Of a DNA stretch of 64,000 nt, positions 1 to 64,000 are shown in pieces. How positions within the stretch are numbered: position 1 is the first letter of the stretch; each line of letters begins with the position of its first letter. Location: IMG/VR virus record IMGVR_UViG_3300049563_000052, positions 33,020 through 97,019 of that record, one strand, 5' to 3'. Both the position numbers and the translations under genes were made by a program. The notes under the pieces are model-generated. The model searched no databases and was not told where the DNA came from. It saw only the letters and a list, made by a program, of their open reading frames with translations. The stretch comes from a virus. Its lineage: Duplodnaviria > Caudoviricetes.

Positions 1-184
1 CCGTCGGCTCATCCGGGCGTAGCCCGCGCAGCCGCGCCACCAGCGGGCTAAGCGCTCGCGCGGTGTCCGCGTCCACCGTCGACCCCTCTTGCAGCTTCGC
101 GTCCAGGGCGTCCAGCTCGCCTGCCACCTCATCGATCGCCGCCGTCAGCGCCGTGAGCTGCGCCTGGGTCTGCTCACCAACCAT
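1..184 (-). CDS. Hypothetical coiled-coil protein, partial (runs off the left edge; alternative GTG start near 247)
   Basis: Manual translation MVGEQTQAQLTALTAAIDEVAGELDALDAKLQEG...; GGAGG RBS upstream. Confidence 0.6.
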   Translation of the reverse strand, partial: MVGEQTQAQLTALTAAIDEVAGELDALDAKLQEGSTVDADTARALSPLVARLRGLRPDEPT

Positions 185-342
185 CAAGATCCTCCGTATC
201 CGGCCGGGCATGGCCAGCAGATCATCGAGCCACTGCCCCGGGGTCACGGGGGATCATCCTGGCATCCGAACGGGTGAAATCCGCGGCGACATCCGGAAAA
301 AACGGGGGGTAGTCGCATCCGGCGCACCTATAGCTCCGATAG

Positions 343-582
343 CTATAACGAACCGTCCGCGTCCACAGAGCTGCCCACAGCTGGGGACGCGACCAGTGCC
401 CGCATCCGGTCCCCGACCCGGTCGGCGGTCGGGCGGTCCAACCCGAGCGCGAGCAGCCCGGCCAGCATGCCCAGCTCGAACGTTTCCGCCAGCGCCTCCG
501 CGGCGCGCAGCTGCCCGCACGCCGGGCACCGCTGCGCGTCACGCGTGACGTCACGCGGGACATCACGGGGGACGTCAGTCAC
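343..582 (-). CDS. Hypothetical protein with N-terminal DV(P/T)R repeats and CxxC
   Basis: ORF 343..642, probable GTG start at 582; 12-bp tandem repeats at about 535-580. Confidence 0.45.
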   Translation of the reverse strand: MTDVPRDVPRDVTRDAQRCPACGQLRAAEALAETFELGMLAGLLALGLDRPTADRVGDRMRALVASPAVGSSVDADGSL

Positions 583-679
583 CGGCGCACCGCCAGCAGC
601 AGCGACACCCCGAACCACGCCCCGCCGACCAGCACACACCACATGACGACGTCACCCGCCGACCCGCCGATGATCGGCG

Positions 680-874
680 TCACCGGCGACGCCCGCGCGC
701 CTTCCGGGTGCGGGCCGCCTTGCGGGACATCGCCGACCGCTGCCCGTGGGTGCGGCCCCCGTTGGCGATCCGCGCCGCCTGCTGCTTGGTCATGCCGTGA
801 CGGCGCAGCGCTCGATACACCTTCTGCCTGGACGCGTAAACGAACCCGTACTTGCCGCCTCGGCTGGAGACCAT
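680..874 (-). CDS. Small basic protein (YxALRRxGxxKxxAARIxN motif; DUF7218-like)
   Basis: MVSSRGGKYGFVYASRQKVYRALRRHGMTKQQAARIANG...; GGAGG RBS; paralogous to 880..1020. Confidence 0.7.
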   Translation of the reverse strand: MVSSRGGKYGFVYASRQKVYRALRRHGMTKQQAARIANGGRTHGQRSAMSRKAARTRKARGRRR

Positions 875-879
875 GATCG

Positions 880-1020
880 CTACTTCCTCCGACGGCGGCG
901 GGTCTTCTTGGCTGCCGCGTTCGAGATCCGCGCCGCGCTGCTCTTGGAGTGGCCCTTGCGGCGAAGAGCCTCGTACATGCGGGGCCGCTTCAGTGATCGT
1001 TTCCACTTCGTGCCGGGCAT
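880..1020 (-). CDS. 46-aa basic protein, paralog of 680..874 (not in the ORF track)
   Basis: Manual translation MPGTKWKRSLKRPRMYEALRRKGHSKSSAARISNAAAKKTRRRRRK*. Confidence 0.7.
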   Translation of the reverse strand: MPGTKWKRSLKRPRMYEALRRKGHSKSSAARISNAAAKKTRRRRRK

Positions 1021-1099
1021 GGCGTCATGGTGACACGGGCTGACCGCCTACCGATTGCACCGTGCCAACGCCCGGCGCTCACTCGTACGGTGGGCGCTC

Positions 1100-1312
1100 G
1101 TGACCCAGACCCCGTCGCAGACCACCCGTCCCGCGTCCCGCCGTGAAGGCAACGGACGCCTCGCCGCACTCGACGAGATCATCGACAACGTGTTCGACCT
1201 GTACGCGCGGGCGCTCGACACCCAGCGGCAGATCGCCAAGTCGATGCTCGACGTGTTCGCGCCGATGTACTCGGTGGTCGAGGAAGCTCAGCGACTGGTC
1301 CGCGAACGCTGA
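1100..1312 (+). CDS. Small helical hypothetical protein
   Basis: LDEIIDNVFDLYARALDTQRQIAKSMLDVF amphipathic helix; TACGGT -10 at 1086-1091 suggests a leaderless GTG start. Confidence 0.65.
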   Translation: MTQTPSQTTRPASRREGNGRLAALDEIIDNVFDLYARALDTQRQIAKSMLDVFAPMYSVVEEAQRLVRER

Positions 1313-1370
1313 CACCCCCCTCGGCCGAGCTGAGCACCCGGCCGAGAAGTAGCCCACCCGGCCGAGTAGA

Positions 1371-1404
1371 CGCCGGGCCGTCCCTCCCTCGGGGCGGCCC
1401 GGCG
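1371..1404. terminator. Bidirectional terminator hairpin between convergent genes
   Basis: CGCCGGGCCGTCC...GGGCGGCCCGGCG stem followed shortly by TTTT. Confidence 0.6.
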
Positions 1405-1413
1405 GTGTCGTTT

Positions 1414-1803
1414 TCAGCCTCGTGGGCCGTTGTGCGGGCGCTGCCCGCCGAGCAGCAACCTGTACGCGGCCTGTCCGTCCTCCGACTGCGCCCACTCGTC
1501 CGCTTCCGCCTTGGTGGCGTCGAACTCGCCGTCCTTGGCCGCCTGCGCCACCGCCATGCCGCGCTGTTTCAGCGCGGCATGGTCCTGCACCTGCACCACG
1601 CGCAGGATGTCGGCGAGCAACCTGCTGATGTTCATGCCGTCGTCGACGTCGGGCGGGCAGCGAAAGTCGTCGTAGTGACACGCCTCCGCGTAGTTGGCGA
1701 CCTGCCCGAACGCCGGGCCGAGCTCGCCGAGCACCCGGGCCAGATACACGCTGGTGCGTTCGCCGTCGCGGCGCCGCTCCCACCAGTAGGCCGTGTCGGT
1801 CAC
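1414..1803 (-). CDS. Hypothetical phage protein (HYDDF motif)
   Basis: 129-aa ORF with GGAGG RBS and protein-like composition. Confidence 0.7.
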   Translation of the reverse strand: MTDTAYWWERRRDGERTSVYLARVLGELGPAFGQVANYAEACHYDDFRCPPDVDDGMNISRLLADILRVVQVQDHAALKQRGMAVAQAAKDGEFDATKAEADEWAQSEDGQAAYRLLLGGQRPHNGPRG

Positions 1804-1850
1804 CGCGTCAGCCTCCGCTCCGCGCGCTCAGTTGCGTCCATCACGATGCC

Positions 1851-1874
1851 GTATGCGCGCCCGGCGCGCATACT
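1851..1874 (+). promoter_or_regulatory. Operator palindrome overlapping a leaderless promoter (-10 CATACT)
   Basis: GTATGCGCGCC-C-GGCGCGCATAC perfect 11+11 inverted repeat; CATACT 1869-1874 lies 6 nt before ATG 1881. Confidence 0.7.
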
Positions 1875-1880
1875 TGAGTC

Positions 1881-2270
1881 ATGTTCGTCGTTCGGGCCCT
1901 CGTCCAGATCGTCCTCACCGTTGTCGTCGCCACCGCCACGTTCACCGCCGGGATCTTCATCCTCGGCGCCCTCAACATCATCCACCCGGCCACCGCCGCC
2001 GCCGCCCCGGCTGCCCCGGTTGCCGCCGCCCCGGCCTGCTCGGCGCCCACCGCTGAGGCGGGCATGCACTTCGACGACTGCGCCAAGCTGGACGGCGCCA
2101 ACATCGACGACCTGCGCACCGCCGAGGATGACCCGGCCTGGGATTGCCGCACCATGGGCGACCACGTGTGCGGCCCGGACAACAGCCAGGGTGTTGAGGC
2201 CGGGGTGTACTCGCACAACGTGCGCTACATGACCTGGGAGCAGGCGCAGGCGCATCGCGAACTGTCCTGA
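1881..2270 (+). CDS. Membrane-anchored or secreted actinophage protein (EDDPxWDCxTMGxxxCGP motif)
   Basis: N-terminal hydrophobic segment, Ala/Pro linker, Cys motif recurrent in actinophage membrane proteins. Confidence 0.75.
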   Translation: MFVVRALVQIVLTVVVATATFTAGIFILGALNIIHPATAAAAPAAPVAAAPACSAPTAEAGMHFDDCAKLDGANIDDLRTAEDDPAWDCRTMGDHVCGPDNSQGVEAGVYSHNVRYMTWEQAQAHRELS

Positions 2271-2280
2271 TCGGAGCTAC

Positions 2281-2311
2281 GGCCCCGGCCCCTTCCGCGG
2301 GGGTCGGGGCC
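2281..2311. terminator. Terminator hairpin
   Basis: GGCCCCGGCCCC...GGGGTCGGGGCC directly after the stop at 2270. Confidence 0.55.
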
Positions 2312-2444
2312 GCGGCGTCTTCCCGGTCCACCGGCCCGCTCATCATTGACGGAAGCGCGCGGCCGGTGGATTCCCAAGGTTGCCCCTGATCTGGAGGCGA
2401 TGCCCAATTTATCAGGGGGATGAGCGCCCGCCGGGCTCGCTCGG

Positions 2445-2615
2445 CTAGTCCCGCCGCGGTTGCACGGGCCCGCCGCAGTAGCCGCACATCCCGAGCCGTT
2501 GCCCGGGCCGCGGGTAGATGGCGTCACCGCAACACGGGGATCGCTTGGGGAAGTCCTCCCACCCCAGCGTGGGGCGGACCGTGAGCCGGAACACCGGCCG
2601 CGCTGAGCGCGCCAT
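2445..2615 (-). CDS. Small Cys-rich (Zn-ribbon-like) protein
   Basis: SPCCGD...MCGYCGGP; ATG at 2615. Confidence 0.5.
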   Translation of the reverse strand: MARSARPVFRLTVRPTLGWEDFPKRSPCCGDAIYPRPGQRLGMCGYCGGPVQPRRD

Positions 2616-2623
2616 GGCCCGTC

Positions 2624-2914
2624 CTAGTCCCCGCGTGACACCAGCCGCGGCGTGTAATAGCGGTTCAGGAATGCGTCCCCGACGGGCATCGGCTCGTCGG
2701 GGACGCTCGTGTAATAGCGCTCCGAGTCGGGGACCAGGTGTGCCCAGGACCGGGTGCCGTAGTGCTCGGCCATCACGCAGGTGATCCACTGCTGGGCGTC
2801 GATCATGGCCTGGCGGCCGGGTGCGCCGGGCTGCATCGCGGCCGCCATCCGGTCCAGGCACCGCCAGCACGCGACCAGTTCCGCCAGCGGCGGCTTGTCG
2901 TCGAGGTCGGTCAC
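2624..2914 (-). CDS. Hypothetical protein
   Basis: GTG start overlapping the upstream stop; internal RYYT duplication. Confidence 0.6.
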   Translation of the reverse strand: MTDLDDKPPLAELVACWRCLDRMAAAMQPGAPGRQAMIDAQQWITCVMAEHYGTRSWAHLVPDSERYYTSVPDEPMPVGDAFLNRYYTPRLVSRGD

Positions 2915-3279
2915 GATCCCTCCGGCGGTGCGGACGAGGTGATCTGGTCGGCGTCCATCGCGAGCCGCAGCAGCCGCGCCGCCAGCGACCGCGCCTCGTT
3001 CGGGGTGAGGGCCAGATACGGATCGCCGAGCACGGTCAGGGATACCCACACCGGCACCTGCTTACCGTCGTCGGTGCGCCGGCCGCCGCGCTGATCCAGC
3101 CCGGTCTCGATGTCGTCGGGGAAGGTGCCGGTCATGAACATCCTCGTGATCTCTGGGGTGACGATCATGGGGTCGGACACGTACCGCGTTTGGCCGTCCT
3201 CGTCGGTCTCGGCGCGCAGCGGGATGAACGTCCCACCCGGCCCGGTCACGCTGACCTGCGGGTGCAGCGGATCGGTCAC
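2911..3279 (-). CDS. Hypothetical protein (C-terminal LTPNEARSLAARLL motif)
   Basis: GTGA-coupled start; motif common in actinophage small proteins. Confidence 0.65.
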   Translation of the reverse strand: MTDPLHPQVSVTGPGGTFIPLRAETDEDGQTRYVSDPMIVTPEITRMFMTGTFPDDIETGLDQRGGRRTDDGKQVPVWVSLTVLGDPYLALTPNEARSLAARLLRLAMDADQITSSAPPEGS

Positions 3280-3605
3280 AGCGCCTCCAACGCGTCGTAC
3301 AGATCGCCGGGCCAGCCGAAGCCCTGCGGCAGGTCGGTCGCCTCCGATGCGCGGGCCCACGCCTCCCGCACCGCCTCCACCCGCCGCTCCAAGGCGGGCA
3401 GGTCGTTGTCTGCGGCGAGGGCTTCGATGTCGGCGTCGAGTACCCGGTAGCAGTAGCCGGACACCAGCCGCATCGCCTCGACCACCGACGCGTTCGCGCC
3501 GGTGCCCCACCCGAAATCGTCGGCGAGCGCGCGCAGCGTGCGGAAGGTGACGATCAGATCGGCGACGTCGATGTAGTTGGGGCTGCCCTGTTCGGGGGCT
3601 GTCAT
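3276..3605 (-). CDS. Hypothetical protein
   Basis: 109-aa ORF coupled to its neighbours. Confidence 0.65.
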   Translation of the reverse strand: MTAPEQGSPNYIDVADLIVTFRTLRALADDFGWGTGANASVVEAMRLVSGYCYRVLDADIEALAADNDLPALERRVEAVREAWARASEATDLPQGFGWPGDLYDALEAL

Positions 3606-3808
3606 GACGTGACCCGCTCGACGTCCACGGGCCCGCCCGCCTCGTAGTGCGCGATCGAGTCCCGCAGCGCGTTGACCGCCGCCATGATGCCGGGGCTGAA
3701 CGGGTCACCGACGGGCAGCGCCCGCACTCGGGCCTCCATCCAGTCGGCCTGCTTGGTCAGCTCGTCGATCCGAGCGGCCCGGTCGACCGCTTCATCGCCT
3801 CCTGCCAC
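3602..3808 (-). CDS. Hypothetical protein, first gene of the leftward operon
   Basis: GGAGGAG RBS before GTG 3808; TACGAT -10 at 3847-3852 next to an operator half-site. Confidence 0.6.
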   Translation of the reverse strand: MAGGDEAVDRAARIDELTKQADWMEARVRALPVGDPFSPGIMAAVNALRDSIAHYEAGGPVDVERVTS

Positions 3809-4180
3809 GGCGTGTATCTCCTCCCGGCGCGCGTGTATCTCCGGGCATCGTATGCGCGCCAGGCGTGCCGTTTTCACGGGGGCTCGGCGACACCCCGGCA
3901 CCCTGCCAGGCCCGATCGCAGTGTCAACACCGTCTTGACAGCCAGGCGTGTATCTCCAGACTCCGCGGGTGCACACCCCGGCCGCACCCGTTTTAGCGGG
4001 GGCTCGCACCACAGGGCGTGTATCTCCGCCCTGGCGTGTATCTCAAGGGCCTCTTACCAGGACTGCCCCCCACCGGGCCATGCCCCCGCCCCCCATGATC
4101 CCCACCCGAGACCACACCCCCACGTGCGCACACCCGTGTGCGTCACACGTGTATCGAGAGCAAGGTCAGCAGAGATACAC
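3809..4180. repeat. Cluster of GCGTGTATCTC direct repeats plus two CCGTTTTnnCGGGGGCTCG repeats
   Basis: Copies at about 3809, 3830, 3945, 4015 and 4033; partial at 4148; inverted at 4172-4180; second motif at 3868-3886 and 3988-4006. Confidence 0.85.
3922..3940. promoter_or_regulatory. TGTCAA-N7-TTGACA inverted repeat (copy 1)
   Basis: TGTCAACACCGTCTTGACA; its reverse complement matches 48218-48236 at 17/19 positions. Confidence 0.5.
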
Positions 4181-4211
4181 CTATCCTCAGCACCATGATC
4201 AGTAGCAAGCC

Positions 4212-4547
4212 ATGGTGTTGTCACTGTTGTCGCTGACCATGTTGTCGTCGTCGACTGAGCAGTTCGTGCGACCCACTGGCCATCGCTGGCGCAAAGCTGT
4301 TGCGGCTGTGCGCAAACGCAGGCCAATGATCTGCACGCTGTGCGCACAGCCCATCGATCTGTCGCTTGCCTACCCTGACCCTTGGTCCTTCAGCGTGGAT
4401 CACACGGTAGCGATAGCCGAAGGTGGAGACCCGTACGAGCCGAAGAACCTCGAACCAGCTCATCTGATTCACAACATCCAGAAGTCCACACGATCACACT
4501 GGTCTGCGATCGACGCCAGCGCATGGATCGCCGACGAAGACCCCTGA
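4212..4547 (+). CDS. HNH endonuclease (terminase-associated type)
   Basis: CxxC...SVDH...GG...NLEPAHLIHN motif; lies just upstream of the packaging genes. Confidence 0.9.
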   Translation: MVLSLLSLTMLSSSTEQFVRPTGHRWRKAVAAVRKRRPMICTLCAQPIDLSLAYPDPWSFSVDHTVAIAEGGDPYEPKNLEPAHLIHNIQKSTRSHWSAIDASAWIADEDP

Positions 4548-4552
4548 CCACA

Positions 4553-4712
4553 GAGGATCACCGAACATCATCGGTGAAGGATCTTCAAAGGATCACACAA
4601 GGATCATCGCGACCACGTTTGTGCAGGTCAAGCGGGCATAGGGGGGGTACCCGGCCAGTTAGATCATGGCAGACCCGGTGACCCGCTCCGTGCCCGTTTG
4701 TCTCCCCCCGCG
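4553..4712. other. Probable cos/packaging-initiation region
   Basis: Non-coding stretch after HNH with 11-bp-phased AAGGATC repeats, a G-run (GGGGGGGTACCC) and a TCTCCCCCCG tract; HNH plus HK97-type head suggests cos packaging (inference). Confidence 0.4.
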
Positions 4713-4796
4713 ATGCCCCACAGTCGTGATCTTCGGCTGGTGGCTGGTGCGGCGTGTCGGCGCTGGTCTGCGCGATGCCGGTGTCACGGTGTGCCG

Positions 4797-5549
4797 GTGA
4801 CACAGACGCTTCCGCGGCGTACCGAGTACATGCGCGTCGATGAGATGCACGAGGCGGACATCAACCCGAAGGGCCACGACGAGCGCCGCATCAAGCTGTC
4901 CATCGAGCGGTGGGGGTTCCTGGAGCAGCCGGTGCTGGATGAGCGCACCGGCAAGCTCGTGCACGGGCATGGTCGTCTGCACCAGCTGGTCTCCATGCTC
5001 GGCGAGGGGCAGGACCCGCCGGACGGGATCACCACCGACAAGCAGGGGCACTGGTTGTGGCCGGTGACGCGGGGCTGGTCGTCGCGCAGTGACGAGGAGG
5101 CGTTGCAGGTCGGGGTGGCGCTCAACCGGCTGACCGAAGTCGGCGGCTGGGCGGATCTGGAGGGCCTGACGGGGATCTTGGACGCCGCCAACGACCTCGA
5201 CCCGGCGCTGCTGGACGTGATCGGCTACTCCAGCGACGAGCTGGATGATCTGCACGCCACGTTGGAGGAGACGGGCGGGGTGGCGGATCCGCAGGCCCGG
5301 ACGCGGGACGGGATCCCGGAGCGGCTGGACGCGTACGAGCACGCAGGCACCCACACGATCATCTTGGTGTACTCGAACACGGTCTTCGGCTGGGCGATCG
5401 ACAAGCTGGGTCTGGTCGCCGAGCAGCGCGGTTTCGACTCCAACGCCGAGGTGGTGTTGGCGCTGCTGAGCGAGGCGGTCGGGGAGTCGCCGCCGCCGGG
5501 CAGCGCGCTCGACGGGGGAGGTGACGCGGATGCCGGTTCGGCTGCGTGA
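4797..5549 (+). CDS. ParB/Srx N-terminal domain protein associated with DNA modification
   Basis: NPKGHD...SIERWGFLEQPVLDERTGKLVHGHGRL...ALNRLTEVGGW ParB-like motifs. Confidence 0.85.
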   Translation: MTQTLPRRTEYMRVDEMHEADINPKGHDERRIKLSIERWGFLEQPVLDERTGKLVHGHGRLHQLVSMLGEGQDPPDGITTDKQGHWLWPVTRGWSSRSDEEALQVGVALNRLTEVGGWADLEGLTGILDAANDLDPALLDVIGYSSDELDDLHATLEETGGVADPQARTRDGIPERLDAYEHAGTHTIILVYSNTVFGWAIDKLGLVAEQRGFDSNAEVVLALLSEAVGESPPPGSALDGGGDADAGSAA

Positions 5550-6519
5550 GATCCGGGCGCGGCGGCGGCTGACCCCCAAGCAGGCGTCGGAGTTGGTGGG
5601 GCTGACGGCCCCGGCGTACGACCCGACGTTCACCGATGCGGTGCTGGTGCGGGACGCAGGCTCCGGCGCCCCGCAGCTGATCTACACCCCGATCGAGGGT
5701 GGGGTCGGGGACCTGCGGCGGGCGGTGTTGGGCATCGACAAGTGGAACCCGGTGCAGCGGGCCAGCGGCATGTACGGGGACTCCCGCACGTTCGGGTCCT
5801 ATCCGCGGCGGCCGATCTACGGCCGGGAGGGCTGCACCCCGACGCAGCTGTCCACAGAGAACCCGCAGCTGCACGGGGTGCTGCTGCGCTATGCCAACGA
5901 TCTGAGCGCGTCGCTGGCGGAGTGGGTGCCGTCAGTGTTCGCACAGGGCATCGCGGAGGTCACCCCGGTCAAGGCGGAGTGGCGGCTGGGCGAAACCACC
6001 TGGACCTCCGGCGTGATCAACAATTCGACGGTGCTGCCGTACCACCGCGACGCCGGGAACTTCCGGGCCTGGTCGGCGATGCCCGTCATCCGCAGGCAGA
6101 TGGCGGGCGGGGCGCTGCACCTGCCGGAGTACGACCTGACCGTGCCGTGCCGGGACGGGTGGTGTGTGCTGTTCCCCGGGTATGAGCTGGTGCACGGGGT
6201 CACCCCGATGCGGCTGCGGCAGCGCGACGGCTACCGGTTCAGCGTGGTGTTCTATGCGCTGCGCGGCATGCGGGACTGCGCCACCGTGGCGCTGGAGACC
6301 GCACGCGCCCGGGAGATGCGCACCCAGCGGGAGCGCAGCATCGCGGCCCGGCTGGTCACCGGGGAGCCCGCCGACATCCGGGATTACCGCACCGCCGGGG
6401 CCGTCTCTGCCGCCCACGGCCGCGATCCGCGCGTCGCGAAGAAGGCATCCGGGCGGCTGATCGGCGGCCGGGACACCCGCAGCATGCGCCCGGACCCGCC
6501 GCGGGTGGGTGATCGGTGA
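5530..6519 (+). CDS. TET/JBP-family 2OG-Fe(II) dioxygenase (5-methylpyrimidine oxygenase)
   Basis: TSGVINN...YHRDAGN (HxD), LVHGVTP (distal His), RFSVVFY (2OG-binding Arg); GGGGGAGG RBS. Confidence 0.88.
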   Translation: MPVRLREIRARRRLTPKQASELVGLTAPAYDPTFTDAVLVRDAGSGAPQLIYTPIEGGVGDLRRAVLGIDKWNPVQRASGMYGDSRTFGSYPRRPIYGREGCTPTQLSTENPQLHGVLLRYANDLSASLAEWVPSVFAQGIAEVTPVKAEWRLGETTWTSGVINNSTVLPYHRDAGNFRAWSAMPVIRRQMAGGALHLPEYDLTVPCRDGWCVLFPGYELVHGVTPMRLRQRDGYRFSVVFYALRGMRDCATVALETARAREMRTQRERSIAARLVTGEPADIRDYRTAGAVSAAHGRDPRVAKKASGRLIGGRDTRSMRPDPPRVGDR

Positions 6520-7352
6520 TGCCGCGTGGACGTCCCCGCGAATACCAAGTGGCGGTGCCGTCGTTCCGGCGGGCGGACAGCCTCAGCGCGCGGGCGCTGC
6601 CGTGGCTGCTGGGGTCGGGGGTGCGGCCGAGCCGCATCACCGTGTTCACCCATGACCATGACGAGCAGCTGGACGCCTACCGCGCGCTGACCACGTCGGC
6701 CGGGGTGGAGTTGGTGACCACGGACCGGCGCGGCATTACCGCTCAGCGGGAGGCCATCATCGGCGCCTACCCGCCGGGGACACCGCTGGTGTGCGTCGAC
6801 GACGACGTGACCGGCATCGAGGAGGCCCTGGACAAGAAACGGCTGCGGCCCGTCGCCGACGTCGACGCCCTGTTCACCACGATGTTCACGGAGTGCTTCG
6901 CCCGGGACCTGTGGGTGTGGGGGCTGGCGCCGGTGGTGAACGCGTTCTACCTGACCCCGGGCCGGCTGTCCGAAGGACTCAAGTTCCTGATCTTCACGGT
7001 GTTCGGATGTTTCACCCGACCGGGGCATCCGGTACACCGGTTCACCGTGCCTTACAAAGACGAGCACGAGCTGAGCCTGCGGGCGTGGTGGTGGGACGGT
7101 GCGGTGCTGCGGCATGACGGGATGGCCGCCCGCGCGAACTTCTACACGCTGCCCGGCGGCTGCCAAGGCCAACGCACCCCGGCCGCGGTGGCGGAGTCGG
7201 TGGCGAGCCTGCGGCAGCAGTGGCCGGGGCTGATCCGGCTCAACACCCGCAAACGGGACACCGGCTACACGGAGATCACGCTCGCGGCCAAGCCCCGCCA
7301 TGGCGGGCACCCGGCCACGGTCGGGCCGCCGGGACAGCGGAGGTCGGCGTGA
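6516..7352 (+). CDS. TET-associated glycosyltransferase (TAGT/GREB1-like, GT-A fold)
   Basis: VAVPSFRRA N-terminus, GITAQR, VCVDDDV (DxD), KDEHELSL; coupled to the TET gene. Confidence 0.85.
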   Translation: MMPRGRPREYQVAVPSFRRADSLSARALPWLLGSGVRPSRITVFTHDHDEQLDAYRALTTSAGVELVTTDRRGITAQREAIIGAYPPGTPLVCVDDDVTGIEEALDKKRLRPVADVDALFTTMFTECFARDLWVWGLAPVVNAFYLTPGRLSEGLKFLIFTVFGCFTRPGHPVHRFTVPYKDEHELSLRAWWWDGAVLRHDGMAARANFYTLPGGCQGQRTPAAVAESVASLRQQWPGLIRLNTRKRDTGYTEITLAAKPRHGGHPATVGPPGQRRSA

Positions 7353-7708
7353 ACGCCCGGCACGTCGAGCTCACCTGGGAGTACACCCGCTGGACGGGCG
7401 AGGCCCTGGAGCAGGCCATTCCCGGGGAAGCCTGCCGGTACTCCGCGACCGTGACCATGCACCCGGCCGCGCCGCCGCCCGGGGTGGTGGTGTTGGTGTG
7501 GGTGTTGGTGCCGTCGCTGGCCCGGCTGGGCAGCTACGTCGCCGGGGCGCACATGGTGCCGATCGAGGCGGTCACCGAAGAGACGGTCAAGGACGCCACC
7601 CGCACCGCGGTCGGGCATGCCCTGCAAGGCCGCACCGAACAGCTCAAGGCCCTGAACGGCGGCCCGGGTGGGATGGCGTTCCCGCCGCTGGATTGGAAGC
7701 CGGAATGA
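7349..7708 (+). CDS. Hypothetical protein
   Basis: GTGA-coupled start with GGAGG RBS. Confidence 0.6.
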   Translation: MNARHVELTWEYTRWTGEALEQAIPGEACRYSATVTMHPAAPPPGVVVLVWVLVPSLARLGSYVAGAHMVPIEAVTEETVKDATRTAVGHALQGRTEQLKALNGGPGGMAFPPLDWKPE

Positions 7709-7917
7709 CGGACCGGGTCTTCCACGCCGCGCAGGTGCGGCGCGGGCAGCGGGTGCTGATCACCACCACGGATGCGCCGGAGATGGCGCAGGACCGGGCG
7801 GAGATCGTGGAGATGTTGCAGCAGCGGTTCCCGGGGGTGGAGTTCACGCTGCTGTGCGGCGTGAGCGGGCTGGTGGTGACCAGCAAGGAAGACGGCACCC
7901 CCGGGCGGCGGGCGTAG
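7705..7917 (+). CDS. Hypothetical protein
   Basis: ATGA-coupled; MTDRVFHAAQVRRGQRVLITTT... Confidence 0.55.
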   Translation: MTDRVFHAAQVRRGQRVLITTTDAPEMAQDRAEIVEMLQQRFPGVEFTLLCGVSGLVVTSKEDGTPGRRA

Positions 7918-8603
7918 TGGCGACCTCGCAGAACGGCTGGCCCGCGGGGGACGCGGTCCGGCTGCGCATCTGGGACATCCCGGGCACCGCGCGGCGGATC
8001 CGGCTGGCCGACGGGGACGCCGGGTGGCTGCTGGTCGACTTCGCGGCGTGGTTTCACCGCGAGATCGAGCCGATCGACGAGGGTCAGCTGGACGACTGGG
8101 GTTACGCGTTCCGGGTCATCCGGGCCGGGGTGGCATTGAGCAACCATGCGTCCGGGACGGCGATCGATCTGAACGCGACCCGGCATCCCCTGGGGAAACG
8201 CGGCACGTTCCGCCCCGACCAGGTGGCGAAGATCCGGGCCCGGCTGCGGCTGTACGACGGCTGCCTGCGGTGGGGCGGGGACTACACCGGGCGCCCCGAC
8301 GACATGCACATCGAGATCAACAAACCGGCGGGGGCGGTGGCGGCGGTGGCCGCCCGGCTCCGCGGCGGCGCCGCGCCGACCGAGGGGGATGACGAGTTGA
8401 CACCCGAACAGGCCCAGCAGCTGCGGCTGCTGTGCTCGCAGGTGGTGTGGGGCGAGAAGGACGGCCCGGCGCCGTGGGGGTGGCCCACGTGGAACGGCGG
8501 CTCGGGTGAGGTGCTGACCCTCGTCGACTACCTGCGGCGCGCCAACGAACGCGACGAGAAGATCCTCCAGCTGCTCCAAGACATCGCCGGGCGAATGCCG
8601 TGA
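7917..8603 (+). CDS. Endolysin-like peptidase, M15 family
   Basis: SQNGWPA, DDWGYAFR, SNHASGTAIDLN, RWGGDY, DDMHIEI zinc-peptidase motifs as in actinophage LysA. Confidence 0.88.
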   Translation: MATSQNGWPAGDAVRLRIWDIPGTARRIRLADGDAGWLLVDFAAWFHREIEPIDEGQLDDWGYAFRVIRAGVALSNHASGTAIDLNATRHPLGKRGTFRPDQVAKIRARLRLYDGCLRWGGDYTGRPDDMHIEINKPAGAVAAVAARLRGGAAPTEGDDELTPEQAQQLRLLCSQVVWGEKDGPAPWGWPTWNGGSGEVLTLVDYLRRANERDEKILQLLQDIAGRMP

Positions 8604-9373
8604 GCACCGCGTTGCGACTGGTGGCACGGCCGGGGTGGGGGGAGCTGGTGGCGGGGGGATTGCCTGGTCCGGCGCCGCGGGTGCTGCTGTTCACCGGCGG
8701 GGTGGCGTCGCTGTGCGTGTGGTACCTGACGGGGGCGCCGCTGCCGGTGTTTGTGCAGATCGGCGCCCCGTACGAGCTGGCCATGGCGGAGGTGCTGGAC
8801 GGGTTGGCGCAGCGCATCGCCGGGTTCGAGCCGGTGACGCTGACCGGGCCGCCGATCGGGGAGAACGCCGACGTCACCGCCGGCTACATCCCGCATCGGC
8901 ACCTGGCGCTGCTGGTGGCGGCGGCGGCGTGGATGCGCCCCTCGGTGATCTACACGTCGACGGTGCTGGGGGAAGTCGAGGCGGACCGGTCGCGGGCATG
9001 GCACCGGGCCACCTCCCGCGCGTTGGCCGGTGACGGCCCGACGATCCGGGTGGTCGCCCCGGCCGCCCGCATGACCAAGACCGGGCTGCTGCGCCGCACG
9101 CTGCGCGACTATCCGCAGGTGGCGGAGCTGCTGCCGTTGACGCGGTCGTGCTACCTGCCGGTGGGGCAGCCCTGCGGGGCGTGTCCGGGCTGTTTCCGGC
9201 GGGCCGTGGCCGAGTTCCACTGCGGACTGCGGGCGAACCCGCCGCTGCTGCCCGAAGAGGCCGGGTGGGGCAGCGGGTGGGCCGCGGCCCGGCAGATCGG
9301 GGTGCGGCGCTGGCCGGGGCTGGCCGTGGACGGGGCGCTGTCCGGGTTGGCGCTGGCCGGGATCCGGGTCTGA
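8600..9373 (+). CDS. QueC-like (PP-loop ATPase, Zn-binding) protein with degenerate motifs
   Basis: LLFTGGVAS (cf. SGGxDS), YIPHRH (cf. VPxRN), MTK, TRSCY...CGACPGCFRR. Confidence 0.8.
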   Translation: MSTALRLVARPGWGELVAGGLPGPAPRVLLFTGGVASLCVWYLTGAPLPVFVQIGAPYELAMAEVLDGLAQRIAGFEPVTLTGPPIGENADVTAGYIPHRHLALLVAAAAWMRPSVIYTSTVLGEVEADRSRAWHRATSRALAGDGPTIRVVAPAARMTKTGLLRRTLRDYPQVAELLPLTRSCYLPVGQPCGACPGCFRRAVAEFHCGLRANPPLLPEEAGWGSGWAAARQIGVRRWPGLAVDGALSGLALAGIRV

Positions 9374-9376
9374 GCG

Positions 9377-9634
9377 ATGATCTCTGTTGAGGATCGGCAC
9401 CCGGCCACGCAGCACCTCGCGCGGTGGCTCACGCCGAACATGCAGCTGCCGCCGGAGGCGTTGGCGGTGTCCACGCTGTGTTGGGACATCGGCGGGGACA
9501 TGATCGCCCGGCTGCCGGATGGGCCGGAGCTGTCCGAGGGCCTGCGGAAGCTGCTGGAGGCCAAGGACTGCTTTGTGCGGGCCGCGATCGGGGCCGCGGC
9601 TGCCGCCGCCCGCGGACCGGGAGCGCCGCGGTGA
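9377..9634 (+). CDS. Small helical-hairpin protein, Acb2/Tad1-like (DUF7681-type)
   Basis: LPPEALAVS...LPDGPELSEGLRKLLEAKDCFVRAAI, a conserved phage motif. Confidence 0.6.
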   Translation: MISVEDRHPATQHLARWLTPNMQLPPEALAVSTLCWDIGGDMIARLPDGPELSEGLRKLLEAKDCFVRAAIGAAAAAARGPGAPR

Positions 9635-10176
9635 GCCGCAGCACCGAAGGGCTGGGCCGTAAAAGCCCGCGGCTGCGGCGCACCAAAGCCGAAACCGAGC
9701 AGTGCCAGGAGCGGGCGCATTTCCTGCGGACGGTGGGGGCGCTGGACTTCGACCGGATCGCCGAGTCCCCGGACCCGACCGGTACCGGGCCGTCGCTGTA
9801 CAGCAACGCCGCCGCGGCCCGGCAGGCGTACCTGGCGCACGCGACCCGGGTCCGCGGCACCAAAGAAGAGCCTGCCCTGACCGTGCGGGAGCGTCGCGCC
9901 CTCACCGATGATCGCTATGAACGGATACTGCAAGCGTGGATGGTGAAGGCGCTCGGCGGGTCCGAAACCGCGACCATGCTGTGCCTGCGCGCCCTGCACG
10001 ACCAGCAAGAACTGTGGGGGCTGCGGATCCGACCGTCCTCACCCGACATCGAGGAGTCCACCGAGGACGTCGCCGATGACCTCGCAGACCGCCGCGCCAC
10101 CAAACGCTCCAAGGCCCGCGCCGACGCTCTACGGCAGACAAGAGCCCGCCCGCCTACTGCTCCCCCCGGAGACTGA
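9631..10176 (+). CDS. terS: Terminase small subunit
   Basis: HTH-like N-terminus, C-terminal DDLADRR; overlaps the start of terL. Confidence 0.7.
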   Translation: MSRSTEGLGRKSPRLRRTKAETEQCQERAHFLRTVGALDFDRIAESPDPTGTGPSLYSNAAAARQAYLAHATRVRGTKEEPALTVRERRALTDDRYERILQAWMVKALGGSETATMLCLRALHDQQELWGLRIRPSSPDIEESTEDVADDLADRRATKRSKARADALRQTRARPPTAPPGD

Positions 10177-11764
10177 CCGGCTGGTCACGGCGGGCCCGGA
10201 GGTGGTCGAGCTGGCCGCCACCACCGGGCTGTACCTGGATCCGTGGCAGGAGTATTGCCTGGACTGCGCGCTGTGGGAGCAGCCGTCCCCGGAGGACCCG
10301 TCCGAAGACGCCTGGGAGTGGTCGGCGTTCGAGGTCGTGATCTTGGTGCCGCGGCAGAACGGCAAGGGCTCCATCTTGGAGGCGCGGGAGCTGGCCGGGC
10401 TGTTCCTGTTCGAAGAGGACCTGATCCTGCACTCCGCGCACGAGTTCAAAACCTCGACGGAGGCGTACCGGCGGATCAAGGGCCGGATCGAGAACACGCC
10501 GTGGATGCTGCGCCGGGTCGCCGCGAACGGGTTCCAGTCCGCGCACGGCAACGAGGGCATCGAGCTGAAACCCACGAAGGTCATCATCTCGGGGTCGTCG
10601 GGGCGGCACATCTCCGGCGGCCGGGTGTGCCGGCTGCGGTTCGTCGCGCGCACCACTGGCTCCGGGCGTGGTTTTACGGCGGATTTGGTGATCTGGGATG
10701 AGGCGTTCAACCTGCCGGAGACCGTCGTCGGGGCGCAGCTGCCGACGCTGTCCGCGGTCCCGAACCCGCAGCTGTGGTACACGAGCTCGGCCGTGGACAA
10801 GGACGTCCACCAGTGGGGGGTGACGTTGGCGCGGGTGCGGGCCCGCGCGCTGGCCGCGATCGCCGGGGAGCCGCCGCCGCCCGGCGCGGAAGCCGACGAC
10901 GACATGGCCGGGCTGGTGTGGCTGGAGTGGCAGGCCGACGAAGACGCCTTCCGGGCCGCGATGGACACCGGTGTGGCCGCGACCCGCAACATGGCCCGCA
11001 CCCGCAGCGAGTGGGCGGCGTCGAACCCGGGGCTCGGGTTCCGGCTGCGGGAGCGGCGCATCGCCCGCGAGGTCCGCGCCATGGGCCTCAAGACGTTCAT
11101 CGTGGAGCGGCTGAACATCGGGGACTGGCCGGAGCTGGACGAAGACGCCCGCCGCATCGAGACCGACCGGTGGGCGCTGATCGCCGACCCGGGATCCCGG
11201 CCCGGCTCCCCGATCGCGTTGGCGTTCGAGGTGAGCCTGGACGGGCGCACGGCGGCGGTCGCGTCCGCGGGGCGGCGTGAGGATGACGACCGGTTCCATA
11301 TCAAGGTCACCGACCACCGCCCCGGCGGCGGCACGGCGTGGGTGGTGCCGCGGATCATGGATTTGGTCGCCCGATACAACGTCTGCTGCGTGATCTACAA
11401 CCCGGCCGGTCAGGGCGGGGCGCTGGCGGTGGACCTCGAGAATGCCGGGCTGCACCGGTGGCATCCGCACCACCCCGGCAAGGGCGGCATGCGGGGGCTG
11501 TCCGGGCGTGAGCTGGCCATGGCGTGCGGGGAGCTGGTCGGCGACACGACCGCCGAATCCGACCGCCTCCGCCACTGTGGGCAGCAACCGCTAGATGATG
11601 CGGTCAAGGAGGCCGGTACCCGACCTCTGGCGGACGCGTGGGCTTGGGACCAGCGCAAGTCCACCGCCGACATCACCCCACTGGTTTCGGTGACCTGCGC
11701 GTTGCACGGGTTTCGGGTGCACGGCGCGGAAGAGGGAGCGACCCCGTGGGGGGAGTGGGTGTGA
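10076..11764 (+). CDS. terL: Terminase large subunit
   Basis: LDPWQ, VPRQNGKG Walker A, GRGFTADLVIWDEA Walker B, ASNPGLG, C-terminal DITPLVS. Confidence 0.95.
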   Translation: MTSQTAAPPNAPRPAPTLYGRQEPARLLLPPETDRLVTAGPEVVELAATTGLYLDPWQEYCLDCALWEQPSPEDPSEDAWEWSAFEVVILVPRQNGKGSILEARELAGLFLFEEDLILHSAHEFKTSTEAYRRIKGRIENTPWMLRRVAANGFQSAHGNEGIELKPTKVIISGSSGRHISGGRVCRLRFVARTTGSGRGFTADLVIWDEAFNLPETVVGAQLPTLSAVPNPQLWYTSSAVDKDVHQWGVTLARVRARALAAIAGEPPPPGAEADDDMAGLVWLEWQADEDAFRAAMDTGVAATRNMARTRSEWAASNPGLGFRLRERRIAREVRAMGLKTFIVERLNIGDWPELDEDARRIETDRWALIADPGSRPGSPIALAFEVSLDGRTAAVASAGRREDDDRFHIKVTDHRPGGGTAWVVPRIMDLVARYNVCCVIYNPAGQGGALAVDLENAGLHRWHPHHPGKGGMRGLSGRELAMACGELVGDTTAESDRLRHCGQQPLDDAVKEAGTRPLADAWAWDQRKSTADITPLVSVTCALHGFRVHGAEEGATPWGEWV

Positions 11765-12003
11765 AACGTCCGAGCCTGTCGAGCTACGCGATCGCGTTGC
11801 TGTTGATCGGGGTTGCTTTGACCAGCGTCGGCGTGGGCTTCCAGTTTGGAGCGCCGTGGGGCCTCATGCTGTCCGGAGTGGCCTTGACCGTGGGGGGTGT
11901 GGTGATCGTGCGCGATCTGCTGCGGGCACCCCGAGAGGTCCGGCCGCGCCGCCCCCCGCACGCGGTGTCCCAGGTGCGGCCCACCCAGCAGCAAGCGGGG
12001 TAA
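11761..12003 (+). CDS. Small two-TM membrane protein between terL and portal
   Basis: Two hydrophobic segments; GTGA-coupled. Confidence 0.7.
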   Translation: MKRPSLSSYAIALLLIGVALTSVGVGFQFGAPWGLMLSGVALTVGGVVIVRDLLRAPREVRPRRPPHAVSQVRPTQQQAG

Positions 12004-12006
12004 GCG

Positions 12007-13539
12007 GTGCCGGGCGTGATCGAGCAATGGCGCGACACCCGCGCCGCCGTGGCGACCACTGACCGCTCCATCACCACCATCGACGACTACGCCTACGCAC
12101 TGTCCGGGCTGTACGCCGACACCGCTGTGACGTGGGGGTTCGGGCCGGGCAACCAGGACTGGCGGTACGAGCCGGTGGAGCGGGTGGCGTCCAGCTTCGA
12201 GGGCTACGCCAGCCAGCTCATGGAGGAAAACGGCGCCGTCGCCGCCATCATCGGGGTCCGGGTGCTGGCGTTCAGCCTGATCCGGTTCGCGTTCCAACGC
12301 ATGCGCGGCGGGCGCCCGTCGGGGCTGTTCAGCCTGCCGGGGCTGGCGCTGCTGGAGCGGCCGTACCCGGGCGGCACCACCCAAGACCTGCTCGCCCGGA
12401 TGCTCCAGGATGTCGACCTGGCCGGGAACGCCTACGTCACCACGACCACCGGCATCGGCGGGCCGGAGTCGGTGCGGCTGCGCCCGGACTGGGTGCAGAT
12501 CATCCTCATGCCGATCATCAAACCGTCCGGGGAGTTCCTCGGGTATCGGCGGGTGGGCTACACCTACCACGAGGGCGGCATCGAGCAGTGCCGCCCCGAA
12601 GAGGTCGCCCTGTTCGACGTCAAAGAGGTGGCGCATTTCGCCCCGGACCCGGACCCGTCCGGGCGCTACCGCGGGCAGTCGTGGCTGACGTCGGTCATCC
12701 GGGAGGTCGTCAACGACAAGGCGATGGAGCGGCACAAGACCCGGTACTTCGAGAACGCGGCCACCCCGGCGCTGTCGGTGAGCTTGGCGGAGTCGGTCAC
12801 CCCGACGCAGTTCGCCGAGTTCAAAGAGAAGATGAACATCGAGCACCGCGGCCCGGAAAACGCGGGCAAGACCCTGTTCCTGGGCGGCGGCGCCGACGTG
12901 AAGGTGATCGGCGCGCAGCTGGAGCAGATCGGGTTCGAGCATCTGCAAGGCCGCGGGGAGACCCGGCTGGCCGCCCGCGCCGGGGTGCCCCCGGTCATCG
13001 TCGGGCTGTCGGAGGGCATATCTCAAGCCACGTACTCCAACTACAGCCAGGCCATGCGCCGGTTCGGGCAGCTGACCCTGGAGGCGCTGTGGGGTAACGC
13101 GGCCGGGTCGCTGGAGACGCTGGTCCCGCCGCCCGGCGGCGATGCCCGGTTGTGGTTCGACACGCGGGATGTGGCGTTCCTCAAAGAGGACGCCCGCAGC
13201 CGCGCCGAGGTACACCAGATCAAAGCCTCCACGATCAACACCTACATCACGGCCGGGTTCACCCCGGAGAGCGCGGTGGAGGCCGTCGACGCCGAAGACG
13301 TGTCCCGGCTGGTCCCGACCGGCCTGGTGAGTGTGCAGCTGCAACCCCCCGGCGGCGCCCCGCCCACCGCCGCCACGCCCGCCACCACGCCCGCCCCGGC
13401 GGCGGCGGGCACCAAGTCCGCCCGTGACGCCGATGACGAGCTCCCGGAGACGGGGGAGCTGGATGCGGTGGATCGAGAGCTGCATCTGTCCGGGGCGCAC
13501 CCGCATCCGCGGCTGGCGCACACCAACGGGAAAGGTTGA
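12007..13539 (+). CDS. Portal protein (HK97 type)
   Basis: LAGNAY, LRPDWV, GQSWL, FENAATP, GPENAGKTLFL, GVPP, TYSNY. Confidence 0.95.
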   Translation: MPGVIEQWRDTRAAVATTDRSITTIDDYAYALSGLYADTAVTWGFGPGNQDWRYEPVERVASSFEGYASQLMEENGAVAAIIGVRVLAFSLIRFAFQRMRGGRPSGLFSLPGLALLERPYPGGTTQDLLARMLQDVDLAGNAYVTTTTGIGGPESVRLRPDWVQIILMPIIKPSGEFLGYRRVGYTYHEGGIEQCRPEEVALFDVKEVAHFAPDPDPSGRYRGQSWLTSVIREVVNDKAMERHKTRYFENAATPALSVSLAESVTPTQFAEFKEKMNIEHRGPENAGKTLFLGGGADVKVIGAQLEQIGFEHLQGRGETRLAARAGVPPVIVGLSEGISQATYSNYSQAMRRFGQLTLEALWGNAAGSLETLVPPPGGDARLWFDTRDVAFLKEDARSRAEVHQIKASTINTYITAGFTPESAVEAVDAEDVSRLVPTGLVSVQLQPPGGAPPTAATPATTPAPAAAGTKSARDADDELPETGELDAVDRELHLSGAHPHPRLAHTNGKG

Positions 13540-14804
13540 CCATGCGCACGCCCACCGCCGATGACCGGCTGACCCTGTCCGATTTCGTGGACCGCCTCCG
13601 GAAGACCGGGCGCGACCCGGAGCGGCTCATGAACGACTGCCCGGACTTCGCGCTGCGCGCCCTTCTGCGGGGCCAACCGGTCCGCGACAACCTGTCGCGC
13701 ACCGTCGACGAGGAGCTGCGGCACGAAGACACCGCGGACGGTCTGAGCATCGACGGGCACTGGACCGTCTTCAACTCCCTCACCGAAATCAACAGCTGGG
13801 AGGGGACCTACCTGGAGCAGGTGTTGCCGGGGGCGACGAAGAAGACGCTGCGCGACGCCATGCCCAAGATGCAGTTCGACCACGGCCACCACCCGCTGTT
13901 GGGCAGCCTGCCGCTGGGCCGCTGGGACGAGGCCAAGGAAACCGAGCGCGGCTCGTGGTCGGCCGGGCGGATGATCGACAACTGGTTGACGGCGCCGTTC
14001 GCGGACGCGATCCGCGCTCAGACGGTCAGGGGCATGAGCTTCAGATTCAAGGTGCTCAAGGAGAAGTGGTACACCGCCCGCGGCGACCTGATCAAAGACG
14101 ACCGGGAGCTGTTCGACAAGCTGTTCTGGGGTGAGGGCGACGAAGACGAGTACCCGCTGCGCCGCGACCTGATCGAGGTGTCCGTGTCGGAGGCCGGGCC
14201 GGTGGTGTGGCCCGCCTACACCGACACCGACGTGTCCGCCCGCAGCTCCGACGGCTCCCGCATCGTGATCGACCTGGCCGCGCTGGACAAGCGGGCCGCG
14301 GCCGGGCGGGTGGTGGCGCTGCTGGACGCGGAGATGGCGCGCGCCGCCAGCTGCGGCCCGACCCCGCCCGCGGAGGACCCGCGCAGCCGGTGGCAGCCGT
14401 TGGGACGCGCCGAGCTGGCCCGCATGGCCGAAAACGCGGCCCGGCTGGTGCACAATGCCGACGTGGCCGCCACTGCGGTCCACACGCACGAGCCGCAAAC
14501 CACCGGAGAACCGGCCGCCGACCACGCGCCGTCCGCCCCCCACGAACGTGACGCCGCGCCGGAGAGCACCGCGCAGCCCCCGGCCGGGGAGCACTCGCGG
14601 CCAGGGACGAGCACGCCGGAACCGACTCGCAGCGGTCAGCGACCGCTGAACCCCACCGCGCGCAAGATCGATCTGCGTAGCCGTTACCGCGACGTGCTCA
14701 GCGCTGCCCTGGCCCTGCCCCCAATCGATGAGGCATCCAGGGAGAACGCCGATGAGCGGCGAGGACCAGGGCACCGGCACCCTCGATCAGCCGGACGAGC
14801 GTGA
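13536..14804 (+). CDS. HK97-family prohead protease
   Basis: QFDHG, GMSFRF, EAGPVVWPAY motifs; position after the portal. Confidence 0.9.
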   Translation: MTMRTPTADDRLTLSDFVDRLRKTGRDPERLMNDCPDFALRALLRGQPVRDNLSRTVDEELRHEDTADGLSIDGHWTVFNSLTEINSWEGTYLEQVLPGATKKTLRDAMPKMQFDHGHHPLLGSLPLGRWDEAKETERGSWSAGRMIDNWLTAPFADAIRAQTVRGMSFRFKVLKEKWYTARGDLIKDDRELFDKLFWGEGDEDEYPLRRDLIEVSVSEAGPVVWPAYTDTDVSARSSDGSRIVIDLAALDKRAAAGRVVALLDAEMARAASCGPTPPAEDPRSRWQPLGRAELARMAENAARLVHNADVAATAVHTHEPQTTGEPAADHAPSAPHERDAAPESTAQPPAGEHSRPGTSTPEPTRSGQRPLNPTARKIDLRSRYRDVLSAALALPPIDEASRENADERRGPGHRHPRSAGRA

Positions 14805-16359
14805 CGCAGCAGGCCAGCGACGCGGGCCGACTCTCACCCATAGCCAGGCGATCAACCGGCTGCATGATCTGCGCACCCAGATGGGCGCGATCGCAGAGCT
14901 GGACAACCCGTCCGCAGAGGACGACAAGTACTTCTCCGAGCTGGAGATCGAGTTCCAGGACGTCGACGCGCACCGGCGGCGGCTGGAGCGGGACGCGGCG
15001 CTCGCTGCGGTGCGGCAGACCACCGACGGGCTGTCCGCCGTCGGGTATCTGCGCTCCGAGCGGGGTGCGTTCGACAACCAGCGCAACGGCCGCGGACACG
15101 ACGGCTCCCACGGCTACGACCGGGACGCCATCATGGAGCCCGACTCCATCACCGACGCCCGGTTCCGCAACCCGTGGGCGTTCGACGAGGTGCGCACGTT
15201 CGGTCGGGACCCGGATGCGGTCGCCCGCGAGTGGCACTCCCGCGCGCTGAGCGCGTGCGAGCGGATGCCCGCGGCCACCGACGCCATCCGCAAGGCATCC
15301 ACGGACATCATCGAGCGCTGGGACGACGAAGACGGCAACCTGGCCCGGTTCATGCTGGCCGGGAGCCAGCCCGCCTACCTCCGCGCCTGGTGCAAGATTT
15401 TCAAGGCCGGTGACCGGGTCGCGAACCTGTCCGTGGAGGAACGGCAGGCCGTCGCCACCGTTCAGCACATTTCCCGGCAAACCCGCGCAATGTCATTGAC
15501 AGATAGCGCAGGCGGCTATTTAGTGCCTTTCCAGCTCGATCCAACAATTGTATTGACCGCGAATGGATCGGTGAACGAAATTCGTCAGGCGGCCCGCACA
15601 GTGGTCGCTATCGGCGATACTTGGAATGGTATTTCGTCCGGCGCGGTGGCGTGGTCCTACGACGCGGAAGCCGCGCAGGTCTCCGACGACTCCACGACGT
15701 TCGCGCAGCCCACGATCCCCATCTACAAGGCGCAGGGGTTCGTCCCGATCTCCATCGAGGCCATCCAGGACGCGGCCAACGTGACCGCCGAGGTGGCGAT
15801 GCTGATGGCCGCCGGTAAGGACATCCTGGAGGCGCAGGCGTTCGCGGTCGGCTCCGGTGTGGCCATGCCGACCGGGATCGTGCCCTCGCTGACCGGCGGC
15901 GCCTCCGAGGTCACCACGGCCTCCGACACCGCCCTGGCCATCGGCGACATCTACAAGCTGCACGGCAGCCTGCCCGCCCGGTACCGGCGCAACGCGTCCT
16001 GGCTGGCCAACAACCTGATCTACAACATGATCCGCGCGTTCGGGACGACGTACGAGCTGTGGGGTGCGCTGGCCGGGGACCGCCCGACGACGCTGCTCAA
16101 CCGGCCCGCCTACGAGTCCGAGGACATGGACGGCACCATCGCCGCGGGCACCGACTACGTCATGGTTTTCGGTGATTTCAACAATTATGTGATTGCCGAT
16201 CGCATCGGCATGACGATGGAATTTGTGCCGCATTTGTTCCAGCAGACCACCGCCGGTACCGGATTCGGTCGTCCGACCGGGCAGCGCGGCTGGCTGGCCT
16301 ACGTCCGCCACGGCGCCGACTCGGTCAACGACGCCGCATTCCGGATGCTCAAGGCGTAA
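14752..16359 (+). CDS. Major capsid protein (HK97 fold, long N-terminal delta domain)
   Basis: AGGYLVP, PISIEAIQD, PTGIV, LLNRP, FGDFNNYVIADR; AGGGAG RBS before ATG 14752. Confidence 0.95.
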   Translation: MSGEDQGTGTLDQPDERDAAGQRRGPTLTHSQAINRLHDLRTQMGAIAELDNPSAEDDKYFSELEIEFQDVDAHRRRLERDAALAAVRQTTDGLSAVGYLRSERGAFDNQRNGRGHDGSHGYDRDAIMEPDSITDARFRNPWAFDEVRTFGRDPDAVAREWHSRALSACERMPAATDAIRKASTDIIERWDDEDGNLARFMLAGSQPAYLRAWCKIFKAGDRVANLSVEERQAVATVQHISRQTRAMSLTDSAGGYLVPFQLDPTIVLTANGSVNEIRQAARTVVAIGDTWNGISSGAVAWSYDAEAAQVSDDSTTFAQPTIPIYKAQGFVPISIEAIQDAANVTAEVAMLMAAGKDILEAQAFAVGSGVAMPTGIVPSLTGGASEVTTASDTALAIGDIYKLHGSLPARYRRNASWLANNLIYNMIRAFGTTYELWGALAGDRPTTLLNRPAYESEDMDGTIAAGTDYVMVFGDFNNYVIADRIGMTMEFVPHLFQQTTAGTGFGRPTGQRGWLAYVRHGADSVNDAAFRMLKA

Positions 16360-16402
16360 GCGCCGGACCACCGGACCACGGGACCGAAGGGATAGCAGAG
16401 TC

Positions 16403-16846
16403 ATGGCAGACGACAAGGACCAGAGCCAGCAGGGACCGCAGAGCACCGGCGGCACCGCGGCGAGCCGCCGCGCCGAACGCAGCACGGCGGAAAGCCAGCA
16501 GGGCGCGAGCACCGGCCAGGTGGCGACCCGGGACAGCGGGAGCGGGAGCGGGCTGTCGGGCGCGGAGCTCGACAAGAAGCGCCGCTTCGCCGGGGTCACC
16601 GAGGCCGCCGCCGACGAGCTGGAAGCGCTCGAAGTCGACCCGCGGCTGGACAACCGGACCGGGGATCAGCGGCCACCCGCCCCCGGCCTGCTCAAGCCGC
16701 AGCAGTTCGACGGGCCCGAGGTGGGGCACTTCGCCGAGCACGCCGAGCAGGTCGGCGGCGAGTTCGCGGAGGTCACCGGGTCCGGCGGTGAGGTGCGCGG
16801 CATGCGTTCCCCCGGCCGACTCGGCCGCGGCGACCCCGACGAGTGA
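16403..16846 (+). CDS. Hypothetical acidic/low-complexity protein
   Basis: ATG 16403 with AAGGGA RBS. Confidence 0.65.
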   Translation: MADDKDQSQQGPQSTGGTAASRRAERSTAESQQGASTGQVATRDSGSGSGLSGAELDKKRRFAGVTEAAADELEALEVDPRLDNRTGDQRPPAPGLLKPQQFDGPEVGHFAEHAEQVGGEFAEVTGSGGEVRGMRSPGRLGRGDPDE

Positions 16847-16858
16847 TACGGACGTCGA

Positions 16859-17185
16859 ATGGCTGACCTCATGCAGGCCAAGGACGCGTTCTCGTGTTCC
16901 TTGGACAAGAACGGGCGGGTGCCGTTCTCGGTGGGGGCCGGGGACCTGTTCGCCGCCGATGACGAGGTCGTGCGCCGGTACCCGAACAACTTCCGGCCGG
17001 TGCGGTACCGGGACTCCGCCGAGGTGCGCCGCCCGTTGGCGGCGCATCCCGGCGCCGGGGACGAGACCGCGACCGCCGGGCCGGGGGAGCGGCGGTCGCT
17101 GTCTCGGCCGCCGCGTCGAGCGGAGAAGGCGAAGCCGGACCCGGCGCCCGCCCCGGCCGCGTCGACTGCTCCGAGCGAGGTGTAA
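16859..17185 (+). CDS. Hypothetical head-associated protein
   Basis: ETATAGPGERRS motif typical of small post-capsid genes. Confidence 0.7.
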   Translation: MADLMQAKDAFSCSLDKNGRVPFSVGAGDLFAADDEVVRRYPNNFRPVRYRDSAEVRRPLAAHPGAGDETATAGPGERRSLSRPPRRAEKAKPDPAPAPAASTAPSEV

Positions 17186-17187
17186 CC

Positions 17188-17586
17188 GTGCGGGACTCCA
17201 TGTACGACGACACCGCCGCGCGGCAGACGTTGGCTCCGGCGGTGCGCACCAACGGCACCGTGACCGGCAACGCGATCGACGCCCGCGGCTATCAGGTGGC
17301 GATGGTGATAGTCAGCGCGGGCGCGATCACCGACGGAACGCAGACCATCGCGGTGCAGGACTCCGACGACGGCTCCACCAACTGGCAGCCGTACGCCGGG
17401 CAGACCCAGGGGTCGGTGCCGACGTTGGCGACCGCGCAGCAGAACGCGGTCTACCGGCTGGCGCTCGACACCATCCCGCGGCGCTACCTGCGGGTCAACA
17501 TCACCGTGGCGGGCGCCACCACCGGTGGTGCGGTCGGGGCGACGATCCTGCTGCACCGCCCGCTCGGGGACATGCAGGTGACCTAG
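17188..17586 (+). CDS. Capsid decoration/cement-like beta protein
   Basis: VQDSDDGSTNW...RRYLRVNITV jelly-roll-like motif; position after the capsid gene. Confidence 0.6.
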   Translation: MRDSMYDDTAARQTLAPAVRTNGTVTGNAIDARGYQVAMVIVSAGAITDGTQTIAVQDSDDGSTNWQPYAGQTQGSVPTLATAQQNAVYRLALDTIPRRYLRVNITVAGATTGGAVGATILLHRPLGDMQVT

Positions 17587-18321
17587 ATGGCCGGGCGGCA
17601 CCGGGTTGTGCACGGGCGGCACCGCAAGCCGGTGCCGCCCCGGACGGCGGGCGCGACCGTAGCGCGTACCGCGCTGGCCGGGACGGCGCTGGTGGCCCCG
17701 TTCGGGGTGCAGCTGTTGGGCGCACCGGTCGCGGAGGCTGCCGCGGTGCGGCCTGCGAGCGGGTGGGGCGCGATCGTGCACTGCGAGTCCGGCGGCAACC
17801 CCCGCGCGTCCAACGGGACGCACTTCGGGCTGTTCCAGTTCGACCTGCCCACGTGGCGGTCGGTGAACGGGCCGGGGCATCCGCTGAACGCCAGCCCCGC
17901 ACAGCAGATCGCGGCGGCGGAGCGGCTGTTCGCGCGGCGGGGCACGCAGCCGTGGGCGGCGTCGCAGTCGTGTTGGTCCGGGGTGACGCGGGCGCTGACC
18001 ATCCGCTCCGGCCCGGCCCGGGTGGTCGCGGGCGCCACCAAGCCACGCGCGGTGCCCAAGCCGCGGGTGGTGGTCAAGCCGAAGCCGAAGGTGCACGTCG
18101 CGCCGAAGCTCACCCCCAAGCCGCACCCGGCGCCGCGGGTGACGTCACGCAGGCTCACCCCGGCCCCGCCGCCGAAGCTGCACAGCCACCGGGTGATCCG
18201 CGGCGACACCCTGTCGGAGATCGCGGCCCGCAACCGGGTGCCGCAGCGCGCCCTGCACGGGTTCCGCTCCGGCAACCCGAATCTGATCTTTCCTGGCGAG
18301 ATTGTCACCTGGAGGAAGTGA
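17587..18321 (+). CDS. rpf: Secreted resuscitation-promoting factor (Rpf transglycosylase + LysM)
   Basis: GRHR signal-type N-terminus; WGAIVHCESGGN, GLFQF..TW, QQIAAAERL, PW; LysM VIRGDTLSEIA...NPNLIFPG. Confidence 0.9.
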   Translation: MAGRHRVVHGRHRKPVPPRTAGATVARTALAGTALVAPFGVQLLGAPVAEAAAVRPASGWGAIVHCESGGNPRASNGTHFGLFQFDLPTWRSVNGPGHPLNASPAQQIAAAERLFARRGTQPWAASQSCWSGVTRALTIRSGPARVVAGATKPRAVPKPRVVVKPKPKVHVAPKLTPKPHPAPRVTSRRLTPAPPPKLHSHRVIRGDTLSEIAARNRVPQRALHGFRSGNPNLIFPGEIVTWRK

Positions 18322-18590
18322 TGGCAGCCCAAGTCGGGGATCGCTACCGCAACACCAGCGGGACGCTGCTGTACGAGCTCATGCCCGCAGACTGCGAGGC
18401 CGAGGTGCGGCAGGTGGACCCGGACGACGCCGACACCGCGCACGCCGGGACGCTCGTTCTCGAGTTCGACCCGGACCCGGACGGGGACAACGCCACCGAG
18501 CACCGGGCGGCGATCGGGATCACCGAGGACGAACTAGCCCGGGACTGGGCACCGGTCGGCGGGCAGCGCGGGGGTGGGCGTCGTGGCTGA
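18321..18590 (+). CDS. Hypothetical acidic protein
   Basis: TGATG coupling, GGAGG RBS. Confidence 0.6.
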   Translation: MAAQVGDRYRNTSGTLLYELMPADCEAEVRQVDPDDADTAHAGTLVLEFDPDPDGDNATEHRAAIGITEDELARDWAPVGGQRGGGRRG

Positions 18591-19047
18591 GGTCATCCCG
18601 AACGAGGGCCTGGACATCGTCCTCAACATCGTCCCGCGGAACGGCGCGAACATCGCCACCACGTACCTGTTCCTGGCGACCGGGCTGACCGCGAGCACCG
18701 TGCCGGGGCAGACCGCGGTGCTGGCCACGTACGGGGCGGCGGCGTTCGGCGAGGCCGCGTTCACCTCCTACGCCCGGCAGTCGATCGCGTCGGCGTCGTG
18801 GGGGGCCCCGGCGGCAGGCTCCGGCAACGCGTCCGGCGGCAGGCAGTCGTCGGCGGCGCAGGTGAGTTTCCCGGCGGCGGGCGCCTCCTACGGCACCGCG
18901 ATCACGTTCTTCGGGTTGGCGGACGCGTCCGGGCATGGCTCGGAGAAGGCGCTGTTCTACGCGAACTTCGACGACACGACCGCGATCTCTTCGATGGCGC
19001 TCGGCGACATCATCAAGGTCACCCCGACGTACGGGCTGCTGCCGTGA
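18583..19047 (+). CDS. Small virion fibre/adaptor subunit
   Basis: SYARQS...VSFPAAGASYGTAITFFGLADA...LFYANF; similar to 35879..36352. Confidence 0.7.
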   Translation: MAEVIPNEGLDIVLNIVPRNGANIATTYLFLATGLTASTVPGQTAVLATYGAAAFGEAAFTSYARQSIASASWGAPAAGSGNASGGRQSSAAQVSFPAAGASYGTAITFFGLADASGHGSEKALFYANFDDTTAISSMALGDIIKVTPTYGLLP

Positions 19048-19361
19048 GCCGAGCCCAGGTCGGCGGGATCACGCTGCGCGGGGCGGGCATCCTCCCCGGG
19101 CGTCGGCGTCCGCAGTGGACCCGGCTGCGCTGCGGCGGCTGCCGGCACGCGTTCACCGGCAACGCGCACACCGTGCCGGTGTGGCAGGGCAGCCCGTGCT
19201 GCCGCAACTGTTGGCGGCGGGTCAACCTGACCCGGCGCTCCGCGAACCTGCCGGAGTGGGACACCCCCGAGGACGCCTGGCCGGGTGCTGACCCGGACAT
19301 CGTGCGGGACGTCATCCCCACCCACAACGGCTGTCTGATCGTCCCGGGGGTGACGACATGA
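19044..19361 (+). CDS. Zn-finger protein
   Basis: CGGC...CCRNC; coupled on both sides. Confidence 0.65.
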   Translation: MSRAQVGGITLRGAGILPGRRRPQWTRLRCGGCRHAFTGNAHTVPVWQGSPCCRNCWRRVNLTRRSANLPEWDTPEDAWPGADPDIVRDVIPTHNGCLIVPGVTT

Positions 19362-19537
19362 TCGCTCTGTCCGCGGTGCTGCTCATCTTGGCGTTGGTGT
19401 TCTTCCTGGTGGCCGCTGTGATCGGGTACGGGGTGGCACCGGACGGGCGCCCGGCCGGATGGCATCGCACCAACTTTGTGGCGCTCGGCCTGGCCTGCTG
19501 GGTCGCGACCGAGGTCATCGCCCTGTTCGTGCGCTAG
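19358..19537 (+). CDS. 59-aa two-TM membrane protein (not in the ORF track)
   Basis: Manual translation MIALSAVLLILALVFFLVAAVIG...NFVALGLACWVATEVIALFVR*. Confidence 0.7.
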   Translation: MIALSAVLLILALVFFLVAAVIGYGVAPDGRPAGWHRTNFVALGLACWVATEVIALFVR

Positions 19538-19565
19538 GCCGGTGGCTAGCTGTGGCGCGTGATTC

Positions 19566-20774
19566 ATGGCATTAACTCAGTCACAGTTTCGTGGGCGCAA
19601 CGACGACGGATCACAAACGGCCGCGACGTGGAAGGCCGCCGTAAATACGAACTGGTCACAGCCGCTGGATGTAAACTTCCGACTGCGGTTCACCATTGCA
19701 TCTACAGCTATTCAGGCAACAGATTGGCAAGCGTTTTACAGTAAAAACGGTGGGGCCTGGACCGCGATCACGGGATCATCGTTGGTGGTCCGCACCGCGT
19801 TGTCTTCCCAGGTGGCGGAGGGTGAGGCGACAACCCAACAACTCAGTGCGGGGACATTCGTCGCGGGAACGGTTGACGAGACCGATGGGTTCTACGCCTC
19901 CACGTCGCTGACGGCTACCTCGTCGACCGAGCTAGAGGGGGTCTACGTCCTTCGGTCGGCCGACTTGATCGCCGGTGACACTGTCGGGATTCGAATTCAG
20001 CAAGGCAACTTCACCGCGCTTGGCACGTATACGGCTACGCCATCATTCACGGTTAGCGGTACGGGGCTCACGATCCGTGGCGAGGCCAGTAACGCAGTCA
20101 ATACGGCGGGCGCGAATACCCCATCGGTATCGACCCCGGCGGGTACGCAGGTCGGCGACATTATCCTGTGTATTTGCGCTAACGATTGGTTTACCGCGGC
20201 GACATTGCTGACCCCCACGGGTACCGCGGCCTCATCGTGGACGCTGCAACATACCTACGATGGTGGTTCCAACGCTAATCACGTCAAGGTGTGGACCGCT
20301 CCGGCCATCGCCGCCGGTGCACAGACGGTGAACTACGCCTACGGCACGCCGGGCGACGGTAGCGAGGAACGCTATATCCAAATCATCGTGTTTGATGCTA
20401 ATGTGGCATTTGACGCCGCCGTATCCAGCACGATATCCGCGTCGACGGCATTTACCAGTCCGACCGTCAATGCAGCCGGTATCGACGATGTACTCGTGGT
20501 GAATGTCGGTACCAATGGGGCCGCCGGGGTGAGCAACTTCACCATGGATGCAGCGTTGACGATTCTCACCGAGCGCGATGTCGGAACGTTCAGCACTCTT
20601 CGAAGTGGCTATCAGCAGTTGTCGGCGAGTGGGGCGACGGGTACTCGAACGAATACGTGCAGCGTGGCGCGGACCGGGCATGCGCTGTCGGTGACGATGA
20701 AATCCGCGGCGCTGGTGTACGAGCCGCAACAGCCGCAGCCGTACACCGCGCGCCGTCGGGCGTCGCTCTGGTGA
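19566..20774 (+). CDS. Virion appendage/fibre protein, lower-GC gene
   Basis: Thr/Ala/Gly-rich beta domains; C-terminal part resembles modules in 21322 and 36366 (LSASGATGTRT). Confidence 0.75.
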   Translation: MALTQSQFRGRNDDGSQTAATWKAAVNTNWSQPLDVNFRLRFTIASTAIQATDWQAFYSKNGGAWTAITGSSLVVRTALSSQVAEGEATTQQLSAGTFVAGTVDETDGFYASTSLTATSSTELEGVYVLRSADLIAGDTVGIRIQQGNFTALGTYTATPSFTVSGTGLTIRGEASNAVNTAGANTPSVSTPAGTQVGDIILCICANDWFTAATLLTPTGTAASSWTLQHTYDGGSNANHVKVWTAPAIAAGAQTVNYAYGTPGDGSEERYIQIIVFDANVAFDAAVSSTISASTAFTSPTVNAAGIDDVLVVNVGTNGAAGVSNFTMDAALTILTERDVGTFSTLRSGYQQLSASGATGTRTNTCSVARTGHALSVTMKSAALVYEPQQPQPYTARRRASLW

Positions 20775-20787
20775 GGGGGAAGTTCCG

Positions 20788-21309
20788 GTGACTCTGTTCT
20801 GGGCCGCGAACGCGGCGATGCCGACCACCGCGGCCAACGCGCCCGCCGCGACCGTGTCCGGCTGCAAGACCTACCTCCAGATCTCGACCCCGGCCACCCG
20901 CGGCATCGCGCTGGTCGCGTTCGGGGTGGAGTTCGCCGGGCTGCTCACCGTGGCGACCACAGTGGAGGCGGTGGACACCGCCGCGATCGGCGCCACCGCG
21001 CTGACCGCGCACGTCGCCGCCGGGGTGCAGCCCTACGGGATGCACGCGATCGGCGCCACCGCCCCGGTATCGGCGATGACGCTGGGCACCGGCAACACCG
21101 GCTACGCCCCGGGCACCGGCACCGAGGGCACGATCGTCGCCACCCGCACCGGCAAGCTGAAGATCCTGCCCGCGGGCGCATCGAACTACGAGTGGGAGTG
21201 GAGCCAGGGCCGCGAGTTCTGGATCGGGCCGTCCCGGTTCCTGCGGCTCCGGCTCACCACCACCACCACCGCGCCCACCATGAGCTGCTGGTTCCTCTGG
21301 GACGAGTGA
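20788..21309 (+). CDS. Virion structural protein
   Basis: 173-aa beta-rich ORF within the structural cassette. Confidence 0.7.
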   Translation: MTLFWAANAAMPTTAANAPAATVSGCKTYLQISTPATRGIALVAFGVEFAGLLTVATTVEAVDTAAIGATALTAHVAAGVQPYGMHAIGATAPVSAMTLGTGNTGYAPGTGTEGTIVATRTGKLKILPAGASNYEWEWSQGREFWIGPSRFLRLRLTTTTTAPTMSCWFLWDE

Positions 21310-21321
21310 CGGGGACCTGCC

Positions 21322-24300
21322 GTGGCGCTGCTCGGGAGGGCCAGACCGCAGAACCGTCGCCTCACCGAGTCGACGGTCTGGCCCTACCAGCCGATTACCG
21401 GCGTCGGTTCCCGGTTCGCCAACACCGGCACTAACGGCACCACCCAGCTATCGGTGTCGCCGACCGCGGTTGGCGACCTGCTGGTCTTGGTGTCCGGCAT
21501 CAACACGTCGGGGATCACCGTCTCGTCGGTGTCCGGCGGCGGGGTCAGCTCGTGGGCGCGGGCCGCCGGTCCGTTTCAGATGACCACCGCCGCGACGCGC
21601 AACCTGGAGATCTGGTTTGGGCGGATCACCACCGCCGGAGCGGCCACGGTCACGATCACCCCGTCGGCGTCGATCTCCGGTATCCGCTCCGACCTGATCG
21701 CGCAGCAGTTCCATTCACCGTCGGGTGTGTCGGCGGTGTGGGCGGTGGACGCCGGGCAGGGCGGGGGCCAGAACAACACGGGATCGTCGACGAGCATCGC
21801 GTTCCCGACGCTGACCCCGTCCACGAATGATCTTTACTTCGGGTACGGCGTCACCGGCACGAGCACGAGCGGCGCCACCGCCGGGTACACCTACCAGACC
21901 GACCCCAACTCGAACCCGATCATCTACAACGGCGGCGTTCTCGCGCCGCAATCGCCGACGGTCACGCAAACCTCCAGCAACTCCGGGTCGATCGCCGTCC
22001 TGTTCCGGGACACCGCCCCCGATTTCACCGTCTACGACAAGACCGGCGGCTGCGGCGGCAGCTCCGGTCCGGGCGGCGCCAAGACGGTCGTCTCCCCGAT
22101 CGGCGGCACGTTCATCGAGGACGTCAACGCGGTCGTCGGCACCACCACGACCACGACCGGAACCTTCGTCGCCGCCCCCACCGACGGCGATCTTGCCTAC
22201 TGCTACGCGGTGAACAAGCCGTCCACGGTCACCCCGCCCGCCCCGGCCGGATGGACCCAGATTTCCTCGGTCGTCGTCGGCACCGGCACGGACGGGGTCG
22301 GCACCGGCCCGGTCCGGATCACCGTCTGGCATCAGGTCGTGGCCGGGACCTTCACGTCCCCGACCGTGACCAACCCGGCAGGCTCGGTGATCGCCGCCGG
22401 GATCGCCTACATCCGGCCGAACGCCGCGCTCGCCGGAACCACCGGCGTCGGCCACACCACCACCTCGGCGCAGGATCTCGTCGACGACGCCACCTGGTCG
22501 TTGACCGGTGGCGCCGACCTCGGGGTGATCGACAAGGATTTGGTGCTGACCGTCGACGGCTGGTCCAACAACATCGCCTCGGCCGCCTCCCTCGGGTCGC
22601 TGTCCGGTCCCGGGCTGACCGTCGGCAGCTCCTCAGAGCTGACCGATACCCAGCTGAACGTGGGCAACCGCGGCCAGATGGTGGCCAACCTGTTCTGGTC
22701 GATCACCGGCCAGTCCACCGGGGCGCAGACGCACGCGCAAACCCTGAACGCGGCGATGACGAACCGCACCGGCGGCACCCTGTTTGTGCGGATCCGGCCG
22801 CTCGGGCAGCCGCTCGCGGTCATCTACACCAAGACCGGCGGGTCGGGTGGGGCGGGCGCCCCGGGCGGCGTCGAGACGGTGCAGAACCCGGTCACCTCGA
22901 CCAAGGCCGGGGCCGGGGTCGCGGTCGGGGCGCCGGGTGGGGCGAAGACCGTCGTGCGGGTCGCCACGCTGGTCGCCTCCTACAAGGTGGAGGCCAACGC
23001 CGCCGACAACACCACCCTGACCACGCCCTCGTTCACCCCGGCCGCGGGGGAGCTGCTGGTGGTCAAGGCCGGTAACGGCGACGTCCGCGGCACCTTCGCG
23101 GTCAACCCCACCGACACCCAAGACCTGGAGTGGACCCGGCAGCAGTCGTTCTTCTCCGGCACCAACCAGTCCGCGGCGCAGGTCAACACCGCCCGGGTGC
23201 GGACGGCGACGGCGATGACGGTGTCGCTGGCCATGTCCGGCAGCCCTTACTACCACTCGATGATCGTCGAGCGGTGGGCGTGGGGCGGGCTGCACCCGAC
23301 CACCCCCTCCGTGGCCGTGCCGACCACCGGCACCGGCGCCCCGTCCGCGACCGTCACCACCGTCGGCACCGAATCGGCGATCACATGGGTCAACGCGGAC
23401 TGGGTACCGGCCAACCCGAGCTCCCGCGCCTACCGGTCCGGCGCGACCGAAGACGGACTCCAGTACACGGCGGGGATCATCGCCGTGTACTACGCGTGGC
23501 AGCGGGCCTCGGTGAACGGCGCACAGTCCATCGGGCTGACCGCACCCGGCGGGCAGACCTGGTCGATGGTCGGCGTCGAGCTGCTGACCAAGGTGTCCGC
23601 GACCCCGACCGCGACCGCGCCCGCGGACGTCACCGGCTGGGCGGTGAACACCGCGCTCGCGCTCACCGGCACCGACACCGACCCGGACATCGACACCCGC
23701 CGCTGGTCGATCGTGTCCGGCCCGGTCGGGGCCGGGACCACGCTGGCCCGGGTCGCGGGACTGAGTTGGACGCCGACGGTCGCCGGTAGCTACGTGCTGC
23801 GGTACGAGGTCGCCAACTCCGGCGGCTCCGGCTTCGACGACATCGCCGTGCAGGTCGTCACGATCTTCGCCAAGGCCGGGGCGGGCGCCGGGGTGGGCGC
23901 CCCCGGCGGCGCGAAGGCCGTCACCACCAGCAAGGCGGGCGCCGGGGCGGGTGTCGGAGCACCGGGCGGCGCGAAGGTTCGCACTACCGCCACCACCACC
24001 AGCAAGACGGGCACCGCGGCGGGCGTCGGGGCACCCGGCGGGGCGAAGACCGTTCAGGGTGCGGTCACCACCGCGAAGGCGGGCACCGCGGCCGGGGTGG
24101 GTGCTCCCGGCGGGGCGAAGGTCCGCATCACGGCCACTACCACCGCGAAGACGGGGACCGCGGCGGGTGTCGGCGCGCCGGGCGGTGGCAAGGCCGTACA
24201 GAACCCGGTCACGACAGCCAAGGCCGGTACCGCGGCAGCTGCCGGGGCGCCGGGCGGTGTCAAGGCGCTGTTGACAGCCACGACGACGGCGAAGACCGGT

Positions 24301-26124
24301 GCGGGTGCTGCGGTCGGCGCGCCCGGCGGGGCGAAGAGCGTCGTCTCTGGCGCGGCCATCGTCAAGACCGGTACCGCCGCCGCGGTGGCCGCTGCGGGCG
24401 GCGCCAAGGCCGTCCAGAACCCGATCACCACCAGCAAGGCCGGGACGGGTGCAGCGGTCGGGGCGCCCGGCGGCGCCAAGGTGCGCATCACTGCGACCAC
24501 CTACACCAAGGCGGGCACGTCCGCGACGGCGGGCGCCCCTGGCGGCGTGAAGACGTTCGTCCCGGCCGGGGTGATCGTCAAGACGGGTGCGGGGGTTGCG
24601 GCGGGCGCACCGGGCGGGGCGAAGCTGGTCGTCTCGCTGTTCATCGTCAAGACCGGGACGGCGGTCGCGGTCGGGGCGCCGGGCGGGGTCAAGTCCCTCG
24701 CCGCGCCGGGCCAAGTCGTCAAGGCAGGTGCCGCCGCCGCACCGGGCGCACCGGGCGGCGCCAAGACGGTCACGCACCCGGCAACCCAGGCCAAGGCAGG
24801 TACGGCGGCGGCGGTCGGGGTGCCCGGCGGGAACCGTAGCGTCGACCGGGCCCGCACCGGAACCGCTGTGGCCGTGGCTGCGCCGGGCGGCACCAAACAG
24901 GTCGGCGGCGGCGCCACCGTCACCAAGGCGGGCACCGCGGCGGCCGTGGCCGCACCCGGCGGCGCGCAGACGGTCACGCACCCGGCGACGGTGGTCAAAG
25001 CGGGCACCGGCGCGGCGGCCGGGGCGCCCTCGGGTGGGAAGTCGATCGCCGGGGCCGGGCAGGTCGTCAAGGCGGGCACCGCCGCGGCGGTGGGTGCGCC
25101 CGGCGGGGTCCGCACCCGGACGGCGCAGAAGACCGGTACCGCAGCAGCCGTCGCCGCCCCGGGTGGCGCCCGGACGGTCGCGGGGCCGGGGACGATCGTC
25201 AAGGCGGGGACGGCGGCAGCTGTCGCGGTGGGTGCCGGGACGGAAACGGTCGCGCACGCGGCGGTCGTGGTCAAGGCGGGCACGGCTGCCGGGGCCGCCG
25301 CACCCGGTGGCGCCAAGACCGTTCAAACCCCCCAGCAGACGGTCAAGTCGGGTGCGGCGGCAGCGGCCGGAGCCCCGGGCGGGGCCCGCTCGCTTACCTC
25401 CCCTGGGCTCGTCGTCAAGTCGGGCGCCGGTGTTACCGCAGTCGTCGCGGGCGGCGGCCGGGTTCGGGTGTTGGGCCGCACCGGCGCCGCGGTTGCGGTC
25501 GGGGCGCCGGGCGGCGCCAAGACCCTCTCCGGGGCCGGGGCGATCGTCAAGACCGGCAGCGGTGTCGCGGCCGGCGCACCGGGTGGGGCCCGCTCCGCGG
25601 TGCTCGTCAAGGCCGGGACCGCGGCCGTGGTGGTGGTGGCGCGGGGCGCCCGCGCCGGGGTGCTGAACAAGGCCGGGTCCGCCGTCGCGGCGGGTGTGGG
25701 ATCCGGGCTCAAAATATTCGCCCCGCACACCGTGCACACCAAGACCGGGGCCGGGGTGTGCAGCGTGGTCGGGTCCGGGACGCGGATCCGGTGGCTGCTG
25801 CGCACCGGCACCGCGGCCGGGCGCCCGGTGGTGTCCGGGTGGGCGTACGTCAACCCGCGCCGCAAGACCGGCGCTGCGGCAGCGCGGGGCGCCCCGGGCG
25901 GGCAGCTGACGCTGCACGAGTTCGTCCAGTTCGGCCGGGTGTCGGGCTGGGACCCGACCGGGCCTACCGCGGTCGGGGTGCTGATCGGCCTGCCGGGGGT
26001 GGTCGAGGCCCCGATCCGGGTTCCGGCGGTGGTCGGCGGCGCGTCGCCGCCGGGTTCGAGCGCCGTCGTCGACCACACTGGCGCTGTTGCGGATGTTGTC
26101 TTCTGGGATGGGAGTGACGGGTGA
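21322..26124 (+). CDS. Giant repeat fibre protein (beta domains, PKD-like domain, about 30 K[AT]G..GAPGGAK repeats)
   Basis: 1600 aa; WSIVSGP...PTVAGSYVLRYEV PKD-like segment; 20/24-aa tandem repeats. Confidence 0.8.
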   Translation: MALLGRARPQNRRLTESTVWPYQPITGVGSRFANTGTNGTTQLSVSPTAVGDLLVLVSGINTSGITVSSVSGGGVSSWARAAGPFQMTTAATRNLEIWFGRITTAGAATVTITPSASISGIRSDLIAQQFHSPSGVSAVWAVDAGQGGGQNNTGSSTSIAFPTLTPSTNDLYFGYGVTGTSTSGATAGYTYQTDPNSNPIIYNGGVLAPQSPTVTQTSSNSGSIAVLFRDTAPDFTVYDKTGGCGGSSGPGGAKTVVSPIGGTFIEDVNAVVGTTTTTTGTFVAAPTDGDLAYCYAVNKPSTVTPPAPAGWTQISSVVVGTGTDGVGTGPVRITVWHQVVAGTFTSPTVTNPAGSVIAAGIAYIRPNAALAGTTGVGHTTTSAQDLVDDATWSLTGGADLGVIDKDLVLTVDGWSNNIASAASLGSLSGPGLTVGSSSELTDTQLNVGNRGQMVANLFWSITGQSTGAQTHAQTLNAAMTNRTGGTLFVRIRPLGQPLAVIYTKTGGSGGAGAPGGVETVQNPVTSTKAGAGVAVGAPGGAKTVVRVATLVASYKVEANAADNTTLTTPSFTPAAGELLVVKAGNGDVRGTFAVNPTDTQDLEWTRQQSFFSGTNQSAAQVNTARVRTATAMTVSLAMSGSPYYHSMIVERWAWGGLHPTTPSVAVPTTGTGAPSATVTTVGTESAITWVNADWVPANPSSRAYRSGATEDGLQYTAGIIAVYYAWQRASVNGAQSIGLTAPGGQTWSMVGVELLTKVSATPTATAPADVTGWAVNTALALTGTDTDPDIDTRRWSIVSGPVGAGTTLARVAGLSWTPTVAGSYVLRYEVANSGGSGFDDIAVQVVTIFAKAGAGAGVGAPGGAKAVTTSKAGAGAGVGAPGGAKVRTTATTTSKTGTAAGVGAPGGAKTVQGAVTTAKAGTAAGVGAPGGAKVRITATTTAKTGTAAGVGAPGGGKAVQNPVTTAKAGTAAAAGAPGGVKALLTATTTAKTGAGAAVGAPGGAKSVVSGAAIVKTGTAAAVAAAGGAKAVQNPITTSKAGTGAAVGAPGGAKVRITATTYTKAGTSATAGAPGGVKTFVPAGVIVKTGAGVAAGAPGGAKLVVSLFIVKTGTAVAVGAPGGVKSLAAPGQVVKAGAAAAPGAPGGAKTVTHPATQAKAGTAAAVGVPGGNRSVDRARTGTAVAVAAPGGTKQVGGGATVTKAGTAAAVAAPGGAQTVTHPATVVKAGTGAAAGAPSGGKSIAGAGQVVKAGTAAAVGAPGGVRTRTAQKTGTAAAVAAPGGARTVAGPGTIVKAGTAAAVAVGAGTETVAHAAVVVKAGTAAGAAAPGGAKTVQTPQQTVKSGAAAAAGAPGGARSLTSPGLVVKSGAGVTAVVAGGGRVRVLGRTGAAVAVGAPGGAKTLSGAGAIVKTGSGVAAGAPGGARSAVLVKAGTAAVVVVARGARAGVLNKAGSAVAAGVGSGLKIFAPHTVHTKTGAGVCSVVGSGTRIRWLLRTGTAAGRPVVSGWAYVNPRRKTGAAAARGAPGGQLTLHEFVQFGRVSGWDPTGPTAVGVLIGLPGVVEAPIRVPAVVGGASPPGSSAVVDHTGAVADVVFWDGSDG
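23870..25905 (+). repeat. Coding tandem repeat array (60/72-bp units)
   Basis: About 30 units counted by eye in the translation. Confidence 0.9.
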
Positions 26125-26942
26125 GCAGCGTCGGTGAGGTGGTGCGGCTGGGCGCGCACGTCACCGACGAGACCGGCAACGACCTGAACGCGGTCGCCAC
26201 GACGCTGACCGTGACCCGCCCGGACGACACCACGGTCACCGTGGACGTGCTCAACCCGCCCGCGCGCACCGGCTACTACACGGTCGATTACGTGCCGACC
26301 CTGCCCGGCGGGCACGTGTGGCTGTGGACGTTCGATCAGCCCGCCGTGGTGTTGGAGGGCAGCTTCTACGTCTCGACGCCGGGCGTGGTCGGGCTGCTGT
26401 CGCTGGCCGAGGCCAAGAAGATCCTCAACATCACCGACACCCGCAACGACGACGCGATCTCCGCCACGGTGGTGCGGGCGACGGAGCTGGCCGAAACCCA
26501 GATCCGGGAGCTGCTGGTGCGCCGCCCGGTGTCCGAGACCCGGGACCTGGGCTACACGTGGCGCAGCGGCCTGCCGCTGACCTACCGGCCGGTGACCAAG
26601 GTGACGTTGGTCGAGCGGCTGAACGGCGACGCCTCCGTGATCGAGGCGGTCGCCCCGCCCACGGTGTGGGCCGACGAGTTCGGCATCCTGCGCTGCGCCC
26701 GCCCGGCGATGTTCACCGGACTGGTCCGGGTCTCGTACGTGGCCGGGCCCGCCGTGGTGAGCGAGGGCAAACGCGGCGCCGTGGAGTACTTGGTGCAACA
26801 CCTGTGGACCAACCGCGGCGCCGCCATCCGGCCCCGAGTCGGCGGCGGCGACCTGAGCGCGTCGGACGACCCCACCTCCCGTGTCGCGCTGCCGCTGCGG
26901 GTCATCGAGCAGCTGGGCCCGCGCGGGCCGTTGGTCGGGTGA
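26121..26942 (+). CDS. Head-tail adaptor with N-terminal Ig-like domain
   Basis: LLSLAEAKKILNI...DDAI...A.ELAE motif of the gp6/gp15-like family. Confidence 0.8.
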   Translation: MSSVGEVVRLGAHVTDETGNDLNAVATTLTVTRPDDTTVTVDVLNPPARTGYYTVDYVPTLPGGHVWLWTFDQPAVVLEGSFYVSTPGVVGLLSLAEAKKILNITDTRNDDAISATVVRATELAETQIRELLVRRPVSETRDLGYTWRSGLPLTYRPVTKVTLVERLNGDASVIEAVAPPTVWADEFGILRCARPAMFTGLVRVSYVAGPAVVSEGKRGAVEYLVQHLWTNRGAAIRPRVGGGDLSASDDPTSRVALPLRVIEQLGPRGPLVG

Positions 26943-26946
26943 GCGG

Positions 26947-27444
26947 ATGTCCCGCGCCTACCCGGCCATGCTGCGCCTGATCGAGATCTGGGAGACGGCC
27001 ATCGCCGACTCGGTGTACGCCGACAACCTGGACGTCTACTTGGGACCGCTGTACTCCGGCGACCCGGACGACGCGGTGTTCGTCGGCTACGACGGCGACC
27101 CCGGCGGCGAGTTCGAGATGGTCACCCACGTCCAGAACTGGGCGGCGCTCGGCCAACGCGCCCAACATGATCACTTCGATGTGCACTGCTGCATCCTCGC
27201 GATGGCCGGGGTCAGCGACGGCAAGGCGATGAGCGACGCCATGGCCCGGCTGTACGGGATCTGGCGCACGTTGACCGTGGCGCTCAAGGCGGACCCGTCG
27301 ATGGGCATGGGTCCGGGGACGGCGGAGAACGCGCCGGTCTGGGTTACCGACGTGCGCAGTTTCACCAGCTATGTGCCCATCGACCCGGACCGCGGCGTGA
27401 TGCCGCGGATCTCGTTCGACGTGCACGTGGAAACCAGGGTGTGA
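26947..27444 (+). CDS. Head-tail connector/tail terminator
   Basis: Position; acidic alpha/beta pattern, LKADPSMG motif. Confidence 0.6.
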   Translation: MSRAYPAMLRLIEIWETAIADSVYADNLDVYLGPLYSGDPDDAVFVGYDGDPGGEFEMVTHVQNWAALGQRAQHDHFDVHCCILAMAGVSDGKAMSDAMARLYGIWRTLTVALKADPSMGMGPGTAENAPVWVTDVRSFTSYVPIDPDRGVMPRISFDVHVETRV

Positions 27445-27457
27445 GGGAGAGGAAGCG

Positions 27458-27730
27458 ATGACGGTCACGCTGCGGAACCTCAGCGCGGACGACGTGACGC
27501 TGTGGGCTCCGGGGGGAGCGCCGGGCGCGTTCGCCGTCGCCGGGGACGACACGGTGGAGGTGCCCGGGGAGGTGCTGGGCGAGGGCGACGACTACGTCCT
27601 CATCGGCCCGGAGGGCACCACCTGGGACGAAGACGAAGACGTGCCCGGCGAGGTGCGGGCATGGCCCACGACGCTGTGGGCGGTCGAGAGCGGCGGCACG
27701 CCGCAGAAGGGTGGCGAGGACGATGCCTAG
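27458..27730 (+). CDS. Small acidic hypothetical protein
   Basis: RBS GGAGAGG; precedes the major tail gene. Confidence 0.65.
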   Translation: MTVTLRNLSADDVTLWAPGGAPGAFAVAGDDTVEVPGEVLGEGDDYVLIGPEGTTWDEDEDVPGEVRAWPTTLWAVESGGTPQKGGEDDA

Positions 27731-28754
27731 CGGCGCAGGGCTCGACGCACAGCTAGGCGTCGGAGCCGAATCCACGTGGGGCACGTCGGTCACGCCGACG
27801 TTGTTTCTCGAGTTCCTGTCCGAGTCGATGTCGATGGACCCGACGTTCCTCGACAGCGCGGGCATCCGGGCCGGGCAGCGGTACAAGCGGGTCTCCCGGG
27901 TGATCCAGTCCCGCAAGGCGGTGTCCGGTGACTTCCAGATCGAATACGGCACCAAGAAAATGGGCCTGTTGTGGAAGCACGCGCTCGGCTCCGCGTTCAC
28001 GACGCCGACCATCCTCGTGACGCCCGCCTACGAGCAGATCCACACCCCGGGGGACTTCCGCGGACTCGGCCTGACCGTGCAGATCGGCCGCCCGGAGCCG
28101 CAGACGGCGCTGGTGAAGCCGTTCACCTACTCCGGGTGCAAGTGCAGCGAGTGGGAGTTCCACGTCGAGGACGGGTCCATCCCGACGTTGCAGCTGACGT
28201 TGGACGGCCGCGACGAGAGCACCGCGACCGCGCTGACCGCGGCGTCCTACCCGGCCGGGGTCGGGATCTTCAGCTTCGCCAATGCGCAGCTCAAGTTGGG
28301 CGGCACCGCGGCCACCGCCACCGGGAAGACCACCGTCACCGGCGGGGTGGCGGCCTCGACGATCGTGACCGCGATGACGGTGCACGGCACCACCCCGATG
28401 GCCACCGAACGGTACGGGCTGGGCAACGCGGGGCTGAAGGCGCAGCAGATCGAGAACGACATTCCGACGATCACCGGCAGCTTTGACGCCGAGTTCAACA
28501 AGGCCGAGCTCTACGACGCGTTCGCCGGGAACGTGACGCAGTGCGTGCAGATGTTGCTGACCGGCGCCACGATCGGCGCGTCCGGGTCGGTGGACACCCT
28601 GGAGATCACGCTGCCCGCGTGCAAGATGAAGTCGGCGAGCCCGCAGGTCGGCGGCCCGGACATCGTGAGTATGACCACCGAGTTTGAGGCGTACTACGAC
28701 GAGGTCAACCCGCCGATCCAGGTCCGGGTCATCTCGTCCGACACAGCCCTGTGA
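27723..28754 (+). CDS. Major tail (tube) protein
   Basis: QLGVGAESTWGT N-terminus, LTVQIGRP, FTYSGCK; position. Confidence 0.88.
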   Translation: MPSGAGLDAQLGVGAESTWGTSVTPTLFLEFLSESMSMDPTFLDSAGIRAGQRYKRVSRVIQSRKAVSGDFQIEYGTKKMGLLWKHALGSAFTTPTILVTPAYEQIHTPGDFRGLGLTVQIGRPEPQTALVKPFTYSGCKCSEWEFHVEDGSIPTLQLTLDGRDESTATALTAASYPAGVGIFSFANAQLKLGGTAATATGKTTVTGGVAASTIVTAMTVHGTTPMATERYGLGNAGLKAQQIENDIPTITGSFDAEFNKAELYDAFAGNVTQCVQMLLTGATIGASGSVDTLEITLPACKMKSASPQVGGPDIVSMTTEFEAYYDEVNPPIQVRVISSDTAL

Positions 28755-28761
28755 CCCGGCC

Positions 28762-29280
28762 GTGCCACCGGTACCGCTGTTCGACATGCAGGTCGTGGGG
28801 GGCGACCAGTTCCGCCGCCTGGCCATCCGCATGAAGCAGGCCGGGCGTCGGGACCTGCTCGCGGAGCTGCGCAAGGAGTTCCGGGCGGCGTCCCGGCCGA
28901 TGGTCGCCGACGTGCAGGCCGCCTACCGGACGCTGCCGGACATCTCCCCGGCGCACCGCACCGGGGAGCAGGCCCGCGCCAGCGTCGCCAAGGCGGTCCG
29001 GTTGAAGATCAGCGCAGCGGCGACCCGGGCCGGGGTCACGGTGATCGTCGACTCCAAGCGGCTGCCGCCCGACATGCGGTCGCTGCCGAAGGTGTGGGAG
29101 GCCGGGCACTGGCGGCACCCGGTGTACGCCCGCGGTGATCAGCCGCGCTCGGAGTGGAAGTGGGTCGAGCAGCGGTCCACCCCGCGACGGGTGTTCCGCC
29201 GCACCTGCGCCCGGCACGGACCGGACTTCCGCGCCGCCTGTCTGCGCGCCATGGACCAGATCCGCTTCCAGCTCAGCTAA
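28762..29280 (+). CDS. Basic tail-completion (HK97 gp10-like) protein
   Basis: Arg-rich, WRHPVY motif; position within the tail module. Confidence 0.6.
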   Translation: MPPVPLFDMQVVGGDQFRRLAIRMKQAGRRDLLAELRKEFRAASRPMVADVQAAYRTLPDISPAHRTGEQARASVAKAVRLKISAAATRAGVTVIVDSKRLPPDMRSLPKVWEAGHWRHPVYARGDQPRSEWKWVEQRSTPRRVFRRTCARHGPDFRAACLRAMDQIRFQLS

Positions 29281-29291
29281 GGAGCCCCACG

Positions 29292-29693
29292 ATGAAAGTC
29301 CGCCTCGGCGAAGGCGAATGGTACGACTTCCAAGGCGATCGACTGCTGGTCAAGGAGGCCCGCGAGCTGGAGCAGGCGACCGGCATGGGGTTGCAGGACT
29401 TCTCCGACGGCATCCGCCGCGGCAAGATCGACGCCCTCGTGTTCATGCTGTACCTCGCGCAGCGCCGGGCCGGGGTCGCGTGCCGGTTCCGCGACTTCGA
29501 CGAGACGAACATCGCCGATCTCCAGATCGAAGACGACGAAGACACCGCCGCGCCCGCCGAGCCCGGCCCGGAGCCGGACGTGTCGCCGCTGGCCGCGGCC
29601 CGGGACGGCCGCCCCCCGGCCGAGCCGCCACCGCCTACGCCGATCACCCGCGCCGCCCGGCCCCGGAAGAAGGGGGGCAAGGCGACTGGCTAG
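29292..29693 (+). CDS. Tail assembly chaperone (G)
   Basis: AAGGAG RBS; EARELEQATGM motif; upstream of the tape measure gene. Confidence 0.8.
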   Translation: MKVRLGEGEWYDFQGDRLLVKEARELEQATGMGLQDFSDGIRRGKIDALVFMLYLAQRRAGVACRFRDFDETNIADLQIEDDEDTAAPAEPGPEPDVSPLAAARDGRPPAEPPPPTPITRAARPRKKGGKATG

Positions 29694-29917
29694 ACCGGGA
29701 GGTCCGGCGGGCGTTCGCGCCGTGGGCGCGCCCGGCGCAGCGCATCGCCCGGTACTCCATCACGATCGCCTACCGGTTCCACTTCGACCCGCGCGTCATC
29801 GACGAATGGACGCTGACCGAGTTCGACGGCTTCGCCCGCCAGTGTGATCAGTTCGACGAGCAGGAACGCAAGCAAGAACGCGAGACCAAGGCAATGCGCC
29901 GCCGCCCCCACCGGTGA
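29672..29917 (+). CDS. Tail assembly chaperone G-T extension via -1 frameshift
   Basis: -1 frame encodes IAYRFHFDPRVIDEWTLTEF with no start codon of its own; G GGG GGC at 29672-29678. Confidence 0.65.
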   Translation, partial: GGQGDWLDREVRRAFAPWARPAQRIARYSITIAYRFHFDPRVIDEWTLTEFDGFARQCDQFDEQERKQERETKAMRRRPHR

Positions 29918-29934
29918 GCACGAGGGGGTGAGCG

Positions 29935-32900
29935 GTGACCGACCTGTCGTACGACATCGTCGCCACCACCGCCCAGGCCGCCCGCGCCCTGGAGTCGCTG
30001 TCCCGGCAGCTGGAGCGGCTGTCCGACCGGCTGGATGAGATCGACGGCCGCCGCGCCGAAGCCGACGTCGACGTCGACTCCGCGGACGCCGAGGCCGGGA
30101 TCGCCGAAGTCGAGCGGGGCCTGAACCGCATCGACGGCCGCAAGGTCACCGCCAAGATCGACGTCGATAAGTCGTTCGGCGCGATGATGACCAAGCTCGG
30201 CTCGATCACCGGGATGTTCACCAAGGTCGGCGCGGCGGGCGCCGGGCTGATGGCGACCACCCACACCGTGATGGGGCTGGCCGCCGCCGTGGTGGATCTG
30301 TCCGGGCTGATCGGTATCGCGGCGGGTGCTGCCGCGGCCGGGGGGGCGGTCTTCGCCACCTTGAAGGTCGGTACGCAGGGCCTCGGCGACGCCATGAAGG
30401 CCGTCGGTGAGGGGGACGCGAAGAAGCTCGACGAGGCGCTCAAGAAGCTGGCGCCCAGCGCCCGCGCCGTGGTGTTGGAGTTCGCGCACCTGAAACCGGA
30501 GTGGGAAAAGCTGCAACTGGACGTGCAGCAACGCCTGTTCGCCGGGCTGAACAAGGAAGTCGAAGCGCTCGGCAAGACCTACCTGCCGATCCTGCGCACC
30601 GGCATGGATTCGGTCGCCGACGCCACCAACCGGCTGATCAAGAGCACGGCGGATTATCTCAAGGGCGCGGAGGCCACCGGCAACGTCCGAACGATCTTCG
30701 ACAACACCGCGAAGAGCATGGACGCGCTGCACTCGGTGGGCGCCTCCATCGTGTCGATCTTCGGGAACATCGCTGCCGTCGGGTCGAGCTTCCTGCCGGG
30801 GCTCGCGACCAGCTTCGCGCAGGCTGCGGACCGGGCCGCGGACTTCATCGCCAAGGCGAAGGAGACCGGGCAGCTCGCGGAGTGGATGCAGCGCGCCAAA
30901 GACGCCGCGGGCCAGCTCTGGGAAGCGCTGAAGAACATCGGCGGCGCCCTCGGCGGGATCTTCAAGGCGTCCGGCGCCGAAGGTGCGGTGTTCCTGCAAA
31001 ACCTGGTGACGATCACCGGCGCCGTCAACGACATGATCAACTCGGTGCAGGGGCAGGAACAGCTCAGCGCGTTCTTCACCGCCTGCTCCGTGGTGTCCGC
31101 CCAGCTCGGGGACGTGCTGCGCAACGCCGTGCTGCCCGTGCTGGGACAGCTCATCGCCGCGCTCGCCCCGCTGATCGCGCAGCTGGCCACCGGCCTCGCG
31201 CCGATCCTCAATGCCCTCGCCCCGCTGGTGATGGTGTTGGTGCAGTGCATCGCGCAGCTGCTCGCGCCGATCATCTCCGCGTTGATGCCGGTGATCCTCG
31301 GCCTGGTCAACGCCTTGTCGGCGGCCCTGGTCCCGATCCTGCCGCCACTGACCGACGCGTTGATCTCGGTGGTCAACGCCTGCGCCCCGCTGATCGGCAT
31401 CCTCGGCCAGCTCACGCCGGTCTTCGTCGTGATCGCGGAAGCGGTGCTCGGCCTGGTGCAGGCCCTGACACCGGTGATCGGCACCCTGGCGAACGGGCTG
31501 ACCCCGATCCTCCGGTCCCTCATCCCGGTGATCATGCAAGTGGTCCAGATCATCGGCACCACCTTGATCGGCGTAGTGAACGCGCTCGCCCCGCTGTTCC
31601 CACCGCTGGTCGCCGCCATCGGCGCCGTCGTCGATGCCTTCGGCAAGGGCCTGCTGGCCGTGCTGCAAGCCTGCGCCCCGATGTGGCCGCCGTTGATCGC
31701 CGCGCTGGTGCAGATCCTCGCGGCGGTGCTGCCGCTGGTCCCCGCGATCGCCCAATTCGCCGGGCAGCTGATCACCCAGCTGGCGCCGATCCTGCCGGTG
31801 CTGGCGCAGGCAACGCTCAGCGTCATCCAGGCGCTCATGCCGCTGCTGCCGGTCCTGGTGCAGTTGATCACGTCGCTGCTGCCCCCGCTGATGGCGCTGG
31901 TCGTCGGGCTGGCGCCGGTGATCACCACCCTGGCGCAGGTCTTCGGCGACATCCTGACCACGGTCATCCGCGACCTCGTTGTGCCGATCTTGACCCAGTT
32001 GATCACCCTGATCCAAGGCGTGCTCGTGCCGGTGCTCGGCTTCCTGGAGAAGGTCATCCAGCGGGTCTTCGAAAACGCCGGGATCATGATCAGCACCGCG
32101 TGGAACGTCGTGATCAAACCGGTGTTCGAGTTCCTCGCCGGGATGATCACCGGCACGTTGATGCCGACCGTGCAGCAGTTCGAGGACTTCTGGGCGCGCG
32201 GCTGGCAGGGCATGTCGGACTACCTGTCGAACATCTGGAACAACGGCATCCTGCCGGTCTGGAATGCGCTGGTTAACTTCATCCGGGTCACCATCCCGGA
32301 CGCGTTCACCCGCGGCGTCGACATGGTCAAGAACGTCTGGAACGGGATCAAGGCGGCGCTGCGCGACCCGGTCGTGGCCGTCGTGGACGTCGTCTACAAC
32401 AAGGGCATCGTGGCGATGTGGCAGAAGGTCGCCGACTTCCTGCACCTGCCCGGATTGCAGCCCTACACGGTGCCGGGCTTCGCGAGCGGTGGCCCGATCC
32501 GCGGCGGGCGACCCGGCAAGGACAGCGTGCCGCTGCTCGGCATGCCCGGTGAGTACATGCTGTCCAAGGCGGCGGTCAACGCCATGGGCGGGGTCAACCA
32601 GGTCGACCAGTTCCACCGGGTGCTCGCCAACTCCGGCACCACGACCGCCCGCGGCGCCGCGTTCACCATGTACGGCGGCGACCCGGGCTCCCCCGGCCGG
32701 GCGTACCGGCCGCTGGCGGTCGGCATGCAGGCCGGAGGCGCGATCGCGGCCGCGCAGGCATACGCCCGCAGCCAGGCCGGGAAGCCGTACCAGTGGGCCG
32801 GGGTGGGTAACCCGTCGTTCGATTGCAGCGGGTTCATGTCCGCGATCCAATGCGTGCTCCAGGGGATGCCGGTGCACCGGCTGTACTCGACGGCCAGCTT

Positions 32901-33891
32901 CGCGGGCGGGCGCGGCGCGGCCGGGCTGGTCCCCGGGCACGGCGCGTTCACCATCGGGGTGCGGCAGGGCAACCCGGGGCACATGGCCGGGAACCTGGCC
33001 GGGATGCCGGTCGAGTCCAACGGGCGCGGGGTCACCGCCGGCTCGGGCACGTCGGTGGACAGCTTCCCGGCGCAGTTCTTCCTGCCGCAGGTCGGCGGCA
33101 ACTTCATCCCCGGCGGCGGCGGCGGGTTCACCATCGACCCGCTGACCTGGCTGAAAGATCAGATCGGCGACATGCTCGGGCTGGCCGACAAACTACCCGG
33201 CGGCTCCCCGTACCTGGACGCCTTGAAGGCGTTCGGCGGGAAGATCGCCAAAGATACGTGGGACTTCCTGCTGGGCAAGGCGAAGGAGTTCATCGGCTCC
33301 ATCGTGTCGTCGATCGGCGGCGCGATCGCCGGGGTATTCGGCGGCGGCTCCGGGCAAGCCGCGGTGCAGGCCGCCGCGTCGGCGTACGGGTGGGGCACCG
33401 GCCCGCAGTGGGCGGCGCTCCAGTACATCGTGTCCCACGAGTCCGGGTTCAACCCGACCGCGCAGAACCCGACGTCGACGGCCTACGGCATGTTCCAGTT
33501 CCTCGACTCGACCTGGGCGAGCGTCGGCGGGTCCAAGACGTCCGACCCGGGCGTGCAGGCCGCGTTGGGCATGAAGTACATCCAGTCCCGCTACGGCACC
33601 CCGATCAACGCGCAGGCGTTCTGGAACGCGCACCACTGGTACGCCAACGGCGGTCTCGTCACCCGGCCCACGTTCGGGCTGATCGGGGAGTCCGGGCCGG
33701 AGGTCGTGCTGCCGCTCAACCGGCCCGGCCGGGCCGCGCAGCTGGCGTCGGCGGCCGGGTACGGCGGGGACGCGCTCACGGTGGTCGTGTCGGCGTCCGA
33801 GTCCGCGTCCGCGGAGCGGTTGGTCGCGACCGCCCTGCACCAAGCCCGGCTGCGCCGCCTGGCGGGCCGCTACGTGAGCGCACGGAGGTGA
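29935..33891 (+). CDS. Tape measure protein with NlpC/P60-like and lytic transglycosylase domains
   Basis: Long amphipathic repeats; GKPYQWAG...FDCSGFMS; HESGFNPTAQNPTSTAYGMFQFLDSTW. Confidence 0.95.
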   Translation: MTDLSYDIVATTAQAARALESLSRQLERLSDRLDEIDGRRAEADVDVDSADAEAGIAEVERGLNRIDGRKVTAKIDVDKSFGAMMTKLGSITGMFTKVGAAGAGLMATTHTVMGLAAAVVDLSGLIGIAAGAAAAGGAVFATLKVGTQGLGDAMKAVGEGDAKKLDEALKKLAPSARAVVLEFAHLKPEWEKLQLDVQQRLFAGLNKEVEALGKTYLPILRTGMDSVADATNRLIKSTADYLKGAEATGNVRTIFDNTAKSMDALHSVGASIVSIFGNIAAVGSSFLPGLATSFAQAADRAADFIAKAKETGQLAEWMQRAKDAAGQLWEALKNIGGALGGIFKASGAEGAVFLQNLVTITGAVNDMINSVQGQEQLSAFFTACSVVSAQLGDVLRNAVLPVLGQLIAALAPLIAQLATGLAPILNALAPLVMVLVQCIAQLLAPIISALMPVILGLVNALSAALVPILPPLTDALISVVNACAPLIGILGQLTPVFVVIAEAVLGLVQALTPVIGTLANGLTPILRSLIPVIMQVVQIIGTTLIGVVNALAPLFPPLVAAIGAVVDAFGKGLLAVLQACAPMWPPLIAALVQILAAVLPLVPAIAQFAGQLITQLAPILPVLAQATLSVIQALMPLLPVLVQLITSLLPPLMALVVGLAPVITTLAQVFGDILTTVIRDLVVPILTQLITLIQGVLVPVLGFLEKVIQRVFENAGIMISTAWNVVIKPVFEFLAGMITGTLMPTVQQFEDFWARGWQGMSDYLSNIWNNGILPVWNALVNFIRVTIPDAFTRGVDMVKNVWNGIKAALRDPVVAVVDVVYNKGIVAMWQKVADFLHLPGLQPYTVPGFASGGPIRGGRPGKDSVPLLGMPGEYMLSKAAVNAMGGVNQVDQFHRVLANSGTTTARGAAFTMYGGDPGSPGRAYRPLAVGMQAGGAIAAAQAYARSQAGKPYQWAGVGNPSFDCSGFMSAIQCVLQGMPVHRLYSTASFAGGRGAAGLVPGHGAFTIGVRQGNPGHMAGNLAGMPVESNGRGVTAGSGTSVDSFPAQFFLPQVGGNFIPGGGGGFTIDPLTWLKDQIGDMLGLADKLPGGSPYLDALKAFGGKIAKDTWDFLLGKAKEFIGSIVSSIGGAIAGVFGGGSGQAAVQAAASAYGWGTGPQWAALQYIVSHESGFNPTAQNPTSTAYGMFQFLDSTWASVGGSKTSDPGVQAALGMKYIQSRYGTPINAQAFWNAHHWYANGGLVTRPTFGLIGESGPEVVLPLNRPGRAAQLASAAGYGGDALTVVVSASESASAERLVATALHQARLRRLAGRYVSARR

Positions 33892-33895
33892 ACCC

Positions 33896-34783
33896 ATGGC
33901 GGCGCTCGGAGATGACCAGCTCGCGATCGACGACTACGTGATCGGCTACGGCACGGCCATCGACGTGACCGCGTTCGAGGCCGCCTATCCGACGGTGGTT
34001 GATCAGGACAGGCCCGCCCCCCGCGAGGACGGCACGGTGATGGGCATCGACCGGTTCGGCGGGCGCATGGTCACGGTCGACATGGACATCGTGGGCCGAG
34101 ATGAGGGCGACGCACTCAACCTGCTGGAGCAGCTGACCGGCGCGTTCATGGGCGACAACTATCGCGGCGTCCCGCAGTCCTACCAGGTGTTGTCCTACCG
34201 GCTGCACGGCACCAACGAGCAGCGCCGCGTGTTCGGGCGCGGGCGGGCGTGCGCGGCGGCGACCCTGGCCAACGCGCACGTCGGGTTCATCCCGGTGTCG
34301 GCGCAGTTCCAGAGCATCACGCCGTACTTCTACAGCGACGCCGAGTTCGCCGACTCCACCGGGCTGATCCCGGACAACACCGGCGGCCTGACCGGGCCGC
34401 TGATCGGACCGATCTACGCGTCGGGCACCGGCGCCGGGTCGCGCGGGTTCGTCGTCGGCGGCTACCGCCCGGCCTGGCTGGCCACGCGCGTCTACGGGCC
34501 CATCGTGAACCCGATCGTCGAGGTCGTGGACTGCTTCTGGTACCAGCTCGGGCTGACCATCGCCGCCGGGGACGCGATCATCGTGGACCCGCAGCCGTGG
34601 CAGCGGCAGGTGCGGCGCAGCTCCGACGGGGCGAACTGCGCCGGGTTCCTCACCGGCATGTCGGCGTGGCTGGCCGACATGCGGGTGCCGCCGGGCGGGC
34701 ACGAGGTGATCCTGCGCGGCTCCGACCCCACCGGCACCGCCCGCGCGGAGTGCTACTGGCGCGACACGCGGTCCTCGCTGTGA
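33896..34783 (+). CDS. Distal tail protein (Dit)
   Basis: Follows the TMP; PREDG, PYFYS, GPIVNP motifs. Confidence 0.8.
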   Translation: MAALGDDQLAIDDYVIGYGTAIDVTAFEAAYPTVVDQDRPAPREDGTVMGIDRFGGRMVTVDMDIVGRDEGDALNLLEQLTGAFMGDNYRGVPQSYQVLSYRLHGTNEQRRVFGRGRACAAATLANAHVGFIPVSAQFQSITPYFYSDAEFADSTGLIPDNTGGLTGPLIGPIYASGTGAGSRGFVVGGYRPAWLATRVYGPIVNPIVEVVDCFWYQLGLTIAAGDAIIVDPQPWQRQVRRSSDGANCAGFLTGMSAWLADMRVPPGGHEVILRGSDPTGTARAECYWRDTRSSL

Positions 34784-34846
34784 TCTCCGCCCCCGTCCAG
34801 ATGGGATCGTGCCTGTGACGCATGTGACGGGTGGTGCAGGAGTGCT

Positions 34847-35869
34847 ATGACGACCGGCGGAACGCCCTGGTACATCGACCAGAGTGCGATGCACAGCCCG
34901 CGGCTGGCCCGGGTGCTCGGCTACATGGGCACGGGCGGGCGGCAGGGGGTGCTGGACTCGGCGCACTGCAAGGTGTCCGCGCTGGGCACCCCGGGCGCCT
35001 CGGTGACCATCGACCCGGGCATGTTCGCCATCCTGAACAAGGCCACCGGCGGCGCCTACGAAGCCTACTTCGACAAGATCAGTTCGCAGCTCACGGTGCC
35101 GATCACGCCGACCCCGGCGGCGACCCGCACCGACCTGGTCATCCTGCGGGTGGAGAACCCGTACGCGGGCGGGGTCGGCACCGGCACCTGGCCCATCCCC
35201 GCCGACCCGGTCAACGGGCCGTACTGGCAGGCCCGGGTGATCGAGGGCGTGACCCCGACCTACATCACCGACGTCGGCGAATGGAACAACACGTGGTCGG
35301 CGATCGCGCTGGCCCGGATTCGGCGCACCAACAGCTCGATCGTGCAGGCCGCCGACATCACCGACCTGCGCTCACTGCTCGCGGCCCCCCGCATCGTCAT
35401 CCCGTCCAACCCGGACCCGTCCCCGCCGCCGATGGCGCAGCCGCTTTTCAGCGCCGCTACGGAGTTCGGCACCGTCACCACGCTGGCCAAGACGGTCACG
35501 ACCTTCACCGACTACCCGGCCGGGGCCACGTTCAACGTGCCGTTCCCGTCGTGGGCGACCTCCGCCGACATCCAGGGCTTGTTCACCCCGCAGTTCGACG
35601 GCTCCATCTGGGCCGAAGCCCGGCTGATGTTCGGCTCGACCGCGGGCCCGTCGACGTTCGCCGACGAGAACCCGCCCGGTTCGCCGTGGCAGCGGTTGGC
35701 GTGGCCGCTGCTGGGCAGCTACGCGATCCCGACCAACCAGCGCGGCACGGTCGTCCCGGTGAAGCTCCAGATCCGGCACCTCGACCCGCCCAACCACACC
35801 GGCCAGCTCTCCACGCGACGCGGCGTCTACGTGTCGCTGTGGCTCAACTTCAAGCGCGCACCGGAGTGA
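34847..35869 (+). CDS. Minor tail/baseplate protein
   Basis: RTDLVILRVENP, IALARI, ITDLR motifs. Confidence 0.75.
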   Translation: MTTGGTPWYIDQSAMHSPRLARVLGYMGTGGRQGVLDSAHCKVSALGTPGASVTIDPGMFAILNKATGGAYEAYFDKISSQLTVPITPTPAATRTDLVILRVENPYAGGVGTGTWPIPADPVNGPYWQARVIEGVTPTYITDVGEWNNTWSAIALARIRRTNSSIVQAADITDLRSLLAAPRIVIPSNPDPSPPPMAQPLFSAATEFGTVTTLAKTVTTFTDYPAGATFNVPFPSWATSADIQGLFTPQFDGSIWAEARLMFGSTAGPSTFADENPPGSPWQRLAWPLLGSYAIPTNQRGTVVPVKLQIRHLDPPNHTGQLSTRRGVYVSLWLNFKRAPE

Positions 35870-35878
35870 GGTAGCCCG

Positions 35879-36352
35879 ATGGGCAACGTGCCCGCCAACG
35901 CCTACAAGGGCAAGCTCCAGTACTACTGGGAGCAGGCCCGCGACACCGCCGCCGACATCCAGTGCGCGCTCATGCTGGCCGCCGGGAACCCCAGCGACGG
36001 GGCGGTGCAGGACTTCACCACGCTGACCGCGCTGTGGGCGGCCACCGCCGATGAGGCCACGTTCACCAACTACGCCCGCAAGACCGTCACCAACCCGACG
36101 GTGAGCATCGACAACACGCTTGATCAGATCGTGTTCTCCGCGGACTCGCCGATCGCGTGGACCAACGCGGGCGGCGCGACCAACAACACCCTCGCGCGGG
36201 CGGTGTTCTTCTTCGACCCGGCCCCCGGATCCAGCACCGACACCACCCGGCTGCCCTTGTTCTACAACGACATTTCCGCCACCACGGACGGCACCACACT
36301 CCAGCTCACGATCAACCCGGGCGGGCTGTTCGTGGTGAAGAACACCGTCTAA
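35879..36352 (+). CDS. Small virion fibre/adaptor subunit (paralog-like of 18583..19047)
   Basis: FTNYARKTV...IAWTNAGG...LFYND. Confidence 0.7.
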   Translation: MGNVPANAYKGKLQYYWEQARDTAADIQCALMLAAGNPSDGAVQDFTTLTALWAATADEATFTNYARKTVTNPTVSIDNTLDQIVFSADSPIAWTNAGGATNNTLARAVFFFDPAPGSSTDTTRLPLFYNDISATTDGTTLQLTINPGGLFVVKNTV

Positions 36353-36365
36353 GTCGGGGGCTGGG

Positions 36366-39300
36366 GTGGCTGCGGCGACGACACGGGCGCGCGCCCAGGG
36401 TCTCCAGTCCACCGACGCGACGACGCACGCGATCACCCTGCCCGCCAGCATCGTCGTCGGTGAGCTGCTGCTGGTCGGGTTCGCCTGTGACACCGCCACC
36501 ACGACGGTCTCCACCAGCTCGACCGGCTGGACGATCCTGGCCAACGTCCCGCAGGGCACCTCGACCAACCACACCGCCGTGGTGCTCTACAAGATCGCCA
36601 CCGGTTCGGATGCGCTGACCATCAACACCAGCACCGCCGAGCAGTCCACGCACATCTCCCTGGCGATCACCAACGGGGCCGCGCCGAACGAGGCCGACGC
36701 GAACGGCGGCTCGGCGTCGACGACCGCCCCGGCGGCGATCACCCCGTCCGGCGGCACCGCGGACTACCTCGGCGTGCTGTTCACGATGACGGACAGCTCG
36801 ACCGCGGCGACGCAGACGTTCGGGGTCTCCTCCGGCTACTCCAACTCGATCACGCAGAACCCGACGACCACGACGTCCGCGGCGACCAACAGCCAGGAGC
36901 GCACCTACCTCGCGAGCGCGGGTTGGACGCCGGGCGGGGTCAGCCTGAGCACCGCCGAGCAGTGGGTGAGCATCACCGTCGCGGTGCCGTTCGGCGGCGG
37001 CGGCGCCACCACGTACACCAAGACCGGCGCCGGAGCACCCCGCGGCGCCTGCGGCGGCGCCAAGGCATCGGTCGGCTATACCGCGCCCGGCACCGTGTTC
37101 AACCTGGCCAACGTCTGGTCGCTCACGGTGCCCACCGGCCCGCTCGCCGACGCCGACGAGATCCTGCCCGCCCAGCTGCCCACCTACGCAAGCCGCTACT
37201 GGTACCTGGACACGTCCAACCGGCTCGTGGCCACCGCCCCGGTGCAGGGCTCCCACACCTCCGGGTCGCTCGCCACCCGCTCCGAGCTGCGCGAGTGGTA
37301 CCAGGGGGCGCGGGCCGCCTGGTCGTTCGCCACCTCCACGCCGCGGCAGCTCACCGTCACCGGCGTGTTCGACCCGACGTCGATCACCGACTCCAAGGTG
37401 ATGATCGTCGGGCAGATCCACGGGGCCAGCGGCACCCCGCCCATCTACCTGACGGTGGACTTCGACAACCCGTCCCCGCGGCTGCGGCTGTTCGAGAACG
37501 GTCCGGGTCTGATGGACCTGCTGACCAACCTGACGGCCACCACGCAGATCACCTATCGGATCTATGTCGGCGGCGGCCGGTGCAAGATCTGGGCGGCGGT
37601 CGGCACCGTGGCGAACCTGCCCGGCGTCCCGCAGTACGACAAGCCCGCCGCCACCTACTCCGACGGCACCGCCTGCTACCTCAAGGCCCCCTGCTACAAC
37701 AAGTCGGAGGTCCCCGACGGCGGCACCGGCGACGCCATCGCCACGGTCACGGTCCTGGAGCTGTTGCAGGACATGGCGCCGGGCGTGTCCAAGACCGGCG
37801 GCAGCGCGGGCCGGGGCGCGTGCGGCGGCGCGAAGTCGACCGTCACATCGCAGGCCGCGTCGACGCCGGTGTTCCGCTCCAGCTCGATCGGGGCCGTCGG
37901 CTACGCGCAGACCGCGCTGACGATCGCCAAGCCGGTCGGGCTGGTCGCGGGCGACTACCTGTTCGCGCTGCAAGCCTGCGACGGGGATGCGCAGACCTTG
38001 GTCGGGATGAACGCGCCGTCCGGGTTCGCGCAGCTCACCTCGATGAACGGGTCGAACGTCTCCCCGCGGAAGACCTGGGTCAAGCTCTGGTCGAAGATCG
38101 CTTCCGCGGCGGATGCCGCCGCGTCCACGTTCACGTTCCAGGACACCGCCAACTCCGATCACGTCGTCGTGCTGATGGCGATCAAGGTCGGCACGTACGA
38201 CCCGGTCAACCCGATCACGTTCGCCGCGATCACCACCGCCACCGGCAGCTCGACGTCCTCGCATCCCGCGCCGTCGATCGCCGCCGGGGTGGCCACCGCG
38301 ATGCTGGTGTGCGCATTCACCGCCGACACCAACGGCACCCAACGCAGCTACACCAAGCCGTCGGCGATGACCGAAGCCGGGCAGGACGCCTACGACTGGG
38401 TGTGTGCGCTGCTGTGCTACCAGACGTTGAGCGCATCCGGGGCCACCGGCACCCGCACCGCCACGCTCTCGACGTCGCGCCCGTACAACACGATCTCCCT
38501 GATGATCAACCCGGCGCCCGCTGCGGTGATCACCAGCAAGTCGGGTGGGTCGGCGGGGAGCGGCGCACCGGGCGGCCCCAAACAGGTCACGTCGGCGGCG
38601 AAGCTCAAGACCGGCGCCGGGGCGGTCCGGGGCGCACCGGGCGGCGCGAAGACCGTCCAGCACAACATCATCGTCGGCCTGGACACGGTGTACGTCGGGG
38701 TGGCGCAGCTCGCGCCGGACTTCGCCCGGCGGATCACTCTCGGCACCCCGCTCGCGGTCGGGGTGCAGACCGGGACCGGGCCGGGCACCACCCCGGCCCA
38801 TGTGATCCCGTTATCCCCGGTCACGTTCGGTGTCGCGGTCGGCAAGACGTCGGCCTACTCGATGGCGACCACCCCGTTCGGGGTGGCGGTCACCTTCCCC
38901 GGGCTGACCGTCGGGTTCGCGGGCACCCACTCCGGGCCGTCGCTGCGCGGCGTGCCGCCGATCATCGTGTCGGCCGGGGTGCGCGTCATGGCGCAGACGA
39001 TCATCTCCAAGACGTGGGTGCACCGGGAGCTGCCGGTCGCCGACCTGAAAATCAGCTACCGGCTTTCGGGCCCCAACATGATCACCGGGACGATCGATCC
39101 GGAGAACCGGGAGCTGTCGGAGCTGCTGGTGGCGCTGCCGCCGTGGGGGACGTGGATTCACGTCGAGGAAGGCGGCGACGTGTGCGCCTCCGGGATCCTG
39201 CTGCCCGGTCAGACCGAAGCCGACGGGTCGATGACGGTCACCGCGGCCGGGGTGAGCTCGTACGCGGGCCGGATCCCGTTCGTGGGGCCGTCCTACGCCG

Positions 39301-40319
39301 GGGTCAACGTCGACCCGATCGATGTGGTGCGCAAGCTGTGGGAGCACATCCAGGGATTCCCGCGCGGAGACCTCGGGGTGACCGTGGCCGGGGCGTCCGG
39401 GGTGCTGATCGGGCTGCCGCCCACGTTCCCGACCACCGCCCCGCAGCTGACCGGCAAACCCAAGGCGGCGCAGCTCATCTCCGCACGGTTGAAGGGCACC
39501 GACCCGATCAACGGGGACTGGTCGTGGACCGCCGACCCGCCGGAGGTCGACCAGTACCACCAAGAGCTGATGGACGCGTTCCTCGCCCAAGGCGGGCTCG
39601 GTCAGGGCCGCGCCCTGCAAGAGGCGTTCCTGGACAAGATCGTGAAGGCGGCGCAGGACGTCGCCATGACCGACATCTTCAACGCCGAAGGCCCGTTCTT
39701 CATCAAGGCCGACGAGCTGCCCGCGATCGGGCGGATCATCGACCAGCTGGGCAACGACTGCCCGTTCGACTACGTCGAGGAGTGCGGCTACAGCGACCCC
39801 ACGGTCAAGAACATCGTGTGGCACCGGATCCGCTGCCAGTCCCCGCAGATCGGGGACCGGCTGAGCCTGAACCTGACCATGGGCGAGAACATCACCGAGG
39901 TCGGCGCGTTCGAGGAACCCGACGACGCCTACTGCGACAGCGCCTACGTCAAGGGCGCCGGGGAAGGCCCCGACTCGATCATCGGCTACTCCGGGACCAC
40001 CGTGGCCGACCGGCTGCGGATGCCGACGGTGGTCACCGACAAGACGTTGATGACCGCGAAGGCCGCCGTCAGCCGGGCCGCCACGGAGGTCGCCGCGCGG
40101 CTGGCCGCGATCGAGGAACTGGAGCAGATCGCGGTGAACGTGCGGCACCCGAACAGCCCGTGGGGCACGTTCCGGGTGGGCGACGAGATCCTGCCGCGGG
40201 TGCGGCTGCCCTACATCGGGGTGTTTGCCCAGTGGCACCGCATCACGCAGATCGAGTATCAGCCGGAGGCGGGGATCGCGGTGCTGACCCTGACCCGCCG
40301 GGCCGGGTTCGGGAAGTAG
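36366..40319 (+). CDS. Tail protein: fibre modules + PL7 polysaccharide (alginate) lyase + C-terminal baseplate-hub-like domain
   Basis: PL7 motifs RSELRE, QIH, YLKAPCY; hub-like C-terminus (LSGP, GAGEG, FRVGDEI). Confidence 0.8.
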   Translation: MAAATTRARAQGLQSTDATTHAITLPASIVVGELLLVGFACDTATTTVSTSSTGWTILANVPQGTSTNHTAVVLYKIATGSDALTINTSTAEQSTHISLAITNGAAPNEADANGGSASTTAPAAITPSGGTADYLGVLFTMTDSSTAATQTFGVSSGYSNSITQNPTTTTSAATNSQERTYLASAGWTPGGVSLSTAEQWVSITVAVPFGGGGATTYTKTGAGAPRGACGGAKASVGYTAPGTVFNLANVWSLTVPTGPLADADEILPAQLPTYASRYWYLDTSNRLVATAPVQGSHTSGSLATRSELREWYQGARAAWSFATSTPRQLTVTGVFDPTSITDSKVMIVGQIHGASGTPPIYLTVDFDNPSPRLRLFENGPGLMDLLTNLTATTQITYRIYVGGGRCKIWAAVGTVANLPGVPQYDKPAATYSDGTACYLKAPCYNKSEVPDGGTGDAIATVTVLELLQDMAPGVSKTGGSAGRGACGGAKSTVTSQAASTPVFRSSSIGAVGYAQTALTIAKPVGLVAGDYLFALQACDGDAQTLVGMNAPSGFAQLTSMNGSNVSPRKTWVKLWSKIASAADAAASTFTFQDTANSDHVVVLMAIKVGTYDPVNPITFAAITTATGSSTSSHPAPSIAAGVATAMLVCAFTADTNGTQRSYTKPSAMTEAGQDAYDWVCALLCYQTLSASGATGTRTATLSTSRPYNTISLMINPAPAAVITSKSGGSAGSGAPGGPKQVTSAAKLKTGAGAVRGAPGGAKTVQHNIIVGLDTVYVGVAQLAPDFARRITLGTPLAVGVQTGTGPGTTPAHVIPLSPVTFGVAVGKTSAYSMATTPFGVAVTFPGLTVGFAGTHSGPSLRGVPPIIVSAGVRVMAQTIISKTWVHRELPVADLKISYRLSGPNMITGTIDPENRELSELLVALPPWGTWIHVEEGGDVCASGILLPGQTEADGSMTVTAAGVSSYAGRIPFVGPSYAGVNVDPIDVVRKLWEHIQGFPRGDLGVTVAGASGVLIGLPPTFPTTAPQLTGKPKAAQLISARLKGTDPINGDWSWTADPPEVDQYHQELMDAFLAQGGLGQGRALQEAFLDKIVKAAQDVAMTDIFNAEGPFFIKADELPAIGRIIDQLGNDCPFDYVEECGYSDPTVKNIVWHRIRCQSPQIGDRLSLNLTMGENITEVGAFEEPDDAYCDSAYVKGAGEGPDSIIGYSGTTVADRLRMPTVVTDKTLMTAKAAVSRAATEVAARLAAIEELEQIAVNVRHPNSPWGTFRVGDEILPRVRLPYIGVFAQWHRITQIEYQPEAGIAVLTLTRRAGFGK

Positions 40320-40323
40320 GCCG

Positions 40324-40797
40324 ATGACCAGTCCTCGATTCGAGTCCGGCGGCGGCGGCCGCGAACACCTCCCGCGCCACCTCCCGGACCGGCCCGCCCG
40401 CGCTCCCACGCGGGGCACCGTGTGGTCGTATCCGCGGTGTTTCGTCGTGGACGTGCACGACGGCGACACGATCAAAGTGGACATCGATTTCGGGCAGGAC
40501 ATCTGGACCCGGGGCCGGTTGGTGCGGCTGGCCGGGATCGCCTGCCGGGAGCTGTCCGAACCCGGCGGCAAAGAGGCCCGGGACGCGTTGGCGGAGCTGC
40601 TGCCGGTGCAGCTGATGGTGCACATCGACTCGACCGGCTGGGACAAGTTCGGGGGCCGCATCGACGGGCTGGTGTTCCTGCCCGACGGGCGCACCGTGCA
40701 GTCGTGGCTGCTCGCGGAGGGCTGGGCGGTGGCCTGGGATGCCCGCAGCAAGCAGCCCAAGCCGCCGTGGCCGCGGGTCCCGGGCAACACGCGGTGA
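40324..40797 (+). CDS. Thermonuclease (SNase-like)
   Basis: VHDGDTI, VRLAGIACRE, DKFGGRI, LLAEGWA. Confidence 0.88.
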   Translation: MTSPRFESGGGGREHLPRHLPDRPARAPTRGTVWSYPRCFVVDVHDGDTIKVDIDFGQDIWTRGRLVRLAGIACRELSEPGGKEARDALAELLPVQLMVHIDSTGWDKFGGRIDGLVFLPDGRTVQSWLLAEGWAVAWDARSKQPKPPWPRVPGNTR

Positions 40798-40843
40798 GGC
40801 GTGGCAACCCGGTTTCCAGCCGGGCCCGACCTAGCCTGCGGCC

Positions 40844-42988
40844 ATGAGTGCACCCACCGGGATGACGTCCGCGCTCACCTATACCCGGGTGCTGCCCTCC
40901 CCGTCCGAGCGCCGGTTGGCCCAGCAGCTGGCCCGCATGGACGGCGACATCAACGCGCTCTACGACCAGCTGCGCACCGCCCAGCTGGGCACCTCGACGA
41001 TCCAGGGCTCGATGGCCATCCGGGACGCCGATGGGGTGCTGACCGGGATCATCGGGGTGCAGGGCGACGGCACCACCGGCATCACCTACCAGAACGGCAG
41101 CCCGCCCCCGGCGCCCGCCGCGCCGTACCTGACCCCGTTCCCGGCCGGGATCTACGTCGGCTGGAACGGGGACTTCGCCACCGCCACCCGCCCGGTCAAC
41201 TTCCGCAACGTCGAGGTGTACCTGGGCACGACCTCGAGTTTCGTGCCGGGGCCGTCGAACTATTACGGGGTGCTGCGCGAGGCCGGGACGGTGCCGGTCG
41301 GGCCGCTGTCGTCGTCGGGTGCGTATTACGCGGTGCTCATCGCGACGAACATCACCGAGAAGCCGGAGAACGTCGGGACCGGGTTCCGGGCCACCGCGAC
41401 CGCCTCGCTGTACGCCGGTCCGGCGTCGCCGCAGCAGGTGGTGGCGCAGGCCGTGTTGGCGGGCATCATCGACGCGACCGCGCTGGCCGATCAGGCCGTG
41501 ACGGCGGCCAAGGTCGCGGTCGCCGCCATCGACGGCACGAAGGTCGCCGACGGGGCGATCAGCACCCCGCAGCTCGCGGCCGGGGCGGTGCAGGCCGGGA
41601 ACATCGCCGCGCAGACCATCCAGGGCGGCAACATCGCCACCGACACCCTGGACGCGCGCACCATCGGGGCGCTCGCGATCGCCGCGGACGCGTTGCAGGC
41701 CAACTCCGTCACCGCGGGGGCGCTGGCCGCCGGGTGCGTCACCGCCGACAAGCTGGAGGCCAACCTGGTGTTGGCGTCGCGGATGATCGCCGGGACGCTG
41801 TCCGGGGCCCGGGTGGAGATCCACCCGACGCAGGGTCTCCAGGGGTTCCGCTCCGACGGGGCGACGCAGACGTTCTGGCTGCGCGCCGACAGCGGGGCGT
41901 TCACCGCGACCGGGTCACTGTCGACGGCGTTCGCCGGGTCCCGGATCGTGCTGAACTACGGCGGCGGCGAGCCGGACCGGATCCGGTTCTACCCGGACTC
42001 GGGCACGGCGTTCGCCTGCATCGACTCGATCACGTCCACGAACGGGGCCGGGATCGAGATGTACGCCGCGGTGGACCCGAGCCAGGCCAGCAAGCGCGGC
42101 ATCGTGGTCGCCCGCGAGAACTACGCGTCGCTGATCTACGCCACCCCGGACCTGAATACTATTCAGACCGATATCTTCGCCAACCCGACCAACACCCGCT
42201 GTCGGGGCGGCGCGGTGGACCTGTTCGCCGACCGCAACGTGTCCAGCAGCGCGCACATCGGGATGTCGGCCACCAACGGGCCGAGCGTGGACGCGAACAA
42301 CCTGCTCCAGTTCGACGACTCCAACGCCAACGAGCCGCACCTGTTCTGCTCCAACCGGGACATCGGGATGACCTTCGCGTCGTCCCCGAGCAGCGGGCTC
42401 AACTCCCGCATCTACATCATCGGCAACACGCAGACGCAGCGCCGTGACATGTTCCTGTGGTCGGTGCTCTATGAGGGCGACCTGGTCAAGCCGTCCTCGG
42501 CCGTGGTGAAGCGCAACATCGACCCGGCCGCCGACCTGGACATGCGCCAGCACACCCGCAACGCCCGTGCGAAGCGGTTCGAGAAGACCTACCTCGACGA
42601 GGGCGACGTCACCGCCCCGGACGTCGAGGCCGACCCGTCGTCTTCGGAGTACGACCCGGACAACGTCATCCATCTGCGCGGGCCGCGCCCGGCGCCGCGG
42701 CAGCTCGGCCTGATCGCCGAGGAGATGCCGGATCAGGTCGTGCAGACCGTGCACGACGTTCGGCCGGGGGTGGATGTGCTCGGCGTCAACGTGGACGCCA
42801 CCGTGACCCTGCTGTGGCAAGGGCAGGGCGACGTGTGGGACGAGTTCGACCGGCGGGACGCCTCCCCGTTGCCGGTGATCTCCACGACGCTGCCGCCGCC
42901 GCCGCCGACCACCGGGGCGCTGATCTACGAGTTCGGCGGCGAGGTGTTCGCGGTGTTCCCCACCGGGCAACGCAAGAAGATCGTCTAA
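40844..42988 (+). CDS. Tail fibre/spike with C-terminal S74 intramolecular chaperone
   Basis: AVTAAKV/AISTPQL repeats; SSAVVKRNID and LGLIAEEMP motifs. Confidence 0.8.
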   Translation: MSAPTGMTSALTYTRVLPSPSERRLAQQLARMDGDINALYDQLRTAQLGTSTIQGSMAIRDADGVLTGIIGVQGDGTTGITYQNGSPPPAPAAPYLTPFPAGIYVGWNGDFATATRPVNFRNVEVYLGTTSSFVPGPSNYYGVLREAGTVPVGPLSSSGAYYAVLIATNITEKPENVGTGFRATATASLYAGPASPQQVVAQAVLAGIIDATALADQAVTAAKVAVAAIDGTKVADGAISTPQLAAGAVQAGNIAAQTIQGGNIATDTLDARTIGALAIAADALQANSVTAGALAAGCVTADKLEANLVLASRMIAGTLSGARVEIHPTQGLQGFRSDGATQTFWLRADSGAFTATGSLSTAFAGSRIVLNYGGGEPDRIRFYPDSGTAFACIDSITSTNGAGIEMYAAVDPSQASKRGIVVARENYASLIYATPDLNTIQTDIFANPTNTRCRGGAVDLFADRNVSSSAHIGMSATNGPSVDANNLLQFDDSNANEPHLFCSNRDIGMTFASSPSSGLNSRIYIIGNTQTQRRDMFLWSVLYEGDLVKPSSAVVKRNIDPAADLDMRQHTRNARAKRFEKTYLDEGDVTAPDVEADPSSSEYDPDNVIHLRGPRPAPRQLGLIAEEMPDQVVQTVHDVRPGVDVLGVNVDATVTLLWQGQGDVWDEFDRRDASPLPVISTTLPPPPPTTGALIYEFGGEVFAVFPTGQRKKIV

Positions 42989-42999
42989 AGGAGACTCCT

Positions 43000-43293
43000 G
43001 TGGCTGCTGGACTACCACGGAACCGGGTCGACATCGACCAGCGGGCGGGCATGTTGGCGGTGACCGTGCGGAACATGTTCGACGAGATCGACCGCTTCAA
43101 GGCGTTCCTCGACACCATGCCGGACGCCGACCTGACCGCCGCCCCGTACAACTACACGCCCACCGAAGTGGCCCAGCTCAAGAGCGCGTTCGCGGACCTG
43201 GCCCTGCTCGGCGACATCTACCACGGCAAGGACACGGTGGCGACCGCGTACGACTTCGGCACGTTCGCGCAGCTGCTCACCGGTGTGCAGTGA
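43000..43293 (+). CDS. Hypothetical tail-associated protein
   Basis: AAAGGAG RBS before GTG 43000. Confidence 0.7.
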   Translation: MAAGLPRNRVDIDQRAGMLAVTVRNMFDEIDRFKAFLDTMPDADLTAAPYNYTPTEVAQLKSAFADLALLGDIYHGKDTVATAYDFGTFAQLLTGVQ

Positions 43294-43529
43294 CCGCCGC
43301 GAACGGGAGCAGCCCCGACCAGCTGCCGGTGGATGTGCAGCAGATGTTGGCCTATCTGACCGACCTGCACGCCCAGCAGCTCGCCACGGTGAACCTGGAG
43401 GCCGCCAAGTGGCGCACGGCGGCCGTGGGTGCGCAGCAGCGCGTCAACGAGCTGACTGCCCGGTTGGCCGAACTGGAGGACCGGAAACCGGCCACTGTGG
43501 CCGGTGGCCTGCCCGATTTGGACGACTAG
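43290..43529 (+). CDS. Small coiled-coil protein
   Basis: Coupled ORF with heptad pattern. Confidence 0.65.
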   Translation: MTAANGSSPDQLPVDVQQMLAYLTDLHAQQLATVNLEAAKWRTAAVGAQQRVNELTARLAELEDRKPATVAGGLPDLDD

Positions 43530-43605
43530 GGCGCGGCTCCCCGAGGTTGGCCCGGTCCGCGGTTACCGTCCCGAGCGGGGGTGACCAGGGGCCGAGGAGA
43601 CGGAC

Positions 43606-44733
43606 ATGATCGATGTCCTGTACGAGTCACCGAAGGTGGGGACGCCGCGGAAGCCGCCGCGGCAGCGGCACGGCAGGCATCGAGCGCCGACGCCGATGAC
43701 GCGGTGGCGCCGCCAGCTGCGCGTGTGGCTGGCGGACTGCCGGGCCCGGCGGTGGCGCCGGATCCTGTGCGGGGCGCTGGTGTTGGCCGCGGTGCTCACC
43801 ATGTGCGTCGCGGCCGGGGTGTGGGACCGGCTGTGGGGGCCGGGCCCGGACACCATGACACCCCCGGATCCCGCCCCGGCGCCCCGGTCGGCGCCGCGGC
43901 TGGTGTTGTCCGCGGAGCATCCGTCCCCGTCCGGGCGGTGGACCGGGGAGGCCGCCGCGAAGCTGGTCACCGCGTCGGCGACGATCCGGCCGGTGGCCTA
44001 CACGCAGCCGGCCAAGCGTCCGGCCAAGCGTCCGGCGACACGCACGACGACCCGGGCGACGGCGGCGCATCACACCCGGACCCGGGCGGTGCACCGCCAC
44101 CACACCCGTCACCACTACCGGCAGCACCGGCACGCGCAGCCCACCCCCGCCGCGCCGAAGACGGTCGCCAAGCCCGCCCCGAAGACCGTCGCCAAGCCCA
44201 CGCCCACGCCCACCCCGCACCCCCGGCCTGCGGCCGCAACCGCCGTCCACCCTGGCCCGACCCTGGCCCGCAAGCCGTCTCCCACGCCGCGCCCGGCCGT
44301 GAAACCGCTCGTGGTGCCGAAGCTGATCCCGCGCGCCGTGCCGCTGCCGCCGCCCGCGCCGCTGATCTCGGTGCGGTGCGGGGCGGCGGCGCTGGCCGGG
44401 ACGCAGCCGCAGGTGTCGTCGGCCGGGCGGGACCTGATGGCCCGGTTCGGCATCGCGGAATCCAATGTGCTCGGCCGGGCCGCGCGGGGCACAGCCGGTT
44501 CGGATCATCCGGCCGGGCTGGCGTTGGACTTCATGGTGCGCACCAACCGGCCGCTGGGGGATGCGCTGGCCGCGTACGTGCTCGCGCACCGCGCCGAGCT
44601 GCACGTCTCGTATGTGATCTGGCAGCAGCGGATCAACCTCGGCGGCGGCTGGTCGCCGATGGCCGACCGGGGCTCCCCCACGGCGAATCACCTCGATCAC
44701 GTGCACGTGTCGTTCACAGCGGGCGGCTGCTGA
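43606..44733 (+). CDS. Membrane-anchored Pro/Thr-rich protein with C-terminal M15-like Zn peptidase
   Basis: TM helix; SDHPAGLALDF, YVIWQQRI, NHLDHVHVSF. Confidence 0.8.
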   Translation: MIDVLYESPKVGTPRKPPRQRHGRHRAPTPMTRWRRQLRVWLADCRARRWRRILCGALVLAAVLTMCVAAGVWDRLWGPGPDTMTPPDPAPAPRSAPRLVLSAEHPSPSGRWTGEAAAKLVTASATIRPVAYTQPAKRPAKRPATRTTTRATAAHHTRTRAVHRHHTRHHYRQHRHAQPTPAAPKTVAKPAPKTVAKPTPTPTPHPRPAAATAVHPGPTLARKPSPTPRPAVKPLVVPKLIPRAVPLPPPAPLISVRCGAAALAGTQPQVSSAGRDLMARFGIAESNVLGRAARGTAGSDHPAGLALDFMVRTNRPLGDALAAYVLAHRAELHVSYVIWQQRINLGGGWSPMADRGSPTANHLDHVHVSFTAGGC

Positions 44734-44757
44734 AGACCTGACAGCTCGGGGGGATAC

Positions 44758-45195
44758 ATGACGCGGTGGGGGGCCGCGATCGGTCGTGTCGCGATGCTCG
44801 TCCCGGACCGGATCGGGCGGCGCGGCACGGTGCTGCTCACCGCCGGGGTCGCCGACATCGTCTACGGGATCGCGCTGCTCCGCCCCACCGCAGCGCCGGA
44901 GCTGTCGTGGTGGCCCGCATCGGTCGGGCAGCTCGGCGGCGTCCCGCTGCACGTGTGGGGCGTGGTGTGGATCGTCGCCGGGGTGTTCGTGCTCACCGGG
45001 GTATCGCGGCGGCGCACCGACTGGCCGCAGTACGCCGTCGAGGTGGGGCTGACCGCCGGATGGGCGTTCGAGGCGGCCGTGTACTCGTTCGCCACCCGGC
45101 CGTTCGACGTGTGGGGACCGGTCGTGGTGTACACCGCGCTCGCGCTGATCCTGGTGATCGTGTCCGGGTGGGAAGAACCGCGGCGACCGTCGTGA
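44758..45195 (+). CDS. Multi-TM membrane protein (holin-like)
   Basis: About 4 TM segments within the lysis cassette. Confidence 0.65.
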   Translation: MTRWGAAIGRVAMLVPDRIGRRGTVLLTAGVADIVYGIALLRPTAAPELSWWPASVGQLGGVPLHVWGVVWIVAGVFVLTGVSRRRTDWPQYAVEVGLTAGWAFEAAVYSFATRPFDVWGPVVVYTALALILVIVSGWEEPRRPS

Positions 45196-45551
45196 ACCTC
45201 GCCGGATGGATCACCTTCCTCGGGGTCGTCATCACCGCCGTGTTCGGGCTCGTCGGGGCGTGGGCGTCGGCGCGCGCCCACCGGCTGGCCGCGACCCGGG
45301 CCGCCGAAACCGAGCAGATGCAGATGCAGCTCACCGCGCGCGACAACCAGATCGAGGCGTGGCGCACCGACGTCCAGACGTTGCGGCGGGACCGCGCCGA
45401 AGACGAGGCCCGCTGCCGGGAGCAGATCGCCGCGCTGGCCGCGCAGGTGGACGCCTTGATGGCGAACCTTCGCGCCCACGGCGCGCCCATCCCCGATCCG
45501 CCGGTCGAGATCGGCGAAACTGGCGCCGACGGGGAGGGGGGAGCCGAGTGA
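45192..45551 (+). CDS. Single-TM coiled-coil lysis-cassette protein
   Basis: N-terminal TM followed by coiled coil; GTGA-coupled. Confidence 0.7.
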   Translation: MNLAGWITFLGVVITAVFGLVGAWASARAHRLAATRAAETEQMQMQLTARDNQIEAWRTDVQTLRRDRAEDEARCREQIAALAAQVDALMANLRAHGAPIPDPPVEIGETGADGEGGAE

Positions 45552-46615
45552 TCTTTGGGCCGGATGTGTCGCGGTACCAGGGCAGCATCGACCACAAGCG
45601 CATACGCAGCGAGGGCCACGACTTCCTCATCGCGAAGATCAGCCAGGGTCGGTCGTTGCAGGATCCGCTGTGGCCGCGGAACCGCGACGGTGCCCGCGCC
45701 GCCGGGCTGATCACCGCCGGCTACCACTACATCACCACCGATGATCCGACCGCGCAGGCCGCGAACTGCGCGGGATGGATCGGGGACAACCGGGTGCCGG
45801 TCGCGCTCGACCACGAACGCGGCGGCGGCAACATCAACCAATTCCGGGCGGTGCTGGCGGCGTTCCAGCGGGCCGGGCTGCGCGTGGTGCTCAGCTATAT
45901 CCCGCCGTTCTACTGGCGGGAGATCGGGCAGCCGTCGCTGGCCGGGCTGCCGCCGCTGTGGAAGGCGCGGTACGCGTCCACGGCCTCCGGGACGCCGCGG
46001 GCGCTGTACGCGCAGGTGCCCGCGAACTACTGGGACGCGTACGGGGGGATGGCGCCCGCGCTGTTGCAGTTCAGCGACGCCGCGGTGATCGCGGGGCAGA
46101 AATGCGACTGCAACGCGTTCCGCGGCAGTCGACAGGAGTTCGCCGATCTGGTCGGCGGCGGGGGCGGCGGCGTGGTGCCGCGCGAGGAGGGATTGTTCAT
46201 GGCGCTGCCGGACGCGGAGCAGATCGAGCTACGCGACAAGATCCGCAATCTGTACTTCCAGCTGGTCACCGGCGACGGTCAAGGCGGCCCGGCCGGGTGG
46301 GGATGGGAGGCGTTCGCAGGCGGCACCACCGCGGGTGGGCACCCCGAGCGGCTGACCCCGGTCGACTACTGGCGGCGCAACAACGTGCGCGTCGAGGACC
46401 TGGGCAGGCAGGTGCAGGCGTTGCGCGCGGAGGTGGCCGCGCTCGGCGCGCTGCTGCACAACGTGGGCGGCGGCGCCGCGCTCGACCCGCAGGCGGTCGC
46501 GGAGGTGCTGCGGGAGGCGGTCGCGGCGGCCGGGTTCGAGCTGCACGGGCAGCTGGTGCCCACCCAGACCGGGCCGCGCGGCGCCCACGAGGCCCCCGGT
46601 GACCGCCCCATCTGA
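45548..46615 (+). CDS. Endolysin, GH25 muramidase
   Basis: GPDVSRYQG, IAKISQG, GYHY, ALDHE, LLQFSD, DCNAF. Confidence 0.92.
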   Translation: MIFGPDVSRYQGSIDHKRIRSEGHDFLIAKISQGRSLQDPLWPRNRDGARAAGLITAGYHYITTDDPTAQAANCAGWIGDNRVPVALDHERGGGNINQFRAVLAAFQRAGLRVVLSYIPPFYWREIGQPSLAGLPPLWKARYASTASGTPRALYAQVPANYWDAYGGMAPALLQFSDAAVIAGQKCDCNAFRGSRQEFADLVGGGGGGVVPREEGLFMALPDAEQIELRDKIRNLYFQLVTGDGQGGPAGWGWEAFAGGTTAGGHPERLTPVDYWRRNNVRVEDLGRQVQALRAEVAALGALLHNVGGGAALDPQAVAEVLREAVAAAGFELHGQLVPTQTGPRGAHEAPGDRPI

Positions 46616-47192
46616 GCCCGCGCAGCGCCCCACGCTCAACCCGCTGCGGGAGCCCGCGCTGCTGGTGGCGACGCTGTTGGCGCCTGCGGTGCAGACCGGG
46701 CTGCTCATCTGGGGTGGGTTCTCCGCGGAGGGGCAGTCGGTGGTCAACGCCGTCGCGGCGGCGCTGGCCGGGGTGGTCGTGGCGGCGCTGTCGGCGTCGG
46801 ACCGGTTGGCCCCGGCGATCGTCGGGTTGGCCACGGCGGTGCTGGCGTTGGCGGCGTGGTTCGGGTGGGGCCTGGACGCAGAACAGCAGACGGCGATCGT
46901 GTCGCTCGTGAGCCTCGGGACGGGGTTGTTTCTGCGCACGCAGATCACGGCCCCGGTCGATGCGGCGGGCAACAGGGTCACCGGCAACCGAACGGAGCGG
47001 AACGTGGACACCAGAGAATGGCCGTACGACTTCTACGAAGAGGGCGAACCGGATCCCGACCACCCGGACGCCGACCCGGACGCCGACTACGAGCCGGAGT
47101 CAGACACCGCCGGGTTGCCGGTGGTCGATGAGGCCCCGCCGCCGATGGCGAGCACGTTGGAGTTCATCGAGGGCCGGAGGATGGCCGGGTGA
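46599..47192 (+). CDS. Holin-like membrane protein with acidic tail
   Basis: REPAL motif, several TM helices, directly after the lysin. Confidence 0.75.
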   Translation: MTAPSEPAQRPTLNPLREPALLVATLLAPAVQTGLLIWGGFSAEGQSVVNAVAAALAGVVVAALSASDRLAPAIVGLATAVLALAAWFGWGLDAEQQTAIVSLVSLGTGLFLRTQITAPVDAAGNRVTGNRTERNVDTREWPYDFYEEGEPDPDHPDADPDADYEPESDTAGLPVVDEAPPPMASTLEFIEGRRMAG

Positions 47193-48073
47193 CCAGCCCA
47201 CGCCGCGCCGGGCTGGGCCGGGTGTTCGACGGCCACGACGAGCGCAACCTGCGGGAGGAGAACTTGGCCCGGCCACTGCTGGCGCGCCGCGAACTGCGCG
47301 ACATCGACCGGTATTGGCCGATGCCGTCCTACCTGACACGGCCGTTGGACCAGGGCAACACCCCGGAGTGCACCGGGTTCGGGTCCGCGCACGAGCTCGC
47401 GTTGGGCCCGATCCAGGTCGCAGGCATCACCGCCGACTACGCGCACGACCGGTACCTGCGGAACGTGGCCACCGACAACGCGGCGGGCCGGTTCTTCTCC
47501 GGCGGCGGCGCCACCGTGGCCGCGACCATGCGCGCCGCCAAAGCCGACCGGCTCATCACCGGCTACGTGTGGAACCGCGGCCTGACCGACACCGTGGACG
47601 CGCTGACCAACATCGGCCCGGTGTGCCTGGGCACCACCTGGCGGGACGGCATGTTCGACCCGTCCCCGGAGGGGCTGCTGCGGTGCGTCGGCGACGACGC
47701 GGGCGGCCACTTCTACGTGCTGGCCGCGCGGGTGCGGAACCATCCGCAGTTCGGGCGCGGCTGCTGGATGGTGCAGTCCTGGGGTAAATGGGGGGTCGGG
47801 GTGCCGCAGCTGGGCCTGTCCACCGGGTGCGCGTTCATCCGCGACGGCGACCTCGAGAATCTGCTCAAGCAGACCGGCGAGTCGGTGATCATGCGGGACT
47901 TCTTTCTGGTGCCGCCCACCCCACCCGCGGCGCCGTACTTCGCGGCGAACCGCTCCCGGGTGTTCCACGGCTTCCATCCGCGGATCCGCCGGGACCGGGA
48001 GTTCGCCACCTACGCGGAGGCGCTGGGCGCGGGGCTGCGTCCTTGCGCGAGTTGCCGACCCGGATCCGACTAG
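47189..48073 (+). CDS. Papain-like (C1) cysteine peptidase with C-terminal Ada-like Zn domain
   Basis: LDQG..ECTGF, GGHFY, QSWG; C-terminal VFH...FATYAEALGAGLRPCASCRP. Confidence 0.8.
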   Translation: MTSPRRAGLGRVFDGHDERNLREENLARPLLARRELRDIDRYWPMPSYLTRPLDQGNTPECTGFGSAHELALGPIQVAGITADYAHDRYLRNVATDNAAGRFFSGGGATVAATMRAAKADRLITGYVWNRGLTDTVDALTNIGPVCLGTTWRDGMFDPSPEGLLRCVGDDAGGHFYVLAARVRNHPQFGRGCWMVQSWGKWGVGVPQLGLSTGCAFIRDGDLENLLKQTGESVIMRDFFLVPPTPPAAPYFAANRSRVFHGFHPRIRRDREFATYAEALGAGLRPCASCRPGSD

Positions 48074-48217
48074 TGCGGTACCGTCCGCGACGGGCCGCTT
48101 ACCTCCCCCTTTGTGGCCCTGGCAAGTGACCGGCCCGACGACGCGGCAAATCGCCCACCCCCCGGCGCGCCGCCCGGCGGGCCGGTCGTCTCGGTAGGTC
48201 CCGCCCCGCCCCCCGGG

Positions 48218-48236
48218 TGTCAAGACGGCGTTGACG
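48218..48236. promoter_or_regulatory. TGTCAA-N7-TTGACG inverted repeat (copy 2)
   Basis: TGTCAAGACGGCGTTGACG, inverted near-copy of 3922-3940. Confidence 0.5.
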
Positions 48237-48272
48237 CCCCGGCGCCGTCCGGGCCGCGGCCGGGGTGACGGG

Positions 48273-48533
48273 CTAGTGCAGCGCCCACCAGCCCAGCCAG
48301 AGCGCGCCAGCGAGCAACAGCAACGCGGCCACGGCGGTCAGGTTGTAGCGGGCCCGGGTGCGCCGGGACCGGCCCCACGGTCCCCGGGTCGCTTGGGTGT
48401 AGGTGTGGGCGGCGCGGGCCCGGTAGCCGGGCGGCAGCGGGGGCAGCGGCCGCAACCACTGCCGCTCCCGCACCCCCCGCCGCCAGCGATGCCACCAGCG
48501 ATGCGGCGGGGGCCTGCGGTGCCGTCCCGCCAT
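48273..48533 (-). CDS. Basic protein with C-terminal TM
   Basis: GRHRR N-terminus, hydrophobic C-terminus. Confidence 0.55.
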   Translation of the reverse strand: MAGRHRRPPPHRWWHRWRRGVRERQWLRPLPPLPPGYRARAAHTYTQATRGPWGRSRRTRARYNLTAVAALLLLAGALWLGWWALH

Positions 48534-48537
48534 CCGC

Positions 48538-48774
48538 TCAGCCGGGGCGCACGTCAGGTAACGGGCTGCCGTAGGCCACCCAACCCTCGATCTGCCACAC
48601 GTCCTCGATCGGCGTGGTCGGCGGCTCCCGCCACGGCGACGCGTCGTGCGGCCGGTACACCTCGCACTCCCGGTTCCCGCAGTGCCCGCAGTCGGTGCCG
48701 GGCCGGTAGTGCACGTGCGTCACGGCGTCGCAGCCGCACCGGCAGGGCGGGGCGTCCGGATCGCACGGGCGCAT
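48538..48774 (-). CDS. Cys/His-rich small protein
   Basis: CRCGC...H.HYRPGTDCGHCG. Confidence 0.65.
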   Translation of the reverse strand: MRPCDPDAPPCRCGCDAVTHVHYRPGTDCGHCGNRECEVYRPHDASPWREPPTTPIEDVWQIEGWVAYGSPLPDVRPG

Positions 48775-48791
48775 CGCTCACCCCCCGCTGC

Positions 48792-49025
48792 TCACTCGGA
48801 CACGGCCGGGTAGCCACGCCACTCCGGCGGTGCAGCGTCACCGTAGACGGCGATCGCGGCGCCGATTGCCTCCCGCCGGTCCGTGTCGGACAGCGGCAGC
48901 CCGACGGTCGCCCAGATGTCGTCGCGCACCTTCTTGGGTAGCTGGTACCAGTGCGGACGGCAGGCGAACATGCGGTCCGGGACCTGCCGCCCGCACCCGC
49001 CGGGGCAGCGGTGGGTGGCGCTCAT
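48792..49025 (-). CDS. Small Zn-binding phage protein
   Basis: HRCPGGCGRQV...ACRPHWYQLP. Confidence 0.7.
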   Translation of the reverse strand: MSATHRCPGGCGRQVPDRMFACRPHWYQLPKKVRDDIWATVGLPLSDTDRREAIGAAIAVYGDAAPPEWRGYPAVSE

Positions 49026-49693
49026 TCCGCGATCTCCGACTCGAACCCGGCCGCCGGGTCGGACGCGACCGGGTTGGCGAGGATGTCGTCCACGCCTGCC
49101 CGTACCGGGTCCACCTCCGGCGGTGGCCACGGCGCGGCCCGCAGCGCGCGCCCGGCCCGCAGGTTGAACCGTTCGGCGAGCGCGATGTTCACCCCGAGCC
49201 GCAGCGTCTCCAGCATGGGCGCGTCCAGTGGGGACTGCTGCGACAGCCCGGCGATGACCTGGTCGGCGCGGTCCCGGATGGCGGCGTCGGACGGGTCGGC
49301 GGCGGCCAACCCGAGCAGCCCGCGCAGCGTCTCTTCGGTGTGCTGCCGCGCCACCTCCGCGGCCTCGTCGGTGTCCCACCCGGCCACCGAGATGAACAGG
49401 TGCCCGTCCACGGTCAGCGTGACGTAGCCGCGGTTCTCCTTGTTGAACCGCACCCCGACCTCCAGCACGGTCGGCAGCTCGGGGTCTTCGTCGGCGCCGA
49501 TCGCCGAGGCGGTGATCGCGTTGTCTTCGAGTTCGGCGAGCGCGGCGGCGTACCCCACCCGGTAGGCGTCGATGGCCAGCGGCAGCAGCGCGGAGCGTTC
49601 GACGATCAGCGGCAGCAGCGCGTCCATCTCGTCGCCGCGGACGTCGGGGACGTGCCGCCGCCACGCGGCCAAGGTGGTGTCCCGGTCGGTCAC
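49022..49693 (-). CDS. Hypothetical protein
   Basis: Coupled ORF, protein-like composition. Confidence 0.65.
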   Translation of the reverse strand: MTDRDTTLAAWRRHVPDVRGDEMDALLPLIVERSALLPLAIDAYRVGYAAALAELEDNAITASAIGADEDPELPTVLEVGVRFNKENRGYVTLTVDGHLFISVAGWDTDEAAEVARQHTEETLRGLLGLAAADPSDAAIRDRADQVIAGLSQQSPLDAPMLETLRLGVNIALAERFNLRAGRALRAAPWPPPEVDPVRAGVDDILANPVASDPAAGFESEIAE

Positions 49694-50100
49694 GATCCCG
49701 CCTCCGCATCGGCGTCGGCGGCCTGCCGGATCTCGTCGGCGAGCGCGACCCGGCGCTGCACCCGGGCGGTGGCCGGCCGCAGCCGGTCGATCAGCTCGTC
49801 GTTGGCGTGGCTGATCTGGTAGCCGGAGCGGTGCAGGGTCAGCAGGCACTCGTCGAGCAGCAGATCGACGCGCACGAACGCGGAGGCCAGGTCTGGGTCA
49901 TCCATGGGGGACATCGTGCAGGGCGGCGGCGGGCCGTCTTCGGGTTCGCGAGTGAGGTCACCGGCCGGATCGGTGGCCAGCGCCTCCAGCCCGGCCGGTG
50001 TGACTATCCAACCCGCCCGGGTGGGCCAGCCCGCTACGGCCAGTTGCAGCACGGGCAGCGGGGCAGGGGAACGGTCGTTCGTCGTGGTGGTGTCGTCCAT
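49690..50100 (-). CDS. Hypothetical protein (probably leaderless)
   Basis: TACGGT -10 (50108-50113) lies 7 nt before ATG 50100. Confidence 0.65.
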   Translation of the reverse strand: MDDTTTTNDRSPAPLPVLQLAVAGWPTRAGWIVTPAGLEALATDPAGDLTREPEDGPPPPCTMSPMDDPDLASAFVRVDLLLDECLLTLHRSGYQISHANDELIDRLRPATARVQRRVALADEIRQAADADAEAGS

Positions 50101-50107
50101 GGATGTC

Positions 50108-50149
50108 ACCGTATCGCCGCGCGCCGGGCGCGCATGGCGGGGGTACGGT
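50108..50149. promoter_or_regulatory. Divergent promoters (both TACGGT -10) flanking an operator palindrome
   Basis: GCGCGCC-G-GGCGCGCA at 50119-50134; -10 boxes at 50108-50113 (minus) and 50144-50149 (plus). Confidence 0.65.
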
Positions 50150-50270
50150 ACTCGTGCACGAATGCGAACGCAGAGGGTGGGACGGGCCCCGGGGGCCCGT
50201 CCCGACCCGGCCCCACCACGAAGTGAAGACCACCCACAACGGCGAAACACCTTCGGAAAGGAGTCCCTGA

Positions 50271-50423
50271 ATGGGCGACGCCACGGTACCGCACGCACGC
50301 ACGCCTGCACGTGCGTGTCCCTCTGTCGGAGCTGTGCGCGTGGTGTGTCTCCCCCGGTTTGTCGGTGTGTCGCGGGATCGTTCGCAGCGCGGATCGCAAC
50401 CCACCACGAGGGAGGACCCATGA
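50271..50423 (+). CDS. 50-aa leader ORF coupled to the exonuclease gene (not in the ORF track)
   Basis: GAAAGGAG RBS; stop overlaps the ATGA start at 50420; atypical codon usage. Confidence 0.55.
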   Translation: MGDATVPHARTPARACPSVGAVRVVCLPRFVGVSRDRSQRGSQPTTREDP

Positions 50424-51604
50424 TCACAACGATGGACATCGGCCCGGACTACTGGGCCGCGCCGACCGGCTGGGACTACCCGGACGGCTGGCCACGCGAG
50501 CACCCCGGCGTGTCCCCCGACGACGCCCTGGAGGTGTTGCCTCCCGGGCTCGACGACGCCGACCCCGAGCTGTGGCGGGCCTGGCGGCTGACCGGCATCG
50601 GCTCGTCGGACATCTCCGCGCTGCTCGGGCTGCACCGCCGCAAGGCCGCCATGGAAACCTGGGAGATCAAGACCGGCCGGGTGTCGGACGACCTGACCGC
50701 CTGGGACGACGACGACGCGTACACGACGTGGCAGGGCGCCGAATACGGGGTTGCGTTCGAGCCGGTGGTGCGGGACCTGTACGCGGCCAAGCACGGGCTG
50801 ACCATCGTCAAGCCGGGCACGTTCCGGTCGGTGCGGTGGCCGTGGCTGGTGGTGAACCCGGACGGGCTGATCCAGCGCCCGGCCGGGCGCTGGCCCGCCT
50901 CCGACGGCGAGGGCCCGATCGAGGGCTACGAAGGCAAGACCTGCTCGATGTGGCTGGCCGAGCAGTGGGCGGGCGGGCAGATGCCCGACCATGCCGAGCT
51001 CCAATGCCAAACCATGATGGCGGTGCTCGGCCTGGACGGCATGCACGTGCGCTGCTGCATCGGCGGGCAGTGGTCCGCCGACCGGTACGTGGCCCGCGAT
51101 GACGGGCTGATCGAAGACATCGTCGAGCTGACCCGCGAGTTCTGGTATGACCACGTGCTCACCGACACGCCGCCGCCGCCGGACGGCGGGCTGGCCTGTG
51201 AGGAATTCCTGACCCGGCGGCACCTGCACGCCGCGCACGGCCCGACCGCGGTGGCCGACCCGGACGCCGCCGCTTTCATCCTGTCCGCCTGGGCGCAGGA
51301 GCGTGCGGCCAAGACCTACGTCGACGGCGGCCGGGAGGGCAAGAACGTCGCCCGCGACCAGCTCGGCGACTTCACCGAACTGATCGACGACCAGGGCCGC
51401 ACCATCGCGACCTGGCGGCAGAACGGCCCGCTGCGGACCGCCGAGCTGCTCGCCGAGCACCCGGACGAGACCGCCCCGTTCCTGCGCAAGGTCGAGGTGC
51501 TCGACGCCGACGCGTTCGCCGAGGCGCACCCCGACCTGTACACCGCGTACCGCGCCCGGCGGCTACTGATCAAGACCCTGAAGACCACGAAGGAGAACCA
51601 CTGA
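50420..51604 (+). CDS. YqaJ/RecE-like (lambda exonuclease family) recombination exonuclease
   Basis: RLTGIGSSDISALLG, NPDG, YEGKT, LQCQTMM. Confidence 0.92.
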   Translation: MITTMDIGPDYWAAPTGWDYPDGWPREHPGVSPDDALEVLPPGLDDADPELWRAWRLTGIGSSDISALLGLHRRKAAMETWEIKTGRVSDDLTAWDDDDAYTTWQGAEYGVAFEPVVRDLYAAKHGLTIVKPGTFRSVRWPWLVVNPDGLIQRPAGRWPASDGEGPIEGYEGKTCSMWLAEQWAGGQMPDHAELQCQTMMAVLGLDGMHVRCCIGGQWSADRYVARDDGLIEDIVELTREFWYDHVLTDTPPPPDGGLACEEFLTRRHLHAAHGPTAVADPDAAAFILSAWAQERAAKTYVDGGREGKNVARDQLGDFTELIDDQGRTIATWRQNGPLRTAELLAEHPDETAPFLRKVEVLDADAFAEAHPDLYTAYRARRLLIKTLKTTKENH

Positions 51605-53046
51605 TGGCTAGGGACCTGGCCGATCGGGTGCACAGCGCCCGTCGCGGCCGCGGAGACGATCCGGCGGCGGGCAACGGACGCGAGGTCGCCCGCCAGCCCG
51701 ACGACAAGGCGTTGATCGAGGCCGTGCGGAAGATGCAGACCGAGTTCGCCAAGGCGATGGGCCCGATCCGCGGGGAGGCCGCCGAGCAGCTGGTCCGCGA
51801 CGCCACCACCGAGATCCGCCGCAACCCCAAGCTGGCGCTGTGCAACCGGGCGTCGGTGCTCGGCGGGCTCATGACGATGGCGCAGCTCGGGCTGCGGATC
51901 GGGGTGCTCGGGCACGGCTGGCTGATCCCGATGTGGAACGACAAGCGGCGCGAGCAGATGGCCACGCTGATCATCGGGTACAAGGGCTACACCAAGCTGG
52001 CCTACAACGCCGCCGCGCTGCGCGACATCCGCTCCCGCACGATCTACGCCGCCGATGAGTACGCCATCGAATACGGCACCGAAGAGCGGCTGCTGCACCG
52101 CCCGGCGATGACCGCGGACCGGGGCGAGCCGATCGGCTACTACTGCGTGGTCAACCTGAACGCGCGGCAGCCCGGCCAGCCCGGCGGGCAGATCTTCCAC
52201 TTCCGCAGCCAGCCGGAGATGGAGCTGCACCGGGACCGCTACGCCATGTCCCGCGAGTTCGACTGGTCGTCCGGCAAGCCCAAGCCGAAGTACCACGACG
52301 ACGGGCGGCCGATCATCACCGGGCCGTGGCGGGACAACTTCGAGGAGATGGCCTGGAAGACCGAGTGGCTGACGATCGCGCGGTTCGTGCCGATGTCGGC
52401 GGATCTGGAGCTGGCCACGTTCGCCGACGGCACCGCCCGGCTCGACGTGTCCCCGAACAACCGGGACGCCGCGGCTACCGGTGACCGGCTGGGGGACACG
52501 GTGCTGGACGGGGACATCGTCGAGTCCGAGGCCGCCGCCGCGGAGCCGGAGCCGGAGCGGGAGACGATCGACGTGCGCAAGTCGGAGCCGCCCGCCGACG
52601 AGCGCCCGCCCGCCGCCGACCCGGAGCCCGACGAGCAGCCGCCGATGCCGCCCGCCGACGAGCCCGCCGCGGGCAACCGGCAGGCGATGATCCGGGCCCT
52701 GTTCGCGACGATGAAGCCGTGCGGGATCTCCGATGTCGAGGCCGTGATCGTGCTGGTGTGCGCGCTGAACGGGTGGGACTTCGACGACGCGGACCACGCG
52801 CTCCCGGGGTCGCTCGACGACATCTCCGCCGAGCAGCTGACGCACGCCATGCGGCTGCTCAACCAGTGGCGCGCCGACGGCGACGAGGCGCAGATGTGCA
52901 GCCTGCTGCTGGAGCACCGGCCGGACCCGGACCACCCGGTGTGGGACCGGGTCACCGCGGCCCGCCGCGAGCACGAGAAGACCAAGGCCCCGAGCGCACG
53001 CCGGAGCCGCAAGAGCACCACCGAGAAGGAGGGCACCGATGGCTGA
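51604..53046 (+). CDS. recT: RecT-like ssDNA annealing protein
   Basis: NPKLALC, AQLGL, LIIGYKGY, GPWRDNFEEMAWKT. Confidence 0.93.
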   Translation: MARDLADRVHSARRGRGDDPAAGNGREVARQPDDKALIEAVRKMQTEFAKAMGPIRGEAAEQLVRDATTEIRRNPKLALCNRASVLGGLMTMAQLGLRIGVLGHGWLIPMWNDKRREQMATLIIGYKGYTKLAYNAAALRDIRSRTIYAADEYAIEYGTEERLLHRPAMTADRGEPIGYYCVVNLNARQPGQPGGQIFHFRSQPEMELHRDRYAMSREFDWSSGKPKPKYHDDGRPIITGPWRDNFEEMAWKTEWLTIARFVPMSADLELATFADGTARLDVSPNNRDAAATGDRLGDTVLDGDIVESEAAAAEPEPERETIDVRKSEPPADERPPAADPEPDEQPPMPPADEPAAGNRQAMIRALFATMKPCGISDVEAVIVLVCALNGWDFDDADHALPGSLDDISAEQLTHAMRLLNQWRADGDEAQMCSLLLEHRPDPDHPVWDRVTAARREHEKTKAPSARRSRKSTTEKEGTDG

Positions 53047-53485
53047 CATCGAGGAGATCCGCGAGCGGGACTGGGAGCGGCTGACCCCGGAGGGCAAGGC
53101 GCTGGCTGTGATGCTGGTCGGGCTGCGCAGCGGCAAGACGCTGCGGGAGGCCGCGGAGAAGCTGGGCGTCGTCGTCGATCACGTGGTCGACATGAGCTAC
53201 ACCGACGACAACGGCAACGTGAAGGGCCCGAAGGGCACCGTGACGCTGACCCTCGAAGTCTGCCCGGACCCCGACGGCGGGTCCGGGACGGTGCTGGTGA
53301 ACGAGAAGGTGGCGCACCGCTACCCGGAGGACCGCGGCCACGTGCTGTACACGGGCAAGAACGGCACCCTGCACACCCGGCAGGAGACGGCCGGGATGCT
53401 GTTCGCGGTCGAGGACGGCGAGATCCGCACCCTCGGCGATGGCGACGGCGACGATCCGCAACGGCGGGCCGCGCAGGCAGATTGA
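53039..53485 (+). CDS. Conserved phage hypothetical protein
   Basis: KGTVTLTLEV...LYTGKNGTLHTRQ motif. Confidence 0.75.
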   Translation: MADIEEIRERDWERLTPEGKALAVMLVGLRSGKTLREAAEKLGVVVDHVVDMSYTDDNGNVKGPKGTVTLTLEVCPDPDGGSGTVLVNEKVAHRYPEDRGHVLYTGKNGTLHTRQETAGMLFAVEDGEIRTLGDGDGDDPQRRAAQAD

Positions 53486-53497
53486 GGAGGCCGTCCC

Positions 53498-53602
53498 CCG
53501 ATGGGCTGTACCGCTCACGGCATCGGCGCGCCCGACCGCGTAGTGGAGGTTCCCAACACCACACGTTCGGGTCCAGGATGCCTACTCGTAACGGGTGGGC
53601 AT
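53498..53602 (+). ncRNA. Putative C4/CI-like structured RNA (three hairpins)
   Basis: Stems at about 53498-53526, 53531-53571 and 53578-53602; loop GGTTCCCAAC is complementary to 53729-53738. Confidence 0.4.
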
Positions 53603-53702
53603 ACCTCACACACGCACCACAAGCATCATCAGCCTCACGTGTACCAGCCGGGGAGTAGCCGAGGGGGACTCCACGGGCGTACTGGCTGAGTTATTGCTTG
53701 GT

Positions 53703-53773
53703 AAACCATAAACGACGGCCACCCCTGGGTTGGGAGCCGGGGTGGCCGTCGGAGAGGACGATCTCCATGTCCT
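53703..53773 (-). ncRNA. Putative ~70-nt cis-antisense RNA to the rep leader
   Basis: Extended -10 TGCTAACCT at 53780-53788 (minus); 12-bp hairpin 53714-53750 followed by GTTTATGGTTT on the minus strand. Confidence 0.55.
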
Positions 53774-53832
53774 GGCGACAGGTTAGCAGCAATGCACGTG
53801 CATCCGTCCACGACGCCACGCGGGTCCGGTGA
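53767..53832 (+). CDS. 21-aa leader peptide coupled to rep (not in the ORF track)
   Basis: GGAGAGG RBS at 53751-53757; MSWRQVSSNARASVHDATRVR*; TGATG overlap with the rep start. Confidence 0.6.
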   Translation: MSWRQVSSNARASVHDATRVR

Positions 53833-55121
53833 TGGACGGTGCGCAGGCGCAGATTACGGCGCGCATCTGGGAAGACCCGGAATGGCGGGCGCTGTCAGTA
53901 ACAGCGCAATGGCTATACCAGTCCGGGCTGTCACAACACGAAATCACGAAATGTGGCCTGCTGCCGCTGCGGGAATCGCGGTGGGCGGGGCTCGCCGCGT
54001 ATCTTGATATTGACGAGATACAGTCCGCGCGGAAACTCCTGGTCGATACCCGGTTCTGGGTGGTGGATGAGGAATCCGAGGAGGTGCTGTACCGCTCGTT
54101 CATGCGGACGCGCGAGGTGTGGCGCAACAACAACATGCTCAAGGCGGCGTGTCTGGCGTGCCACAGCGCCCGCGGTCCGGGGGTCCGGGCGGCGCTGCTG
54201 CGGGAGCTGCACCGCCTCCCGCAAGATCACATACAGCGGTTGCGTCCGGCCCGCAACGGGCAGCGGCGGCCGTGGCTGGTGTACGTCGAGACGATGGCCA
54301 TGCTCCGCGGTGAAGGGCCGAACGGACCCTTCATCGACAACCCGGACATCGGCCAGCTGACCCTCGACGCTGAGGCGTTCGGCGGGCAGCCGGACGGCCC
54401 GCAGTCCGTTACACCTCCGCCGAACGGCCGTACCGTCGGCGCACCCCCTGGCGATGCACCCGGTGTACGCCGGACGGCGGCTGCGGCTACTCCGTTCTTA
54501 CCGCAAGGCTTGGGGCAAGGCTTGCCCCAAGCCTTGGGTGAACATAAGAACTACGTAGTTGGTGGTACAGAAGGGCAGTTAGGTAGCTGTACCAGCGGGG
54601 TTATCTCTCAAGACGCGCGAGAAGAAACGATCATCGACGTGCCCCCGCTGTTCCCTCCGGGCTGCGGCAGCGTCGACCCCGAAGACGCGCAAGTGATCGC
54701 CATGGCCCGCAGCGAGGCGCGCAAGGCCAACCGGCTGCTCAACCAGCCGTGGCTGCACGCCGGTGCCACGGCGCTCGTCGACCGGCTGACCGCCGACTGG
54801 CCGGTGCCGCCCACCGGCAAGGTCCGCGACCAGTGGCGGGTCGAGGTGAGCACGTTGCTCAAAGACGCCATCCCCGAGGACGCCATCGCGGCCGGACTGG
54901 CGGAATGCGTCGACAAGGGCTACGGGCCGCGGGCATTGGCCACATTCGTTTTCAATCTGGCCAACCGGGGCACGCCGGATTCCCGGGCTGGGCGCGCCGT
55001 AAAAGCGACGCTGTCGCATGTCGGCCCGGATGACGGGCCGGGGCTCGCTGCGTATCTGCCGGGTGCATCATTGCGCGGCACGGCAACTCCACCACGACAG
55101 CTGGGACCCGGAAATGACTGA
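53832..55121 (+). CDS. Replication initiator (RepA-like HTH)
   Basis: IWEDPEWRALS..AQWLY...LSQ...CGLLP...RWA...VDEESEEVLYRSFMR motif of actinophage Rep proteins. Confidence 0.8.
   Translation: MDGAQAQITARIWEDPEWRALSVTAQWLYQSGLSQHEITKCGLLPLRESRWAGLAAYLDIDEIQSARKLLVDTRFWVVDEESEEVLYRSFMRTREVWRNNNMLKAACLACHSARGPGVRAALLRELHRLPQDHIQRLRPARNGQRRPWLVYVETMAMLRGEGPNGPFIDNPDIGQLTLDAEAFGGQPDGPQSVTPPPNGRTVGAPPGDAPGVRRTAAAATPFLPQGLGQGLPQALGEHKNYVVGGTEGQLGSCTSGVISQDAREETIIDVPPLFPPGCGSVDPEDAQVIAMARSEARKANRLLNQPWLHAGATALVDRLTADWPVPPTGKVRDQWRVEVSTLLKDAIPEDAIAAGLAECVDKGYGPRALATFVFNLANRGTPDSRAGRAVKATLSHVGPDDGPGLAAYLPGASLRGTATPPRQLGPGND
54504..54610. other. Probable replication origin inside rep
   Basis: 33-bp perfect palindrome at 54504-54536 built from 12-bp-spaced CAAG(G/C)CTTG units, followed by an AT-rich tract. 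Confidence 0.55.
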
Positions 55122-55845
55122 ACCGTTTGTGCCGTGGTCGCCGAAGGCGATCAAGGAACTGTGCGCGATGGTGTCGGCGGCCGACGGGGAACCGCGCGCC
55201 GATGCCGACTTCGCGATGTGGATGGGCGTCGCGACCACGAACCGATGGCGGCACGCGGAGGCCGTGCAGGCGGTGGTGCAGCTGGCCGGGCGGTGGGGCC
55301 GCTCGGACACCCGGCGGATCCAGATCTTGCCCGGCAGCGTGGACGAGGTCATCCGGGCCAACCGGCAGCAGCCGCGGGCGTGGGCGGAGCTGGAGGCGGA
55401 GCGGCCGGTCGTGGACGAGGCGACCGTGGAGCAGCGGCGCACCGCGATGGCGGCGTTCGTGCAGGGGCAGGTGGCCCGGATGTCGATCGATGCGGCGGTG
55501 TTCGAGCCGGGCGAAACCCTGGAGACGGTGCTGTCCAAGCAGGCCCGGGGCGACTACCGCGGCATCGACTGGTCGGCCGTCGACGCCTGCTCCGAGTGCG
55601 ACGAGGGGGGCATGCGCCGGGACGCGCCGGACCTGGTGTGCACCCACCCGCCGCAGGAACGTCGGGGGGCAGTCGTACAGTCGGGCGCGCATACCCACCA
55701 CGAGGGCACGACCGAAGGAGCTGACGATCATGGTGAGCACGGAGTGGGAGCGGAAGCACCGGCCGCAGCCGGGGACGGCGAGCGCGGAGCTGCTGCGCAC
55801 GGCGGCGGCGCAGGCCCGGACCCGGGGGTGGGCGGTGTTGGCTGA
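55114..55845 (+). CDS. Putative helicase loader/Rep partner
   Basis: Follows rep; C-terminal CSECD...CTH motif. Confidence 0.55.
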   Translation: MTEPFVPWSPKAIKELCAMVSAADGEPRADADFAMWMGVATTNRWRHAEAVQAVVQLAGRWGRSDTRRIQILPGSVDEVIRANRQQPRAWAELEAERPVVDEATVEQRRTAMAAFVQGQVARMSIDAAVFEPGETLETVLSKQARGDYRGIDWSAVDACSECDEGGMRRDAPDLVCTHPPQERRGAVVQSGAHTHHEGTTEGADDHGEHGVGAEAPAAAGDGERGAAAHGGGAGPDPGVGGVG

Positions 55846-56056
55846 CCTGTTCGACGCGGTGGCCGAGTCGCTGGGCGAGATCCCGAACCCGGGCCGGTGG
55901 GGCATCCCCGACCCGGTGGTCGAGCGGGACATGGCCGAGGCGTTGCGCTGGTCGCCGGTGGTGGCGCACGCGGTGCACGTGGCGGAGCGGGTGGTCGCGG
56001 ACGCGAAGCTGGCCGACGGGTCCGCGGCGCAGGCGTGGCTGGGGGATACCCGGTGA
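55730..56056 (+). CDS. Hypothetical protein
   Basis: GAAGGAG RBS, ATG 55730. Confidence 0.6.
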   Translation: MVSTEWERKHRPQPGTASAELLRTAAAQARTRGWAVLADLFDAVAESLGEIPNPGRWGIPDPVVERDMAEALRWSPVVAHAVHVAERVVADAKLADGSAAQAWLGDTR

Positions 56057-56370
56057 ACGGGGACAGCGCGGGCGGGGCGCCGCTGTTCGACGAGCCGCCC
56101 CGCTACCTGCCCGACGACCTGGCCAGCTACCTGCGGTCGCTGATGGCGACGTTGGAGATCGTCGACGGTGCGCGCCGGCTGGAGCTGGTCGGGCTGTTCG
56201 AGGAGGGGTTTCACTCCGGCTACGCGCACGGCTACCGGCGGGGGCACCTGGACGGCGCTGCCACCCGGGACGCCGAGTTCGAGAAGCTGGCGCACTCCGA
56301 GCCCGTGGCGGGCGCGACGCTGGTCTTGCCGCAGGTCCCGGGCCCGATCGAGATGAGGGACGGATCATGA
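56053..56370 (+). CDS. Hypothetical protein (EGFHSGYAHGYRRG)
   Basis: Coupled ORF. Confidence 0.6.
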   Translation: MNGDSAGGAPLFDEPPRYLPDDLASYLRSLMATLEIVDGARRLELVGLFEEGFHSGYAHGYRRGHLDGAATRDAEFEKLAHSEPVAGATLVLPQVPGPIEMRDGS

Positions 56371-56585
56371 CCGCGACCACGCAGGCCGAGCGGGCGGCGC
56401 TGGCCAGTCCGCAGCTGGCGGAGCCCGCGTCGCTGCTGCGGGACCCGCTGTGCGAGGTGGTGGCCCGCTGCGGGGCGCTGGATGAGGCCGCGCTCATGCT
56501 GGCCGACCGGCTGGCGGACAGCCCGGCGGTGCTGCTGCTGCTGATCAAGGCGCATCTGGCGCGAGCGGCGAAGGCGGCGGCGTGA
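56367..56585 (+). CDS. Hypothetical protein
   Basis: Coupled ORF. Confidence 0.55.
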   Translation: MTATTQAERAALASPQLAEPASLLRDPLCEVVARCGALDEAALMLADRLADSPAVLLLLIKAHLARAAKAAA

Positions 56586-56851
56586 CCAAGCCGCGGCTCA
56601 CCACGAGCCAGGTGTTCCGGGTGCTGCTGCGGGATCACTACACGTGCGCTTACTGCGAGTTCCCCGCCGTCGGGGTCGATCCGGTGGTGCCGTTTCGGGG
56701 CGGCGGCTCCGACGCGGACGGCAACCTCGTCGCCGTGTGCGAGCGGTGCCGGAGCTTCGCGACGGGTCCAGCGACGTTCACCGGCCTCGCCGACAAGCGT
56801 GAGTACATCCTGGCCCGGCGCCGTCCCGAGATCGCGAGGTTACGGAAGTGA
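56582..56851 (+). CDS. HNH-fold protein with degenerate active site
   Basis: RDHYTCAYC...VDPVVP..GG...NLVAVCERCR (His to Pro, Asn to Arg). Confidence 0.75.
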   Translation: MTKPRLTTSQVFRVLLRDHYTCAYCEFPAVGVDPVVPFRGGGSDADGNLVAVCERCRSFATGPATFTGLADKREYILARRRPEIARLRK

Positions 56852-57249
56852 ATCAAGCCCTGAAACCGCCTGAGACCGCCGCAACCGAAACGGCGGGCAC
56901 TACCCCTCGCCCAACACGCGTTCGTCGCTCTACGGGCTCACCGTGCGCGCCAAACGCGATGCGGGGGGACGCTGGTGCAGTGCTGAACTTCACGTGTGGC
57001 GGGTGTGGGGCGTCGTGGACGGGGCTGGCGGCGGCGCACTGCTCGGCGTGTCACCGCACGTTCGCCGCGGCCCGGCTGTTCGACGACCACCGCTCGATGG
57101 TCGGCCCGCGCGAGCATGGCAGCTGCCGGAACCCGGTCACGATCACCCGCGGCGGCAAACGGATCATGTTCTGGCGGGAGGGGATGTGGCGCGGCCCGGA
57201 GATGACCGACGAGGACCGGGCGCGCCGCGGCTGGCCCGTCAAACGGTGA
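56848..57249 (+). CDS. FDxHR-type Zn-binding phage protein
   Basis: CGGCGASWTG...HCSACHRTF...FDDHR. Confidence 0.75.
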   Translation: MNQALKPPETAATETAGTTPRPTRVRRSTGSPCAPNAMRGDAGAVLNFTCGGCGASWTGLAAAHCSACHRTFAAARLFDDHRSMVGPREHGSCRNPVTITRGGKRIMFWREGMWRGPEMTDEDRARRGWPVKR

Positions 57250-57980
57250 GCCGCCGCGCAGTGAGCCGCCGCCGCTACCGGGGCCGCCACCGGCGGAAGC
57301 GGCAGGTCGGGCCGGTGTTGGCCGGGACCGGGATCGCGCTGGCCGTGCTGACGGTGCTGCTGATCGCCGGGCTGCTCGCGCAGCGGCCCGGCCCGCCGCT
57401 GCCGGTGATCGCCGCGGCGGGCCCGGAGCCTGCCGGGCCGCGGGTGCGGGTGCTCGTGCCGAGCAGCTCGACGACCCCGCCGCCGTCGAGCTCGACGGCC
57501 ACGCGCACGTCCCGCCGGCACCCGGCGCAGCCGTCCACCCCCGACCCGCCCCCGGCCGCGGCGGCAGCGGATACCCCGATGATGTCGCTGGCTCCGGGGG
57601 TGGTCGACTCGCTCGCCGTGCTGGCCAGCGTGTACGTGACCCCGATCGAGTCCTCGCTGCCGCCGCGGCCGGCCACCGTCCCGGGCCCGGTCGCCCCGGC
57701 GGTTGCCCCGGCCCCGGCGGCGGCGCCGCACCCGGCCGTGGTCGCGGCGGCACCGGTGGACCCGCCCGCCCCGGATCACCCGGACACCACCCCGCACACC
57801 GCGAGCAGCCACGCCGACCCGCCGCCGCCGCCGGACACGCACAGCTCGTCGGCGTCGCCGGACACGCACAGCTCGTCGGCGTCGCCGGAACAGACCTCCC
57901 CGGACACGTCCACAAGCGACTCCGACATATCCTCCCGGGAGCACGGAAAACCCACCACGAAAAGGGACGTGAAGCAATGA
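57246..57980 (+). CDS. Membrane-anchored Pro/Ser-rich protein
   Basis: YRGRHR + TM + low-complexity tail; 27-bp tandem repeat at 57829-57889. Confidence 0.65.
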   Translation: MSRRAVSRRRYRGRHRRKRQVGPVLAGTGIALAVLTVLLIAGLLAQRPGPPLPVIAAAGPEPAGPRVRVLVPSSSTTPPPSSSTATRTSRRHPAQPSTPDPPPAAAAADTPMMSLAPGVVDSLAVLASVYVTPIESSLPPRPATVPGPVAPAVAPAPAAAPHPAVVAAAPVDPPAPDHPDTTPHTASSHADPPPPPDTHSSSASPDTHSSSASPEQTSPDTSTSDSDISSREHGKPTTKRDVKQ

Positions 57981-58345
57981 CAGAAACCGTTCAGGAAACC
58001 GGTAATCCGCATTCCGACCGCACGAACCGGTTTGTGGAAACGAACAAGAAACGGTGCAACTTCTGCAAGATGTTGATCGTGTGGGGGAAGACGGAGCGCG
58101 CCCACCTGCCGGTGGACTACCCGCCGGTAACCACCGGCAACGTGCTGCTCGTCCACGACGACGTCAAGGGCCTGATCGCGCACGTGATCGGCACCAAGAG
58201 CGCCCGGGGCGCCTACCAGTCCGCGGGCTGGCAGCTCTACCAGCACCACCGGCTGTCCTGCCCGCACGCGGAGCAGTGGTCGGGCAAGCTCGCCCGCAAG
58301 CCCGCCGCCCGCAAGGCCGCCGCCCCGCGCCGGAGCCGGGCGTGA
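57977..58345 (+). CDS. Zn-binding hypothetical protein
   Basis: CNFC..IVWGKT...PVD...GNV...HHRLSCPHA. Confidence 0.7.
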   Translation: MTETVQETGNPHSDRTNRFVETNKKRCNFCKMLIVWGKTERAHLPVDYPPVTTGNVLLVHDDVKGLIAHVIGTKSARGAYQSAGWQLYQHHRLSCPHAEQWSGKLARKPAARKAAAPRRSRA

Positions 58346-58974
58346 CCGCACAGCTGCCGCTGGACCTGGACGCGCTCGCGCTGACCCCGGTGACCGGCGC
58401 CGACCTCGCCGACACCTCGATCCTGTCCTGGCAATGGCGGCTGTGGGTGCCCGGGATTCCCGCCCCGCAGGGCTCCAAAGAACCACTCCCGATCTACGCA
58501 GGGAAAGGCCCGAACCGGCGGTTGGTGCGAATCGTGCTGCGGGAATCGTCGAACGTGGCGCTCAAGAAATGGCGGGCCACCGTCGACGCCGCCGCCCGAA
58601 AGGCGTGGACGACCGATCCGTACGGCGGGCCGTTCGACCTGGGCTGCCGGTTCCTCATGCCGGTGTGGCAGGCCACCCGCACCGGGGACTGGCCGACCAA
58701 CAACCGCATCGGCGACCTGTCCCATCTGGTGCGCGCGGTGGAGGACGCGCTGAAGACCGCCGGGGTGATCAAGGATGATCGGTATGTGGTCGGCTACCTG
58801 GGCACCCCGGACACCTCCAAGCGGTTCGCCCGCCCCGGCGAGGAAACCGGCTGCGAGATCATCATGCGCCCGGCCCGGCCGCAGCCCGGCCAGTGGGACG
58901 GGTTCCGCCCGCCCGTGCGGCACCGCACCCCCCGCCCGGCCCCCGACGACCCACAACTCCTGGAGCTGCCGTGA
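58342..58974 (+). CDS. rusA: RusA-like Holliday junction resolvase
   Basis: GIPAPQGSK, DLSHLVRAVEDAL, IKDDRYVV. Confidence 0.88.
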   Translation: MTAQLPLDLDALALTPVTGADLADTSILSWQWRLWVPGIPAPQGSKEPLPIYAGKGPNRRLVRIVLRESSNVALKKWRATVDAAARKAWTTDPYGGPFDLGCRFLMPVWQATRTGDWPTNNRIGDLSHLVRAVEDALKTAGVIKDDRYVVGYLGTPDTSKRFARPGEETGCEIIMRPARPQPGQWDGFRPPVRHRTPRPAPDDPQLLELP

Positions 58975-59216
58975 TCGACCCGCAAGGCCGCGCGTGGTGC
59001 GACGGCCCCCGCCACACCGCCGGTGAGCGCCCCCGCGCGATGGTGTCGTTCACCGTCGCCGGACCGGTCACCGCCACCGGGCAGCTGTGCGTGGACTGCG
59101 CCGAAACCCTGGGCGCCCAGCACGCCCGCGCCATCGCCGAGGCCACCCGCGACGGCGGCCACGGCGGGGTCATGGGCGGCACCATCTCCGTCTCCCCGCT
59201 CGCGCAGGTGCCGTGA
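58971..59216 (+). CDS. Small hypothetical protein
   Basis: Coupled ORF with Cys motifs. Confidence 0.55.
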   Translation: MIDPQGRAWCDGPRHTAGERPRAMVSFTVAGPVTATGQLCVDCAETLGAQHARAIAEATRDGGHGGVMGGTISVSPLAQVP

Positions 59217-59452
59217 CCGCGCCGCGCCGCTGGCAGGACATCGCCCCCGCGGACGCGCTCGACATCGATCTGCGCGCCGACCTGACGATCACCGCGCCGC
59301 TCACCATGGAGGGCGAGCGGTGCCCGTGGCCGTGGGAGCCGCAGCAGCTCGTCGGGGTGCCGCTGGGCCAGTACCACTGCCGATTCTGCGGCGAGATGGT
59401 GATCGCCGGGGTCGAACACCTCGACTACGCCGAACACGCGGAGCGGCCATGA
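59213..59452 (+). CDS. Small Zn-ribbon protein
   Basis: CPWPWEP...GQYHCRFCGEM. Confidence 0.65.
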   Translation: MTAPRRWQDIAPADALDIDLRADLTITAPLTMEGERCPWPWEPQQLVGVPLGQYHCRFCGEMVIAGVEHLDYAEHAERP

Positions 59453-59904
59453 CGTGGCGGCTGCTGGTCGGCGGCGCCCGCACCGGGCAGGCCATCGACG
59501 TCGACGACTGGTCCTCCCGCCGCGGCGTGTGGCTGCCCAACCCGCCCCGCCCGGCGAGCTACTTCGGCCCGCCCGAAGAGCTGTACCTGCCGCGGCTGTG
59601 GTCGCTGCGCGTCGCGCATCCGTGCGTGCCCGGCATGGACCTGTACCGGGAGTGGTGGGTGCTGGTGCGGGCGCCGTGGTCGATGTGGCAGCCGCAGCCG
59701 CAGCTGATCGAGGTGATGATGCGGGCCTGCACGGACGTGTCCCCAGACCTGGAGGTGCTGGAGCCGACCGGCATGCACGCACCGTTCCCGGCGTCGTGGT
59801 GGGCGCCCCGTGACATCCCCGGCCGGTTCGCCACGCTGCTCGCCGAAGCGGTGGCGGCCCGCCCGGGACGGGGCACGGTCATCACGGCCGGTTCGGTGCA
59901 CTGA
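59449..59904 (+). CDS. Hypothetical protein
   Basis: ATGA-coupled; last gene of the rightward operon. Confidence 0.55.
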   Translation: MTWRLLVGGARTGQAIDVDDWSSRRGVWLPNPPRPASYFGPPEELYLPRLWSLRVAHPCVPGMDLYREWWVLVRAPWSMWQPQPQLIEVMMRACTDVSPDLEVLEPTGMHAPFPASWWAPRDIPGRFATLLAEAVAARPGRGTVITAGSVH

Positions 59905-59957
59905 CGCGAGCGTCCGGTCCCGCTGCGCACCCGGCGTCCCGGGGGACCGACCGGAGG

Positions 59958-60182
59958 CTACTCGAGAAACTCGATGTTGATCGTGGTGAGGGCGGGGATC
60001 TCGTCCGCGGACAGCTGCATGTCGGTGGCCTCGTCGGGCAGCCGGTAGCGGGTCACCGCGGTCCACTGGTGCAGCATCGTCGCGGCCTGCGGATCCCAGC
60101 GCAGCCCGTCATAGCGCAATTCCACCGGCACGGTCTCGCCGCGAATGTGCAGCCTGACGTTGCGCGGCGGCTCCGGGGTCAC
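59958..60182 (-). CDS. Hypothetical protein
   Basis: GTGA-coupled. Confidence 0.55.
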   Translation of the reverse strand: MTPEPPRNVRLHIRGETVPVELRYDGLRWDPQAATMLHQWTAVTRYRLPDEATDMQLSADEIPALTTINIEFLE

Positions 60183-60700
60183 TCGGGCCGGTTCTTGCCG
60201 GGGCGTCCGCGCTCGAACTTGCGCACCTCGTCCAGGATCCAGAAGCTGCACCGGCGTTGCAGGTCGTAGCCGGCGGGGAACGGGGCCCGCGACGGGGAGT
60301 CGCTGCGGCCGGGATAGCGGCGGCGGATGTAGCCGAAGTACTCGCCGGAGATGTTGCCCGCCAGCTCCCCGGCCGCCGCCGCGTTGCCGACCCGCACCCG
60401 GCGCCCGTTGACCTCCGCCATCCACGTCTCGGGGTGGAACATCGCGCTGCGGCACACCTTGCCCGCGGGGGTGAGCTGCGGTTCGTGGGGCTTGCCCCCG
60501 CACCGCTTGCACAGGGTTTCCGCGGGGTGCTGGATGCGGCACTTGACGCGGGTGTTCGGGTTCAGGTGCGGGCGGGGCCGGTGCCCACCCTTCTTGGTCG
60601 GCTCGACGATCGCCCCGCACTCGCACCGCACCTTGCCCGCGTCGAGATCGGGCTCGGGTGAATCGGCGACGGGTGCCTCATCGGCGGCGATCGTGGTCAT
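60179..60700 (-). CDS. Putative DNA-binding regulator (Zn motifs + AlpA/excisionase-like HTH)
   Basis: C-terminal FPAG...WILDEVRKFERGRPG; leaderless promoter TATCTT with an operator half-site at about 60718-60729. Confidence 0.6.
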   Translation of the reverse strand: MTTIAADEAPVADSPEPDLDAGKVRCECGAIVEPTKKGGHRPRPHLNPNTRVKCRIQHPAETLCKRCGGKPHEPQLTPAGKVCRSAMFHPETWMAEVNGRRVRVGNAAAAGELAGNISGEYFGYIRRRYPGRSDSPSRAPFPAGYDLQRRCSFWILDEVRKFERGRPGKNRPE

Positions 60701-60735
60701 GGTGCCCAAGATACCGTCCGGGCGCGCATCCTTCA

Positions 60736-60960
60736 TCATCGAGTCCAGGAGTCCATGTCGGACGCGATGGCGCGCAGATGCGCGGCGGCTTCGGCGCACA
60801 CCGCGCAGCCGTCGTCGTGGGTGACGAGCGTTTCGGCGTGATCACCGATGGCCTGCGCGTACACCTGCACCGCGGCCACCGGGATCGGCACGGTGGCCGT
60901 GCCGACCGGCCACCGCCACTGGCCGTCGGGGGCGGCGCCGGTCGCCCACGAGTAGCCCAT
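60736..60960 (-). CDS. Hypothetical protein
   Basis: GGAGG RBS, H..CxxC motif. Confidence 0.55.
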   Translation of the reverse strand: MGYSWATGAAPDGQWRWPVGTATVPIPVAAVQVYAQAIGDHAETLVTHDDGCAVCAEAAAHLRAIASDMDSWTR

Positions 60961-61139
60961 CAGGTCACCTCCGGGTGTTCGGCGCGGTCGTGTTCGAGCT
61001 GCGCCAGATAGCACCACGCCGCCGCCTCCTGCCACGGGTGCGGGCCCAGCGCGTCATCGACGGACACCCGCGCGATCGGCCGCTCGCAGCGGTCGCACCA
61101 CGGCAGGAACACCAGCGGCTCCGGGTTCGGCTCGGCCAT
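60960..61139 (-). CDS. Small CxxC protein
   Basis: Coupled ORF MAEPNPEPLVFLPWCDRC. Confidence 0.55.
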   Translation of the reverse strand: MAEPNPEPLVFLPWCDRCERPIARVSVDDALGPHPWQEAAAWCYLAQLEHDRAEHPEVT

Positions 61140-61240
61140 CAGCGGCCGTTCCGGGAGCCGCGCCAGCTCAGGAACCAGATGACGGTGATGCCGACCCCGG
61201 CGGCGGCTCGGATGATCCAGACGGCGGTGTGCAGGTCCAT
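61139..61240 (-). CDS. 33-aa single-TM peptide
   Basis: MDLHTAVWIIRAAAGVGITVIWFLSWR; coupled on both sides. Confidence 0.5.
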   Translation of the reverse strand: MDLHTAVWIIRAAAGVGITVIWFLSWRGSRNGR

Positions 61241-61749
61241 CACGTCGGCCACCGCAGCTCGACGTCCGGCCGCTGGATGCCGCCGATGTCGCGCACCTCG
61301 TCCCAGCCGCACGGGCAGTTGCGGCACGCACCGATCGGGCGGGCGCAGTGCCAGCCGTCGTCGCGGCGCGCCCACACCAGCCGGTCGCCTTGGTAGAACG
61401 TGCTGCCGACCGGCGGCTCCGCGTCCGTGACGTCCCGGGCCACGCTGCGCGCCTGCGGGGTCATCGTCACGGTGCCGTCGGCGTCGCGCAGGCTGCCCAT
61501 GTCGTCGCGGAGGGCTTCGGCCAGATCCGACCCGTCGCCGAGATAGGCCCAGAAGTCGTCGGCGGATGGGCAGTCGCGGTCGTTCGCGGCTGCCCACTTG
61601 TCGCGCTCGACGGCGATCGTGACGGTGAACGTGGCGGTCAGCATCACCGGGGCCTGGACGGCGTCGACGTGGCTCTGCCGGAACTGTCCGACGTGTTCGA
61701 GGTACTCGCCATCCGGCACCAGATTCGGGTGATCGGTCTGGTCGTTCAT
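61240..61749 (-). CDS. Hypothetical protein
   Basis: GGAGG RBS, coupled. Confidence 0.65.
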   Translation of the reverse strand: MNDQTDHPNLVPDGEYLEHVGQFRQSHVDAVQAPVMLTATFTVTIAVERDKWAAANDRDCPSADDFWAYLGDGSDLAEALRDDMGSLRDADGTVTMTPQARSVARDVTDAEPPVGSTFYQGDRLVWARRDDGWHCARPIGACRNCPCGWDEVRDIGGIQRPDVELRWPT

Positions 61750-62087
61750 CGGGGCCTCCGGGTCCACCGCGGCGGCCGGTAGTCCTGCCGCATCTCCGCG
61801 ATCTGCGGGTCCATGGCGGCGTCGGCGCGCGCCCGCAGCTGCTCCGCCTCACGCTTGGCCGCCCGTTGCCGCGCCGACACCTGCACCCCCCGCACCCCGG
61901 TCAGGATCACCGCGATGGGCAGCGCCAGGAACAGCAGCGCCATCGACCACGGCCCGGTGTACATGAACCCGTGCCACTGCGTGAGGGCGAGCCCGAACGC
62001 GGACACCAACAGCACCACGGTCAGCGCGAGCACGATCCACCACGCGATGCGCAGCGTGCGGGCGCTGATCCCACCCCGGGCGCTCAT
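61746..62087 (-). CDS. Two-TM membrane protein
   Basis: Two hydrophobic helices. Confidence 0.7.
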   Translation of the reverse strand: MSARGGISARTLRIAWWIVLALTVVLLVSAFGLALTQWHGFMYTGPWSMALLFLALPIAVILTGVRGVQVSARQRAAKREAEQLRARADAAMDPQIAEMRQDYRPPRWTRRPR

Positions 62088-62329
62088 CGGGACCACGCTG
62101 CCTCTCCGGTCCGCTCCAGCTGCCGGGCCGCGGCCTCCATCTCCAGATAGCACGCGGCCCGCTCACCTTCCGCGCCGCTGCGGCACGCCCGGATGAACCG
62201 GAAGCTCGCCTGCACGAACATGTCGTAGCGGGGCGGCAGCTCCACCGGCACCATGCCCGGCTCGGCGGGGCCGTTCGCGTCGCCGTCCGGGATCGGTGTC
62301 GCCCATAGCCGGGTGGTGACGACGCTCAT
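62084..62329 (-). CDS. Hypothetical protein
   Basis: Coupled ORF. Confidence 0.55.
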   Translation of the reverse strand: MSVVTTRLWATPIPDGDANGPAEPGMVPVELPPRYDMFVQASFRFIRACRSGAEGERAACYLEMEAAARQLERTGEAAWSR

Positions 62330-62457
62330 GCCGTCCGCCCCTCGTCTCGGATGATTTCGGCGACGCGGTCACGCAGGCACTTCTCGACCTGCGCGAGCGG
62401 ATCGGGGGTCTCGTCGGGGATGACCCCGCAGTGGGGGCAAGGGCTGGTCCGATACAT
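62326..62457 (-). CDS. Small CxxC protein (leaderless)
   Basis: MYRTSPCPHCG...; start 7 nt from the -10 box. Confidence 0.6.
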   Translation of the reverse strand: MYRTSPCPHCGVIPDETPDPLAQVEKCLRDRVAEIIRDEGRTA

Positions 62458-62464
62458 GCCGCCT

Positions 62465-62493
62465 ATTATGCGCGCCGGGCGCGCACGGGGCAA
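62465..62493 (-). promoter_or_regulatory. Housekeeping-sigma promoter TTGCCC-N17-CATAAT with operator palindrome in the spacer
   Basis: -35 at 62488-62493, -10 at 62465-62470, TGCGCGCC-G-GGCGCGCA at 62469-62485. Confidence 0.75.
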
Positions 62494-62553
62494 TGTGGGG
62501 GTTGCTGCGGCGCGCCTCCCCATACCTGCGCTTTACACGCGGAGGCTGTGCCG

Positions 62554-63996
62554 ATGCGTCGCGCACTGTCTACAGTCGCCGTACTCCTTGCGGCTCTGTC
62601 CCTCGCCGTGGCCGCCCCCACCTCCGCAGGCGCCGCCCCCGACCAACGCCAAGACGATGCCCGCAGCTCGCACTTCGGGTTCATGTTTCCGGAGCTACCC
62701 GGGTTCACCTCCCCGTCCAACCAGGACCTGGCCGACCTCGCGCAGACCCAGCTCGACCCGAACGCCGACAGCGAGAACAACCAAGACCCCGAGATGACGT
62801 CGGTGTACACGTACTTCGGGCAGTTCATCGATCACGACCTGACGTCCGACAGCTCCCCGCCGCCGACCGGCCCCGTCGACCCGACCACCCTGACCAACGG
62901 GCGCACCTTCCGGTTCGACCTGGACAGCGTGTACGGCGGCGGGCCGGACGTGTCCCCCCAGCTCTACGAAGCCGACGGGCAGCATTTCCGCGTGCAGAAC
63001 CCCAACGCCAACGGCGTCGTCGACCTGCCCCGCAACCCGGACGGATCCGCGATCCTCGTCGAGCCCCGCAACGACGAGAACGAGGTGATCTCGCAGATTC
63101 ACACGTCGTTCCTGCTGCTGCACAACAAGGAGATCGACCGGGGGCTGTCGTTCGCGGACGCGCAGCGCCGCGTGCTCGACCTCTACCAGTGGCTGGTGAC
63201 CAAGGAGATCCTGCCGCACTTCGTGGGCGAGGACCTCGCCGCCAAGGCCCTGTCCGGCCGGTTCCAGCACTTCTACCAGCCCGGCAACCCCAACGCGCCC
63301 ATGACCCCGGTCGAGTTCAGCGTCGCGGCGTACCGCTTCGGCCACTCCATGGTTCGCAGGGCTTACGAGCTCACCAACACCACCGGCAAGATCCAGGTGT
63401 TTTCCGCGACCCTGCCGGACCTGCGCGGCGGCCGGGCGTTGCCCGCCGGGCGGCAGATCGACTGGGGAAACTTCGTTTCCGAGCTGGAGCGCCCGGAGAA
63501 CGTTGTGCACGTCAACAAGTCCCGCAAGATGGACACCCTGATCTCCAGCAGCCTGTTCGTGCTGCCCATCCCCGGCGCCGAAGCCACCGGCAGCAACGTG
63601 TTGGCGTTCCGGAACATGGTGCGCGCGAAGTTCTACAACCTCGCCGACGGGCAAGACGTCTCGACCGCCATGGGCGTCGACCCGATCACCCCGGATCAGC
63701 TGGGCCTGGCCGCACCGTTCGATAACGGCACCCCGCTCTGGTACTACGTCCTCGCCGAGGCCAGCCGCACCACCGACGGCAAGACGCTGGGCCCGGTCGG
63801 CGGGCACATCGTGGCGGACGTGTTCGTCACCCTGCTCCAGATCGACAAGGACAGCATCTTGCGCGGCGAGCGTCGCTTCACCCCGTCCGCGCCGGAAGCC
63901 CCCGAGGGCACCTTCGACCTCGGGGACCTGTTCGTGGCGGCCGGGCTCGCCACCCGCCCGGACAACCCGTCCGGGCCCACCCCGCGCGGGACCTGA
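62554..63996 (+). CDS. Secreted heme peroxidase (peroxidase-cyclooxygenase superfamily)
   Basis: Signal peptide; TYFGQFIDHD, LDSVYG, RNDEN, EFSVAAYRFGHSMVR, PLWYYVLAEA, LGPVGG. Confidence 0.92.
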   Translation: MRRALSTVAVLLAALSLAVAAPTSAGAAPDQRQDDARSSHFGFMFPELPGFTSPSNQDLADLAQTQLDPNADSENNQDPEMTSVYTYFGQFIDHDLTSDSSPPPTGPVDPTTLTNGRTFRFDLDSVYGGGPDVSPQLYEADGQHFRVQNPNANGVVDLPRNPDGSAILVEPRNDENEVISQIHTSFLLLHNKEIDRGLSFADAQRRVLDLYQWLVTKEILPHFVGEDLAAKALSGRFQHFYQPGNPNAPMTPVEFSVAAYRFGHSMVRRAYELTNTTGKIQVFSATLPDLRGGRALPAGRQIDWGNFVSELERPENVVHVNKSRKMDTLISSSLFVLPIPGAEATGSNVLAFRNMVRAKFYNLADGQDVSTAMGVDPITPDQLGLAAPFDNGTPLWYYVLAEASRTTDGKTLGPVGGHIVADVFVTLLQIDKDSILRGERRFTPSAPEAPEGTFDLGDLFVAAGLATRPDNPSGPTPRGT

Positions 63997-64000
63997 CCGC

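Follow-up and report, generated by a model that had tools for sequence, protein, structure and literature searches.

A ParB-like, TET/JBP-type dioxygenase and glycosyltransferase cassette in an uncultured soil actinophage is predicted to convert thymine into a base-J-like nucleotide

Three overlapping genes found in an uncultured high-GC soil actinophage, encoding a ParB-like protein, a dioxygenase of the TET/JBP type (5mYOX) and a TAGT glycosyltransferase (GT), probably form a late-expressed cassette for the post-replicative modification of DNA, in which a ParB-activated dioxygenase would turn thymine (T) into 5-hydroxymethyluracil (5hmU) and the TAGT would add a sugar to give glycosyl-5hmU. 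This reading, which leans on analogy with characterised systems, was given a probability of about 0.6. The sequence analysed was a window of 64,000 nt (positions 33,020-97,019) of the IMG/VR record IMGVR_UViG_3300049563_000052, the full length of which is 97,019 bp; the record is ~91% complete, so that a methyltransferase could lie in the missing ~9%.

According to the proposed mechanism, the Fe(II)/2-oxoglutarate dioxygenase would act on double-stranded phage DNA and hydroxylate thymine at its methyl group, yielding 5hmU, and would require as its activator the ParB-like protein encoded upstream, predicted to combine a ParB N-terminal module of the nucleotide-binding type with a C-terminal domain and to have no recognisable DNA-binding HTH. 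The translationally coupled TAGT would then move a sugar from a nucleotide-sugar onto the new hydroxyl, and the expected product is glycosyl-5hmU, a counterpart of kinetoplastid base J, present at some of the T positions. In particular, the ParB/5mYOX pair would behave like the published homologous pairs, both in the conversion of T to 5hmU and in the activation by ParB; for the GT, we infer both the target, 5hmU in DNA, and the identity of the sugar. The biological role may be protection from host nucleases and/or packaging.

The earlier note on this DNA had described three overlapping genes at positions 4797-7352, which were borne out by GC3 frame analysis and ORF lists (Table 1), with overlaps of 20-29 nt between the ParB-like and TET genes and of 1-4 nt between the TET and GT genes. 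Its placement of the trio at the start of the late region also held, as the trio opens a rightward late operon in which the terminase, portal, protease and capsid genes follow further downstream. The region before the ParB-like gene, where a cos site had been presumed, contains only the HNH gene, with a GC3 of ~0.7 compared to at least 0.9 in the adjoining genes, and a 250-nt gap. Between the GT and the terminase lie five further genes. Among them, the 119-aa ORF had no Pfam or PHROG match and was missing from the nearest relative (L047), being present only in the studied phage and in a near-identical contig (L008), while family searches of the 70-aa ORF against Pfam and PHROG gave no match; the latter may be part of the modification module or of the packaging module. 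Moreover, the small-terminase-like and large terminase ORFs showed 73% and 85% identity, respectively, to their counterparts in L047, with their order kept. When the region was compared with cultured phages by megablast, zero matches were returned, and an NCBIfam search gave no useful match.

Table 1. Coordinates of the three cassette genes and of neighbouring features in the 64,000-nt window.
Feature	Position	Strand	Basis and remarks
HNH endonuclease	4212-4547	+	phrog_338 at 1e-19; directly upstream of ParB-like gene
ParB-like	4797-5549	+	GC3 frame analysis, ORF lists
5mYOX (TET/JBP)	5521 (or 5530)-6519	+	GC3 frame analysis, ORF lists; 329-332 aa
TAGT glycosyltransferase	6516 (or 6519)-7352	+	GC3 frame analysis, ORF lists; 277-278 aa
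119-aa ORF	7349-7708	+	GC3 frame plot; 4-nt overlap with GT, translationally coupled
70-aa ORF	7705-7917	+	68% identical to the 73-aa gene after the GT in L047
Small-terminase-like ORF	~9640-10176	+	context
Large terminase	10076-11764	+	phrog_9 TerL at 6.7e-62

The assignments previously made to the three genes proved right, as judged by PHROG and Pfam matches, motifs, and TET-like and GT-A folds. The dioxygenase scored 31.3 bits (E 1.4e-7) and 33.2 bits against Pfam PF12851, the cut-off of which is 34.9, and this family is assigned to it and to many homologues in the precomputed domain table of the collection; furthermore, it matched phrog_6059 at 3e-78. A total of 663 homologues were found. 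The iron triad (H172-x-D174 and H222) and the 2-oxoglutarate arginine R236 (P0002 numbering), which appear in the alignment within the contexts LPYHRD, LVHGVTP and GYRFS, were all invariant in 41 homologues. When the AF2 model (pLDDT 82.8) was compared with the PDB by Foldseek, the top 26 matches (E 2e-10 to 7e-8) were CcTet, NgTET1, TET2 and CMD1, with FTO and AlkB ranking next, and in this model the fold is, as predicted, a TET-like double-stranded beta-helix. Identity to the eukaryotic TETs was only 12-17%; identity to gp2/gp3 of Mycobacterium, Gordonia and Rhodococcus phages, annotated as 'thymidine hydroxylase' or 'Tet-like J-binding protein', was 44-48%. Past the last conserved cysteine (Cys250) there are ~80 residues, which the model and the alignment resolve into a conserved helical segment (250-277) and, as far as residue 329, a disordered tail; this stretch may correspond to the extension that follows C280 in 5mYOX176. 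Searches with phmmer and profiles of all three proteins against PDB sequences gave no meaningful match. RefSeq and PHROG 6059 often call the homologues 'queuine tRNA-ribosyltransferase'; an identity of this kind (or DpdA) was rejected, as no TGT domain (PF01702) was found anywhere in the record and the fold is that of a TET-type beta-helix. Thus, this widespread name fits neither the fold of the dioxygenase nor the contents of the record.

The ParB-like protein has 250 aa when read from the GTG at 4797, while the gene call in the database starts at the ATG at 4830 (239 aa); the GTG start is supported because the residues ahead of the ATG (LPRRTEY) are conserved in homologues. It is predicted to consist of an N-terminal ParB/Srx-like module, a linker and a conserved C-terminal domain, and the motif columns of the N-terminal module (NPKGHD...GHGR...RGWSSRSD...NR...GGW) are invariant, including GHGR. 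Matches were obtained to the ParB families phrog_620 (1.2e-14) and phrog_723 (7.5e-12), and also to the N-terminus of phrog_498, a 'DNA methyltransferase' (2.3e-14). Its feature and structure neighbours in the Atlas carry ParB_N, either alone or fused to an N6_N4 methyltransferase or a PAPS reductase, with ParB_N present in 11-90% of their members. Pfam ParB_N (PF02195) did not match the protein itself and matched 1 of 60 relatives at E<1e-3; a search with this profile of the family together with four annotated actinophage ParB-like proteins gave one weak match only. PDB sequence searches gave no match, and no HTH family was detected by the Pfam search. Moreover, over its last 60 residues the protein can be aligned with Mycobacterium phage Indlovu gp1 (E 2e-8), P0185 and P0187. 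By analogy with the published pairs, the protein is presumed to be the activator of the dioxygenase. The same N-terminal module is common to phage fusions of ParB with N6/N4 DNA methyltransferases, PF01555 being found in 23 of 29 long relatives; unlike in those fusions, the module here is a separate protein with a predicted C-terminal domain of its own, and it would partner the dioxygenase in trans.

The GT has a GT-A fold and is a member of the TAGT family. It scored 22.1 bits against PF20691, with a cut-off of 27.5, and 36 of the 45 family members matched (best 3.2e-14); matches were also found to phrog_25200 (1e-33) and to phrog_842, a beta-glucosyl-HMC-alpha-glucosyltransferase (2e-6). It has an N-terminal IPSxxR motif and a DDD motif (D94-D95-D96), the latter being, from its sequence, the predicted metal/nucleotide-sugar motif, with aspartates that are invariant or nearly so. 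The AF2 model (pLDDT 95.3) matched GT-A enzymes in the PDB (POMGnT1, GnT-I, SpsA and WrtF), and its best matches in BFVD were TAGT-domain proteins (TM 0.66-0.80) and the T-even beta-glucosyl-HMC-alpha-glucosyltransferase. No sugar-nucleotide genes were found near the GT, and no sugar-tailoring gene recurred 3' of the GT in related viral loci, where only terminase, portal and small unknown ORFs recur.

The occurrence of the cassette in relatives was counted over the related viral loci with sufficient upstream DNA, here called informative. The TET gene adjoins the GT gene in 32 out of 33 such loci and a ParB-like gene was found in all 24, the order ParB-TET-GT being conserved across related viral loci with GT identities from 23 to 100%. 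Among cultured phages, the three genes appear in this order in Mycobacterium phage Indlovu (genes 1-3) and Arthrobacter phage Prairie (genes 62-65). When the Mycobacterium phages Indlovu, Acadian and Baee (genes 1-3) and Prairie (genes 62-66) were compared with the studied phage, the TET was 44% identical, the GT 33-36% identical and the C-terminal region of ParB homologous. However, these phages add after the GT a PIG-L-type 'glucosaminyl deacetylase', and Indlovu also an 'adenylate kinase'-like P-loop protein, neither of which was found in the studied record. The cassette of the mycobacteriophages lies at the left end, directly upstream of the terminase, while in Prairie it is found in the right arm, well away from the structural genes. 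As for the position relative to the large terminase, TerL was located at most ~1.6 kb 3' of the cassette in 28 out of 38 related viral loci, belonging to three unrelated TerL clusters.

The first step of the predicted pathway has a published precedent. Where a ParB-like gene adjoins the 5mYOX gene of a phage, the enzyme was shown to be activated by ParB and to oxidise thymine to 5hmU post-replicatively (O'Toole et al., PNAS 2026, PMC13229309; preprint 10.1101/2025.08.14.668559). In that study, the ParB-associated 5mYOXs of clade C1 gave 5hmU in E. coli only if the cognate ParB was co-expressed and required ParB in vitro on dsDNA; the associated ParBs keep the NBD and the CTD and lack the DNA-binding domain, and the ParB-dependent 5mYOXs are extended at the C-terminus past the last Cys that both subclasses share (C280 in 5mYOX176) (PMC13229309). 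The studied locus resembles these clade C1 T-dioxygenases (5mYOX176/ParB176, 185 and 177) in gene context and described features, having a short ParB-like gene without an evident DNA-binding domain immediately 5', no adjoining C5-methyltransferase, a C-terminal extension that may be equivalent to theirs, an origin in IMG/VR viral metagenomes and a terminase nearby. It differs in its downstream enzyme, which is a TAGT GT-A here, whereas kinases, AADTs and GATases are stressed in PMC13229309; the survey in that paper ties the ParB-dependent subclass mainly to these three and GTs mainly to the ParB-independent clade, and counts terminases among the commonest 5mYOX neighbours. Phage GT-A DNA glycosyltransferases have been found to resemble the base-J glucosyltransferase, JGT, and the majority of contigs with a 5mYOX and a GT have no methyltransferase (bioRxiv 10.1101/2023.12.21.572611).

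Two other systems share the logic of oxidation followed by GT-A-type glycosylation. In the kinetoplastid base J pathway (JBP1/JBP2 and JGT), a TET/JBP enzyme hydroxylates thymine to 5hmU before the sugar is added; no J-binding or SWI2/SNF2 domain is present here, a separate ParB-like activator being found instead. In the phage C5-MT/TET/GT clusters (Burke et al. 2021, PMC8256090; Pyle et al. 2024), TET oxidation is also post-replicative and ParB, terminase and lysozyme are frequent neighbours, but there the C5-methyltransferase is a close neighbour and the bases produced are derivatives of 5hmC at GpC sites, while none of the common DNA methyltransferase families was found here. Thymine as a substrate is an idea already known, the gene association having been predicted in 2013 by Iyer et al. 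(as cited in PMC8256090) and the first step having been demonstrated in 2025-26. In the literature searched, there was no chemical proof of glycosyl-5hmU for any phage, including those with ParB-5mYOX-TAGT, and no published test of TAGT glycosyl transfer to 5hmU in DNA.

The genes of other modification routes were looked for across the record, with a Tet_JBP search of the same record as the positive control. The earlier note had seen no recognisable C5-methyltransferase in the 64 kb, and indeed PF00145 was found neither in the window nor, once the remainder was checked as that note had proposed, in the whole 97,019-bp record. Among 20 related records, 19 lacked this family as well, and so did 9 of the 10 records in this set with a completeness of 90% or more; it was also missing from all four cultured genomes with the cassette. 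The one related record with C5-methyltransferase genes (G001) carries them ~25 kb from the cassette. The N6/N4 (PF01555) and D12 (PF02086) methyltransferases were likewise absent from the 97-kb record. Pre-replicative synthesis of 5hmdU was rejected, as the record has no gene of the thymidylate synthase family (PF00303). Hypermodification by kinase and AADT (5-HMUDK, aGPT-Pplase) was rejected as well, since single-sequence searches, which have limited sensitivity, found no relatives of Tonitrus gp6 (aGPT-Pplase2) or of the Indlovu gp5 kinase-like protein. Furthermore, an orphan QueC-like gene was observed at 8600-9373, which does not co-occur with the cassette in relatives; a 7-deazaguanine DNA system around it was rejected, as TGT/DpdA, PTPS/QueD and GTP cyclohydrolase I are missing from the record. 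No usable information on the methylome of the host came out of the literature search.

Regarding the substrate, 5mC could also serve, because in vitro the characterised enzymes 5mYOX97 and 5mYOX176 are about as active on 5mC as on T (PMC13229309). On this account, which we consider unlikely, a host methyltransferase, or a phage one in the unassembled ~9%, would make 5mC, the dioxygenase would oxidise it and the GT would produce glycosyl-5hmC, 5hmC being the base for which glycosylation by TAGT-type GT-A enzymes has been demonstrated to date (bioRxiv 10.1101/2023.12.21.572611). The C5-methyltransferase genes of G001 and the 91% completeness of the record point the same way, while the absence of such genes from the 97 kb, from the other 19 related records and from the four complete cultured genomes argues against it, as does the fact that the published 5mC-type phage TETs have a methyltransferase as immediate neighbour and belong to separate clades, the ParB-associated ones being T-dioxygenases by experiment (PMC13229309, PMC8256090). 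Hence thymine, one of the two substrates put forward in the earlier note, is the best supported, given the evidence from the ParB-dependent T-oxidising class (PMC13229309) and from these C5-methyltransferase absences.

Two further alternatives concern the end of the pathway and its purpose. It is improbable that 5hmU (or 5fU/5caU) is the final mark and that the GT acts elsewhere, for instance on virion proteins or a cell-envelope glycan: the 32 out of 33 adjacencies with TET, the translational coupling in the studied phage, the best structural matches to DNA-acting enzymes (TAGT-domain proteins and the T-even HMC glucosyltransferase) and the 36 of 45 family members matching PF20691 all speak against it, even though actinophage glycosyltransferases are thought to glycosylate virions (PMC13313380), the GT itself falls below the Pfam TAGT cut-off and sugar-nucleotide genes are absent nearby. 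With the chemistry unchanged, a main purpose other than anti-restriction was judged rather unlikely; here, the ParB-like protein would couple sequence-selective modification to packaging or ejection, and the cassette would adjoin the terminase genes because of this coupling. The TerL genes within ~1.6 kb after the cassette in 28 of 38 loci, from three unrelated clusters, and the terminases common in the published survey are consistent with such a purpose, and partial, sequence-specific modification and possible packaging roles are discussed by the authors of PMC13229309, as they are in earlier literature (PMC8256090). However, the cassette of Prairie is located away from the structural genes, five genes intervene between GT and terminase in the studied phage, and the adjacency may have no more behind it than a preferred site of insertion where the late operon begins. 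In a further-reaching version, which we hold to be very unlikely, the ParB-like protein would serve the DNA-modifying enzymes of phages in general as an adaptor for loading onto DNA; here, it would load near the packaging site and carry the dioxygenase and the GT along the concatemer; the result would be a directional, sequence-selective glycosyl-5hmU ('phage base J') on capsid-bound DNA, serving packaging or ejection and not anti-restriction alone. The role of ParB published so far is that of an activator of the dioxygenase on dsDNA (PMC13229309).

Overall, by analogy with its characterised homologues, the trio of the studied phage would belong to the class whose first two steps were published in 2025-26, and it most likely makes a sugar-bearing base from thymine in finished DNA. 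Since homologous cassettes are found in Mycobacterium and Arthrobacter phages that are in culture and easy to grow, the prediction is directly testable. The locus provides a high-GC actinophage example in which a thymine dioxygenase of the ParB-activated type is joined directly to a TAGT, as predicted; since methyltransferase, kinase and AADT were not found in the record, it would be one of the simplest pathways predicted to lead from T to a base-J-like nucleotide in a bacteriophage.

The three genes under study lie near the start of a tightly packed rightward operon that begins at 4212, after leftward genes ending at ~3808 and a divergent intergenic region. The window spans positions 33020-97019 of the 97,019-bp IMG/VR record; its G+C content was ~70%, and the record was ~91% complete (CheckV), with no terminal repeats found. 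Gene structure was established from GC3 frame analysis and ORF lists, which confirmed the mutual overlap of the ParB-like, dioxygenase (TET) and glycosyltransferase (GT) genes described in the earlier note. Its GTG start at 4797 for the ParB-like gene was also preferred over the database call at 4830, since the LPRRTEY residues between the two starts are kept in homologues. Overall, the identities of these three genes are hardly in doubt.

Genes of the rightward operon, in window coordinates
Feature	Position	Strand	Remark
HNH endonuclease	4212-4547	+	first gene of the operon
ParB-like protein	4797-5549	+	
TET/JBP dioxygenase	5521 or 5530-6519	+	
Glycosyltransferase	6516 or 6519-7352	+	
Two small ORFs	7349-7708 and 7705-7917	+	no assigned function
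M15 peptidase lysin	7914 or 7917-8603	+	
QueC-like protein	8600-9373	+	
85-aa ORF	9377-9634	+	
Small-terminase-like ORF	~9640-10176	+	
Large terminase	10076-11764	+	
Portal, protease, major capsid protein	3′ of large terminase	+	

The HNH gene had a GC3 of ~0.7, compared to at least 0.9 in the adjoining genes, and fell in the 2-kb bin with the lowest G+C of the whole window, which suggests a recently acquired HNH of the type found with terminases. The intergenic region that separates the leftward genes from the HNH/ParB late operon contained a total of five exact direct copies of GCGTGTATCTC within 235 bp (3810-4044; at 3810, 3831, 3946, 4016 and 4034), with ~0.8 matches expected by chance in the whole window allowing up to one mismatch. 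An inverted pair with the same core appeared close by (4146-4182). A regulator or the terminase is a candidate for binding to the array.

Regarding the dioxygenase, Pfam Tet_JBP matched at 31.3 bits, slightly under the curated 34.9, and PHROG 6059 at 3e-78. A word-indexed search returned 663 homologues, most of them with 45-57% identity and one with 80%. Among 41 aligned sequences, the HxD...H iron triad (H172, D174 and H222) and the 2-oxoglutarate arginine (R236) were invariant. Furthermore, the AlphaFold model (pLDDT 82.8) retrieved only TET enzymes as top matches in the PDB with Foldseek (CcTet, NgTET1, human TET2 and CMD1; E ~1e-10), with FTO and AlkB ranked lower. Because of these motifs, the homologues, the TET-like predicted fold and the absence of a TGT domain from the record, the protein is a TET/JBP (5mYOX) dioxygenase. 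The name 'queuine tRNA-ribosyltransferase', carried by PHROG 6059 and by many RefSeq mycobacteriophage homologues, e.g. NC_011044 (Nigel) and NC_023741 (Stinger), was rejected for the window's protein on fold, motifs and the missing TGT domain; newer GenBank names are 'oxidoreductase', 'Tet-like J-binding protein' and 'thymidine hydroxylase'. In the alignment and model, the last invariant cysteine (C250) is followed by ~80 residues that comprise a conserved helix and then a basic, disordered tail. In the published ParB-dependent 5mYOX enzymes, a C-terminal extension is essential for activity (PMC13229309).

In PHROG, the ParB-like protein matched ParB-like families (1e-14 and 7e-12) and the N-terminal end of a DNA methyltransferase family (2e-14), while no match was found to Pfam ParB_N or, even with the family profile, to PDB sequences. 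Its ESM Atlas neighbours were viral clusters with ParB_N, either by itself or in fusion with N6/N4 methyltransferase or PAPS reductase. An exhaustive profile search gave 19,636 representative relatives (E≤1e-3), and 23 of the 29 long ones inspected carried an N6_N4 DNA methyltransferase domain. Judging from these matches, the N-terminal part, with conserved NPKxHD, GHGR, RGWxSRSD, NR and GGW motifs, appears to be a widespread phage 'ParB-like' module accompanying DNA-modifying enzymes. The C-terminal 60 residues were homologous to the C-terminus of Mycobacterium phage Indlovu gp1, and no HTH domain was detected. By its sequence, the protein thus seems to fit the description of the published 5mYOX-associated ParBs, which keep the nucleotide-binding and C-terminal domains and lack the DNA-binding domain (PMC13229309). 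A host-type parS-like palindrome, CGTTTCACGTGAAACG, occurred a single time upstream of the window, ~1.2 kb before its start (L006, 16827-16842; contig 31827-31842), and nowhere within the window; the ParB-like protein lacks a recognisable HTH for binding it.

An IMG/VR scan with the GT family yielded 39 loci. One of them, L008 (IMGVR_UViG_3300049565_000017), a separate 11.7-kb metagenome contig, was essentially identical to the window from TET to the large terminase (GT 100%) and was set aside as the same phage assembled twice, leaving 38. Of the 33 loci extending at least 900 nt upstream, 32 had TET adjoining GT, and the ParB-like gene was found in each of the 24 whose sequence reached far enough beyond that; the usual ParB-TET-GT order was permuted to ParB-GT-TET in L030 (4125-6294). 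The nearest distinct relative, L047, shared the gene order through the small-terminase-like and large terminase genes, with identities of 70% (ParB), 80% (TET), 89% (GT) and 68% (70-aa ORF). The trio also appeared in cultured Mycobacterium phages (Indlovu, Acadian, Baee, Serendipitous and others; genes 1-3) and Arthrobacter phages such as Prairie (genes 62-65), where a PIG-L-type deacetylase followed GT. In Mycobacterium phage Prince and Rhodococcus phage Tonitrus, this ParB/TET pair is instead joined to 'DNA glycosylase' or aGPT-Pplase2 and kinase-like genes, so the chemistry downstream of ParB/TET is modular.

The QueC-like gene encodes an orphan PP-loop protein (PF06508, 27.7 bits) with a degenerate ATP-binding loop (TGGVAS vs. 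SGGxDS) and a preserved C-terminal Cys cluster. Its closest Atlas clusters were virus-specific QueC-like families, no match was found in cultured phages (tblastn), and the record contained no TGT/DpdA, QueD or FolE alongside it. L047 harboured a PTPS/QueD-like gene (3064-3438) between the conserved 70-aa ORF and the small-terminase-like gene, the slot occupied in the window (7917-9634) by the lysin, the QueC-like gene and the 85-aa ORF; one variable slot thus holds two different preQ0-pathway-like enzymes in related phages.

The prediction of this gene association dates from 2013, cultured actinophages have homologous cassettes in their annotations, and enzymological work on the first step appeared in 2025-26. 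By mining IMG/VR, O'Toole et al. (PNAS 2026, PMC13229309; preprint August 2025) arrived at two phage thymine dioxygenase subclasses. Clade C1 5mYOX, with a ParB-like gene alongside, produced almost no 5-hydroxymethyluracil (5hmU) alone and converted up to 25-35% of T when co-expressed with its own ParB, which was also required on canonical dsDNA in vitro. The same work found glycosyltransferases, ParBs and terminases as the commonest 5mYOX neighbours, and a C5-methyltransferase in only 6% of neighbourhoods.

Comparable in vitro activity on 5mC and T (PMC13229309) leaves room for 5mC installed by the host as the dioxygenase substrate, which is nevertheless quite unlikely here. The 5mC route was demonstrated with methyltransferases adjacent (Burke et al. 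2021, PMC8256090). The earlier note had seen no C5-methyltransferase in the window, and this extended to the whole 97,019-bp record (PF00145), as did the absence of N6/N4 (PF01555) and D12-class (PF02086) methyltransferases, thymidylate-synthase-family hydroxymethylase (PF00303) and homologues of the relatives' aGPT-Pplase2 or kinase-like proteins; as a positive control, Tet_JBP recovered the dioxygenase gene. Among 20 related viral records carrying the cassette, only 1 had a C5-methyltransferase, far from that cassette: G001, the full record containing the related locus L009, carried two such genes at 39.4-43.6 kb, ~25 kb away. None was found in 9 of the 10 related records at least 90% complete, nor in the four complete cultured genomes. 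Thymine is thus the probable native substrate.

The GT itself scored 22.1 bits on Pfam TAGT, below the cut-off of 27.5, and TAGT matched 36 of the 45 family members (best 3e-14). Its model (pLDDT 95.3) showed a GT-A fold with a nearly invariant DDD motif and PDB matches to POMGnT1, GnT-I, SpsA and WrtF. Among predicted viral structures, a Synechococcus phage glycosyltransferase ranked best (TM 0.80), together with many 'TET-associated glycosyltransferase domain' proteins and the T-even beta-glucosyl-HMC-alpha-glucosyltransferase. The protein is a divergent TAGT, and action on a non-DNA acceptor is improbable. Phage GT-A enzymes were shown to glycosylate 5hmC and to be similar to the base-J glucosyltransferase, and the same authors saw no methyltransferase in most 5mYOX+GT contigs and considered 5hmU the probable product there (Pyle et al., bioRxiv 2023, Cell Rep 2024); our literature search found no paper demonstrating glycosyl-5hmU in a phage. 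The same chemistry might serve packaging instead of defence, as in the idea of ParB directing modification during packaging (Iyer et al. 2013, as cited in PMC8256090). The large terminase gene lay within ~1.6 kb after the cassette in 28 of the 38 related loci, involving three unrelated terminase clusters; however, Arthrobacter phage Prairie is a counter-example, and such a role is considered unlikely.

The reading preferred here is a base-J-like modification of thymine. During late infection, the ParB-like protein would activate the dioxygenase on double-stranded phage DNA, and the dioxygenase would turn thymine at preferred contexts into 5hmU, both steps being most likely by homology and shared context with an experimentally characterised class. 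Finally, the coupled TAGT would most likely, from its family, fold and near-obligate synteny, add a sugar and yield a base-J-like nucleotide, the whole chain having a probability of roughly 0.62.

Follow-up and report, generated by a model that had tools for sequence, protein, structure and literature searches.

The combination of an antisense RNA with a short leader open reading frame (ORF) is the classic copy-number control of enterobacterial plasmids. Among phages, the nearest cis-antisense RNAs are OOP of lambda, directed against cII, and sar of P22, directed against ant; conserved inverted repeats of the DNA are a feature of phiC31. In plasmid R1, replication is controlled by the CopA antisense RNA, the tap leader peptide and repA (PMC5717011; Blomberg et al., 1992, as cited in PMC10724649), and the IncI-alpha and IncB plasmids have Inc RNA or RNAI together with a repY/repZ leader peptide, as outlined in the same two articles (PMC5717011; PMC10724649). 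In Cluster K mycobacteriophages, the start-associated sequence (SAS), a short asymmetric repeat, is found 5′ of many early-gene starts, and the paper on it leaves open whether the repeats bind a phage RNA or a protein (PMC3203893). The stoperators of Cluster A mycobacteriophages, which that paper mentions, are repeated operators (PMC3203893). Our literature searches returned no antisense RNA described in actinophages, and none controlling recE or recET. Here, we analyze a control region in front of recE-recT in an actinophage, which on sequence grounds appears to be a variant of the known countertranscript and leader-ORF control, although not a member of those systems by sequence.

The DNA that was analyzed, called the window throughout, is a 64-kb stretch (bases 33020–97019) of an IMG/VR virus record of 97,019 bp and 71% G+C, and its source is an uncultured high-GC actinophage from soil. 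The local gene map was drawn from an analysis of GC content by codon position and from family searches (Pfam, PHROG). On the plus strand, a recE-like exonuclease with a YqaJ domain (50420–51604; Pfam PF09588, E 2.7e-16; phrog_434, E 1.4e-59) is followed by a recT-like annealing protein (51604–53046; Pfam PF03837, E 4.9e-28; phrog_148, E 7e-57), a phrog_204 protein (53039–53485) and the replication initiator, rep (53829–55121). The RecE start at ATG 50420 is backed by full-length homologues of 394–402 aa, which align from residue 1. The minus strand carries a leftward operon of five genes with no assigned function. The gene at 49690–50100, last on the map and first to be read, has a codon-position GC phase that fits the minus strand, its CAT is kept in relatives L004 and L005, and it had no match in Pfam or PHROG; it is probably leaderless, with its ATG at 50100. 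Because this gene starts at 50100, positions 50101–50419 constitute a divergent intergenic control region. The features that the first-pass annotation listed for this locus are all there; what it had overlooked is the divergent arrangement with the leftward gene, a palindrome repeated around the genome, and a rightward TACGGT –10 box.

To compare this region between phages, six RecE relatives, 58–84% identical, were taken from a large protein collection and their contigs retrieved; a pattern search contributed four further metagenome contigs. The relatives all come from metagenome and Logan contigs. In other collections, a search with 4.5 kb of the DNA gave no match among GenBank phages (the nearest RecE among isolated phages is only about 34% identical), IMG/VR held no relatives by protein search or by box-pattern search, and GTDB genomes held none. 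The 14-mer CACGGTACCGCACG had 81 matches in IMG/VR, all of them unrelated and none with recE or the box nearby. The contigs that bear the cassette described below amount in effect to four lineages: the window; L004, L005, L012 and L013 (the L004 group); L009 and L011, of which L014 is a duplicate of L011; and L010. All four have the same order of elements, namely a GC-rich hairpin, a CCCCACCAC(G/A) box, a ribosome site with a start codon, a conserved element that we call Box A, a second one, Box B, a CCACCAC box, and the ribosome site and start of recE. The first-pass annotation had proposed searching related phages for this geometry, and it does recur before recE at the RecE identities given above. 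The cassette is absent from two more relatives, L006/L007 and L008. In L006 and L008, the hairpin, the CCACCAC box, the ribosome site and recE follow each other with nothing between, and in the cassette lineages about 190 nt, holding the upstream ORF start, Box A and Box B, separate two copies of the box. Since this segment is flanked by box copies and missing from these relatives, the cassette looks like a module that was gained or lost through recombination at the repeated box.

The left part of the control region is organized around two divergent promoter-like elements. On the minus strand, a –10-like TACGGT (50108–50113) lies 7 nt before the ATG at 50100 of the leftward leaderless gene. 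The same layout, TANNNT followed after 7 nt by a start codon, is also found in L004, L005, L009, L010 and L006 and is used repeatedly by this phage group. On the plus strand, a second –10-like TACGGT (50144–50149) belongs to the rightward promoter, where the block GGGGTACGGTAC is invariant in L004, L005 and L012 and the TACGGT is also present in L009 and L006. A rightward start near 50157 would give recET a predicted leader of about 263 nt. A scan of 49600–50700 for consensus sigma-70 promoters and terminators returned nothing; such a scan expects TTGACA/TATAAT and long T runs and is unsuited to this host group. Between the two hexamers is a 15-bp palindrome, GCGCGCCGGGCGCGC (50119–50133), a putative operator that is kept in L004, L005 and L012. 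Exact or 1-mismatch copies of it occur at about 14 sites of the 97-kb genome, all intergenic (the others being at genome positions 1702, 5176, 8801, 9204, 10799, 11766, 12321, 12660, 24181, 24680, 31069, 34874 and 95489). Abutting every copy is a –10-like hexamer, which leads to a leaderless start, as at several of the sites, or to a CCCACCACGA box with a ribosome site and an ATG. The simplest reading of this distribution is a repeated operator, through which a single regulator would probably act on all early or accessory genes. It resembles the stoperators and the repeats of phiC31 in that many copies of one short site, each overlapping a promoter, are spread across the early region, and differs from them in being symmetric and in abutting the –10 hexamer.

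What follows the rightward promoter varies between lineages. In L009 (2868–3230), L010 (3336–3701) and L011 (upstream of the hairpin), a 120-aa HTH-like gene lies between the divergent promoter and the hairpin and, read from the TACGGT promoter, is leaderless. This gene is missing from the window and the L004 group, where the promoter runs directly into the hairpin. L004 has, at 1727–1738, a conserved three-codon leaderless mini-ORF, ATGGACCGCTGA, placed 6–7 nt after the rightward TACGGT, with equivalents in L005 and L012 and none in the window.

The hairpin at 50179–50203 has a perfect 11-bp stem, as the first-pass annotation stated, and a 3-nt loop; its stem strength is –24.8 kcal/mol. Perfect hairpins of at least 10 bp number only nine in the 64-kb window, this one among them, and nested perfect-hairpin matches number 17, compared with 0–9 (typically about 2) in 20 Markov simulations. 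We read it as the terminator, or 3′ stem-loop, of an antisense RNA made from the minus strand. Because the window hairpin is perfect, the evidence on its strand comes from relatives only. In the same-position hairpins of the six relatives in which the stem is imperfect, the minus-strand RNA would contain 1, 2, 2, 3, 2 and 5 G-U pairs (15 in total, equivalent to about 11 independent positions), whereas the plus strand would contain none: each G-U pair of the minus strand corresponds to an A-C mismatch on the plus strand. Transitions in G:C pairs would create wobbles on the two strands with equal probability, so that a ratio of 15 to 0 points to selection on the minus-strand RNA. Consistent with this, the minus-strand fold is the more stable in 7/7 loci, by about 10–16 kcal/mol in L009 and L010 (a segment-dependent figure) and by only 1–4 kcal/mol in most others. 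These results argue that the hairpins are selected as minus-strand RNA structures. The sequences downstream of the stem do not discriminate between strands: minus-strand tails have 4–5 T in 12 nt in 6/7 loci and 1 in L011, plus-strand tails are similar in some loci, and the T content is modest on both. Outside the hairpin, RNAalifold gave no net covariation, and folding of the whole leader is not unusual (z –0.43 for the plus strand and –1.92 for the minus strand).

A different account of the hairpin would dispense with the antisense RNA altogether. The hairpin would then be a leftover, possibly bidirectional, terminator of the 120-aa HTH-like gene, Box A and Box B would be protein sites or elements of the plus-strand mRNA, and the upstream ORF would be a by-product of GC-rich DNA that is poor in stop codons. 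In L009, L010 and L011 the 120-aa gene ends right at the hairpin and the plus-strand tails are also somewhat T-rich, and the hairpin may in these lineages terminate the upstream plus-strand gene as well. L006 and L008 have, at a corresponding place, a gene of about the same size that shows no evident resemblance to the 120-aa gene; hairpin, box, ribosome site and recE come after it and the cassette is absent, so that the hairpin is also found where there is no proposed RNA gene. The 15 to 0 bias in G-U pairs is, however, not what would be expected of a DNA site or of a plus-strand terminator. Together with the evidence on Box A and on the upstream ORF that follows, this leads us to regard the absence of an antisense RNA as unlikely, though it is the alternative to which we give most weight.

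Box A, CCACGGTACCGCACG (50281–50295), reads CGTGCGGTACCGTGG on the minus strand, contains a –10-like TACCGT from 50288 to 50283, and is invariant in all sampled lineages. The TACCGT had been noticed in the first-pass annotation, and its plus-strand form, ACGGTA at 50283–50288, begins 12 nt after the A of the upstream ATG. Box A is the third-longest invariant run in the 3.2-kb four-lineage alignment, the two longer runs being inside recT. The leader around it is only 13–26% invariant, against about 55% in coding regions, and Box A is the leader's only invariant island. Whichever candidate frame of the upstream ORF is taken, Box A varies at none of the codon positions, so that the constraint is on nucleotides rather than on a peptide. 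The hexamer class to which it belongs, TAC[CG]GT, has 27 copies in the genome, and 20 of these are intergenic against an expectation of 4.2; the intergenic copies include both divergent promoters and the operator-linked promoters at genome positions 9223 and 12678. Genome-wide, the hexamer is about half as frequent as base composition predicts. The scarcity and the intergenic placement together suggest that TAC[CG]GT is avoided inside genes since it acts as a promoter –10, which argues for a real –10 in Box A and against the reading without an RNA.

The neighborhood of Box A narrows where a leftward transcript could lie. In L009–L011, the 120-aa plus-strand gene is immediately to the left of the hairpin, so that a leftward RNA would have to originate in the interval that separates the hairpin from recE and to stop at the hairpin. 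In this interval the TACCGT of Box A is the only conserved –10-like hexamer, and its distance to the hairpin is 57–78 nt in every lineage. Upstream of TACCGT there is no convincing –35 and no TGN extension. Fifteen invariant bases are more than a –10 needs, and Box A may therefore also bind a protein or act in the mRNA; that it holds the palindrome CGGTACCG and exceeds the needs of a promoter is likewise in keeping with the account in which no antisense RNA is made. We also considered Box A as part of an ECF-type or –35/–10 promoter of the plus strand; its spacing to a GAAAG element varies from 14 to 22 nt, and this candidate was rejected. A second copy of the Box A promoter core, GTGCGGTACCGT, is present at 48074–48085 on the plus strand and points rightward, in the gap that separates the rightward late operon, which ends at 48073, from the leftward operon, which ends at 48273. 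Another small or antisense RNA could start from it; folding of 48090–48280 is unremarkable. Box B, TGTCGGT-N6-GCGNGAT (50360–50381, plus strand), is found in 5/5 lineage representatives at a variable distance from Box A and is possibly a second rightward promoter (GATCGT).

Taken together, the hairpin strand bias, the invariant –10 and the intergenic hexamer class make a minus-strand RNA the best reading of the locus, close to that proposed in the first-pass annotation (about 50276 to 50175). We infer the transcription of this RNA and both of its ends from these signals, and judge it reasonably probable that it exists. The predicted cis-antisense RNA would be about 103 nt long (50173–50275, minus strand); it would begin 7 nt after TACCGT, the spacing that this phage uses, and extend 6 nt beyond the hairpin. 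The corresponding RNAs predicted in relatives are 103–120 nt with three stem-loops. Its first 20 nt would complement the start codon and the ribosome site of the upstream ORF. Rfam 15 gave no match with E up to 1 on either strand of positions 48000–56000, and neither an Rfam family nor a coding signal offers an alternative reading of the segment.

The ribosome-binding site of the upstream ORF is strong, GGAAAGGAG (50255–50263), and such a site is kept 12–19 nt before ACGGTA in all lineages. It corresponds to the GAAAGGAG at 50256–50263, 7 nt before the ATG at 50271, that the first-pass annotation had marked. The ORF itself (50271–50423, plus strand) has 50 codons, and its TGA overlaps the recE ATG at 50420 in the form ATGA, again as annotated; the codons, described there as atypical, give a GC3 of 0.66, against 0.95 in recE. 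In the relatives, the position of the stop relative to the recE start is +3 in L009 and L011, as in the window, –3 in L010 and +28 in the L004 group, placing it within 3 nt of the recE start in 3/4 lineages. The junction is TTGA in L009 and L011, and in L010 the stop lies 2 nt before the ATG. Translated, the upstream frame gives ...ATVPH... in the window, as in the L004 group, and ...PRYRT... in L009, L010 and L011, the frame in the latter three being judged by ribosome-site spacing. The upstream peptides diverge freely, and the indels of the L004 group are not multiples of three. The idea of the leader ORF as a conserved coding sequence therefore did not survive the comparison, because frame, length and peptide all differ among relatives, and the stop of the L004 group falls 28 nt within recE. 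The kept ribosome site and start codon, a stop that stays near the recE start and a peptide that is free to change fit a situation in which translation matters and the product does not.

The same data bear on whether the region could be protein-coding, as an N-terminal extension of RecE or as a real small protein. The recE frame is open upstream to 49904, and the 50-codon ORF has a good ribosome site. Against this, no frame of 50101–50419, or of 50204–50419 within it, has the codon-position GC signal of real genes (GC3 0.63–0.69, compared with 0.95 in recE), the homologues of 394–402 aa align from their first residue, the peptide is not conserved and acquires indels that break the frame, and there is no Pfam or PHROG match. 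We consider a coding role extremely improbable. An open frame as such is of little weight, and here the account without an antisense RNA gains a point: by our own estimate, DNA of 71% GC would contain an open frame of about 55 codons with a probability of roughly 0.37. What that account leaves aside is the ribosome site and start codon that are kept in every lineage.

Overlaps of the ATGA and TTGA type are the usual coupling junctions in high-GC genomes. The upstream ORF could thus serve for translational coupling to recE in the absence of any antisense RNA, and Box A would then work at the mRNA level, for instance by binding a translational repressor. The strong ribosome site in all lineages, the stop at or at most 3 nt from the recE start in the window, L009, L011 and L010, and the typical coupling overlaps are in agreement with this proposal. 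The varying frame and the L004-group ORF that ends 28 nt downstream of the recE start speak against it, the minus-strand bias of the hairpin would be left unexplained, and the ribosome site of recE is not predicted to be sequestered. This site, GGGAGG at 50410–50415, 4 nt before the recE ATG, is the one that the first-pass annotation had flagged as the exonuclease's own; its predicted unpaired probability is 0.47 in the window (0.34–0.54 in relatives), which does not support sequestration. As the recE ribosome site is predicted to be accessible, coupling cannot be essential for recE. We judge coupling without an antisense RNA quite improbable, and return to the reading in which both the ORF and the RNA take part.

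A further sequence, TGCACGTGC, had been noted in the leaders of both recE and rep. It is present in both; at recE it is a palindrome at 50306–50314, about 18 nt upstream of the antisense –10, and is kept as GCACGTGCG in L004, L005 and L012. Its conservation does not hold up, as L013 lacks it before rep, and L009, L010 and L011 lack it before recE. Its excess in the window is marginal, with 5 matches against 1.7 expected, and 4/100 shuffles reach 5. Given this lack of conservation and its differing position relative to the two minus-strand –10 boxes, we rejected TGCACGTGC as a shared operator; it looks like a chance occurrence or, at most, a lineage-specific site.

The cassette has a parallel before rep (53714–53832, plus strand). 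There, a hairpin (53714–53750) is followed by the ribosome site GGAGAGGA (53751–53758) and a 21-codon ORF (53767–53832) that overlaps the rep starts GTG 53829 and ATG 53832, and the minus strand carries an extended –10, TGCTAACCT, at 53780–53788. This counterpart, to which the first-pass annotation had compared the recE cassette, is thus real. The rep cassette is kept in L013, the sole relative with this rep gene, where the extended –10 is preserved as TGCTACTGT, the leader ORF has indels of 3 and 6 nt with the GTGATG overlap preserved, and the hairpin has one G-U pair on the minus strand and none on the plus strand. The gaps upstream of rep in L006, L009 and L010 were aligned with the window as well; at 49% identity, and with initiators that are not homologous, they were uninformative. 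Inability of the regulated gene to initiate alone holds for rep, which has no ribosome site of its own, and does not hold for recE. This lack of a ribosome site and the in-frame indels of L013 suggest that coupling may be essential at rep. Two other sequence features lie near this cassette. A 28-nt non-coding block upstream of it, AGGATGCCTACTCGTAACGGGTGGGCAT (53576–53603), is identical in L013 though the Rep proteins are 53% identical. Inside the rep gene, a perfect 15-bp inverted repeat with a 3-nt loop (CAAGGCTTGGGGCAA GGC TTGCCCCAAGCCTTG; 54504–54536) is the longest perfect palindrome of the window and could be an origin element.

From these elements, a scheme for the control of recET can be proposed. 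A palindromic operator (50119–50133) would sit between back-to-back TACGGT –10 boxes, the leftward one serving the leaderless gene and the rightward one the recET mRNA. Inside the leader of this mRNA, on the opposite strand, a small gene would run from the –10 TACCGT (50288 to 50283) to the terminator hairpin (50203 to 50179), and its RNA would at the 5′ end be perfectly complementary to the upstream ORF at its ribosome-binding site and start codon. Pairing of the two RNAs would block translation of the upstream ORF, and with it the delivery of ribosomes to recE, and would create a duplex of about 100 bp open to RNase III; the translation block or the RNase III cutting would each lower recET expression. 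The two promoters face each other at a distance of 130 bp, and transcriptional interference between them is also possible. Because recE has an accessible ribosome site of its own, the effect would more probably be a damping or a threshold than a full switch, that is, control at recE is probably partial; the same design before rep would depend more strongly on coupling. We place this complete model, an antisense RNA switch in the recE-recT control region, a little short of an even chance. The first-pass annotation had suggested an RNA-based switch on both operons. The observation behind it is confirmed and its interpretation partly supported: the recurrence of the geometry (in four lineages at recE and in one relative at rep) and the hairpin strand bias stand in its favor, whereas on/off control through coupling is doubtful for recE.

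The likeness to plasmid R1 extends to a short leader ORF with its own ribosome site that ends at the start of the main gene, to a small countertranscript, here predicted, that starts inside the leader and covers the initiation region of the leader ORF, and to a leader peptide whose sequence is unimportant. The rep cassette of the phage matches R1 closely, as rep has no ribosome site of its own. The differences are that the arrangement is found in a phage and before recombination genes as well as rep, that recE keeps an accessible ribosome site, and that there is no sequence or Rfam relationship, with no pseudoknot or CopB-like component identified in the phage. With OOP and sar, the predicted RNA would share the form of a short antisense RNA (70–100 nt) inside a temperate-phage early operon, ending at a hairpin terminator. 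OOP, however, overlaps the 3′ end of its target gene, whereas the RNA predicted here would cover the ribosome site and start of the upstream ORF; host phylum, promoter type (TANNNT only here) and the second copy at rep also set the present case apart from OOP and sar.

The CCCACCACGA box adds a second possible target. Its first copy, CCCCACCACGA (50211–50221, plus strand), comes directly after the hairpin, is invariant in L004 and L005, and has its complement within the predicted antisense RNA; its second copy (50399–50415, plus strand) leads into the recE ribosome site GGGAGG. In the window, the box is found at 50211, 50399, 55693 and 57950. Genome-wide, among 52 occurrences of CCACCACG, at least 13 sense-oriented copies lie 0–30 nt 5′ of start codons, that of recE included. 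The box is usually directly before the ribosome site, often at the predicted 5′ end of a transcript (7 nt after TANNNT), and in relatives it precedes both recE and recT. It is thus, like a start-associated sequence, an oriented repeat 5′ of many starts, and it shares with the SAS of Cluster K the position just 5′ of many start codons. It differs in that SAS, GGGATAGGAGCCC, contains the ribosome site and the CCCACCACGA box is 5′ of it, and in that one copy of the box is the template of the predicted antisense RNA. This RNA would carry 5′-UUCGUGGUGGGG-3′, the exact complement of the box, which the predicted fold displays in a hairpin loop in L009, L010 and L011, and the variant of the box (G or A at position 8) tracks the variant of the RNA between lineages. 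On these grounds the predicted RNA of about 103 nt could also act in trans and dampen the translation of all the early genes, a proposal that we regard as a long shot: the box is retained in L006 and L008, where there is no RNA gene, which argues that it does something independently of the RNA.

Should no such RNA be transcribed, what precedes recE is just a long 5′ leader of the usual kind, and the finding is minor. If it is transcribed, one actinophage would use this logic at two places, in front of rep and in front of recET, with four lineages keeping it at recET, and RNA-based control would extend to a phage group that has been viewed almost entirely through repressors and operators. As the predicted RNA is complementary to a box carried by many early genes, the role of start-associated repeats in actinophages becomes directly testable, and action in trans, if true, would give these repeats a function.

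Follow-up and report, generated by a model that had tools for sequence, protein, structure and literature searches.

A conserved structured leader RNA upstream of a phage replication initiator gene, with a possible loop-loop contact at a predicted antisense target

The replication initiator gene (rep) of an uncultured high-GC soil phage, called an actinophage, is preceded by a 343-nt gap in which a series of hairpins can be folded. What do these hairpins do? The original prediction for this locus offered two readings: an immunity RNA of the C4/CI kind, or a long-range contact in the rep leader that competes with a cis-antisense RNA. We asked how well either reading fits the region and its relatives. 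The source record is a 97-kb IMG/VR virus (~70% G+C, estimated to be 91% complete), and its bases 33020-97019 make up the 64-kb stretch that was analysed (the window, to which all coordinates refer unless another record is named).

The rep locus and its relatives

On the + strand the locus carries the genes for a YqaJ-type exonuclease, RecT (51604-53046) and a YfdP-like protein (phrog_204; 53039-53485), then the 343-nt gap and the replication initiator gene (53829/53832-55121). The stop codon of the YfdP-like gene forms the 5' edge of the leader. The rep product matches phrog_8064 and phrog_3171, and its N-terminal domain is distant kin of RepA-like initiators from phages of Gordonia, Arthrobacter, Mycobacterium and Thermobifida. 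Neither a tyrosine integrase nor a serine recombinase, ParB or any other lysogeny marker was detected in the whole 97-kb record. The genome was also searched for stoperator-like operators or iterons, and the conserved blocks of the leader had no further copies in it. Within rep itself there is a perfect 16-bp inverted repeat with a 1-nt spacer (54504-54536), which is not found at that place in the related contigs L002 and L005; it is possibly an origin or a binding site specific to this phage.

The family of close Rep proteins has few members: besides the phage's own protein there are two clusters with 51-53% identity, one fragment with 60% and one protein with ~41-48%. All related contigs have the order YqaJ-RecT-YfdP-gap-rep in common, and the gap measures 343-349 nt in three lineages. 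These three (the window, L002 and L005) provide the full intergenic region; a fourth, L010, contributes the leader ORF only. L002 and L005 are ~90% identical overall, and in the flanking genes either one matches the window at 65-80% identity. Because the two relatives are so similar, the sample amounts to only two lineages that are deeply separated, plus a shallow split. Scanning JGI metagenomes with a pattern gained only two near-duplicates of known lineages, and a DNA search of cultured phages gave no match. No relative turned up in IMG/VR, whether the Rep protein or three conserved DNA patterns served as the query, or when Rep was aligned against the GTDB contigs (185,579 species genomes). 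A 17-mer from the third hairpin gave 39 matches in GTDB, all of them due to chance, with the seed alone agreeing. The next lineage out (P0005) has YfdP, a 420-nt gap and rep; the more distant Rep relatives P0006 and phages Toast and Mufasa8 are without such a gap.

Hairpins, coupled leader ORF and a predicted countertranscript

Judged from its sequence, the region 53486-53832 is best read as a long structured intercistronic leader of the rep mRNA. Folding and comparison of the three lineages indicate that it is a real and conserved structured RNA of a kind unknown to Rfam. Folding recovered the three consecutive upstream hairpins that had been predicted, and all the strings quoted in that prediction are present at their coordinates. 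The three hairpins differ in how well they are kept. Hairpin 1 (HP1, 53498-53520) is a window-specific form: the relatives fold a different small hairpin, so that the structure is not conserved and only the string ACCGYTCACGG is shared. Hairpin 2 (HP2 or 'A', 53525-53574) presents an 8-nt loop (53549-53556, GUUCCCAA) above the closing pair G53548-C53557. Its stem covaries, with two compensatory pairs between L002 and L005 (GCAG/CUGC vs GAGG/CCUC), and is rebuilt in the window. The loop is kept, as GGUUCCCAAC (53548-53557) in the window and as AGCUUCCAA(C), also written AGCUUCCAAC, in the relatives. Hairpin 3 (HP3, 53576-53605) is nearly invariant and, together with the first half of the C/A-rich tract that follows, makes up the best conserved block of the locus (85-90% nucleotide identity).

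The hairpins also indicate the strand. Two G-U pairs in the window HP2 favour the + strand. The two or three G-U pairs of HP3 form on the + strand only and would be A-C on the other, which argues for a plus-sense RNA; a minus-strand RNA for HP2 and HP3 was rejected for the same reason. There is no intrinsic terminator on the + strand, HP3 being without a U tail. The tract itself (53600-53650, + strand) is conserved, rich in C and A, poor in G and unstructured. Its C minus G skew is 0.20 in the window (<2 SD); the relatives have 0.33, and the highest value, 0.50, belongs to the leader of Thermobifida phage P1312. The tract might serve as a Rho-loading region, a reading that we hold to be weak since the skew in the window is modest. 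Beyond it lies a variable spacer (53651-53705, + strand) that is unalignable, with 12-32% identity. No + strand TAnnnT occurs in the spacer, nor between HP3 and the next hairpin downstream in any lineage, so that the upstream hairpins and this downstream one are probably co-transcribed on one read-through transcript.

The downstream hairpin, HP-B (53713-53751, + strand), has a perfect 13-bp stem and a loop at 53726-53738. The loop contains the conserved core UGGGAG, preceded by UU or CU, which creates a YUNR motif (UUGG or CUGG). Its stem shows one compensatory pair (A-U to G-C), and an A-C mismatch on the + strand of the relatives' HP-B is a G-U pair on the - strand. Directly 3' of the hairpin lie the Shine-Dalgarno sequence GGAGAGGA (53751-53758, + strand) and the leader start codon ATG (53767-53769). 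A mini-hairpin of 5 bp, in which GGACG (53756-53760) pairs with UGUCC (53768-53772), closes the 3' half of the Shine-Dalgarno sequence onto the leader AUG and the second codon. It is 100% paired and invariant in all lineages, and leader translation may depend on its opening. The leader ORF encodes 21 amino acids (53767-53832, + strand) and ends with the stop codon TGA (53830-53832), with the ATG start of rep at 53832. Across four lineages the ORF is 18-21 codons long, all its indels are multiples of three, and the TGATG overlap between its stop and the rep ATG is invariant. The locus thus has the short leader ORF translationally coupled to rep that is typical of plasmid-type control (R1, ColIb-P9, IncB, IncI2).

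A region resembling this leader is found in phage P1312 (L054, KT021004.1; 1225-1500 of that record). There the Rep ORF is annotated (as P1312_087) with a start 276 nt ahead of the homologous one, and these 276 nt look like a noncoding leader, with a hairpin right after the upstream stop codon, a tract of 60% C and 10% G, and more hairpins. The P1312 leader has the 11-mer ACGGCCACCCC in common with the 5' arm of HP-B and is without a coupled leader ORF.

The opposite strand of the leader ORF carries the only -10-like hexamers of the locus that are conserved in position. They belong to an extended -10 element, TGCTAACCT in the window (53788-53780) and TGCTACTGT, TGCTACTCT and TGCTAGCCT in the other three of the four lineages, in which TGnTAnnnT is kept and only the n positions vary. 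We predict that this element is the promoter of a countertranscript of ~75 nt (53696-53788, - strand), with a start near 53772, a hairpin and the tail UUUAUGGUUU. Such an RNA would be the complement of HP-B and of the leader's Shine-Dalgarno sequence and AUG. It folds to a stable hairpin (z = -4.1), and a U-rich tail is seen in two of the three lineages (the window and L002). From the conservation of these elements we infer that the countertranscript exists.

A 10-bp palindrome, TGCACGTGCA, occupies the place expected for the -35 element of the antisense promoter (53793-53802). L005 and L010 share it, and L002 has a deletion there. When one mismatch is allowed, TGCACGTGCA has 15 copies in the 97-kb genome where 3.1 are expected, among them copies at 48710, 50306 and 51042, and it may be the binding site of a regulator. 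The copy at 50306 falls in a leader ORF that precedes recE. The ORF called there (49904-51604) is probably too long: the YqaJ proteins of the relatives have 394 amino acids, which fits a start at the ATG at 50421. Upstream of this ATG are a GC hairpin (50179-50203), a C/A-rich tract, the motif AAAGGAG and a 50-aa leader ORF (50271-50423) that terminates in an ATGA overlap, a second cassette with the same grammar as that at rep.

Complementarity of the two loops and its alternatives

The complementarity on which the prediction centred is present. In the window the HP2 loop (53548-53557) can pair with the HP-B loop (53729-53738) over 10 bp, one of them G-U. The duplex (-19.3 kcal/mol) is the longest that can be formed between the upstream and downstream segments. 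Dinucleotide shuffling of both segments (125-136 nt) gave a duplex of equal length 14% of the time. When the HP2 loop alone was shuffled, loops that did as well against the HP-B loop numbered 0/5000 for the window, 134/5000 for L002 and 141/5000 for L005. All three lineages with a full gap keep the complementarity, over 10, 7 and 9 bp, and have a 7-bp core in common. In each of the three, HP-B is the top-ranked downstream target of the HP2 loop, by a margin of <1 kcal/mol in L002 and L005. Ensemble predictions leave the loops mostly unpaired, with the exception of the HP-B loop of L005, which is predicted to be mostly paired.

The pattern of substitutions is less telling. Nine kissing pairs were counted, of which four are invariant, three show one-sided changes and two are terminal and broken in some lineages; none shows a double change. 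The kissing helix is paired in 86.7% of the alignment cells, and the three one-sided changes stay paired, going from G-C to G-U. The 10-bp duplex has six substitutions, transitions without exception, and half of them break pairing, which is the chance level if no other kind of change takes place. Binding is no weaker in non-cognate loop pairs than in cognate ones, giving no sign of co-evolution. A lack of compensatory covariation in homologues had been named as grounds for abandoning the contact, and formally this is the case, with no double change seen; however, two deep lineages are too few for a refutation, and covariation in such a sample can neither prove nor refute a loop-loop contact.

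A less direct argument can be made from the loops themselves. A cis-antisense pair puts no constraint on the sequence of its own loop; that the loop of HP-B is conserved nonetheless suggests a third partner. The only other loop of the leader that complements it is that of HP2, which is also conserved, and we regard this as the strongest indirect argument for a contact. In the window, 10 of 12 bases are identical between the HP2 loop and the loop of the predicted countertranscript. The two loops probably reside on one transcript, and from their complementarity we infer that they may pair and that pairing would have an effect.

The second complementary element fared worse. The original prediction paired the linker CCAGGAT (53573-53579, + strand), which overlaps the base of HP3, with GTCCTGG at the leader start codon (53769-53775). 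This match is real in the window; the linker is not conserved, and in the relatives the pairing is down to 4 bp (CAAGGAT vs GTCCGAG). Nor is a pairing of 7 bp above chance, as at least 6 bp were found in every shuffle and at least 7 bp in 99%. Both partners sit in conserved local helices, GGAU in the base of HP3 and GUCC in the mini-hairpin over the Shine-Dalgarno sequence and AUG. The second complementarity is most likely due to chance.

These features can be combined into a model. Rep would be made by translational coupling to the short leader ORF, whose ribosome site lies just 3' of HP-B. The ~75-nt countertranscript, transcribed from the extended -10 element, would attack the HP-B loop and cover the leader Shine-Dalgarno sequence and AUG, much like CopA of plasmid R1. 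The HP2 loop would mimic the loop of the countertranscript and form an intramolecular kissing contact of 7-10 bp with the HP-B loop. Its likeliest role would be to occupy or remodel the antisense target loop and so to set the sensitivity of leader and rep translation to the countertranscript. The logic would be that of ColIb-P9 and IncB, where a pseudoknot and an antisense RNA are rivals for one loop, and both protection and repression are possible outcomes. By analogy with ColIb-P9, we tentatively favour the view that an upstream loop kisses the antisense target loop of the same mRNA, at odds that we put somewhat short of even.

It is quite possible, if a little harder to credit, that the loop-loop complementarity is incidental and that HP1-HP3 and the C-rich tract are independent cis elements of an intercistronic RNA. 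The hairpins would then be 3' stabilizers or a processing site of the recET-yfdP message, with HP3 as a 5' protective hairpin for the rep message, and the G-poor tract would load Rho or act as a standby or enhancer region for ribosomes. Recognition by a protein or the ribosome would explain why the loops are kept, the GGGAG of HP-B being Shine-Dalgarno-like and the CUUCC of HP2 anti-Shine-Dalgarno-like. Such a reading accounts for the best conserved block of the locus, HP3 with the tract, which plays no part in the kissing model. It also has parallels in the hairpin and C/A-rich tract that precede the recE leader ORF (50179-50255) and in the hairpin and 60% C, 10% G tract that stand before rep in P1312, and it agrees with a kissing helix that shows no compensatory change and with the ease with which shuffled segments yield a 10-bp match. 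On the other hand, matches of loop against loop are rare by shuffling, and the match is kept in every lineage. The modest skew of the tract in the window and the missing U tail, by which HP3 is not an intrinsic terminator, speak against some of the proposed roles, and no factor is known that reads these loops.

That HP1-HP3 are cut from an early transcript as a stable, trans-acting RNA of ~100 nt appears improbable to us. Like C4, such an RNA would bind to the rep leader, of its own genome or of a superinfecting one, and stop the translation of leader and rep, for immunity or replication control. The family includes C4 of P1/P7 and the immunity RNAs CI of P4 and CA of N15; the role of C4 is summarised in PMC8198154. 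The locus does share their general plan: within one operon a structured RNA lies upstream of its complementary target, which is followed by a short ORF coupled to a downstream gene. Hairpins this compact might keep a processed RNA stable, RNases could plausibly cut in the single-stranded linker and the C/A tract, and in every lineage the HP2 loop can pair with that of HP-B. However, the Infernal/Rfam search for C4 that had been proposed as a check gave no match. With permissive filters, neither C4 nor any other family was found in 53486-53835 at E <= 10, and the L002 and L005 loci had no match at E <= 1; ARAGORN found no tRNA-like element. In addition, the locus has one conserved complementary element where the immunity RNAs have two, and the gene regulated here codes for a replication initiator instead of an antirepressor. 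The conserved target (53729-53738) lies in a hairpin loop about 15-20 nt upstream of the Shine-Dalgarno sequence, with 13 nt between the end of the target and that sequence, so that the ribosome site and AUG remain uncovered. A fully complementary countertranscript is apparently already encoded for the task, and no integrase or partition gene was found that would mark the phage as temperate. The proposal of a C4/CI-like immunity RNA is therefore not borne out; by these comparisons the leader element falls outside the C4 family and is C4-like only as an upstream RNA complementary to a downstream leader.

We consider it very doubtful that the nucleotide conservation reflects a small His-rich protein. 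An open frame of 62 codons (53501-53689; ..GGHTSHTHHKHHQPH..) has an ATG that is preceded, at a distance of 10 nt, by GGAGG. All three lineages keep this frame (..GCLLVTGGH.SHTH..) open, indels between conserved blocks add up to a net 12 nt, and synonymous codon differences amount to 5/15, 5/19 and 2/9, compared with 0-2 in the other two frames. Its starts, ribosome sites and ends are, however, not conserved: the product would have 62 aa or 71 aa, and in L002 the frame runs into the leader ORF (~114 aa counted from the first GTG). The compensatory changes in the stems would be radical in a protein (R to G, C to L), the changes in the loops fall at codon positions 1 and 2, gene callers call the ORF in no relative, and long open frames are common at 70% G+C. 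Least credible of all is that the features act on DNA, the loops being an inverted repeat with arms ~180 bp apart for Rep or a repressor, or single-strand hairpins for initiation at an origin: rep genes often contain or adjoin an origin and the two 10-mers form a 9/10 inverted repeat in the window, yet the sites fall exactly in the loops of covarying hairpins, those of the relatives match as DNA at only 6-8 of 10 positions with differences in the 7-bp core that are the ones G-U tolerates on the + strand, GTTGGGAG occurs once in the 64-kb window, and no iterons were found.

Of the two original readings, then, the C4/CI part falls away and the long-range contact that competes with a cis-antisense RNA stays viable. 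We find the contact the best supported since both loops are conserved on covarying stems, their complementarity is present in all lineages and the predicted countertranscript would target the same loop.

Relation to known RNA switches

By analogy, the region fits a plasmid-style module better than a C4/CI element and would be closer to plasmid copy-number switches than to RNA immunity of the P1/P4 type. In plasmids ColIb-P9 (IncI-alpha), IncB and IncL/M, rep control combines a leader peptide, an Inc antisense RNA and a pseudoknot that competes with it for one hairpin loop, according to PMC8053102 and PMC10724649. The phage locus resembles them in its short leader ORF coupled to rep, the predicted antisense gene opposite the leader, the UUGG-type U-turn motif in the target loop and a possible second intramolecular partner for that loop. 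The geometry is different. In the plasmids the partner is downstream, at the rep ribosome site, and activates, whereas here it is a hairpin loop 180 nt upstream; and the contact would be a kissing one, where that of ColIb-P9 and IncB joins a loop to a single strand. The two are also unrelated in sequence or by Rfam, and the host here is a phage of high-GC Gram-positive bacteria. A pseudoknot partner of the ColIb-P9 type near the rep start was looked for and rejected, there being no conserved complement near 53820-53835 and only a 6-bp match in L005. The pseudoknot-antisense control of rep in ColIb-P9 and IncB was reportedly established by Asano and Mizobuchi in 1998 and by Praszkier and Pittard.

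Plasmid R1 (IncFII), with its CopA/CopT pair, tap leader peptide and repA, offers a second comparison, as described in PMC8053102. In R1, as predicted here, the antisense target hairpin lies just upstream of the leader ribosome site, translation of Rep needs translation of the leader, and the countertranscript has ~70-90 nt. R1 differs in having no upstream intramolecular partner for the CopT loop, and the system described here is predicted from sequence alone. Control of repA by the tap leader peptide is said to go back to work by Blomberg et al. in 1992. In the fold-back inhibition of hok/sok, too, a long-range mRNA contact governs the access of antisense RNA and ribosomes to a leader region. 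That contact is a pairing of the 5' and 3' ends, released by 3' processing, and not a loop-loop one, and it serves a toxin system, not replication.

Replication control by antisense RNA, leader peptides and pseudoknots is textbook knowledge for enterobacterial plasmids and, to our knowledge, hardly documented for phages. We found no actinophage report of such control in a literature search aimed at plasmid and P1 systems. If the contact were not real, a conserved leader RNA unknown to Rfam (HP2, HP3 and the C/A tract) would remain as the finding. A more daring version of the favoured kissing model, which we think rather unlikely, is that the rep mRNA carries its own 'anti-antisense': the HP2 loop would copy the loop of the countertranscript and capture the target in cis, so that long early transcripts containing HP2 escape the antisense RNA and processed or shorter rep messages stay sensitive. 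If true, this would be a kinetic switch for replication, of a type that we do not know to have been described for any phage. If the contact itself is real, the same competition logic would have evolved independently and in a different geometry, with a kissing pair 180 nt apart, and high-GC phages would possess a compact RNA switch for the timing of replication that can be tested by cloning.
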